From Selaginella moellendorffii (taxonomy: Eukaryota; Plantae; Lycopodiophyta): DNA of 64,000 bases. Below, in pieces: positions 1 to 64,000 of this stretch (position 1 is the first letter of the stretch; the number at the start of each line of letters is the position of its first letter). The position numbers and the translations under genes are program-made. The stretch is taken from NCBI RefSeq assembly GCF_000143415.4, contig NW_003314268.1:3294559-3358558 (forward strand), read 5' to 3'. Below the pieces are notes generated by a model. The model saw nothing but the letters and a program-made list of their open reading frames with translations. It ran no database searches and was not told where the DNA came from.

Positions 1-726
1 ACCCAAGTCGGATGCAGAACAAGGAGTAACACAACATAATAGGAGCTAAACTAATGTCTCAAGTGGTCGAACATGCATTCCAACCACTATCCCTACTATA
101 TATTTAGAATCCCCCATAACCCCCCCTCCCCCCCCCTCCTTAAGGAACATATACTTTGGGCTTTCACCCCAAGCCTCCCTTAATATTAGGAGTTAGTCTC
201 TAGGACAAACTTGAAACTTATTAAATATGGAATGTCTCTAGATTGTGAATTTGGACACATGACGAACACCATTGTGTTTAAACTAATCTCTACATTCTAT
301 AAATATGCCAAATGAGAAAATCTAGACACTTTTCATAAATAGCATTTAGGACCAAAATGAGACTAGCATAAAAAGCATGATAGCAAGGGTGTTTAGCAAA
401 CATGGTAAATTATCATTTGACGATATTAAGGGACTAGTCTCAATACGCAAGGGTTTTTGCCAAGCTAGTGCAAGACAAAACAAAAGAGAATTAACAAGCT
501 GGGCCAAATAAATTTATACTTTGGCTAAATAAACACTTAGGAATTCCTTCCTTATGCTCATCCAACCAAGTATAGATGCTAAGTCTAATTTACTAACACT
601 TAGACAAGAGGAGCTAATAAAGGGAACCAATAGTATTGACCTCCTGCTGTCGTGGCAGTAAGAAAAGAGTGTCCATAAGGACTAGTTGACAAGTATCTTT
701 CGATAACCAAAGTCACATTCACGACA
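1..726 (-). mobile_element. LTR fragment, repeat family 'B' (Ty3/gypsy-type), truncated by window edge
   Basis: Ends ...gtcacattcacgaca(726), matching the terminus at 63808 that abuts a polypurine tract. 1-467 aligns by eye to 55395-55536 plus 62965-63281. Confidence 0.75.
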
Positions 727-1257
727 ATAGTAAACTTTATGCCAAGAGGAGGAAATGTGAATTTGCAATATTAAAGATGGAATATCTAGGCCATATTGTA
801 ATATTTAAGGGTGTCAAGATGGATCTAAAGAAGGTATTTATGGTGGAGAACTAGCCTACACCAACTTTAGTGGCCAAATTATGTAGCTTCCTTGGTATAG
901 CTAGTTACTAAGAATGTTTCTAGTACAAGTTTGCGGAGATAGCTATTCGTTTGATATAATTATTGCAAAAAAATGTACCATTTGAGTGGAAAAAGCCATA
1001 TAAAGAGAGTTTTGTGGCATTGAAATAGTTATTGAGCATAGCTCCAATGCTTCGCATTGCTAATCCATCAAAACTTTATAAGGTGACATGTGATGTGAGT
1101 GGTTATGCATTGAGTTCTTATGCAAGAGGGATAACTTATTGTATATAAGAGTTGAACTTTGAATTCTGTAGAACAACACTATTCCACATATGAGCAAGAG
1201 TTACTCTCCATTGTTCATGCTTTGCGGACGTGGCAACACTATCTTTTATGGTGCAGT
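727..1257 (+). pseudogene. Degenerate Ty3/gypsy RT/RNase H fragment
   Basis: Interrupted translation with LEYLGHIV, ESFVALK*LLSIAPMLRIANPSKLYKVTCDVSGYAL motifs; stops present. Confidence 0.7.
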
Positions 1258-2103
1258 TGTAAGCAACCAAAGGGAACGACTCGAGAGACAATCCGTTGGG
1301 GTTCAAATATAGAGGGAAAAGGCCCATGAATAAGAGTGCACCCCCTTTTCCAATCGGTTAAGGGTCTTGGGATATTTGGAGTTAAGCGTCCTTGGGTTCC
1401 AAGCCCCTAGGAAGGGCGAAGACCAATGAGCCACAAGGTACTCAAGTGGGGCACCACTCCACATGAGCCGGGAGCACCGCAGTCGGTTTCCCTTTCGGGA
1501 GTGGGAGCTGCTCTTGAGCACTTCCCTGGGTGGCCCCTCCGGCACTACTCAAGCCCATGCTCACTCCCACCCAAGGCCCCTCGGCCCCAGTCTCAACCTC
1601 AAGTCAGTTTGAAAACACCACTGGAGAGTTCCTTCAAGACTGGTTCCTGGACCTCACTATCCCTACTATACTTTTGGAACCCCCTGCAGCCCCCCCCCCC
1701 CCTGGGAGACGCACGCTTTGGGCTTTCACCCCTTGACCCGTATTAGTATTTGGACTTAGTCTCTGGCTCGATCTTGGACCCGATTTCGGATCCAACTTCG
1801 GATTCGGTCTCGGACTCGATCTCAGACCTGATCTCGGACCCGACCTCGGACTCGACCTTGGACTCGGTCTCGGACCCGATTTCGGATCTCGGACTCCGTC
1901 TCGAACTTGGTCTCGAACTTAGACTCGAACTCGGTCCCCGAGTCGGTCTCGGACTCGATTCCGGACTCTATCTCGAACTCAGTCCTAGAGTCGGTCTTGG
2001 ACTCGATCTTCAACTTGGTCCCATCCAATAACCTCTTTGTCATTTTGGTCATGCTTTTGGGGTTCCTTTAGCCTACGACACCTCGGCGAGTTAGTTTCTT
2101 ACA
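1258..2103 (-). mobile_element. Solo-LTR-like copy of LTR family 'A'
   Basis: TG...CA ends; much of it is a reverse-complement match to the LTRs at 55537 and 61837, including the GAGnnC hexamer array. No target-site duplication is visible. Confidence 0.8.
1760..2020. repeat. Degenerate 6/12-bp tandem array (GACTCG/GATCTC/GAACTC units) inside the LTR
   Basis: Directly visible periodicity; produces spurious SDP/LGL-repeat ORFs. Confidence 0.85.
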
Positions 2104-2429
2104 CATAAATGAAAACTAGCCTCAAACTCATCCATTGTAGACATTGGTGGTTTTCTTATTCGCAACACAAAGCTCCTTAAGTTAATTTCACCATTGAAGT
2201 GTAAACTCTTGAATTTGGACTTCTCAAGAGGTCAACCAACTAAGTATTATTCAAACCCAAGAATACTTAACCATAAGTATCTCAAAACCTTTAATTGATT
2301 TAAAGAAGGGGTTCATAGGCCTTTTTCTTTTATATTTTAACCCTTATAGATCATCTCGAGTTATTCCTTTTTGCTATTTACAATCCATCATACTTCCCTA
2401 CAAGTTCATGCCCTTGTGAACGGAAGCTA

Positions 2430-2974
2430 AGAGCCTAGCCTCCTTTAGTACCAGGAGTTAGTATCTAGGACAAGCATAAAACTTACTAAATATACTTCTA
2501 GATTGCGAATCTAGAAGTAGGAACAACACTATAGGGTTTAGGACACTCTCTATATTCCATAGATATCTCTCTTGGGTGGATCTAGACACTTACTATAAAT
2601 AGCATATGGTTTCGGAATAGAACCAATATATGGGGTATGATAGTGAGGGTGTTTAGTAAATACGGTAAGCTATCATGTAGCAATATTGAAGGATTAGACT
2701 CAATACTCACTATCTTGCCAAGCCAATACAAGATAGAGCAAAAGAGAACTAAAAGCCAAGTTAAGAATATTTAGCTAGAAACACATAGGAGTTCCTATTT
2801 TGTGTTCATTTAGCTAAGTACAAATGCTAAGCCTAATTAACTAAAACTTGGACAAGAGGGGCTACTGAAGGGAATTAGTAATACTGATCTCCTACTATCA
2901 TGGTAATAAGAAAAGAGTGTCTGTAAAGACTGGCCGACAAATATCTTTCAATACCCAAAGTTATATTTGCGACA
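2430..2974 (-). mobile_element. Degenerate LTR family 'B' copy
   Basis: Similar to 175-726 (caggagttagt...; terminus ...ttgcgaca). Confidence 0.7.
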
Positions 2975-3109
2975 CAACCACCCCTAAGTTACCTCAAAAG
3001 CTCCACTATGAGCCCTAGGATAGGTTAAGTTCCTTACCCTAACATACCTTAATATACTCCTTTTGATTGATGTTGACTACGCTGTCAAAGTTAGTGCCTA
3101 AAAAGTATA

Positions 3110-3365
3110 AGCATGTGAATCTCATTTTGGAGGCATTAGAAGGAAGCTGAAGTCAAAGGTCAAGAAGTGCTTATTTTTCACTAACAAAGTAGAGTATCTT
3201 GGATATTTGGTCACAAGCAATGGCATCATCTTGGCACTACCTGTATAGATGGCATTTTATGATTGAAGTAGACCACTTATCTCTTAAGTGGTTACTAAAT
3301 ACCCATGAGGCTATAGGGCACTTGGCAAGATGTATACATTTGATAAAGGAAATACACTATTGAAT
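3110..3365 (+). pseudogene. Degenerate gypsy RT end / RNase H remnant
   Basis: VKKCLFFTNKVEYLGYLVTSNGI and EVDHLSLKWL..GHLAR-like motifs. Confidence 0.6.
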
Positions 3366-3379
3366 GCACTCACAAGAAT

Positions 3380-4325
3380 ATATATGACATGCCACCAGTT
3401 GAACTTCAAGCTTGATGTTGCTTAGTATTGCTCCTCCTTGTAAAGCAAGCTACTTTATCTGTAACCAAACTAGTATCAGTGTACATGTTCCTTGTTACTA
3501 CTATCATCAACCATGGTTGACACCTGCAACAACATTTCACGGTAGGCATGAAGCTGATGCCAAATCCAGAAAAGCTTGACTTTGCAAAGCATGAGAAGCT
3601 GAGCACCAACCACTCAATAGAAACATGCCACACAAACCTGTTATAGTTGTACAGTATGAGTGAGAGTCTAGCCATAACAAGATGCCCAAAGACGAAGTTC
3701 CAAACCTTTGTTGGCTGTTCAAAAATCAGATTCTTTTTATCCCAACAGCTCATACATTTCAAGAAGTTGAACCACTCATCTGCACAACGAAAAGAAAAAA
3801 GAAAAAGAAAGTTCGGCATTTAGAAATAAGAAACCTAGAAATATCTTTTTGAGGTAAAACATAATTGAAACTCTACTCATTTTTGTTAAGGAGCTCTGTT
3901 TGGTGTACAAAACAGATTCACAATATTATAACTTACTTCACATCACTTGTGAAATCTGGAAGTAAGTTTTGAAAGAAAAAATTAAAATTTCAAGAAACTT
4001 GATGAGAGCATTGCATTGTTATAAAGAGAGAGTTACTGAAAAAGGAAATACATTACTTAACATGAAATAAACTCTTTATTACTTAATGCAATGTGTCCTT
4101 GTTTCAATTGAGGGAATAAATCAGAGTTTGGTAGAATTATAGATTCAACAAAAGGAAGGGTTTCTCTGTGGCATTAAATAATTTTGAAGACATTTGTGCT
4201 TTGGAAAATTGTGCACTACAACATCATGTAGATTTTGTAGAGCTGGTACTACCTAAAAACTAAAAAATAAGCACAGAAATATCTTTTATATCATCTTAAG
4301 TCAGCCTTTTCAACAATATTAATAC
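3380..4325 (-). pseudogene. Callose synthase gene fragment (unprocessed duplicate of ~38960-40020)
   Basis: Reverse complement matches exons and introns of the callose synthase gene in this window (e.g. DEWFNFL, LYKEEQY, intron gtttgt..catgtttct..ggttggtgctcagc); carries stops and indels. Confidence 0.9.
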
Positions 4326-5152
4326 CCAAAAAAAATGTATTCTTTCTAAAAACAATTATATAGTAAAAGTATTATCTATATGTATTTACTTTCATCACCA
4401 TCTAAGTTTTCTACCACAATAGTGTAATCACTATGGAAGACAAAAGTTATGCTATAACTTTACAAAAATTATAAAAATATCATTGTTACAAATTACTAAA
4501 ATTAGTATTATATATTTAGTAAAATTAGATAGTTGAGAGTTTTAGCTATTATCAATAAAAATATATTAAGTCTAATAAAATTTTGTATATGTTTTTATCA
4601 GTTTTTACCACTTTCAAAATATTTCGACCACTATTTATAACATTCTTGATATTTTTTGTAAAAGTTAGAACAATTGTTACATTGGAAAGTTTTTTATAAA
4701 GGCAACCACTAATTAAGATAGAAATTTTATGGTCCTAAGCCTTGATATATTTATACAAATTAAAGGTTTAATTTTTTTATTGAGCTGGCAAAATTAACAA
4801 TTTGTTTTTTGTTTGTCAAATTCATTTTTAGAGAAATCATTAATTTTAAACTCTGCAAGAACTTTGAATACATCACAATTATTAAAATAATATATTTCAC
4901 CCTCAATAGGATTAATCAATGGGGATTATTAGCACAATTTTTGAACCCTGGATCTGTCAAACAGAAGAATTCTTAAAAAACAAAGGGACTTCCTCATTCC
5001 CCCTTAAATCTTTAATCTCAACCAACCACGTTATGTGGAATGTTGAAACAATGTATTTCACAACACGACGTTGTACGCAAATGGCGCACCAAAAAACAAA
5101 GGAACATTCTTTCATTTTTTTCCTTCCTCTTCAACGCAGGAGAATTCGTATA

Positions 5153-15523
<10,371 letters not shown>

Positions 15524-15729
15524 TCCCTGGCGCTGACGAATCCGGGGGAGGGAAAGAAGCTATACACCCGATGCGTGCCAGATCTAAGCTTGACGAAGAA
15601 ATTCCTCCCCTCCTCCGCGGGGCGAATCAATCCGGAATTTATTTTCTTTACCTCCTCCAGCAGCTGGACGCGCCCGGTCGCGCGCGCATCCCCAGCGCCC
15701 TCCAAATGCGACTCAGCTCATCCCTCCCA

Positions 15730-15745
15730 TAAACCCTAACCCTAG
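15730..15745. promoter_or_regulatory. Telo-box (AAACCCTAACCCTAG) upstream of the BEACH gene
   Basis: Motif visible; similar CTAGGGTT motifs occur near the starts of several genes here (about 18448, 24946, 29684-29752, 35358, 35488). Confidence 0.5.
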
Positions 15746-17414
15746 GCCAAGCTCGTGGTAACGCGGTGTGGCCATACATTCCCTCTTGTACGGAACACAT
15801 GCACACAAAAGAAGAGCTCTGAGCCTCGCTAGGGTTTAACCAAGAAAGCATATTCTAAGGCGTGACGAATATTCCATCTGGGCAACAAAGGGTTGAAAAG
15901 AATGGGAAATTTTAGGGCAAGGGAGGGCGAGCCATGGAGGCTGCCAGCGGCGACGATGTCGCGGTGTACGAGCGCGACGTCTCCGCCTCGTCGACGGTGC
16001 GATTCCCGGCGCGGCGGCCTCAATCAGCGGAGCTAAAGATGAGCTCAGGCAGTGACGAGAACGCCAGTAGCGCCACCAAGCTATGGCAGGTCAGATCACT
16101 CCTCTTTCTCTCCTCTTTCTCTCGTAGCTAGGCCAGCCAGTGGCACTGCGGCATTCATTCATCCGTCCATCCTCGGATTCCTCCGAAAATCCGTTGGAAG
16201 AGAGAAATTTCTCGCCAGTCCTCTGTTCTTCGCGTGTGAGAGGAGTAAGTAGTACGAACGAGAGGCTTTCTCGATGCTGGAGCCCGTACCTCCATCATCC
16301 AAGAGAGAAAACTAAGCATCAGTACTGTGCGTCGAGAGCATGAGAGCTATCATCTCTCACATAATCCTTTGAGAGCAATCATCCCTCCCATAATCCATTC
16401 TCGAGTCGCGTGAGCGTCCCCATAGAATTCTTTCGTCCCATACTTCTCGCGCTTAGATCTTTCCTTTTTGTTCTCGATCTCTCTCTTCTCACAGGTTTAT
16501 CTTTTGGGAGGAGTTATGGTTGGGCGGTGGGCTTGGGCTCGCTGGAAGGAGAGGAGCTCCAGAGGCCTCGGCGGGCATGCTTGAATCAATCGGTTAAAAC
16601 CCTGCGTCCTGGATGAGAGGCAAGCGCTTTTTATTCTAGACGCCTTCTAGACAGACAGCGTAGCTGGCCACTACGATCATTCTCGTTTGATACGCGAGTC
16701 TTAAATCTACTTTGTGGTAATTAACATGGATCTTCCATATGAATACGAGGATCATCACCACCTTTCATCCACAAAGCTTACAATGTTTTACCAGTAAGTT
16801 TAACATTGGGAGTGGTAAAATCATCAAGACAAGACAATGTAGCTGTGGGGGAGTGCTGGAAAAATCCAATCGTGTCAGCTTTTTCTATGTTCGTTGCTCG
16901 TGATTGTCGACTTCGCACAGGTTCTTTCTATGTTTCGCGGATGATGATTGGACTGGGCTGGACGATTGACATCATAGATTGTTGCGAAGAACTTTTGGAG
17001 AGAAAAGATCTGCGAGACGACAAGATGACAAATGTAAGAGTGCCCAGCTTCGTACACAAGAAAAATCCAATAATGCGGTATCCTTTGCCAGGGACAACTC
17101 GAATCACGCTCCACTTTGGATCATCATATCGAGATTCTCACTCGTAACAGTTTGTTCCGCGAGGGATTCGAAGATTCCGACTTCTTTTGCAAAAACAATA
17201 GCTCTTAAGACAAACCGTAAGCACAAGGAAGATGATTCATACAATACAGGGATCTACAAAAACTCTACAAGAGAACCGAGTGACCAGAAGAACAAAACTC
17301 TTTGGTTTTCTAGCTATATGCCCAGTCGCAGTGTGTGCTCTTCTCTAAGACGGTCACTCCATCCATAGTGCCATTTAAGTAACGAAGGGGTCGATATTGC
17401 TACCACGATTGATC

Positions 17415-18268
17415 TCATTCGAGCAGCGGGACTGTGCCACCGGCAGCAATGATCTTCTCCTCCAGCTGAAAATCATGCAAGGAGCAGCGTCATTAGCTCT
17501 GCGTGAAACAAAAGTGTCCGAGGCACTTACTTGGAGCAGTGCCTGGAGTCTCGTCTTGACAAGGAAAAATTCGCGCTTTACTTGTTGCAGACATTGCCAG
17601 CAGCTGAAGAGACATAACAAGAGAAAAGCCATGCGTTAGAACGCGAGAGATCGAAGCTGTTCATTTAGCGTACCCGTCCCGGTTTTCCTCTTCGCAGTAG
17701 GCACGAAAAGCAACGCACAATGCCTTGACACGGGCAGCTCCAATGCTGACAAACATCCAACACGATAAGAACACTAGAACGAACAGACAATGCTGGTTTT
17801 TGGATCGAGAATACCTGGCACTACTCCCCTTGAACTGATGAACGTACGCATCGATCTGCTTGAAGTTCATCGGATTGTGCTCACTGTGGACGAAGGAAGA
17901 GATAAACGAGTTAGAGCGAAAGTACAAAACGTAAAGCAAGTGGAAGGGGGAAAAAACCACGCTAAGTTACTCCACCGTACAATGTCTTTGACAAATCATT
18001 GAGCAGCTTTTCCGAGTCCTCGAAGAACAAGGACACCACTTCGGCCACGAAGTCGGGATTTGTGGGATCCTGGAGCTGCTGGAGTTGCGAGAACTGATCG
18101 TCCAGGAGATTCTGCGAATGCGAATGAAAGAGCGAGCGTTACACAATTGTCGCTAGATTCTAGAGTGATTCCCAGCACCAAATTTTGCTAAAGGATCCCT
18201 CCTCCTACCTCCTGAAACGACGCTTGCATCAGCTCCACATACTGGCGCTGCAGCATTCCGGGATCCAT
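17415..18268 (-). CDS. AHP: Histidine-containing phosphotransfer protein (cytokinin two-component relay)
   Basis: Spliced: [57 protein letters not shown]...[23 protein letters not shown]...[16 protein letters not shown]. The phospho-acceptor His motif HQFKGSS is intact. Confidence 0.95.
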
Positions 18269-19139
18269 CGCCAAGCCAAGAACGGGATTGAGAAGAATGC
18301 TAAGATTATCGATTCCTGTCGACGAGACGACGGCGATCCACGGCGCCAAGAGCAAGCGGACAAGCGCGAATTATATACCCCTGCGCATTCGATCGGAGGG
18401 AGAGAGATAGAAGAGAGAGAGCGCCAGGCAGCGAGACAGGTAATCAAAACCCTAGCGCCATAGCCATGCTTGGATTGATTCTCAGTAGGTGAAAAACAAA
18501 GAAGCAAGAGAGGAATTTACCACGCTGTAAATCACGTTACTACGGCGGGAGTTGAAAACTACAGTAGTATTTATATGGGGGGATTTGGCTCATACGGTAG
18601 AGGATTCGTCGCAATCGTCGGATTTGGTAGAATCGACTGATACCAGCTCGCCACGTATCCGGTTGAAATCCGTCTGATCTAAGAGATCGAATGCCGGCCG
18701 TTGATGTGAACATCTAACGACATCATGCAGAATATTGCGTGACAGGTCATAATGTGCGGATATTGTCATGACACGTGTCGGCTGTATAATGGCTCCTCAG
18801 TATCCAACGGCATGCGGTGATGGACGAATCCAGATCGTAGATCCCCGGCGATCCAACGGCGTTCGAAATGCGATTTTCTTACGATCATGATGACATCACC
18901 ATTATCGGGATTTTCATCAAATCCATTATCTGGCGGCCGCCGGCGAATCTTCCGGCGAATCTTCATAATGCCGGCGCTAAATCATTACACACCTGTTACA
19001 TTCCGCCGAGATTGTGCATCCAAGCCGTCCGATCTTCCAATTAAAATTGTCTAGCATTTATACAAGGCACAAGTAAAAGATCACAAGCTTCTTCACGTTT
19101 GATAGCGCTTCGTATCGCCGCGGCAGTCCACGCGAATAA

Positions 19140-22335
<3,196 letters not shown>

Positions 22336-22811
22336 ATCGCTGGATCGGGATAGAATGCCGCCTGTCGCGCAGGATTGGCAGCTCGATCGCTGGAAGAACC
22401 CTAGCTCCCGGCCAAGGATCGCGCCAAAAGAAATGTAGAGCTTGCTTAACCCTACAAGTGTATTGCATAAATGGAGCACCGCCGCAGATGCGAATAATAG
22501 GCGTGTGTCAGATAAGAAGGCCCCAAAATAGCAACCATGGCCGTGATGAGCCTCGAACCAAGGCACGTTTTCAAGAGTGATGCAAACTTACTGCATGGAA
22601 AACAATGAGACAACTTCACACGTTATAAGATTGACATGAAAAGATTTGATAGTTATCCATGAATCTATCACACTATTTAAAAACAATGCAATGTACAAAG
22701 ACAGATGAAATAATTTGATACATGGTCTTCATGAATAGAAAAGTATAAGATTCTGTCACACTATCCTCAAACTTCCTTTTGCTTTACGAGGATTTCTATG
22801 AAGCACGAACT

Positions 22812-23280
22812 TTACTTTGCCTCCACTGCTTCGTCTTGCGGTGGAGGATTTTCTTGTGGAGCGGCAGCTGCTTCTTCGGCCGGTGGCGATTGTTCTTGAG
22901 GTGGAGGTGGCTGTTCTTCCGCCGCTAGTTGAGGCTCTGGCTCTGGTGGCGGCGGCGGTGGGATCAAGCTTACCGTCTTGCCGGTCTTTTTAATCTTCTT
23001 GAGAACGAGCTCCGGAGTGATATCGCCGGTGATGATCACCTTCTTCTCCTGGAAACTTATCTTATAAGAAGTTACTCCTGGATAATAGAGACAGGAAGAT
23101 ACGTGACGCGTTACGAGAGCTCCTGTTTTCTTACCATCGAGTTTGCTGATTGCCTTCTTCACGGCTCTGAAGCACCCTTTGCAATGCATTGACACCATCA
23201 ACTCCACAGTCACAGCCTGCGAGTGGCATTCATTGTTACAAAAACAAAGCAAAATTAAAAACTCAGACTACCTCTCCCAT
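22812..23280 (-). CDS. Heavy-metal-associated (HMA) domain protein with Pro/Glu-rich tail (HPP type, no CaaX)
   Basis: Exon 1 MGE, then VELMVSMHCKGCFRAVKKAISKLDGVTSY...KKIKKTGK; MxCxxC motif. Confidence 0.9.
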
Positions 23281-23924
23281 TTTTGACTTTGCCTTTGCTG
23301 GAAGGAGGAGTTGAATTGAAGTTCCTCAGGGATCGATAGCACAGAACAGGCCACCTGGTTTATAAAAGAAAGGAAAACGAAAAAGAGAAAACTACTATCC
23401 AGAGCCATGGCTTTTCTCCTTTCCCCCTTTTTGACGAACTGGTGAGGAAAAAAACAACTCTCACCACATTATTTGGAGCGAGTGGAAGTGGTCGGCGCTG
23501 CCGTATCATTGCCGGACGCATCTATCAAGTTGGACATGGCAAACAACCTTCGTACAAGATTCCAACACATCCAAGTTTCGACAATATTACCCGAAAAGAT
23601 ATAGGAACCCGTCGATCCTGCTGCAGCTGTCAACTCGTTTCTCACAAAAAGGGAAAAAATCAACAAACATCTTCGCGACAAGAACCTGCTATGTTTCTCA
23701 ATATTGACTTTCATGTAAGTACGCGCAGCCAAAATCGTGCTACGCTAAAAGGCTTTTCCGTCCCTGCCAAAAACCACGGCTTTCGAAAAATTGAAACGTC
23801 AAGCTTTCAAAGTACCTTCTACGAGTGCTGTGCGGGTAAGAACTTTACACGTAATTCCGAGCTCTATGCGTGGTAAATATATAGCTCCTGCGTATGGAGT
23901 TTACCATGGCCCGTAGCTGAGTTC

Positions 23925-24934
23925 TCAGGCTTTGAACGAGTCGAGAATTGTTCTCAGCACGCTCTCCGATTTGGACCACTGTGATTCGCTTGCGCTCACT
24001 ACAAAGAGCAGGACCACATTACCTTTAGACGTCGCAGCTGCCAAGTTGTGAGCGCCAGTCTTTGCGTATGGCGTCTCAAGCGTGTAGCAATAGAACTGTG
24101 AAAGAAAGCTCGTAAGTGAGGAAAGAACCAAACGAAAGCTCACTTTTTCTCCGTCTCGATCCTTCACGGAGGTTTCAATCACTTCATCGGGGTCGTAGCT
24201 GTTCCCGGTGACAAAAGGTCCCAACGCAGCTATGAGCTTCTCGGGACTGCCAATCTCGTCGATCCTGGCGTTTGGTTTGTTTGTAAGCCGGACCATGGGA
24301 GCTGCCACCACTTGCAGGCTCCCTTCCTTGTCATCCTCAAACTTGACTTCCACCCAAGGCTCGGCACACTTTGGCTGGCAATAATTCCCAGACAAGATGT
24401 TTGCGATTCGCTGCTGCTTCCAAGTCGATGGGAGAATAAACTCGTAAGGCTGAACGTTCCCTGAGATGGAAGAAAAAAAAACGTTTTAGCGCTCAGGAAT
24501 CGAAAACAAAGATAGAAACACAAGAGAGAGGAAGATTTGAAGGTCTTTCTTAGGCTCACAGTAGAACAAGACCATCGTTTCACTTACCGGCGCGAAGAGC
24601 TGGAGTATCTCTGCCAGAAGCCTTGAATTGCACGAATCCTGGAAGGGACTCGACCGGGGGAAGATAGGCTCCCACTTCGACCTCTCTGGCCAGTGCAGAC
24701 GTTTGATTCACAGCCAGACCCATCGCCAGCGTGAACCCGACCAACGCGACGCTCTTCCTCCGCGAAATCACGGTCGCCGCCCTTGGATTCTCCTGCGCGT
24801 CACATCTATAGCGACGGTTTCTTTTTCCACTCCAGAGCAAGCATGCCGCCTTACCTGATGGCGCTGCTGCTAGCATTGAGCTGCAACGGCGTAGCTCCCA
24901 GCAGCGTCCACGGCACCACGGCCCTCATCGCCAT
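23925..24934 (-). CDS. PPD6: PsbP domain-containing protein 6, thylakoid lumen
   Basis: Twin-Arg signal (SRRK...ALA) followed by REVEVGAYLP, TPALRAGNVQPY, ANILSGNYCQPKCAEPWVEVKFE, LGPFVTGNSYD. Confidence 0.93.
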
Positions 24935-25015
24935 CGCCAAACTAGAACCCTAAATGCCCGAGCAAACAAATTTAAAATTTAAATCTGTTTCGCGCTCAAA
25001 AGCAGTGTCAAGCCT

Positions 25016-26848
25016 CTACTTTGCTTGGCATTGGAAGCATTTGGGAAAGGGACCAAAGCTACGGATGTTCTCGAGAAGAGTGGAGATCGCGGACCATCCT
25101 CCAAGTCCCACACCCGCGATCAAAACCCATAACACAACAGCGAGATTGAGGCAGTAAATTCCGACCCAGCTCGGCATAAAAAATGGAGGCTGCTCGATCG
25201 CGTCCTACAAAACCAAACCTTTCGAGTCATATCGATCGAGCACAAGAACACCCACACACACACACAGAAAAAATGATAAAGATAGAGCATTACCTTCCTC
25301 GCGGTGAATGTTTTGTGGAGGACCATATGAGCCAAGCACGGGATAATGTAGACGCTGAAGCTCGTGAAGATCGATCCAACAATGGAGTCGATGAGCCCCG
25401 TGAAGGGTGTCATGATCGCGAAGAACCAGACGAGCAGTACCACTGGAATCCGGGACACCGCCTTGAGCCAGTAGTTTTTGGACCTGTGGATTCCCAGCAG
25501 CTTCTCCCACTTCATAAAAATGGGGAGCGCCATGAAGCCGAACTGCATGAACTGGAGGTTTGTGCGAGCTTAGAGATCCATACCAAAGTTTTGGAAAATT
25601 TTACCTGGTGGAAGAGCATCAAAACGTTTGCTGCAACGTGAAACTTGGAGCGTGGAAGAACCGCGAGTGCGTAAGTGTTGTGGAGCATCGTGTCTCCAAA
25701 GGCCCAGTACATTGCGATGGCCGATGGCAGCGTGAGAGTTAGGATGTAGAGAATGCAGTAGAAGTAGACCACCTTAAAGTTCTTTGGCTCTCGCATCGCG
25801 TCGGCTATCTCACTGCTCGATATCGATATTAATCAGTGTTTTGAGAGACTAAAAAATGATAAAGCGTCTGCTACTACTTACATGGTAATCGCGTGTCCCC
25901 CGAATGCGTAGAGCATGTTGGTCGCTCCAACAAAGTACTGTACTGTGCTGGGTGGAGCCGTGTGCTTGACATCGGGTTCCTGTTTAGAAGCTTACCGTGA
26001 TTGTTCTCAAAGTTAGCAAAGAGAACACATAAGCGAAAGGGCCGAGTGACTCACTGGACCGAGGAGTATGCTAGCGATTGTCAAGTACCAAGCAGTGTAG
26101 GTGGTCGCCACAATCCCGATGGAGGACCAAATTCTGTAGTGCTGCGCCCGTGGTATCAAAACCATTGTTAAAAAGCAGCCTGTGAGGACAAGCGTCCAAG
26201 TTCTTTTGTTGAGATGATGGTTGAGTGAATGTGTGAGACTGTTCATAAGACAAAATCGTATTTTTTTGTCAGAAAAAAAGAAGAAAATGGAGTTAATTTA
26301 CCTTGAACATCCTACAAGGAAGATAACGCAGGTGAGAAACTGATCACCGGTGTTGAAGACTAAGCCCGCTATTTTCCACCGCCATCCCAAGAGTCCGTCC
26401 ATCACCTCGTACCACTGTAAGGAATCAAGGAAGAGGATGAGCACTAGAAAACAAAAGAATGGCGCAAGGCGAAAACCTCAACGAAGCATTGCCTGGATGC
26501 TCCGATATTCGTGGCAATCCATGGGGTTTTTTTGCTTCGCTCGTCGCTCCTTGTAAATTATGTAGAGACTGGTTGTCATGTAACACGACCAGCAGCCCAT
26601 GGCAGCATAAAGTAGCTGGTATAAAATCCCCGAGACGAGTCCCAATTGCGCGAAAGAGTAGGGGAATGTGAGAAGAACCTGGGAAATCTGCAAGGAACCA
26701 CAAACGAACAAATTTAGTACCAGAGATTCGCCACAGAAACAAGACACAGTACCTGGAACGAAGAGGCATTGAGCCAAGCATCGAAGGTAGAAGTGCCGTC
26801 CAAGAACAAGTAGTAGAGCCATGCTGTCCTAGAGTTTGAGTTTGCCAT
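25016..26848 (-). CDS. AUX1/LAX-family auxin-influx-like permease, divergent
   Basis: QVLLTFPYSFAQLG, IQWYEVMDGLLG, YRIWS, GATNMLYAFGGHAIT, YWAFGD, WEKLLG, VYIIPCLAHM, C-terminal KCFQC; one GC-AG intron. Confidence 0.9.
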
Positions 26849-27022
26849 GACTCCACGCCCTCCACGACAACAATGCTTATAAGGATCTGTAGACGATTTC
26901 CAGTTTATGAGTCTGACTTCATTGAAAAATCAATTCCAATCTTCGTGGCAGTCCCAAACAACAGTAGCAGAAGAAAGAGTCAAGTTTTCCTTGCCTAATT
27001 CATTCTGTCTGCAGGAAGAGAT

Positions 27023-28504
27023 TTAACTTAATGCCAGCAGTTCTATTCCGTCCAAAGAAGTTGTAGGTGGAAACAACTGTAACAAGATAAACAAGGGATT
27101 CGTCAGAATTTCCGCGAACGAGTAACCGAGAACATTCATGAAAATATATACCCTCTGGGAGTCTATAGCCGACAGGGTCTTCCCGTAAGTTCGCTCGTCA
27201 AAGAGAATGCGAAAGATCTGCAAGAGTTATTTTTGCCTTCAAACGCCGAATCATCGATAGCTACAGGGACTTACAAGTGATGCGACATCGGTCCTGGATA
27301 TGAGCCCCACCACGCTTGAATTCTCTGTCAAGATTCCATTTCCCGATGGCGCCTGTTGTGAATAGCGTGTAAGGAACAGTTTGACGGAAAAACTCTCCTC
27401 ACATCGTTGTTCAAGCCTCCAGGGCGAATGATGGTGTAGTCCAAGCCACTGGATTTCAGAGCTTCCTCGGCAACGGTTTTTGCTTTTAGGACTTCACCCA
27501 ACGTTGCTAAAGTCTGAAATGCAGAAAAGTGTAAAAGAAATCAGCTTCTTCAGTTTCGTTGACAGGAAAAATTCCTACCTTTGCATCGATGGCTTTTTCA
27601 CTATCTCCAGCTCCAATGCTGGATACCTGGAATGGAAACAAGATGTTTTGTGCCATTGCTACGCATAAAACTTCCCTACCATGATAAACCGCTTAACATT
27701 TGCTTTCTTTGCAGCATTGATCACATTAATTGTGCCATCCTATCAGATTTACCGTATCACAGAAACATGCTTAGAATTCGTAGAGTTATATACCTGGTCC
27801 ACCTTCACGTTTTGAGTTCCTCCACCTACAAGAGTTGTGAAATAAAAGAGTCAAAGCCTGAGAATGTTTGCTTCTTTTTTTACCAACAGTGCAGACAACC
27901 GCATCAAACGAGTTTGATCTGAAGGCCTTCTCCACTGTCAATGGTTCAAGAACATCGCCAATAGCCAACATTGATCCCAGCCCCTCCACTTCTTTGCGGA
28001 ACTTTTCACTTCTTTGGAAGACGGTCACCCATGAACCGGCTTTGGCAAGATCTCTCGTAACGGCCATTCCAACACCACCCCCGCCGACAACCAGGACTGC
28101 CAGAATTGAAAACGTCAGTAACATCCTTCTCAAGATTGTCACAAACAAACCAGTAGCATTGTCAATGGTAGGCTTTTCTGCTACTTGAGCTCTAACTCGC
28201 ACACAGGGTGTCCTTCGTTTGGCAATCACATTCTTCTGTCCACTTGCACAACTTCGTCTTGCAAGTGAAAACCTTCGGCTTTCTACAGCTGCATTGCCTT
28301 GTTGATGAGAGGAAAAAAAATAAAAATAAAATCTACAAAGAATACATACCAGTGACCCGAGCAGAAACCAAATTGCGCCTCTCCAAACAGGCGTTTGCAC
28401 CTGCGTTGCAAGGGAGAGCACTGGAGCAAATGACGCAAGATATAAAACCAAAGAGAACCTTTGTTCACAATACAGGGCAGCGAAGGCGATGAGGTACACG
28501 CCAT
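27023..28504 (-). CDS. Atypical SDR / NAD(P)H-binding Rossmann protein, probably plastid-targeted
   Basis: VLVVGGGGVG, FDAVVCTVGG, GTINVINAAKKANVKRFIMVSSIGAGDS, SGLDYTIIRPGGL, ISRTDVA. Start inferred from spliced N-terminal exons MACTSSPSLP. Confidence 0.88.
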
Positions 28505-28650
28505 AGCTGCATATGAACCCTAAGCACCAAGTGAAATTACCGAGATTAGATTCATGAGTCCTCTTCGCACGCATACAGTGTTGGAAAAACTTTTTTTTTG
28601 TTTTGTTGCTGCAGGAAGAAACGACCAACGTTAGTGTAGAACGCCAACCA

Positions 28651-29680
28651 TCAAGTTTTTGGATCCTCTTCAAGCTTCTGAGTTATAGCTGTTGGGCCTA
28701 TCAATCCATATCCACCTTCCTTGCGCTTGTACAAAACATTTATCTCGACTGAAACACATGGTAAGAAGAAAGGAGGATTAAAAAATGGCGGTAACTTACG
28801 AGTTTTAACATTCCGGAATGCGTAGAAATCATGCCCAATGTTCTTCATTTCCTCTAGTGCATCCTCCGGCCGCATAGGAAGCATGTCAAAAAACTTCTCT
28901 CTAATAATCTGTGAAGTTCCTCATAAGAAAAAAAACCAACATGTTCTTTGCTTACCTCCGTTTCTACTGCCAGGTCTTCGGCCTCTGCGACAACATCTTC
29001 AATCTCCTCGTCGTTGGTTGGAAAAGGAGGAATCGGTGCTTTGTCTAGGGATTGAATTCGACCTCTGGAACGGAGGCGTCCATGAAGTCCTAGTTTATCT
29101 TTGAGCTTGAGAAGTTTCTTCCCAAGAAGCCGTGATGCATTATCAACGCAAGCGTGCATGTTTCCACCATCTTCTTCCGCACGAAGAACTCCATGCTTCT
29201 TCGTGAACAATGTAGCCTAATAACAAAAGCAAAGCCTTCACGAAGGCCTTGAAAGAAAAAAAAAAGAAGGAAGAACTCAAACCTCACAGCGATAGAGTCT
29301 TGGACCACTCTCGGCTTCTCCACGCATTGACAAGCGAACATCCACTTCTCTCACCATATGGCTCCTCTCGATTATCGCGTCGGCCATTTTGTCCTCCACA
29401 TAGCTCTTGATATCATCAGGAATCTAGAGAGGGCAAAGGATCACTATCGATCGATCCATCTCAATCTTGGAGGACCTACCGTAATATGTCGCCCCTGGAG
29501 GAGGAGAGGAATCGAGGCAAGCTCCGTGCTCCAGGCCTCGGTCGACATTCTTGCCCCAGGATTCCACCGCGACTGGAGCTTGATTCGTTGCAAAGCGGCG
29601 GCTGCGACAGCAATTCTCGGAAGAGCGCCGCATCCGTGTCGCACCATCCCGATCATCGCTGCGCTGTGGAGAAGAATCAT
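28651..29680 (-). CDS. PSRP1: Plastid-specific ribosomal protein 1 / long ribosome hibernation promoting factor
   Basis: VREVDVRLSMRG, RCEATLFTKKHGVLRAEE, C-terminal GHDFYAFRN and EINVLYKRKEGGYGLI. Confidence 0.9.
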
Positions 29681-29794
29681 CGCCTAGGGTTCTAGCCAAG
29701 TGGCATTCCTCTGCCCTTCTAGGGTTTACATTTCCAAGGCATTTCTAGGGTTCATGCGCGCGAGCGAGGTAATCGATCAGCTCGCCGAGTAAGA
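29681..29794. promoter_or_regulatory. Putative bidirectional promoter with three CTAGGGTT (telo-box-like) motifs
   Basis: 114 bp between divergent ATGs; motif seen three times. Confidence 0.55.
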
Positions 29795-31234
29795 ATGCTG
29801 CGCGCGACATGGAATTGGATCGTAGGACTGGTTTGCGTGGTTTTGGTTGCGGTCATCTGGATCGCAGCTAGCTTCGTGGTGCAATCGGTCGTAGATAGCG
29901 GGATTTCGCCCTTTCTCATCGCCTACATTTGCAACAGCTTGTTTATGGTTTACATACCGATCGTGGAATTGGTGTGGTGGATCAAGCGACGCTACGCGGC
30001 GCGCAAGACGAGAGAGGCGGCCTCTAAGAACCATGTTCTTACAAACGCTGAGAAGGCCAAGCTTTTGGAAACTGGTGCTGGATCCGACATTGAAATTGGT
30101 GGATCTTTGGCAGACGCAAGGAACATGCAAGCTTCCAGTGCCGAGATCAGTGAAGTTGACCCGGAGGTTGTGGCAGACGCAAGGAACAAGCAAGCTTCCA
30201 GTGAACTTGACTCGGAGGTTGTGTCTGACGAAGACGAGAGCTCCAGTTCCACAGCGAGGAGATTATTGTCGAGAAGGGAAACCGCGAAGATCAGTGCTCT
30301 CATCTGTCCGGTGTGGTTCTTCGCGCAGTTTACGTTCAATCTTTCCTTGAAGTACACGACAGTCACTGTAAGTTACACTTTCTTTGCTCTTAAAACCTCA
30401 AGTTTTGATTTTTCTTCTTTTGATCGCAGTCGAACACCGTTCTAAGCAGTACTTCGACTTTGTTCACGTTTATAGCGTCCGTGATGTTTCTCAACGAGAC
30501 TTTCACGGTGTTGAAAATCGTGAGCGTCGTTCTTTGCATGGCTGGTAGCGCCGTTGTTGCTTTTGGAGACTCCGAGAGCCTGCAAAAAGACTCAGCGCCT
30601 CATCCAGTGGTGGGAGATATGGTCTGCCTTTTGTCCGCGATGCTATACGCCTGCTATACGAGCTTGATACGTAAGAAGTTCCCGGACGAGAACTCCTCCG
30701 CGGAAGAAGTTAGCACGGCTCTCTTCCTGGGGTATCTTGGTTTGTTTAACGCTCTCATCTTTTGTCCGGTCGTGGTGCTTCTACACTTCACAGGATTGGA
30801 GCCGATTCACAGGCTCACGGCCACACAATGGGAACTCATCGTCGGCAAAGGTCGAGTTTCTAGTGTGCTTTTTTCTTCTCTGACGCGTGTTTTTGTCTCC
30901 AGGGATGCTGGACAACGTCCTGAGCGACTACTTATGGGCCGAAGCAGTGCTTCTCACGTCCACAACAGTGGCAACGGCTGGACTCACACTCCAAGTGCCA
31001 ATAGCAGCGGTGGTCGATTCTCTTCGTGGACATGCTCCAGGAACTGTCAACGTTGTTGGCGCTGTGGCTGTGCTGGCGGGATTCTTTGGCATCAACCAGC
31101 CGGAGAATTGCTGCTCCACTCAAAGAAAAGCTGCGCCAGGAGAAGAAGCTCGTTTCTCTAGCGAGCAACACTTGGATGATCCTGTTGCTGCCACCAGCAA
31201 GGATGGAGTACTCCTGGACCCTGGTAGTACTTGA
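29795..31234 (+). CDS. EamA/SLC35F-type drug-metabolite transporter
   Basis: VAVIWIAASFVVQSVVD, YICNSLF, WFFAQFTFNLSLKYTTVTSNTVLSS, DNVLSDYLWA, TTVATAGLTLQVP; two introns. Confidence 0.92.
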
Positions 31235-31759
31235 AAAAAGGTACACGAGGCTCTTTCTTTAAAGTTTTCTTTGGCGCTGCCGCTCGCGCAGAGTGAGTTA
31301 CTTATCGACACTAAACGAGGGGCATGACGTAAGAGCTTGGCATCCTAAAGCTTTTCTTCTAATAAACTACAATGCAGTGATCCTCGTAATCGGAAAGATC
31401 AAGATCATGGAAACGAAGAAAGGATCGAGCTACTGGTAGGGGTGTGGACTTTATATCTCCCAAGGCATTGACTTTTCAGCTCGTCGAATGAAAAGCATCG
31501 ATCGACTGAAAAGAAAAATCGACAAGTATGTGACTATCAATCACAGGCAGGCGTGAAGCGTATATACGGTCACATCCGAGTGTTTATACAACCACTATTT
31601 CCACTACTTCCTTCCATCCAATCCAATCCATCAAAAATGCCAATCCAACGAAAGGAACTTTTGCTTTACCCTAGGGCTAGCAACGAATAAACGAAGGAAG
31701 GAAAGCATGCATGGGGGCCACTCTCAATCAAGCATTTATACGCCATCGTTACCGTACTT

Positions 31760-31778
31760 GTCGTCGTCGTCGTCGTCG
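31760..31778. repeat. (GTC)6 microsatellite
   Basis: Directly visible. Confidence 0.8.
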
Positions 31779-32533
31779 CGCGCCAGCAGTTTAACGGCCG
31801 TCACTCTTTTGACTAAATGTAACGTTCGTACGCGATATCTTTTGTACGGAAATGTGCCAAGCGCCGGCCGGCAACGCAATTAAAACACGTCCGGCGCCTT
31901 TAAAGATTTGGAGGCGGGGTTTGCCCGTTAGATGGGTCCATCGTGCGGCTGGGATGACGCCCGATGCGGTACGCAAACACGTGGCATGGATTTTTTCCGT
32001 TACCTTCTTTTAGGCGCAAGGGTAAATAGGGTAAATATGTTCAAAAAATTAAAAAGGTGGAATTTTTTTTCTATTTTTTTGAGCAAAAGAAGGCCTTTGC
32101 GAAGCAGGGGATGAAGACAAAGAGATATCGGCAATCTTTGTTTTCAAGTAGCGTCTCCCATAATTCATCGCTCCGATTCTTCCTCGTCTTCCATCGCACA
32201 GAGAAGATTTCCTCCTTTGGCCGGCCATTCCACCAAGTCGCGCCTCGCGAGCCTCGCGCGATCGATCAATCTGTGTGTCTTGCCATTGCATTGCGATCGA
32301 TCGACTGATTCATCATTTCGGTCACGCCATCGCACCGAGAGCGCTCGACAGCGGCGAGGGATTTCGCTACCACTCGCTTCGATCATCGCTGTCGCCAGAA
32401 GACCTAATCATTCTCCCATGCGCAGCATCGCTTCTTAGATTTCTCCTCTTGTTCGTTCTTGCGATTGCTAGGTGGGTGGAGCTCCTGCCAGTTTTCTTCT
32501 CTTTCTTGGATGGGGGCGAAATAGCTTCTGTCA

Positions 32534-34946
32534 ATGGATAGCAGTGAGGATTTGCTCGACGGCCTGAGCTCCAGCACTAGCTACGACGCCAGAATTTGCC
32601 GCGACGATCCGGAGGAGCTCCTGGAAGATTTCGCCAGCACTAGCAGCAGCGATGCGTCGCCGCTGGGATGGCCGCTTTGCAGGCGGGAGCGCTCCTATTC
32701 CGAGGTCTCGTGTTCTTCCACCACGAAATCTGTGAGCACTAGCAGCCTGAATAGCAAGAGCGTGAGCAGCTTCGCGTGGGAGGAGAAAAGGGTCAAGCGT
32801 GAAACCAATGTCTCTGGTACGTTGGTACTTTTTTATCGTTCGTTTGTTAAGAATCCAATGCAACCACCATGTTTGCTTGCTTGCTTGTGCTGAGTGTTTC
32901 TCCAGTGAGAGTAGTGTTTCGCCACAAAGATTGGGAGAAGCCAATCGGATGAATGGGAGTCACAAAGTTTTTGGATGAATGAGAGTCTTGTGTTTCTCCA
33001 CAAAGTTTTTGGATGAATGAGAGCCTAGTGCTTCTCAAGGTTTTGGATGAGAGTGATGTTCTTTTCTATTCTCTTCGATCGACATGACATATTTTTTGTT
33101 CTTTCAGAAGTAGAGATGATGAAGGAGAAGTTTGCGAAGCTTCTTCTTGGAGAAGACATGTCCGGAGGCGCCAAAGGCGTTTGCACAGCGCTCGCGATTT
33201 CCAACGCCATCACAAATCTTGCTGGTAGAGTACTTGATTTGAGCTCTCTCTTTGTTTTCGTACTCTGGCTTGGCTATACTTGGTAGAGCTGACGAGCTAC
33301 CTTTTTTTTTGGTTGGCTTGTTTTTTTTTTTTTCTTCTTCACGATACAGCGTCCGTGTTTGGAGAGCTTTGGAGGTTGGAGCCTTTGTCTCACGAAAGAA
33401 AAACAATGTGGCGACGGGAAATGGAGTGGCTTCTCTCCGTAAGCGACTACATTGTGGAGCTGGTCCCTTCCTGGCAGAGCTTCAGAGATGGAAGCAATCT
33501 GGAGGTCATAGCCAGATCTCTTTTTTCTCCTCTTTTTTCCTTGACACATGTGCTTTGCAGGTTATGGTGACCAGGCCTCGCTCAGACATCCACATCAATC
33601 TGCCCGCATTGCGAAAGCTGGACACAATGCTGCTGGTAAGTCAGCGCCAGAATTTTGGAGTTTAGAATGGTTTGTTTTCTTCTTTCTTAGCCAGTCTTGT
33701 TTTTGTTGCATGTAGGAGTCCCTCGATAGCTACAAAGAGACAGACTTCTGGTATGTGGAACAAGGAATCATTCTCTCCGAGAAAGACGACAGCAACAAGA
33801 ACAACAACATGCAGCACTCGCTGCAAAGGCAGGAAGAGAAATGGTGGCTTCCAACGCCTCGGGTGCCTCCCAATGGACTCTCGGACGAAGCCAGGAAGAG
33901 CCTCCAGAACCAACGAGACTGCACGAGTCAGATCCTCAAGGCAGCCGTGGCGATCAACGGGCAAGTCCTTTCGGAGATGGAGGTCCCGGATTTGTTCTGG
34001 GAATCGCTCCCAAAGGTACACACTTAAGTTGCATCCAGCTTTGTCACGGTTTCATTCTGAAAAGATGGCTGGTCTCGTGTAGAATGGCAAGTCCTGCCTT
34101 GGAGAGGTGATGTACCGAGGACTGACAGCCGAAAAGTTCTCTCCGGACGCACTCCTCCAACACTTGAATCTCTCGACCGAGCACAACGCACTCGAGGCGG
34201 CCAACCGAGTGGAGGCCGCCATCCACATCTGGCAGCGGAAGATCCATCAACAGAAGCACCAGCAAATACAGCAGCAGCAGCAGCACCACCAGCAGAAAGA
34301 CATGATCAAGCAAAATGCAAAGTCTTCGTGGGGAAAGGTGAAGGACTTCGTCGCCGAGATTGACAGGCAAACGCTCGTCGAGAGAGCGGAGAGCTTGCTT
34401 CTCAGCTTTAAGCAGCGGTTTCCAGGACTTCCCCAGAGCGTGCTTGACGTGAACAAGATCCAATACAACCGGGTAAAGATCTTTCAAAGCTTCGTTCGAG
34501 TTTCTCACGAGAGCTTTCTTTCGTTCTAGGACGTTGGTCACTCCATTCTGGAGAGCTACTCGCGGGTGTTGGAGAGCTTGGCATTTAACATCCTCGCTCG
34601 GATCGACGACGTCTTGTTCATCGACGACGCTGCCAGACAAGGCCGAATCAACTCCCCGGCAGTAACAGCAGCAGCTCACTCGAATCTAAACAGCAGCATC
34701 ATCCGGCGAGGAAGAGCCTCGGGACACTTCCAGATACGAACTCCATACGCGACTCCATTCGCCTCGCCGAATTGCTCGCCACCTCCAGCGCCGGTGGGCT
34801 CGCCAAAGAAGACGAACTCTCCCACGCCACTCGGCAAGGCCGCTGCGGGGCGGTACGGCGGCGTACGGGCGGTCGACGATCTCGTCGCCCAGAAGCGGTC
34901 GTACGCACGGAACATGAAGCTCGTAAGCCCGCCTGGAAGGGACTGA
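32534..34946 (+). CDS. ROPGEF: Rop guanine nucleotide exchange factor (PRONE domain)
   Basis: [104 protein letters not shown]; polyQ at about 34247-34295. Confidence 0.95.
32890..33060. repeat. Degenerate ~38-bp tandem repeat in RopGEF intron 1
   Basis: cacaaagtttttggatgaatgagag recurs at about 32960 and 32999, with further partial copies. Confidence 0.7.
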
Positions 34947-35540
34947 GAAAGAGAAGCTCCCATGGTTGAAGTTTACCCCCGTGTAAGTAAAAACACGATC
35001 ACCTGGAAAGTTCTTCCCTGAATGCGAGCACTTCCCATTTAATTTTTCGATCGCTTTGATCGAATCGATATTGAAGTTGGTGATCGATCGAGACTTCCAT
35101 GCGCAAAAAATTTACTGCACGAGTGCTACATTTTCTCTCCATGGTTTTTAATGGATGTATAGCTCAAGGAAAATCCACAAAGATCTCGCATTGGAAAGTC
35201 CGTATACAGGTTTATCTAACGGCTAGGAACAGTATCAATTCGATTGCTTCCGTTGGATAAAGGCGCATCTGGGGCCGTCAAGAGACGGGCAATGACAGGC
35301 GCGTTTTTCTCTTTCCTCGCGGGATCGCGGATAGTGGTGCCCGACTGAAGCTCATTTCTAGGGTTCCAGCTCCGGGCGACGTCAGGTACGCGCTTCCAGA
35401 TCGTCGGTCTAAGATTACATGTGTGCGGCAGTAGGGAGGATGCGTCCCGAGTAGTTCTTCGCGAGATCGAGCTCAGCTCTGTCAGTTCTAGGGTTCTAGC
35501 GTGGTTCTAGAGATTATAGCTCGTAGCAGCAACAGCGAGG

Positions 35541-38500
35541 ATGAATCCCGCTCTGCCTGGGGCCGCGTATAACATCATTCCTGTGCACGATGTCTTGGCG
35601 GATCACGTCGCGCTACATTTTCCAGAGGTACGGCGCGATTCTATTTTTCTAGCAAGAGCTTAGTTTTTTTGTGTATCTCTCGTATTGATGTTTGTTTGCG
35701 TGTAGGTCCGGGCAGCTGTTGCCGCACTACAGACGGTGGGAGAATTGAGGAAACCTCCCGGTTTTCAATGGAGACAAGGGATGGATCTTCTCGATTGGCT
35801 TCAAGGTTTCTTTGGATTTCAGGTGCGTGTCATCTCTGAGGAGCTAGTTTGACTCAAACTGTTTTCCAGGAAGGAAATGTGAAGAACCAAAGAGAGCATT
35901 TGATACTTCTGCTTGCGAACTCGCAAATGAGAGTCACGCCACCGCCAGACCCCATCGATCGGGTAAGGTTACTTCGTGTGCTAGTTTCTGTCTTTCGTTC
36001 ATCGTGGTTTAAACTTGTGCAGCTAGACCAGAAGGTGGTAGTCAAGCTACGTAAGAAAGTGCTCAAGAATTACAGACTATGGTGCAGCTTCATGGGACGG
36101 CCAAACAAACTCAAGTACTGGAGATGCTTCATTTATTCTAACTCTTTACATTTTTATGAACTAGAGTATATGACGGAAGGGTGGATGAGAGGCTGGAGCT
36201 ACTTTATATATCACTCTACTTTCTTGTGTGGGGTGAGGCAGCCAACCTTCGGTTTATGCCCGAGTGCCTCGCCTTTATATTCCACAATGTAAGTTCTCTC
36301 TTCCACACGTTTGTGGGCTGAAATGGGGTCTCAGATGGTTGACGAGCTGAATCAAATACTGGAAGACTACATTGACGAAATGTCAGCCATGCCTGTTCGC
36401 CCTGTAAGCCACGGGGAAAATGGGTATTTGAAGAACGTGATTACTCCACTATATGACATCGTCAAAGAAGTGAGTTGAGGACCATTAAGACCGTAATTTT
36501 GTAACGTATGTTTCACGGCAGGAAGCTGCGGCAAGCAAGGATGGTAAAGCTCCTCATTCGGCATGGAGGAATTACGATGATATGAACGAATACTTTTGGT
36601 ATGAAGTTCCTGCTATGGATATCTAACAGTTTTCTTGCACATGTTTACCTGCTCAGGAGTAACAGATGCTTTCAACACTTAGGATGGCCATTGAACTTGG
36701 GAAGCAATTATTTTGTTAAGCCTGCGGTATGCTAGCACTGTAAGCTGAACTTGTTAACTTACTCTTAAGTTTCCACAGGGCATGCTGACACATAAAGTTG
36801 GAAAAACTGGATTTGTAGAGCAACGCTCCTTCTGGAACTTATACAGGAGTTTTGATCGCCTATGGGTTATGTATATACTTTTCTTGCAGGTACATTGTGC
36901 ACATATGTTGTCCTTTTAACAGCACCATTTTGTACAGGCATCAATTCTAATTACTTGGGAGGAAGCAGGGCCTCCATGGACTGCACTACGACAAAAAGAT
37001 ATCTCGCTACACCTTTTTAGTTTATTCATTACCTGGGCTGGGCTCCGCATCCTTCAAGGTAAACAAGATCTTTGCAAGCCATATTGACGCTTGATACTTG
37101 GGTTCAGCTGTGTTGGACATTTGGATGCAAAGGCGACTTATGTCAAGAGAGACCATGATGTTTGGAGTAAGAATGGTCTTAAAGATCGTTACTGGCGTTG
37201 TTTGGGTTATAGTATTTGCAGTCCTTTACAGGTAACTAGATCAGACTCTTATCGGCGGGTTTACTAAACTTTTTGTCCGAGCAGTCAAATGTGGCGCCAG
37301 CGCCGGCAGGACGGATTTTGGTCGAACGCAGCAAACCAGCGGCTGAAAATGTTAATTGAAGCTGCATTGGTATTTATAGCCCCGGAAGTTCTAGCTCTGC
37401 TGCTCTTCATATTACCCTGGGTGCGGAACTTCATCGAGAACAAGGACTGGAAAATCTTCAACTTGATGACGTGGTGGTTTCAGGTATGCTGAATTCAAAT
37501 ACGGAGCCTTTGCTGATTCGAATAATGCAGACGAGGCTTTTTGTCGGCCGTGGGTTACGTGAGAGCCTTTATGACAACATAAAGTGAGTATTTCTGGATT
37601 CCTCCTACTGCTGAGTTTTGTGATAAAAATCAGGTACACATTATTCTGGATAATGGTTTTGGCGGCTAAGTTTTCTTTTAGCTACGCATTCCAGGTGCCC
37701 CACATTTTTATCAGAAGCCATTGTAATCGTTTTTTTCTTTTTTTCTAAAACAGATCAGTCCACTAGTGCGACCAACAAGGGCCACACTTCGGACTACAAA
37801 CGTCGAATACAGGTGGCACCAGTTCTTTGGAAGAGGTATGCTGATGATAGACTTTTAGAGTGCAAGCTTACTCCGTTTATATTACAGGAAATCGTATTGC
37901 AGCGGTATGTTTGTGGGCTCCGGTTGTGCTGGTACGTCTCTTTTCTGCTTGGAATATAAAATTGACCGAGTTAGTTCAGGTTTATTTTATGGACACACAA
38001 ATTTGGTACTCTGTGTTCTCGTCATTAGTTGGTGCCTTGATTGGCCTATTTTCACATATTGGTGAGGTATGCGCTCTCTTTTGAAGAAGTTGCCACATTC
38101 ATTGTTGTTACACTTCAGATCAGAAGCATCCATCAATTCAGATTGCGGTTTCCTTTCTTTGCTAGTGCCATTCAGTTCAACCTTATGCCTGAAGAATCAC
38201 TCTTAAGGCCCAGGTACTTGTTTTCTGTAATTTTGCCCACTGTTCTAATGGGAGAACTTGCATGCAGGTTATGGGGAAGTTGGTCGGCAGCATTTAAAGA
38301 CTTGATGCACAGGTTAAAACTTCGTTACGGATTTGGGTCTCCCTACAAGAAGGTAATAAACAGTTGCAATAGGTAGTGTTCTAACGAGTATTGACAGATT
38401 GAGGCCAAACAAATAGAAGAGCGGCGGTTTGCGCACGTTTGGAATCAAATTATTAACACCTTCAGAGAGGAAGATCTGGTTTCCAACAGGTATTAGCAGT

Positions 38501-41500
38501 AGTTACGTGCGGCTACTAATCTTTTTACCTGTAGCGAAATCAATTTGCTGGAAGTTCCGACTCCCAAGTGGAACATCTCTGTGCTGCAATGGCCAGCGTT
38601 TTTATTGGGAAACGAGGTACATTAGTTCGTATGTGATCTTATTTTTTTCTTTTCTTTTACGAACTTCATCTTCAGATTTTAATGGCTCTTGGGCAAGCTA
38701 GAGATTGGCAGGATACTGACAGGAGGTTGTGGAGAAAGATTTGTAAAAACGAATTCCGTCCATCCGCTGTGATCGAATGCTATGAAAGCCTGAAACATAT
38801 ACTTCTTCGCAAAATTATCAACGAGGAAAGCGAAGATCACGCTACCCTGACTCGCCTGTTTGAACAGATCGACAGCGCTCTTAGCCAGGGGAAGTTTTGC
38901 AACGAATACAACCTTTATGAGCTTCCTAACATTCACTCGCGGGTATTGCCTTTGATAGCAGCATTGTTAAAAAGGCCGACTCAGGAGGACACGAAAGAGG
39001 TTTGCCCGAGTTATTTCCGTGCTTAATTTTGTAAAAAGCATGTTTTTCAGGTAGTAACGGCTCTACAAAATCTATTTGATGTTGTAGTGCGCGATTTTCC
39101 AAAGCACAAAGGTCTTCAAGACTATTTAATACCGCGGAGAAATGATCAACCACTTCCTTTCGTTGAGTCTATTATTCTACCAGACCCTGAAGACAACGAT
39201 TTCTTCCCTCAGCTGAAACGAGTACACATTGTATTAAGTACTAAAGAGTCTATTTCACGTGTTCCGCACAACTTGGAAGCAAGGCGACGCATTTCCTTTT
39301 TCAGTAACTCTCTCTTTATGACAATGCCTCGCGCTCCTCAGGTGAGTGTTTCTTGAAATCTTGTTTAGCTTACTTCCTTCTTTCACAGGTGGAAAAGATG
39401 TTGTCCTTTAGTGTTTTAACACCCTACTATAGCGAATCCGTTTTGTACACCAAGAACGAGCTCCTTGATGAAAATGAGGAGGGAGTCTCAATTCTGTTTT
39501 ACCTCCAAAAGATATTTCCAGGTTTCTGCTTTGCTGTTTCTAGACGCAAGTGCTGAACTTTCTTTTTCTTTTTTGTTTTTGTTACGAAGACGAGTGGATC
39601 AACTTCTTGGAACGTATGAGCAGTCTTGGCATAAAAGAATCTGATTTGTGGACTGCGGACAAAGGTCTGGAACTTCGCCTTTGGGCCTCTTACCGTGGCC
39701 AGACTCTCGCACGTACCGTACGTGGAATGATGTACTACAACAGGTTTGTCGCACATGTTTCTGCTGATTGGTTGGTGCTCAGCCTGTTTATACAGAGCTT
39801 TGCAGATTCAAGCTTTTCTAGATTCGGCATCGGAAAATGATCTTCACGGCTACCGTGAAATGCTGTCGCGGGCGTCAAGCATGGCTGACGATAGTAGGAA
39901 CGGGTCACACGTACACCGAGACTCGTTTGGTCACGGACAAAGCGGCTCGCTTTACAAGGAGGAGCAATACCGAGCAGCGTCAAGCTTGAAGTTCACGTAC
40001 GTGGTGGCCTGTCAGATATATGGCAACCAGAAAGCCAAGAACGAACACCAGGCAGAAGAGATACTTTTCCTCATGCAGAAGTTCGAAGCTTTGCGCATTG
40101 CATACGTGGACGAGGTTCCGGGACGAGACGCGAAAACTTTCTACTCGGTTCTCGTTAAATACGATCCTGCCAGCAATCAAGAGGTTGAGATTTACAGGAT
40201 CCAGTTACCTGGTCCACTAAAGCTAGGCGAAGGGAAGCCTGAGAACCAGAACCACGCTTTAATCTTTACCAGAGGCGAAGCTGTTCAGACGATTGACATG
40301 AATCAGGTATGCTCTATAATATTAGACATATTTGTGCTAAGCCTCTCCGTTTTTACAGGATAACTATTTTGAAGAAGCGCTGAAAATGCGAAACTTGCTC
40401 CAAGAGTTCACGCGCTATTATGGTATGCGAAAGCCTACTATTCTTGGAGTTCGTGAGCATGTCTTTACGGGATCAGTCTCCTCACTCGCGCATTTCATGT
40501 CATCTCAAGAAACTAGTTTTGTTACACTTGGCCAGCGAGTCTTAGCTAATCCACTCAAAGTGAGAATGCATTACGGGCATCCAGACGTCTTCGACAGGCT
40601 CTGGTTTATCTCCCGAGGTGGAATTAGCAAGGCTTCGAGAGTTATCAACATCAGCGAGGACATTTTTGCGGGTTTTAACTGCACTCTCAGGGGAGGAAAC
40701 GTTACTCACCACGAATACATCCAGGTTTGTGGCTATTTTAGCAGTGACATACTTACACCTCATGTCTTCTGTATAGGTTGGCAAGGGTCGAGATGTTGGA
40801 TTAAATCAGATAGCTCTATTTGAGGCTAAGGTGGCCAGTGGCAACGGTGAACAAACTTTGAGCCGGGATGTTTATCGCCTTGGACACCGACTGGACTTTT
40901 TCCGCATGCTTTCTTTCTACTACACAACAGTCGGGTTTTACTTGAACAACATGATGGTGGTTCTGACGGTGTATGCTTTTCTCTGGGGCCGAGTATATCT
41001 GGCTTTGAGCGGAGTTGAGCGTGGACTTCTGTCCAGTTCAACTAGTAACAGCGCTCTCACGGCAGCACTGAATCAGCAGTTTATCGTGCAGCTGGGACTT
41101 TTCACTGCGCTCCCAATGATTGTGGAGAACTCCATTGAGCGAGGATTCTCAAAGGCCGTCTGGGACTTTTTTACTATCCAGCTTCAACTAGCCTCTATGT
41201 TTTTCACATTTTCTATGGGCACCAAGACTCACTATTTTGGAAGAACTCTTCTTCATGGCGGTGCCAAGGTAATTCAGTTTTACGCATTGTGTGGCTTGCC
41301 GTTTAATAGTGTTGTTTTTCTGGATGCAGTATCGTGCAACCGGACGAGGATTTGTTGTGAAGCACGAGCGGTTTGCGGAGAACTACAGGCTCTACTCAAG
41401 AAGCCACTTCATCAAAGGCCTCGAACTCGCCCTTCTCCTGGTCGTTTACGAGGCATACGGTTCCTTCAGCAAGGACACAGTGGTCTACATTCTTCTCACA

Positions 41501-42280
41501 TTCTCAAGCTGGTTCTTGGCACTGACATGGATCCTGGCACCATTCGTTTTCAACCCGTCGGGATTCGACTGGCTCAAAACCGTGGACGACTACGAGGATT
41601 TCTTCAACTGGGTGTTCTACAGAGGAGGGGTCCTGGTAAAGGCTGACCAGAGCTGGGAATCTTGGTGGGACGAAGAGCAGGATCATTTGCGAACGACAGG
41701 CATATGGGGAAAAGTTTTCGAGGTGATCCTCTCCCTGCGCTTCTTCTTCTTCCAATACGGCATTGTCTACCAGCTTGGCATCGCGAACCACAGCACCAGT
41801 ATATTGGTTTATCTCCTCTCGTGGATATACGTCGTGGTGGCGTTCTTGCTTCATAAGATACTATCCTTCGCTCACGAGAAGTACGCGACGAGGGAGCACC
41901 TCACTTACAGAGCAATCCAGGCATTCGCGTTGTTCTTCTCGGTGCTGGTGCTCATCGTCCTCATCGAGCTTACAAGCTTTAGATTCTTGGACTTGATCGT
42001 CAGCTTGCTGGCTTTCCTCCCCACTGGTTGGGGACTGCTACAGATTGCACAGGTGCTGCGAAGGCCTTTCCTCGAGAGAACAGGAATGTGGCCAACGGTG
42101 GTGACGGTGGCTCGCCTCTACGAGCTCGGCATTGGGATCTTAGTCATGGTTCCGACCGCGGTTCTATCTTGGCTGCCAGGATTCCAGGCAATGCAGACGA
42201 GGATCCTTTTCAACCAGGCCTTCAGCAGAGGCCTCCAGATCTCCAGGATTCTCGTCGGCAAAAGGCCAAAATCTTACTGA
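35541..42280 (+). CDS. CALS: Callose synthase (1,3-beta-glucan synthase), GSL1/GSL5 (CalS11/12) type, about 28 introns
   Basis: N-terminus YNIIPVHDVLADH..FPEVRAA (no Vta1 domain); NQREHLILLLAN, EARRRISFFSNSLFM, GEGKPENQNHA, HYGHPDVFDR, AFSRGLQISRIL. Confidence 0.96.
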
Positions 42281-42485
42281 GAAGAAGATTAAAAGGTATG
42301 TCTTTTTTGTGTTTTCGCTTCCTGAAGAACTATCTCACAGTTTCCAGATTGTGTATGTAGTTAACGCGACTTTGATAGGAAAAGAATCACGCCTGTAAGT
42401 TCGTTTTTGTCTTATTTCCATCACACATACTTCACACAACTTTCGTTTGTATTGCCCGAGTCACCTTCGCTCTCGCTAGCCTTTT

Positions 42486-43183
42486 TCACTTTGGGGGCTT
42501 GACAAGCAGGCCCTTGCTGAGATTTATCATCGGGTACGACGTCCCCTTGGGAGGAGGACCATAGTTCGGGAAAGCAAAAGCTCCGAGATGATCCGGCAAG
42601 GTGTAGATGGAGACATCCTGGCTGGCCCCGCTTCCGCGGTCGTTCCAGACGAGCACCAGCGCCTCGGCATCGATGAACTCGACGAGATCGCTCTTGACAA
42701 GGACCTGGCCTTGAACTTCCGAGGTGGTGGGAGGAGCTCGTCCACGATCTTTCTTGAAGAAGGCCGGAGACAGGCAGTGGAAGCCGATGGGAACTTTGTC
42801 CTTCTTGATCCCCCAGACGGCGTAGTCGTCGGCGCGGCTGCTGCCCCAGATTTGCTCCCACCACTGGGGGCCGCCAAGAACAGCGATGGTGTCCTGGGCT
42901 CCCGAGAGGAAGGAGAAGGCCGGGACGAAGTAGTTTTGGAGGTGGCCGGCGGCGGGAGTTTGTCCCAGATACTGGGGGAGTGGATTCTTGAGCGCTGGCT
43001 TCCAGGCCGAGAGGTCCCTGTCGGCACGAGAGCCCGAATCGTTGTACTGCTGCACTCCAGGAATGTAGGAGTAGAAGAAACGCGCGTGGTCGGCTCGAGC
43101 ATCTAGCATGAGAGTCGTCAACTTTAAGGATTTGGGAGAGTTCTTTCTACTACACACGTACCTTTGGATGTTTCGCTGGCCAT
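42486..43183 (-). CDS. Vps62/DUF946-like three-repeat (putative beta-tripod) protein, 212 aa
   Basis: Exon 1 43162-43183 (MASETSK), GT-AG intron 43103-43161, exon 2 to 42486. Repeats: YNDSGSRADRDLSAWKP / WEQIWGSSRADDYAVW / VWNDRGSGASQDVSIY. Family assigned by motif recognition only. Confidence 0.7.
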
Positions 43184-43535
43184 TGAGCAGACAAACAGTG
43201 ACTGTGTTGGAATGAATGGATTTCTTCTTTTTTATTTATGTGGAGTTGAGGTGAGGCCAGGTCCAGTTTTACGACTTATCGTGCAAGGCCTCGCGCATAT
43301 ACGTAAATGTCGCCAAAGAAAACTAAAGAAAACTATGGCCGCCATTGACAAGAGCAGGTTAAAATAAGGTTAAAACAGTATATTAATACATTAATTAAGT
43401 TAACTTAAACAAATAACGTTTTCCCTCTGCCTTTTAAGCTTGAAAATTATATTTTCTATAAAACAAAAGTTTACTTTTAAAAGTAAAGGACCTGGATAAA
43501 AGTAAATATGAATTATAATAGAGCCCTAATCAGCT

Positions 43536-44097
43536 ATGGCGTTGGCAGCAGGCCGTGCAGTCTTGGAGGCGCTCAGGAGCTCTCCCGGTGGCTTTGATGC
43601 GGGTGTCCTCGAGCGAGTGGAGATCAAGGCCGCCGACGCAGGCCGGATCGTCTGCGGCATTCGCGTGCCCGCCAATCTCGCCGTATGTAGTAAGATCCGT
43701 GATCCCCTCTCCGGTATAACTGTGTTTGTAGAATGGATATGGAACGCTCCACGGTGGAGCCATTGCCACGCTCATCGACTGCGTGAGCACCATGGCGGTG
43801 CTCACAGTGGGTGGCACTAACACGGGCGTCTCGATCGACCTCAGCATCACTTACGTCTCGGCCGCCAGGATCGATGTGAGTTTGGAGTCAAGAGCAAGGA
43901 TCCAAGAACACTTAAACTGGTTTCCTTTTCTCTCCCAGGATGAGCTCGAGATCGAGTCTAAAGTTTTGAAGAAGGGGAAGAACGTTGTGATGCTATCGGC
44001 CGAGGTGAGGAGAGCTGGGAAGAATGGCGAGATTGTGGCGAGTGGGCATCACACCAAGTTCTTCTCGCGGCTATCGTTGTTTACCTCCAAGCTGTGA
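43536..44097 (+). CDS. Acyl-CoA thioesterase 13-like (HotDog/PaaI fold)
   Basis: Spliced NGYGTLHGGAIATLID, GVSIDLSITYVSAA, GEIVASGHHTKF; ends SKL (PTS1). Confidence 0.9.
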
Positions 44098-44515
44098 GTT
44101 TTACCTCCCATCGATCATCTAGTAGAAATATCATCTACGATCTAGACGATCTCTGGAGCGTAAGAAAGACAAGTATGGAGAGAGAACACAAATGAAAGAA
44201 TTTGTTTCTCTGGCAATCCTGGAGTGTAAAACTCAAACACAATGCTCGAGAAAAAGTTTTTTGAGAAACACGAAGTGTTATGCTTCTACAGGAAAACAAA
44301 GATCTAACAAACAAATTAAAAAACTAGAGAGTTTGTAACATTTTGCTTTCCTCTCTTGTTGCCGAGTGTAAAGTTATGCTTTCGATTGAGATCAAAGCAA
44401 ACTGCTTAAAGCTCACAATGCGTCAAACACACTGATGCCTTGGCACCTTCCCCGCCAAACACATCACTTGGATCAAACAGGAGTGAGCACAGACACTGAC
44501 AGATCAAAGGAGCAA

Positions 44516-45184
44516 ATGGAACAACAAGACGAGCACGACGCCCACAAGAACTTCGCCTCCAGGTACCTATGCCATCCCAATCCCGCCATCGCGATCCTGA
44601 CATGGATCATCACCATTCTCCTCGTCCTCGGCTTGCTCTTCGCGTGCCTGCTGCTCGTCACTTACATCGCCTTCCACCCCAAATCGCCCAAGGTCCACAT
44701 CCGCGACATCGCCGTCCGGCACCTCGGGGCCGTCATAGCCTCGCCCACCACCTTCTTCTCCACGGCGCTCCTCAAGGCGGACCTGGGCTTGATCCTCGAC
44801 GTGGCCAATCCAAACACGCGCCTCAAGATCCTCTTCGATGACATCCACCTCAACGTCTTCTTCGACGACATCCGGGTGGGCGAGGCGGTGCTCGCGGGGT
44901 TCTCGCAGGCCAAGCGCTCAGCCCTGGCGAGCGTGGAGAAGGACGTGGAGTCGGACGGCGTGGTGCTGCCGCGGGCGGTGGCCTCCAGCTTGCTGAGGGC
45001 GCTGGCGCAGCAGAGGATCTCCTTCCGGGTGGTGATTCGAGTGAAGATCCGGTTCCAGATCGGGAAGCTCAAGACGCCCAGGCTGAAGTTTGTGGAGAGG
45101 TGCGATTTGGATGTGAGGCCCCTGGCCACCTTCACCAGGGAGAGCGTGCTTAGAAAGAACTGTGACTCTGATATCAAGTTATGA
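44516..45184 (+). CDS. NDR1/HIN1-like (LEA_2) single-pass membrane protein, intronless
   Basis: TM helix followed by FHPKSPKVHI, ANPNTRLKILFD, GFSQ and terminal C-x-L-x-V motif. Confidence 0.85.
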   Translation: MEQQDEHDAHKNFASRYLCHPNPAIAILTWIITILLVLGLLFACLLLVTYIAFHPKSPKVHIRDIAVRHLGAVIASPTTFFSTALLKADLGLILDVANPNTRLKILFDDIHLNVFFDDIRVGEAVLAGFSQAKRSALASVEKDVESDGVVLPRAVASSLLRALAQQRISFRVVIRVKIRFQIGKLKTPRLKFVERCDLDVRPLATFTRESVLRKNCDSDIKL

Positions 45185-45874
45185 TATTGAATAAATTAAC
45201 TAAAAGTATCTTGAATATTCTAGAAATATTCGTTACACCCAGGTTTTCTAAAGGTTAACATTAATAACCATTACCTGATAATAATATATACCTGTTTTAT
45301 ATTCATTTTGTCTATTTATCAAAAATATAATGGATGAGATTAAATTTTAAAACAAATATGAAAAGGAGTCTAAGTCTTTTTATAAGTATAAATTATAATC
45401 ACTGAATTCAAATAAAGATCTTAAATAAAATTTAAATTATCTATATCTATCTCATGTGTGTGTGTGTATAAAAATCAATTAGATAATTCTATTTGTAGAC
45501 ACAAGCATGGCTTCATGTAATTCTAAGTGAAATTCTTCATTATTGTCACCATTCACTTCCACCATATCTAGCTCTTGGCTAATGTCACTAGATCTGAGAG
45601 CATGTTATGGAATATTATAAACCATAAATATTTCTTAATTAAAGAAAATTAAATTCCAATTTTATTTGTCTATCAAAGACATCACCTTTCATGTTCAAAC
45701 ATTTCAAACAGTTTAATTTATTTCTTTGAAATTACAAGTATTAAAAGGCATGGATAAAAGTCAGAAATTTCTTCCACTGACTTCTTTGTAATCTTTCCTT
45801 TTTTGTTTGCCATTAAAAATCAGTACATCAATTTGAGTATATACTTTTTATTAATGCTATTAGGTTCTATGTTT

Positions 45875-46460
45875 TTAAGTTTTGTTTATTGCATCCAGGA
45901 AAGCTTTGTGGGCAATAGCCACAGCATTCTTCCATCGTTGGTGAGAAGAGCAATTTTTCAACCGAGCTATGCTTCTACGGGTCATATTTTCGATCTGGGG
46001 AGAGAACGCAGTGGCCTCCACTCCATATAAGAGATAGTCCAGGGATGAGGAAGATCCGGGTGCTGCAGCTGATGTAGCAGTTGTGGACTCATCATGATCC
46101 GGCCACCATATGTACACATGAACTTTACCCTTCGTCCTAGGATTTGAAGAACATCTGGTTGGTTTGATCACGGCACTAAGCACTGGGAATTTCTAAAGCT
46201 AGCATCCATTCTTTTTGAAGCAAGAACTTTCAGGATAGATGAAAACTTGGGCGCGACCACCCCTCGACCAGTCGATTGATCTTTTCCAGGAGCTAGCTCC
46301 AAAAGGAACCTTCTTCTTTTCTTCTTGAGTTTATCTGCTTGGATTGTTAGAGAACAAGGCAAGAAAATGTACAAACCTGCTGGAATGCTCTCTGGATGTC
46401 GAAGAACTTGACCTTAAGAGACTTCTCAATGTAACAAGGCGCTCATAGAACATGGACAGG
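45875..46460 (-). pseudogene. Possible gene relic of unknown family
   Basis: Open stretches (DKLKKKRRRFLLELAPG; KGKVHVYIWWPDHD...LDYLLYGVE) linked by a GT-AG intron, with stops and a frameshift; no recognisable domain. Confidence 0.3.
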
Positions 46461-47995
46461 TGCTATTTATGATGATTTTATATGATGCACATTTTGATCT
46501 GTGATAATTGCTTTTCCACCATACATTTCCACAAAAAGATCATGAGCACCCGGCCACACCTGTAAGCTTTGGCACACTCTGATGGTGAAAGGATATATAA
46601 ACTTGTGCAAGGATGTACAAACTTGTACTGAAAAAGCACATACATAAACAAAATCTACATTTCAACACAAAAGTTCTAGTGACTCTTTAAATTTTCGAGT
46701 TTGATTTCAGACAAAACCATATGCTTAATTAGAGATTTTAACATAAAAAAAAACACAATAAAGAATTTGCCGTTTTGATGCCCATCAAATCTGACGTGTA
46801 TGTGCATTGCCCCAGTCGCGACGAGAGGACCGATCGAAGCGGATGATTCTGAGCTACGCGACGAGCGATTTCAAGCCTCAATTTGCTTGTTCTTTTTCTT
46901 GGTTTTGTTGGACGGGCAGGCAGGCAGGATCGATTGCTGGAAGTTCGTCTCTTTTCTCTGGGTGCATAAGCAATTCAAAATTTAGCGGGAAATGAGAAAT
47001 GCAAAATGCAGAGGTAAAATCCTAAAGCGAACCAAAATTCATAAAGCGTTTGCTGCTATATTTTTACACGCGCTTGGTGGTCGAGCCAGCAGAGTCAAAG
47101 AGAGCTTCAACACAAGTTTGTGGTGGTTTTTCTGGCTGGAACTGATTTCCAGACCTGTCACACTTGTGGAGGAGGAGATTCCAGTGGCCAGGTGCTGTGC
47201 GTTTTCGAGTGAAGAGAAGTCGGCTCTTTTAAACCAGCTGCAATAAGATGAAGGTACTTCATGCTTTTGGTTTGCAAGATTTGTAATCAAACTCGAGAAC
47301 CAAGCGGGTTAGCTATAATCTTAAGAGGAAGGAAAAGCATGGGCATGAGCTTCCTGGCGGATCAAGTTCATCCACTGAACTATGCTTGCATGCTCATGGT
47401 CACCGTATGGCTCAGTTGTTCACGGATTGATCGATTCGCCATGCTGGATCAAGAGGCAGAGATCACAAAATTCCAGTGGCGCTGGTGGCAGTGGAAATTG
47501 CGCAAGTATGCTGACTCGAACATCCTCTCCGCCTATTCCACGCCGGTCCCGACGAGAAACTTCCCCAAGAACGCTCGCGGGGCGACAGCAATCGCGGTGG
47601 GGATGCATGGCCACTGCCAGCATCCTAATGGTGGTATATGAAAGACACTTTGAACTAAATATTTTCTTAGCTCCAGAACAGCTAACTATCGTTTCTTATT
47701 GCATCTTTTTAAAATTGATCATAGCAAAGCAGCATCTTTGTGGTCACTGATTCACTCACGACCGAAACCAAAGCGCGCGAGTCATGTTTCCAAGGATGGA
47801 TTGACGGGTTTCGATTCTGCCGCATAGGCCGTCTGAATTAAATTGTGTTAATTAATGGATTGGTTCGGTGCGATATTTTCTTGCTCAGGTGGTGCGGCCG
47901 TTCATTTTCTTAGCCGAGCTCGAGCAACCATCGAGCTAGCAATCGATTCCCACCCTATTATGTATGATATTTCATTACTCTCTTGATCATCACCT

Positions 47996-48592
47996 ATGGC
48001 AAGCTCGGGTAACCACCATTTTTCTCTGCTAGTTTCTCACCAAGTGCCAGTTTCTCACAGTGCTGTTTTCCAGGAACGCTTCCGATAACAGGCCAGTTTG
48101 AAGACGATGATCTCCAAGAGTTCCTGATGAAGCTAGACGAAGACAAAAGTGCCAGCGAGAAAGGCACGAGGGGCAACCTGCCCAAAGAGCATGATCTCCA
48201 AGAGTTCGTGATGGAGCTAGACGAAGACAACAGTGCTGGCGAGGAGATTCCTTGCCAGGAATCCCCGGCAACAACTCTAAAACGCAGACGAGAGCTCTCG
48301 GGAACGAGGGGAAATCTGCCCAAACAGGCAGTTGAAGTTATGCTTTCATGGCTCTATGCAAATCGGCAGAACCCGTAAGCTCTATCAATCTCTGGGCTTG
48401 CAAGGATCTAAGCTTGAATGCCTGCAGGTATCCAAGCAAAGAACAAAAACAGAAGTTTGCACAAGACTTGGGCATCACGAAGAAACAGGTAAGATTATTG
48501 ATGTTTCTTTCTTGTTTATAATTTTCGTGATGTTTCAGGTTGAAAATTTCTTCAGCAATAGCCGAGCTAGAGTGCTCAAGAGAAACAAATAA
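47996..48592 (+). CDS. Small TALE (BELL-derived) homeodomain protein, 142 aa
   Basis: Exons 47996-48008, 48074-48374, 48428-48488 and 48539-48592 splice in frame: ...RGNLPKQAVEVMLSWLYANRQNPYPSKEQKQKFAQDLGITKKQVENFFSNSRARVLKRNK*. PYP loop present. Confidence 0.85.
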
Positions 48593-50860
48593 GAAATGAA
48601 ACATGCTTGTGCCACTGAGCCTGAAGTTTCTCTGCCGTTGGTTTTAACGGTTGCGTGTCGGATGCCGCTGATGCCTGCGTCAGGATTGGTGTTTCTCGCT
48701 TGAAAAGCCTCTAATCGCCGAGAGGACGACGCATCCAGAGCAATCGAACCGATTTTTCGTGATTTCGAGCCTCATTTTGCTTGGTTTTTTCTTGGCTTTC
48801 TTGGACGGGGCTCTCTTTCTTATACATGTAATCATAATCACATAAACTATTAAAAGTTGTTTACTTGAGCTTTCAAATTTCTACTTTACTATTTCCCTTT
48901 TTTTCCCAATGGAACTTGGAGTTTGTACTTCATTCCATTTTTGTAAGATTTACGCTTCCAAGATAACAATATCTCAGACTCTTCAAACATACTAAATTAT
49001 GGATTTAATGACAGGACAATGCTAACCCCATTTTACATGCCCATGCCCACCAGCCCACACTTCACTTTTTGATGGCACAAAAATTTATGCCTTCTGAATA
49101 CATAGAAAGTGATAGCAGAAGCACATTTGAAGCAATTCCAAGCTCATAACATAGAAAAAACTCATGGGATATTCATGCCAAGTCATTATTTCTTTCATCT
49201 GATGTAGTTTTTATGGCAATTTGATCATTAATGATTATAATTTTGTGTTGGAAAAAAGAAAGAAAAATTTAAAATTGAAGTTTACAACACAAAAAATTAT
49301 AAATTTAGGAAAACATACATATATTAATAAAACTTTGCTGCTTGTAATGCTTTAGAAAATATTTGATTAATAATATATTTTAGGCTTAATAATTTTGTGC
49401 TTTTTTAATAAATTTATTATTTGTTATTTGTTATATTTTCAGCAGAAATTTTTTTCAAAATTTTAAAACATACAATTATATAGTTAAATGATTAGAGTAC
49501 AAAATTATTAAAAATAAGAAATTTAAAACATACTTATTCGGCATTGGATGTCAATTAACTTTTCAACAGTAAGCTTTTTTGTACTTTTTATGAGGCTCAC
49601 TAAGTTGGATGTAATGGTATGTACAAAGATCATGATGCCTCACATATATAGCATTTTCATTGTGGAGCATACTTTCAACTTTATTGCATTTTGACAGTGC
49701 AAAGCTTTATGGTAGACCTGTTGGAGAGCTTGGGTTTAACTTGGTGTAAATCTTGAAGTTCAAAGGCTACTATGAAGGGGACATCAAGTTTCATACTCAC
49801 AGGATTAGCTCTAGTTTACCAAATACAATGCTTCCAACCTCAATCATTTAAGTATTGCATGATTAGTAAGAGTATTGCATGATATTCTTACTAATCAGTT
49901 ATCACTCAAAAAATCAAATAGTAATGTTTATGGCTGGCTTATTTCCTAGGTAAGTTTTGAATTGCCCCATAAGGCAATGTGAGGGACACCTACAGCCAGG
50001 TGTATGTTCATGAAATTTACTTTTTGGTTTGTTTTAAAAAACCTAGCAAGGAGATGTAATGCAAGTGTATTTTAGAATATTCTTTAATCCAATAGTTAAT
50101 TTTTCTCAAATTATTTTGTAAGCGCTACTTAGAACTAATATAAACCCTATTTACTTTAAAGCTCCATCATCTATTTCTATATACCTTTATCTTCAGAGCA
50201 TGATATATGGTTTCCTAAAGATGGTTCTGGTGTAAGCTCTTGGATTGAGCAAACTCACTGTGTGATTGAATGACATGAAGAAATGAAGTGTGTTGGTTTT
50301 GCTACCAAGTCAAAGATCAAACACTAGGAGGCACCGCCCAAACTGCATGGTGATGGTACTTTGCAACACTATGGTTTATGCAAAACAACTACCTCAATTA
50401 AATAAAGATTAATTGAGCCAAGGATCTGCATACCTAGAATGGAACTCCAGGACAATTTAAATTGGAAGGCTTTTAAAACATGGTTGCAGGTGACATGGTT
50501 TCACTTGTAGTAACATCAGTTAGCTGTGTTAAAGAGGAACTGATATAGACTATGTTGTTTTTGTTGGATATTGTGATCTGGACCTGCTCAATGCTTCACC
50601 CCTAAAAATCTTACACACATTAGGAAGTGTATTATGTTGCAAACCTTTATGAGACTCTAGAGACATAGTATCCTAAATAAAACAAATTAAGCATTGCTGC
50701 CAAGCATAACAAATTAAATGTTCATGTAATAAATTTATGAGCTACTGAATTATGACTTGCTAAGGAAGAGAAAGGTTTTCAAGAGTCATCACAACTAGCC
50801 ACTATATTAGCAGCTATAATGTGATTAGTCATATTTCTGGATAATCCCATTGCTGAAGAA

Positions 50861-51657
50861 TCACAAGAAAGCTCCAGACGTGGATGGAAATCTGGTGTCA
50901 TGGGCTTTCAACTCGGCGTGGAGGGGATCGACACAGATACCATAGTCAACTAGAGGATTGTTCTCGAGCTCCCCATCGTGTTCTTCCACAAACTCCGGAA
51001 CTTCAAGCTGGTCGTCTTTTATGTAGTCCCTCAGGAACTCAACTCTACTTACGTAGTGTAATTTCCAGTAGAGCCTGCCAAGAACAATGGAAAACACAAA
51101 AGAAATATTAGCACAGGAGTTTATTTACGTACCCGTCGCTCAAGAAGATCCTGCCGAGTGTGGCGAGGATGAGACGCGATCGAATGCCCGGGTGGACGAA
51201 GTAGACAATCTCGAGCTTCTGCCTCACGGCGGCCGGGAGCGCGGCATGGATTTGGTGCAGCGCTTTCACACCGGGGGAATTCTCGCCGCTCTGCACGCAG
51301 GTGTGGAAGTAGACGATGACGAAGCTCTCGAGCTCAAAACGCGCAAGCTTGAGCACCACGAAGCGCTGCAATCGCTGCGCGTCGATTATCGCCGCTGCAA
51401 AGGAGAGAGGAGATAAATGCCAGGGTTCGATCGGGTAGGGTGAGCTCACCGTGAAGGAATTTGCCCACGACTCGCACGATTCTCCTGCCCTGCTTGTCGC
51501 GGCCCTGGACGCGAATTAGCTGGAGCGCTTCCAGGTCATCGAATGCGCCGCTCGCATCTGATTCCACGGCTTGAATCTCGCCCCCATCTTCCTCTTGCTC
51601 TCGGATCTCTTGCTCATCGGTTAGCACGACCACATCACCAGCTAAACCCCACCCCAT
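50861..51657 (-). CDS. CRAL-TRIO_2 / BCH-domain (GDAP2-like) protein
   Basis: QGRDKQGRRIVRVVGKF, FVIVYFHTCVQ, VYFVHPGIRSRL, LYWKLHYVSRVEFL, PEFVEEHD; two introns. Confidence 0.9.
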
Positions 51658-52009
51658 TTGCCAGACCTAAAATTTTCCCCTTGACATAGTTTAAAACTTC
51701 CATTTTTACTTTAAACAAGATAAAAAATTAATACTATTTCTGAAAATAACATATAACAGTAGTTTAGAATTATTATAAAAAAAATCATAGAAGTTAATAG
51801 TTTTTTAAAAAATGCATGTTTTATATATTTCACAAGTACTCTCTCAACCATGTAAATTATAACTTAATTTTTTAAAAAAAAGTAAAATTCTTTAAAAAAT
51901 TTAAAATAAAGTTTTAAAATATCAGAGATTTTAAGAATTATTTCTGTAATAGACTATAAGTAAATAAAATAAATGTCAAAAACTCAAAATAATTATTTTT
52001 AAATTTATA

Positions 52010-52042
52010 ATATATATGTATATATATATGTATATATATATA

Positions 52043-52073
<31 letters not shown>

Positions 52074-52092
52074 ATATGTATATGTATATATT
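52010..52092. repeat. Compound (TA)n/(TG)n/(TATG)n microsatellite
   Basis: Directly visible. Confidence 0.9.
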
Positions 52093-52459
52093 ACCCTGCC
52101 TGTAACATACTAATTATAGTACTATAGTATATGAAGCATCCATTGAGAACTAAATTTAGTTTAGAGGTCTAAACCAAATTAATACATTTATTCCCATATC
52201 ATAAGCACTCACAAATTGAAATGTAGCTAAGAATGATGCTCAAATGTAAATAATAAACCAAGTGTATAAAACTGCCAAAAACTTTTTCTAGCCACATTAT
52301 AGGGTGTAGCCATCAAATGGATGGCCCAGGTATCAATAGCTACTAAATACATAACCATTGAATCTAATAGCTACCGACTGGTACTCATATACTAGGTTGC
52401 AATGCTACCTAGTTGGTAGTTACTAATACCTAGGCTATTTATTCAATGGCTACACTTTG

Positions 52460-52720
52460 TAATGTGCCTAAAGTTTTTGGCAGTATACTACAACTACCTT
52501 GTTGTTTGTTGTAGATGTCTTTTTGAATGCTGTCACATGCATGTCTGGATCTCCCATACCATTTAAGGTGGTATACTTATATTTGTTGTTACCATAATCA
52601 ATACTTGTTGCTACTGTAGAGGTTGTTCTGCTTATTGTTGATAGGGTTGTTGCTAAACTGGTTGTTGCTACTACTCTACTTCTTGTGGTTGGTGTTGGCA
52701 AAGACTAGTAATCCACTTAA
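52460..52720 (-). pseudogene. Degenerate retrotransposon gag fragment
   Basis: YTTLNGMGDPDMHVTAF resembles the gag F-x-G-x-DP-x-x-H motif. Confidence 0.45.
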
Positions 52721-53329
52721 TCCTCCTCAAATTCTTTCTCAGTATCTGTTATTGGGCTGTTAAGTAATGGTTATTTACTCCTTTTTTCAGACTTGTGGCT
52801 TCTTTGCTCCACTTGATATCGAGCTTCTCTTTCTTTACTTTATTGTTCATGTTTTCATTCATATTCTTTAAGATATAAATGAATTTTATTTTATATCTTT
52901 TGGATATACACTATTAGAAGGAGACAATCCTGGATTTAGTGGGTAGCCTAGTCTATCTAATGCTATCACTTAAATCTCCTCACATGCTCTCCTTTCTTAG
53001 GCAGTGCACTAAAAGATGCTAAGGCTAACATGACAACACTCAAGCTGAGTGTACTTGGAGACTAGGTCATGGATGCCTTGACTACTTGCCATAGTCCTCT
53101 TCTTTCTCCATAAATCCTTCATTATTCCCCCCCAAGGTTATAAATGATATCTCCTTCCTCTCCTATATAATTGTGTCCTCTCCTAGAAGAGTCATCATCT
53201 TTCACTATAATCCACTCTACCACTTAAGACTTGGTCTTGGCTACCAACTGAATATAAACACTTGATAATTTAATATGCACACTTATTATAGTTTTTGCAC
53301 AAGATGGAACTTCGACCTTAATAAAAAGA

Positions 53330-55000
53330 CAAATGCTTGACTTATGAGTTTTATAATCCTTAAGCAATAAAGCTATACTTAATACAAAAGTCTAATGGTA
53401 CCAAATTGTTCACTATTGATCATTAGCCTTTTAATGATATCACTCTACTTGACTTTTACCCCTTACCATAGGTGGATGATTTGATGGATGAGTTAGGCAA
53501 TAATTGATACTTCATAATCTTGGATTTATTAAAGTATTGGTAAATCCTAATGGATGTTATAGATGTTGCTAAAATTACTTTTCACATACTTATTGGATTT
53601 CATGAGTTTGATTAGGGCTTTTGCCACATTTCAACATATAATGGACAAGATGCTCAAGGGGTTTAAAAAGTTTGATCATGCATACTATCAATGGATAATG
53701 TGTATGAATTATTGGGAGGATCACTTATGTCATATGAAATGGGTGTTACATCAACTTGAGAAGTAAATGCAAGTTTAATCAAGACTCAGGGTGTATAACC
53801 AGATCCAAAGAACATATGTCTAGTGGATGAATATTGCTAAGTTGCACAAATTGGTCACTTATTTGGTAAGGTTTGTCTCTTAGTTCTCTTAAAATATTAT
53901 AGATTTTCTTTGCTATGATTTGTCATATAAGTGGTCTCATCATTGCTAACATGCTTTTATGAAGGTTAAACAATTATTGACTACAACACTAATCTTCCAA
54001 TATCTTGATTTCTCACAAAGATTTATTCTTTAAATAGATGTCTCTAATGCTAGCTTAGGTGCTAATTTGATGCAAAAATCTGGGGATATGTCATGGTAAT
54101 GACATCCTATTGCTTATACTAGTCATTTACTCATAAGAAGTACTTAGCCATATAAAATGAGTGTTTGGTAGTGATATGTGAATTTTTAAGTTCTATGCCT
54201 ATCTCTATAGATTTAATACATTGGTTGAAACAAATCATATGGTAGTGACTTCAATTCTTAAGTGTAAAAAAATTTCAAAGGCATTTAACTTATTACACTA
54301 TGGCACTAAGTTTGTTATGGTGTATCATCCACACTCTTTCTCTTCACAACTTGATGATGGCTAAGCAATGTATTCTTAAAGAGTGGAGGTAATCCTTCAA
54401 TTGGGGCCAATACCAAAGATGCACACTACCCAAAGGGAAGAGTGATAAATTGGCTGGTTGTAAAATGTTTTTGATGGTAGTGAGTCTTGTAATAATCCCA
54501 ACTTTTTGTGTATGCTAAGAAATTTAGGTGGTGATGATATGTTGAAGTATATTGATGATTATGTTAAGTATCAATTAATAGAACTTATGTCTTATATTAA
54601 CTCATAGATATCACATATCTATCACAAAGTTTTAGAGAGAGTTTGCTAGTAGTTTTTTTGGCCTTAGCTGTGCTTAGATATCTCTAAGTATATAAAAAAT
54701 TATGGAAAATATCAGCAGTTTAATATTTCCATAATGCCATATATAGGTCATTAGAACCAATTAAAATTTCACTTATGTTTGAATTGGTCATTTTCAACTT
54801 GAAAAGGTCTTTTCTACAATCCTCCATAGGGCACAATACATCATTGCATTTTATTTCTACTCAATGGATTGAAATATATGCTTTACTTAATGCAATAGCC
54901 AACTGCATAGTTCTTGATATAAATGGTGGTTTTGCACCACAATCTGTAGTGCATGTGGTTTTTACCTTTTATCCTATGGTAATTTACTATAGGATAACTA
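53330..55000 (+). pseudogene. Highly degenerate Ty3/gypsy pol (RT, RNase H, integrase)
   Basis: DFYPLP*VDDLMDELG, ATFQHIMDKML and HPIAYTS-like motifs; many stops; CpG-poor. Confidence 0.7.
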
Positions 55001-55088
55001 TGAAGCAGAACCTAAACCCTCCATGTGCTATGTGTTGTATACCACGTGTCATATGCCATATACCCAAAGGACAATAGTATTAAACCTA

Positions 55089-55536
55089 TGTTTCAGAGCC
55101 TTGGGCCACTGAACGAAGGAACGGAGCCAAACTCCTAAGGTAGAAGCCAAGGAGCAAAGGAACCAGACCATGGAGTAACTCTTGAGCATATACCTAAAAG
55201 AGCGAAGAGATAGGAGCATAGAGCAACTTGAAATAGTCCTAGAGCATCTAACATCCCAATGCTAGGACCAACCTGCAAAATGCAGCCAAACGGAGTCTGG
55301 CACTATTTCAGAATACCAGTGGTTTAATGTAAGGATATGGATACTCCACCAGCTAGCATCGTGTGGAGCTTGGGCTTACACTCAAGTCAAATGCAGAACA
55401 AGGACAAGCACGCAAGCAAAAACTAAACTATGCCTCAAGTTGGTTAACCATGCCTGATTTACCCACTATCCTTAGTATTAGTATACATTTGGAACCCTCC
55501 ATAGCCCCCCCCTCCTGCCCCCCTCGAGGAACACAC
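55089..55536 (-). mobile_element. Left part of a family 'B' LTR, interrupted by the chromovirus
   Basis: 55395-55536 matches 12-152; the match continues at 62965. Left boundary uncertain. Confidence 0.65.
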
Positions 55537-56642
55537 TGTAAGGAACCAACTCCTCGAGGTGTCGTGAGTTAAAGGATCCTCGAAAGCATGAGTGAAATGA
55601 TAAAGAGTTCATCGAATGGGACCAAATCTGAGATCAAGTCCAAGACCGACTCTAAGACCGAGTTCGAGATAGAGTCTGGGATCAAGTCCGAGGCCAACTC
55701 CAAGACCAAGTCCAAGGCCGAGTTCAAGACAGAGTCCGAGATACAAAATCAGGTCTGAGACCGAGTTCGAGGTCGAGTCCGAGGTCGAGTCCGAGGTCGA
55801 GTTCGAGATCGAGTCCAAGGTCGAGTTCGAGATCGAGTATGAGGTCGAGTCCGAGATCGAGTCTAAATACTAATACAGGTTGAGCAGTGAAAGCCCAAAG
55901 CATGTGTCTCCCCGGGGGGGGGGGCACTACAGGGGTTCCAAAAGTATAGAGATAGTGAGGTCTAGGAACCAGTTTTGAAGGAACTCTCCAACGTTGCCTC
56001 CAAACTGACTTGAGGTTGAGATTGGGGCCAAGGGGCCTTGGGTGGGAGTGAGCATGGGCTCGGGTGGTGTTGGAGGGGCCACCCAAGGAAGTGCTCAAGA
56101 GTAGTTCCCACTCCCGGAAAGGAAACCGAATGTGGTGATGCTGGCTCATGTGGAGTGGTGCCCCACTTGAGTACTTTGTGGCTCATTGGTCCTCACCCTT
56201 CCTAGGGGCTTGGGCCTTCCCTTATGGGTTAGAGGTACCAATACCAACATACCGGGCCATTAGGCCATAGTGTTTTCCCCCGGCGTCCCAAAGCAAGTGT
56301 TGCACCCAAGGCTTGGGATTTAAAAAGTCCTATGATCAAGTCTTGTTGTACCAAGGGATGTGAGGAACCTGGACGCTTAATGTGTTTGGCTTCTTGTGCT
56401 TGCAGAGAGTGTAACTGAACCTTAAGTCCAATCTAACCTAGAGAGGGGGATTATGAGAGATTTAGGAATCCGTGAATGGATGGTTAACACTTTGTTGCTC
56501 GTGTAGTGAGTAGCTGAAACCAAGTAGGAGCTGGTACAATAGGCGGGAACCTTGGCGAAGGAACGTAGATAAAGCCAAGGCTGTGTTGGTCTGATAAACG
56601 AGGTAAGTTGGCAAATGGGAAAGGAAAACTTTGTGGCTTACA
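55537..56642 (+). repeat. 5' LTR (family A)
   Basis: tgtaaggaaccaactcc...gtggcttaca; direct repeat of 61837-62964. Confidence 0.9.
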
Positions 56643-56645
56643 ATT

Positions 56646-56658
56646 TGGTATTGGAGCC
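56646..56658 (+). promoter_or_regulatory. Primer-binding site, tRNA-iMet type (degenerate)
   Basis: tggtattggagcc versus canonical TGGTATCAGAGC, 3 nt after the LTR end. Confidence 0.75.
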
Positions 56659-59600
56659 TTTTCCTCAGTTTTAGCAAAGGATAAAGGTGGATTACTAGGA
56701 GATGGCAAAGGCAAGGCATAAATGAACCAAGGCAAAGACAAAACCTCTTCTAGAGCTAGAGTCTCTGGTTGAACAAAAGGTTATGGATGAGGAATCCTCG
56801 CATGAGGAGGACTCTAGTGAAGAAACTTCCAAACAGGAGTCTGGTGGTGAGGTTCGGTCGTCCAAGGCTCGATTGGATGTTCTCAAAGGACAATTAACAT
56901 AAACCAATGCCCTCCTAAAGAGTCTTGTATGCAAGCTAAAGCGTGACAAGAAGCGAAAGAAAAAGCAAAAGACTGCGGAAGCTGGTAGCGCAAAAGGTGC
57001 GAACCCTTTGGTAAAGACTGAGGTAGAACCAAACAAGGTCGAATAAACTGAAGTGGAATCAATTCCTCAAGCAGTTCCCAAGTACAAACCAAAGCTCTTC
57101 AAAGGAGTGAATGACTATAAAGTGGTAGAGGATTAATTTTACGATATAGAGGACTACTTCTAAGTGTTGTAGTTACCAAGCTCGGAGAAGGTCCCATATG
57201 CAAAATTATATTTGATAGATAATGCTAAGTCTTGGTGGAGAATGATAGAGGCCAATGAAGGACTAGTGGCCACTTGAGAAATGATGAAGGCGAGGATCTG
57301 TGCGACTTATGTTCCTTCAAATGCTACTCTGCACCTAAGGGATGAGTTGAGTAGGATGAAGCAGATTGGAACCATTCAAGAGTATGTGAATAGGTTTATG
57401 GCAAAGAGGATATTGGTGATATGGATGCATTCCATACCTTCATATCAGGCTTGCAAACTTGGGCTCACGGCAAGGTGATGTATTGGAACCCGACCAACTA
57501 CAAAGAAGCATTAGATATGGCTATCAAAGTGCATTTCAATGATAACCTGCGAAAGGGGAACACGACAAGGTCGGGATCCACATTTAGCAAAGGGGCTAAA
57601 CCAAAGGGGATATATGGCAAAGGGAAATTCAAGAAGCGTTTCTCTAAGAATGAGTCCTCGGGGTTCTAGAAAGGCAGATCTGGTGGCCAATGAGCAAGTA
57701 CATGGGGGAGTCAAGTGAAAAGAGACAAACCTATTTATAAGAAGGTCAAGTCAGCTAGTAGCATGGGAAACAACATGTGCTTCAATTGTAGTGAAATAGG
57801 ACACTTTTCAAGGGAATTTCCGAAGAAGGCCAGAGCCAATATAGCCATTAAGTCGGGTGAAATTTAAATTGAGATACGTGATCTAGTCCCTAGCTCAAAG
57901 TTACTCATTACACGAGCAACTTTGGTAGAGAGTCATTCGCGACATATACTAGCCCTTTGAGGGAAGCTCAGAGATAGCTTTGTTAAGATCCTTATTGACA
58001 TGGGTGCTTTGGATAATTTTGTGGTTGCAGACATATTCTAGCAAGTCTAACTAACGGTGCAGCGGTTGGGTGAATCAAGGATTATAGAGTTTGTTCAAGG
58101 TAGCCAAAGCACCGATGAGGTACTTTGACAAGTGAGGGTTAAAGTAGGGACATGGAAAGTAGACATGGATTTCACTATGTTAGACATAGCGGGATTTGAC
58201 ATAATCTTCAGAATGGATTGGTTCAATCGGTTAGTAGTAACCCTACATGAACAAGGTAGGAACCTTGTGGTACTGGCGAATGCCTGGGGAGAACGATCTA
58301 GGGTGAAAGCCTAGGATCTAAAAGTAGGGCAATATAAGGCCAAAGACTCTTGCTTAAACTTGGTGTTCACGAGAGGACAACTCACTAAAGGAACTATGGC
58401 AGCATTTTTATGCTTACTCTCGGTGAAGAGTGATAAAAAGATGGGAACGGTAAAAGTATTTTTAGTGATCCAGCGAGTGTTAGACCAATTCCAAGATACT
58501 ATGCCGAAGGAGCTATTAGCAGAGTTGCCCCCCGCATAACCAATAAAACATAAGATTGAGCTGGTCGAGGGTGCTAAAGTGGTGGTTCATCCACCCTATT
58601 GTTTGAATGAAAAGGAGTTCAAGTGCCAATTAAAAGAGTTGGTGGACAAATGGTATGTTAGGTTGAGCAAGTTGTCGTATGGAGCATTGGTGTTATTTGT
58701 GAAAAAGAAAGATGGATCTATATGCATATGCATAGATTATTTGTTGCTCAACAAGTATACAAAGAAGAATAAGTACCCTTTGCCAAGGATTAAGGACCTG
58801 TTCGATAGGTTGGGAAAGGTAAAATACTTTTCGAGGATTGACCTAAGGTTAGAATACTACCAAATCATGGTAATAGAGGAAGATGTAAAGAACACAACCT
58901 GTTGGACAAGGTATAGGAGCTTTGAGTTTCTAGTGATGCCTTTTGGGCTGTGCAATGTGCCAGCAGCATTTTCAATGTTGATGAACCACATCTTTATACC
59001 TTATCTGGATTACTTTATGGTTGTCTATATTGACAACATCTTGATCTGTTGCGAAACACTAAAGGAGCATGCCGAACATTTGACGGTGTTTGAGAAACTA
59101 AGGGAACATAAACTGTATGCTAAAGAGAGAAAATGTGATTTTGCTCAACAAAAGGTAAAATTTCTCAGGCATGTGGTGGGCAAGGACAGGCTCAAAGTGG
59201 ACCCAGAGAAGGTCCAAGCGCTCCAGGAATGAGAGTGACAATTTAATGTACATGAGTTGAGGACGTTCTTGGGGCTATGCAACTACTATCGAAAGTTTAT
59301 CAAACATTATTCGAGAGTAGCCTTGTCCTTAATGGACCAAACAGGTAAAGGGAAGATGGTATGGACAGTGGAATGCAAGGCGGCATTTGTCCACCTCAAA
59401 GGGAAGTTGAGGAAGACTCCTATATTGGCATTGCCAAACTTTGGTAAGGACTTTGAGGTAGAAATGAATGCTTCAGACTTTGCGTTGGGCACAATTTTGA
59501 AGCAAAGTAACCATCCAGTGGCTTTCTTCTCGAAGAAGTTGGACAAGGTTCAGCAAAAGTGGCTTGCCCACGAGAAGGAATTATTTGCGGTGGTCAAGGC

Positions 59601-61196
59601 GCTCAAGGAGTGGCGACACTACCTTGGGAGACACTTCAAAGTTTACATAGATAATGTGGCAACAAAATATTGCTTGTCGTAGCTTGACCTAAGAGGGAAA
59701 GAAAGTCGGGGGGCCAATGCTTTGGCCGAGTTTGATTGCGAGATTCTGTATAAACTTGGGAAGAGCAACATCGTGGCGGATGCCCTAAGTCGAAAGTCAA
59801 GCTTGAAGTTGGCAATATCTAGCGCAATAGCAACATTTTGGGATGATATGCGGATAGCATATGAGAATGATGATTTAGCACAAGAAGTGTTGCTGAGGAA
59901 CCAAGAGGCATGAGAAGCTCACCAGAGAGGTGAGTTGCCAATGAAAGGGAAAACAGGTTATGTGGAATACAATGGACCCATCTATTATAAATAAATGAGA
60001 GTGTATGTTCCAGAAGGGGAACTAAGGAAGGTAGCCTTAAAAGAGTGTCATGATAGACCTCTTGCGGGACACGGCAGAGTGCTTAAGACTATAGGCTTAC
60101 TTAAAAAGAAGAATCACTAGCCAAATATGGATAAGGACGTCTAAAACTATGTAAAGACATGTCCAACATGTCAGCAAGTCAAAGTCGTGACTAAGGCTAG
60201 TGGGGGACTTGTTACAAAGCATCCTAATTCTAGATTGGCTGTGAAAATATCTTACGATGGACTTCATCACGGGACTCCCCCCAAGTGAGGGGTTTGATGC
60301 GATATTCATGGTGGTGGACTGATTTTCAAAAATGTCACATTTCATACCCACCACAATGAAAGTGGATATTGAAGGTGTGGCAAAGCTATTCTTTGAACAA
60401 GTGGTTCGAGTGTGGGGAAGGCCAGAAGAGATTATCTCAAATCGAGATAAGATCTTCACTAGTAAGTTCTATAAAACACTCCTAGAACAGTATCGCACCA
60501 AGTTGAAATTCAGCATAGGCTATCACCCATAGATAGGTATTGGATATTAAGTCAAGTTTGATGGCACTAACACTTCTTGACAAATGGACAAACGAAAAGG
60601 GTGAATAAGCAGCTAGAGGATTATTTACAATGGTATGTCTCAGGAGACTAGACCGATTGGGTAAGTCATTTGGGACTTGTGGAAATGTGCTATAACAACT
60701 CACCACACTTAAGTATCGGGGTGAATTCATGGGAAGTCATCAATGGGCGAGTTATTAAAGGTCCTATAGAACTCGATGTGCCTAAGTATCATGGAGAGTT
60801 ACCCGTAGTGGAGATATTCACGGTGGAAAGACTCAACATTTGGAATCTAGTGAGAAATTCCTTGGAACGGGCTCAACAATGGCAAACAAGGTATGTGAAC
60901 CAGAAGCACCGGGACATAAAGTTTTAATCTGGGGAGAAGGTGTGGTTGAACACCAAGAACCTAAGGCTACCAAATGGGATCAATTGGAAGTTGACTCAAA
61001 GGTAAAAATGCATGTATTCCTGGAAATGAAGTAATCTTAAGTTCCTTAAGCAGATTTGCAGGGCCTTACAAGATTGAGGCATGAATCGGTAAAGTGGCTT
61101 ACCGCCTCTAACTTCCTCAAGAGATAGGGAAGATGCACTCAATGTTCCATGTGAACTTACTCAACCGTACTTTGAGGATTTGCTTAGCAAAGACCA

Positions 61197-61433
61197 GTGA
61201 GACCTTTACCTAAGGTTATCCAAAGCGAAGAGGAATACGAAGTCGAGGCCATCCTCAATATGTGCAAGAGCAAGCGACAAGGACGTGAAGTGAGGGAGTT
61301 CCATGTGAAGTGGAAAGGATTTCCACACTTGGAAGCAACATGGGAACCAAAGAAGAACCTAGCAAATGTGCGAGATCTAGTGGAGAAATTTCTGCAAGGC
61401 AGAACTCTATGTACTTATGCAAAGTTTAATTAA
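61197..61433 (+). pseudogene. Integrase C-terminal chromodomain
   Basis: EEEYEVEAIL...FHVKWKGFPHLEATWEP..NL motif. Confidence 0.88.
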
Positions 61434-61836
61434 AAGTATCAATTTGTAAAGTTGAGGAATGGCATATGTTGGGACCCAAAGGCATGCCAAAGGTAAGCTA
61501 ATTAGCATGGGTTAGCTAGGTCGACTAGATGTAGAGAACTACACCCGACTCCCCGCAGGGATGTTGAATTCGTAGACGTATTTTATATAGGTTGGGTTCA
61601 AGTCCCAACCCTCTAGTAAAGCAAGGCTGGGTTCAAGTCCTAACCCCATACTAAGGCGTGGTGAGGTGAGGGTTATAGTGACACCTATATTCCGTTGTCA
61701 TGGGCTCTTGGCCGAGGAGGATAACTTAGGCATACTACTAAGTGGGGGGATGCCCTCAGAGACATGGTCAACAAGTTGTAGAATTAAAAAGAGACGTTCA
61801 ATGTGGGCATTGAACTTCTTTTATGGGTGGTAGAAT

Positions 61837-62964
61837 TGTAAGGAACCAACTCCCCGAGGTGTTGTAGGCTAAAGGATCTGATAAAGAGTTCATCAAATGG
61901 GACCGAGTCTGAGATCAAGTCCAAGACCGACTCTAAGACTGAGTTCAAGATAGAGTTTGGGATTGAGTCCAAGGTTGACTTCGAGACCGAGTTCGAGACC
62001 GAGTTTGAGACAGAGTCTGAGATCCGAGATTGGGTCCGAGACCGAGTTTGAGATCAAGTTCGAGGTCGAGTTCGAGATTGGGTCTGAGGTCGAGTCTGAG
62101 ACCGAGTCCGAGATCGGGTTCGAGATCGAGTCCGAGATCGAGTCCAAGACCGAGTTCAAGTGCTAATACAGGTCGAGGGGTGAAAGCCCAAAGCATGTGT
62201 CTCCTGGGGGGGGAAGTTATAGGGGGTTCTAAAGTTATAGTAGGGATAGTGAGGTCTAGGAACCAATCTTGAAGAAATTCTCTAGTGGTGCTTTCAAACT
62301 AACTTGAGGTTGAGACTGGGGCCAAAGGGCCTTAGGTGGGAGTGAACATGGACTCAGGTGGTGCTAGAGGGGCCACCCAAAGAAATGCTCAAGAGCAGCT
62401 CCCACTCCCAGAAGGGAAACCGACTGTGGTGCTCCCGGGTCATGTGGAGTGGTGCCCCACTTGAGTACCTTGCGGCTCATTGGTCCTCACCCTTCTTAGG
62501 GGCTTAGGCCTTCCCTTTAGGATGGAAATGGGGGGGGGGGGGGGGTTGGTGTTGGTGGTAGAGGTACCCATACTAGGCCGTTAGGCCACGGTGTTTCCCC
62601 CTGGTGTCCCGAAGCAAGTGTTGCACCCAAGGTTTGGGATTTAGAGGGTCCCATGATCAAGTCTTGTTGTACCAAAGGATGTTAGGAACTTGGAGGCTTG
62701 GTGTGCTTGGCTTCTTGTGCTTGCGGGGAGTGTAACCGAACCTTAAGTTTAATCTAACTTAGAGAGGGGGATTAGGAGAGATTTGGGAATCCATGGATAG
62801 ATGGTTAATGCTTTATTGCTCGTGCAGTGACTAATTGAAACCGAGTAAAACCAAGTAGAAGTTGGTACAATAGGCAGGAACCTTGGCAAGGGAACTTAGA
62901 TAAAACCAAGGCTGTGTTGGTCGGATAAACAAGGTAAGCTAACAAATGGGAAAGGAAAAATTTG
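61837..62964 (+). repeat. 3' LTR (family A), last ~8 nt missing
   Basis: Starts tgtaaggaaccaactcc after purine-rich atgggtggtagaat; ends ggaaaaatttg without the terminal tggcttaca. Confidence 0.88.
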
Positions 62965-63281
62965 CTTTGGGCTTTCACCCCAAGCTTCCCTTAGTATCAG
63001 GAGTTAGTCTTTGGGACAAGCTCAAAACTTACTAATTATGGAATGTCTCATAGATTGCGAATTTGGATACAAGACGAATACTGGTGTGTTCAGGACAATT
63101 TCTACATTCTATAGATATGCTAAATAAGCAAATCTAAACACTTTCCATAAATAGCATTTGGGACCGAAATGAGACTAACACAAAGAGCATGATAGTGAAG
63201 GTGTTTGGCAGACATGGTAAGCTATCATCTAGCAATATTGAGGGACTAATCTCAATATGTGAGGGTTTTTGTCAAGCTAAT
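62965..63281 (-). mobile_element. Continuation of the interrupted family 'B' LTR
   Basis: ctttgggctttcaccccaagc... aligns with 155-467. Confidence 0.75.
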
Positions 63282-63808
63282 TGTCGCGAATGTGACTTCG
63301 GGTATCGAAAATTACCTGTCGACTAGTCCTTACGGACACTCTTACCTTACTGCCACGACGGCAGGAGGTCGGTATTGCTGGACCCTTTATCAGTCCCTCT
63401 TGTGCTAGTGGAGTTAACTAGGCATTTCGAGTGTACTTAGACCGAAATGAGACTAACACAAAGGGCATGATAGCGAGGGTGTTTGGCAGACATGGTAAGC
63501 TATCATGTAGCGATATTGAGGGACCAATCTCAATACGCGAGGGTTCTTGTCACTAGCCAGTGCAAGACATAACAAGATGGGAACTCCTTACCGGGCTAAG
63601 TATGCTTAGCTAATAACACGTAGGAATTCCGTCCTTATGCTCGTCCGGTCTAAGTACACTCGAAATGCCCAGTTAACTCCACTAGCACAAGAGAGACTGA
63701 TAAAGGGTCCAGCAATACCGACCTCCTGCCGTCGTGGCAATAAGGTAAGAGTGTCCGTAAGGACTAGTCGACAGGTAACTTTCGATACCCGAAGTCACAT
63801 TCGCGACA
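63282..63808 (-). mobile_element. Young family 'B' 3' LTR variant with 163-bp terminal inverted repeats
   Basis: 63282-63444 is the reverse complement of 63646-63808 with 4 mismatches; TG...CA ends; polypurine tract (aagggggggagag on the minus strand) at 63809-63821. Confidence 0.85.
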
Positions 63809-64000
63809 CTCTCCCCCCCTTGGGAAGATCGACGTCCTCGTCGATGCATACTCGAGTCTAGAATACCGCCAAGGAAACAACTCCAGAAAAAGTTCACGGT
63901 ACTTACATTATGTGAGAAATGCACCAACTTAAATGAGTTAGGGGGAACCTCTTTGTCTAATGCGGATGCGCTACCAGCTCAGACACCTTCCGGCGGTCGC
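63809..64000 (-). mobile_element. PPT and 3' internal region of the family B element (continues beyond the window)
   Basis: Minus strand reads gaggacgtcgatcttcccaagggggggagag|TGT, a typical gypsy PPT-LTR junction. Confidence 0.7.

Follow-up and report, generated by a model that had tools for sequence, protein, structure and literature searches.

KNOX-BELL heterodimers control the haploid-to-diploid developmental switch across green plants. Canonical BELL proteins have a homeodomain with the N-terminal arm QRGLPE and the helix 3 WFINARVR, together with POX/SKY/BELL domains and C-terminal motifs (ZIBEL / VSLTLGL; PMC2775110, PMC3904721), and in their genes an exon 3 of 61 nt is bounded by two introns, one of phase 2 that splits the first proline codon of the PYP loop and one of phase 0 that separates Q44 from V45. 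In the BEL genes of potato, tomato, rice, and Arabidopsis, exon 2 ends with the CC of that proline codon (CC/N, the slash marking the intron) and exon 3 has this length (Sharma et al., 2014; PMC3904721). Joo et al. (2018; PMC6219170) described the 24(2/3) intron as BELL-specific and the 44/45 intron as ancient and widely shared, the KNOX intron lying at 48(2/3) rather than at 44/45. TALE genes without a partner domain are also known from land plants. Marchantia keeps algal-type BELL-related genes in which no partner domain is discernible; these genes, MpBELL2-5, fall outside the canonical BELL clade, some of them encode hardly more than homeodomains and have undergone duplication within the gene, and they are expressed in sexual organs only (Dierschke et al., bioRxiv 10.1101/2020.04.06.027821). 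In Selaginella moellendorffii, an exhaustive search of the genome yielded five (text) or six (table) additional TALE genes that could be grouped confidently with neither KNOX nor BEL and lacked a recognizable KNOX/BEL codomain (Mukherjee, Brocchieri and Burglin, 2009; PMC2775110).

The gene studied here is a small TALE homeobox gene in a 64,000-nt stretch of S. moellendorffii DNA (the window; coordinates are collected in Table 1). The stretch belongs to scaffold GL377572.1, with which it is 100% identical over 13,254 nt (all bases compared). The gene is real and is annotated on both haplotypes, hence known rather than new. GenBank annotates the locus on GL377572.1 as SELMODRAFT_407891 (P0153, 236 aa), of which residues 99-236 correspond to exons 2-4 of the gene, and a search with the exon 2 translation found the allele SELMODRAFT_417865 (P0001, 141 aa, 93% identical), which has the same four-exon layout on scaffold GL377601.1. 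The latter scaffold is the syntenic second haplotype, with 96.1% identity over 2.9 kb at the TALE gene and matching sequence on both flanks. When P0001 was searched against the window by tblastn, exons 2, 3, and 4 were recovered; these are common to the two models, which differ only in the first exon (236 vs 141 aa). Both records are hypothetical proteins in GenBank and a "Homeobox domain-containing protein" in UniProt, carrying no class name and no comment on introns, duplication, or paralogue, and a literature text search found no mention of either locus tag. Being an S. moellendorffii TALE homeodomain without a KNOX/BEL codomain, the gene resembles the "uncharacterized" genes of Mukherjee et al. 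(2009; PMC2775110) and is likely one of those five or six.

Table 1. Features of the TALE locus and its neighbourhood (positions in the window)
Feature	Position	Strand	Remarks
Callose synthase gene	up to about 42280	+	annotated; FKS1, CALS1, and Glucan_synthase domains
4HBT thioesterase-fold gene	43617-44067	+	annotated
Upstream neighbour	44435-47246	+	separate annotated 315-aa gene
Block duplicated on GL377594.1	47009-48809	+	blastn vs L004, 68-87% identity
Alternative first exon of the 236-aa model SELMODRAFT_407891	47339-47633	+	spliced to acceptor 48073/48074; probably not coding
TALE gene	47996-48592	+	four exons, 142-residue product, three GT-AG introns, read from the sequence
Exon 1, predicted first coding exon	47996-48008	+	ATG plus 10 nt, phase 1; first exon of the P0001 model
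Intron 1	48009-48073	+	65 nt, GT-AG
Exon 2	48074-48374	+	acidic N-terminal region, homeodomain N-terminal arm, helix 1; ends AAC CC/gtaag
In-frame tandem duplication within exon 2	48109-48324	+	copy A 48109-48186, copy B 48193-48324
TALE homeodomain coding region	48301-48589	+	Pfam Homeobox_KN; split by introns 2 and 3
Intron 2	48375-48427	+	53 nt, GT-AG, ends ctgcag
Exon 3	48428-48488	+	61 nt; rest of PYP loop and helix 2, to Q44; G TAT CCA ... AAA CAG/gtaaga
Intron 3	48489-48538	+	50 nt, GT-AG, between Q44 and V45
Exon 4	48539-48592	+	helix 3 (FFSNSRAR) and stop; GTT GAA AAT TTC TTC AGC AAT ... TAA
CRAL_TRIO_2 gene	50861-51657	-	annotated

The initial annotation, made from the sequence alone, had read four exons encoding a 142-aa protein with an acidic N-terminus and a C-terminal TALE homeodomain; we confirmed this base by base, and the annotation of the allele gives the same model. 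The acceptor of exon 2 (48073/48074) is used by both annotated models, and tblastn of P0001 matches 48073-48375 at 93%. In exon 4 there are no differences between the haplotypes, and its stop codon (48590-48592) directly adjoins the end of the homeodomain. Closer inspection of the acidic N-terminus identified it as an in-frame tandem duplication that repeats an acidic motif together with the GTRGNLPK arm of the homeodomain. The two copies are identical at 44 of 49 bases at their start (local alignment), and copy B contains 54 nt without a counterpart in copy A. This duplication and a paralogous pseudogene block on GL377594.1, described below, are new details of the locus.

The initial annotation had also placed introns within the PYP loop and before helix 3, around a 61-nt exon, and had taken them to be at the positions of plant BELL genes. 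Both parts proved right. Exon 2 ends with the CC of the first PYP proline codon and exon 3 supplies its G (CC/G), and the next intron separates Q44 from V45, in agreement with PMC3904721 and PMC6219170. As a control we used a Rumex BELL gene (P0081, locus L003), whose POX domains were found by Pfam. Its exon 2 ends with CAT CC/gt (a CC/T split), its exon 3 is exactly 61 nt long (L003 2246-2306) and ends with CAG/gt, and its exon 4 starts from V45 (CAG/GTA). The introns of the Selaginella gene coincide with these in position and phase (CC/G, 61 nt, CAG/GTT), and the intron of the KNOX class is lacking at codon 48, the gene having its intron at 44/45. This well-supported BELL-type skeleton ties at least this Selaginella orphan to the BELL lineage. 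Because the homeodomain is only 33% identical to that of a canonical BELL, it is the introns that argue for such an ancestry.

Canonical BELL genes encode POX/SKY/BELL domains and C-terminal motifs, whereas the Selaginella gene has neither. No POX domain (PF07526) was found in P0001, P0153, exon 2, or any ORF of 44 aa or more on the + strand of 45185-48075. Likewise, Pfam found no KNOX1/2 (MEINOX), ELK, SKY, or BELL domain in either protein or in these upstream ORFs, and the C-terminal motifs are absent, the stop codon following right after the homeodomain. The absence of these domains, which the initial annotation had reported, thus stood in the protein and the ORFs searched, and no upstream exon supplying a POX domain, which would have spoken against its proposal, was found among them. 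It is nevertheless conceivable that the TALE gene is the mere 3' end of a longer gene whose upstream exons add either a POX domain or the N-terminal extension of the 236-aa model. The GenBank product does use the exon at 47339-47633, and the block duplicated with the paralogue starts at 47009, upstream of the short model. However, in the other haplotype this exon is broken by loss of the ATG (to ATT), a 2-nt insertion that shifts the frame, a 12-nt deletion, and a TGG to TGA change that creates a stop codon, and it has no Pfam domain and no RNA reads; moreover, the upstream + strand ORFs match neither POX nor KNOX, and the next upstream gene, on the same strand, ends within 3 kb. We consider a longer gene very unlikely. 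We rejected the first exon of the 236-aa model as conserved coding sequence, since it is disrupted in the allele and lacks a Pfam domain, and the annotated 236-residue model is probably wrong. The 13-nt exon 1 of the short model does not differ between the haplotypes and found no transcript support in three RNA-seq runs. If intron 1 is left unspliced, an in-frame ATG at 48127 would serve as the start codon, for a product of ~120 residues with the same homeodomain.

Some features of the surroundings were recorded in passing. The model of the 315-aa upstream neighbour joins a long ORF (44435-45184) to small exons reaching 47246, and RNA reads cover 44400-45187 only, leaving its 3' exons without support in these runs. 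Just downstream of the TALE gene, an AT-rich region of about 1.3 kb (48821-50147) has a counterpart of a mere 300 nt or so on the second haplotype (L001 6825-7134), an insertion or deletion specific to one haplotype in which we found no clear terminal repeats. Two short pieces, 50148-50324 (177 nt) and 52998-53218 (221 nt), align to the other haplotype in reverse, beside directly matching sequence, and represent small inversions or inverted duplications between the haplotypes.

We next describe the homeodomain itself. Single exons were used for searches, and P0153 (residues 99-236) and P0001 stood for the whole protein. Pfam assigns residues 99-236 of P0153 to Homeobox_KN with 56 bits (E 3.4e-15, cut-off 24), well beyond chance, and P0001 with 46.8 bits. 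Exon 3 alone is still recognized (E 3e-4), and exon 2 alone gives no Pfam match, helix 1 by itself being too short. In an alignment with 34 other TALE homeodomains (A2, 35 sequences), the protein shows no gap at the three-residue loop extension (P-Y-P region), and P5, W16, N51, R53, and R55 are invariant, this protein included. Where canonical BELL proteins have the arm QRGLPE and WFINARVR in helix 3, the Selaginella protein has RGNLPK and FFSNSRAR. Within this helix F49, N51, R53, and R55 are kept and positions 48, 50, and 54 are altered, so that the W48F and I50S changes noted from the sequence are real; F48 is shared with only one other of the 35 sequences, W48 being otherwise almost invariant, and positions 50 and 54 carry Ser instead of Ile and Ala, respectively. 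The AlphaFold2 model contains three helices (residues 84-96, 105-115, and 119-137) with pLDDT 94-98, while the N-terminal region is modeled with low confidence and shows one helix over the first acidic motif. Among solved structures, the closest by sequence are MEIS1/2, TGIF1, PKNOX1, Exd, and PBX1 (E about 1e-12), and Foldseek superimposed the model on MEIS1, Exd, TGIF1, and PBX1 with TM 0.8-0.9 and rmsd of about 1 A. Of the proteins with solved structures, the animal TGIF, MEIS, and PBX homeodomains thus come closest both in sequence and in fold, at 42-49% identity. The arm is of the TGIF type, RGNLPK, which bears out the resemblance that had been noticed from the sequence. In contrast, TGIF and MEIS have W48, I50, and R54 where the Selaginella protein has F48, S50, and A54, and the likeness lies in the generic TALE core.

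Among 1.84 billion cluster representatives searched with HMMER, only the gene itself scored below 1e-30, and none outside S. moellendorffii showed more than about 50% identity, which agrees with the lineage-specific character proposed in the initial annotation. Cluster and protein searches found no orthologue in other plants. In a per-domain ranking the best matches were TGIF-like, MEIS-like, fungal, and protist TALE proteins with about 42-49% identity, proteins with several homeodomains ranking high only through summed scores; the clusters of 20 of the best matches were mostly unnamed and included none from Selaginella, and the ESM Atlas returned only generic Homeobox_KN clusters with scores below 0.9. 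Over the homeodomain, the protein is identical to the canonical Rumex BELL at 20 of 61 positions (33%), to a KNOX-like protein at 24, to a TALE protein of the charophyte Mesotaenium, which shares R53-A54-R55, at 26, and to a TGIF-like protein at 27. Identity to the Rumex BELL is accordingly lower than that to KNOX-like, PBC, TGIF-like, or charophyte TALE proteins.

An IQ-TREE analysis of 65 columns with long branches left most forks open. In it the gene stands apart from the TGIF-like group, is not grouped with BELL, and lies beside the Mesotaenium TALE with 92/75 support, below the usual threshold. Kinship with TGIF was rejected: although the arm and the ranking of matches are TGIF-like, in the tree the gene falls on the opposite side, and what the two have in common is the shared TALE core. 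As a side observation, the Mesotaenium endlicherianum protein (P0132, 251 aa) is built in a similar way, with an internally repeated acidic N-terminal region and its homeodomain at the extreme C-terminus, besides R53-A54-R55. The description of the gene as BELL-derived draws on its intron positions; its homeodomain has 20/61 identities to canonical BELL and a charophyte TALE as the nearest neighbour in a poorly resolved tree. These observations bear on the possibility that the gene stems not from the canonical land-plant BELL clade but from a more ancient TALE lineage of algal type, related to BELL/GLX and lacking POX, as is seen in MpBELL2-5 of Marchantia. The higher identity to the Mesotaenium protein than to canonical BELL and the joining of the two in the tree point in this direction, as do the presence of the 24(2/3) intron in a Klebsormidium GLX homologue (PMC6219170) and the survival of such genes in Marchantia (bioRxiv 10.1101/2020.04.06.027821). 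Against it stand the sub-threshold support from a short alignment with long branches, a sampling in which canonical BELL had one member and GLX and GSP1 none, and the lack of an orthologue in any other plant searched. We regard such an origin as quite improbable. The homeodomain sequence thus did not assign the gene to a class, in line with the result of Mukherjee et al. (2009; PMC2775110).

The block around the gene is duplicated on GL377594.1, and the copy there is a pseudogene with at least six disruptions. In alignment A3, the start codon is changed from ATG to AGG, the exon 1 donor has lost 2 nt, a 12-nt deletion is present, a 29-nt deletion takes away the arm and the first part of helix 1, the acceptor of intron 2 is changed from AG to AA, 1 nt is inserted in exon 3, and a 23-nt deletion removes the acceptor of intron 3 and the start of exon 4. 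At the site of the tandem duplication the paralogue has a single copy and 75 nt fewer. Its FFSNSRAR helix 3 codons and the stop codon are retained, and therefore the altered helix and the truncated C-terminus predate the duplication of the block. The annotated gene SELMODRAFT_416114 (P0160, 156 aa, no Pfam domain; L004 6001-7677) is a model stitched across this decayed paralogue; it reads the exon 3 homologue partly out of frame, and the annotation looks spurious.

The fate of the sister copy raises the question of whether the gene in the window is itself a silent relic, a truncated BELL-lineage duplicate, neither expressed nor selected, in which a disabling mutation is merely still to come, the paralogue having already been hit. 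We hold this to be a serious possibility, somewhat short of probable. A plain pseudogene as a sister fits it, and so does the divergence between the two copies, in which exons (11.0%) differ as fast as introns (10.5%) and dN/dS is 1.05. On the other hand, the gene here has escaped disruption, and a paralogue of the same age carries at least six such changes. On either haplotype the gene retains its reading frame, start codon, and six splice sites, and the two indels in its coding sequence (the tandem duplication and one of 3 nt) preserve the frame. If both copies had drifted equally, all six disruptions would fall on one copy with a chance of about 1 in 32.

Comparison of the alleles gave a similar picture of weak constraint. 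Between the haplotypes, substitutions amount to 13/426 (3.0%) in exons, 4/168 (2.4%) in introns, and 6/305 (2.0%) in flanks. By the NG86 method, applied exon by exon to whole codons and leaving out the three that introns split, dN/dS is 0.61, from 3 synonymous and 7 non-synonymous changes. This value is indistinguishable from 1, as expected of a relic; omega of 0.1 or less was rejected between the alleles (P 0.006) and omega from 0.2 to 1 was not, so that values of 0.2-0.5, which would speak against a relic, are also allowed. Some of the exon 2 differences carry what is found at the matching site of the other repeat, suggesting conversion and hence fewer independent events. Two conserved homeodomain positions differ between the alleles (N or Y immediately ahead of the loop, and Y or F within PYP), and this variation too favors a relic. 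The presence of F48 in place of the almost invariant W48 is a further point against a working gene. Over a longer time span, the homeodomain has diverged far from every other TALE (at most 49% identity) and yet is recognized with 56 bits, which argues for long past constraint.

Expression was examined in three RNA-seq runs of one study, from tissue of unknown kind, of which about 12% each was read against 44400-50300. Each run gave 12-23 reads, nearly all of them on the neighbour gene at 44400-45187, and there were none over 47355-50300. In addition, none of the sampled words was present in 17 further probable RNA contig sets of S. moellendorffii, and we found no transcript-derived proteins clustering with P0001 or P0153. 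The lack of RNA reads and transcript contigs again speaks for a relic, against which the small extent of the RNA sample has to be weighed. The initial annotation had held that missing spliced transcripts, or a dN/dS near 1 with disrupted orthologues, would refute its proposal. Each of these was found in part: the three runs and 17 contig sets contained no spliced transcript, and a disrupted paralogue exists beside an allelic dN/dS for which omega 1 was not rejected.

Two sets of sequences that matched the region were rejected as evidence of expression. In run X1 (about 3 Mb of contigs), two contigs are colinear with the genome, at 45958-46700 and 48259-49129, the latter spanning introns 2 and 3 of the TALE gene. 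Since they run through introns and the library type is unknown, they were discounted; they could be enrichment-assay DNA or unspliced RNA. Reads of X4-X6 (8 in X6) match a 48-nt piece, 47155-47202, and this piece only; they run into unrelated sequence at either end, differ from the window at two fixed positions (47179 T>C and 47189 C>G), and were not accepted as transcripts of the locus. The unmatched end sequences are absent from the window, L001, L002, L003, and L004, so that an expressed paralogous copy of this upstream element must lie elsewhere in the genome.

Taking the structural and comparative results together, we favor a working, lineage-specific TALE gene with narrow expression, a BELL skeleton, and no partner domain, and give this reading about an even chance of being correct. 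The gene retains the BELL-lineage skeleton of the 24(2/3) intron, the 44/45 intron, and the 61-nt exon 3, and on this reading all that once lay before (POX/SKY/BELL) or after the homeodomain has gone. Its product of about 120-142 residues is predicted to consist of a duplicated acidic, partly helical N-terminal segment and a well-formed TALE homeodomain. The protein may bind DNA alone or with an unknown partner rather than through the canonical KNOX-BELL (MEINOX-POX) contact, and S50 and A54 may shift its base preference. Its production would be limited to a brief stage outside the RNA samples, such as in reproductive or gametophytic tissue. Whereas the anatomy, domain content, intron homology, lack of relatives elsewhere, and contrast with the decayed paralogue were observed, expression, DNA binding, and any regulatory role are inferred.

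A role as a microprotein, as a competitor, or as a regulator with new DNA specificity, as the initial annotation suggested, can be envisaged from the sequence. The size and single domain of the protein fit the microprotein class. Microproteins of the KNATM type keep the MEINOX interaction domain, lack a homeodomain, and titrate partners (see PMC4617109). The Selaginella protein is likewise a small single-domain TALE derivative but presents the reverse case, with a homeodomain only, and may at most be a competitor for DNA. The Marchantia genes MpBELL2-5 offer another comparison, drawn by description only, as land-plant TALE genes free of a partner domain; what distinguishes the Selaginella gene is that it contains a single homeodomain, with the arm alone partially duplicated. 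A bolder proposal is that a vascular plant still possesses a working POX-less algal-type BELL-related TALE gene of the MpBELL2-5 kind, which would be expressed only in gametes or the zygote, read DNA by its Ser50/Ala54 helix without KNOX-BELL contact, and evolve fast like other reproductive genes. We think this unlikely.

By itself the gene adds little that is new, being annotated and of a kind described in 2009 (PMC2775110). For studies of the Selaginella orphan TALE genes, it contributes the BELL-type introns, the doubtful 236-residue model, and a pseudogene sister that dates the FFSNSRAR helix to before the duplication. TALE genes free of partner domains are of interest for the diversification of the KNOX-BELL haploid-diploid switch.
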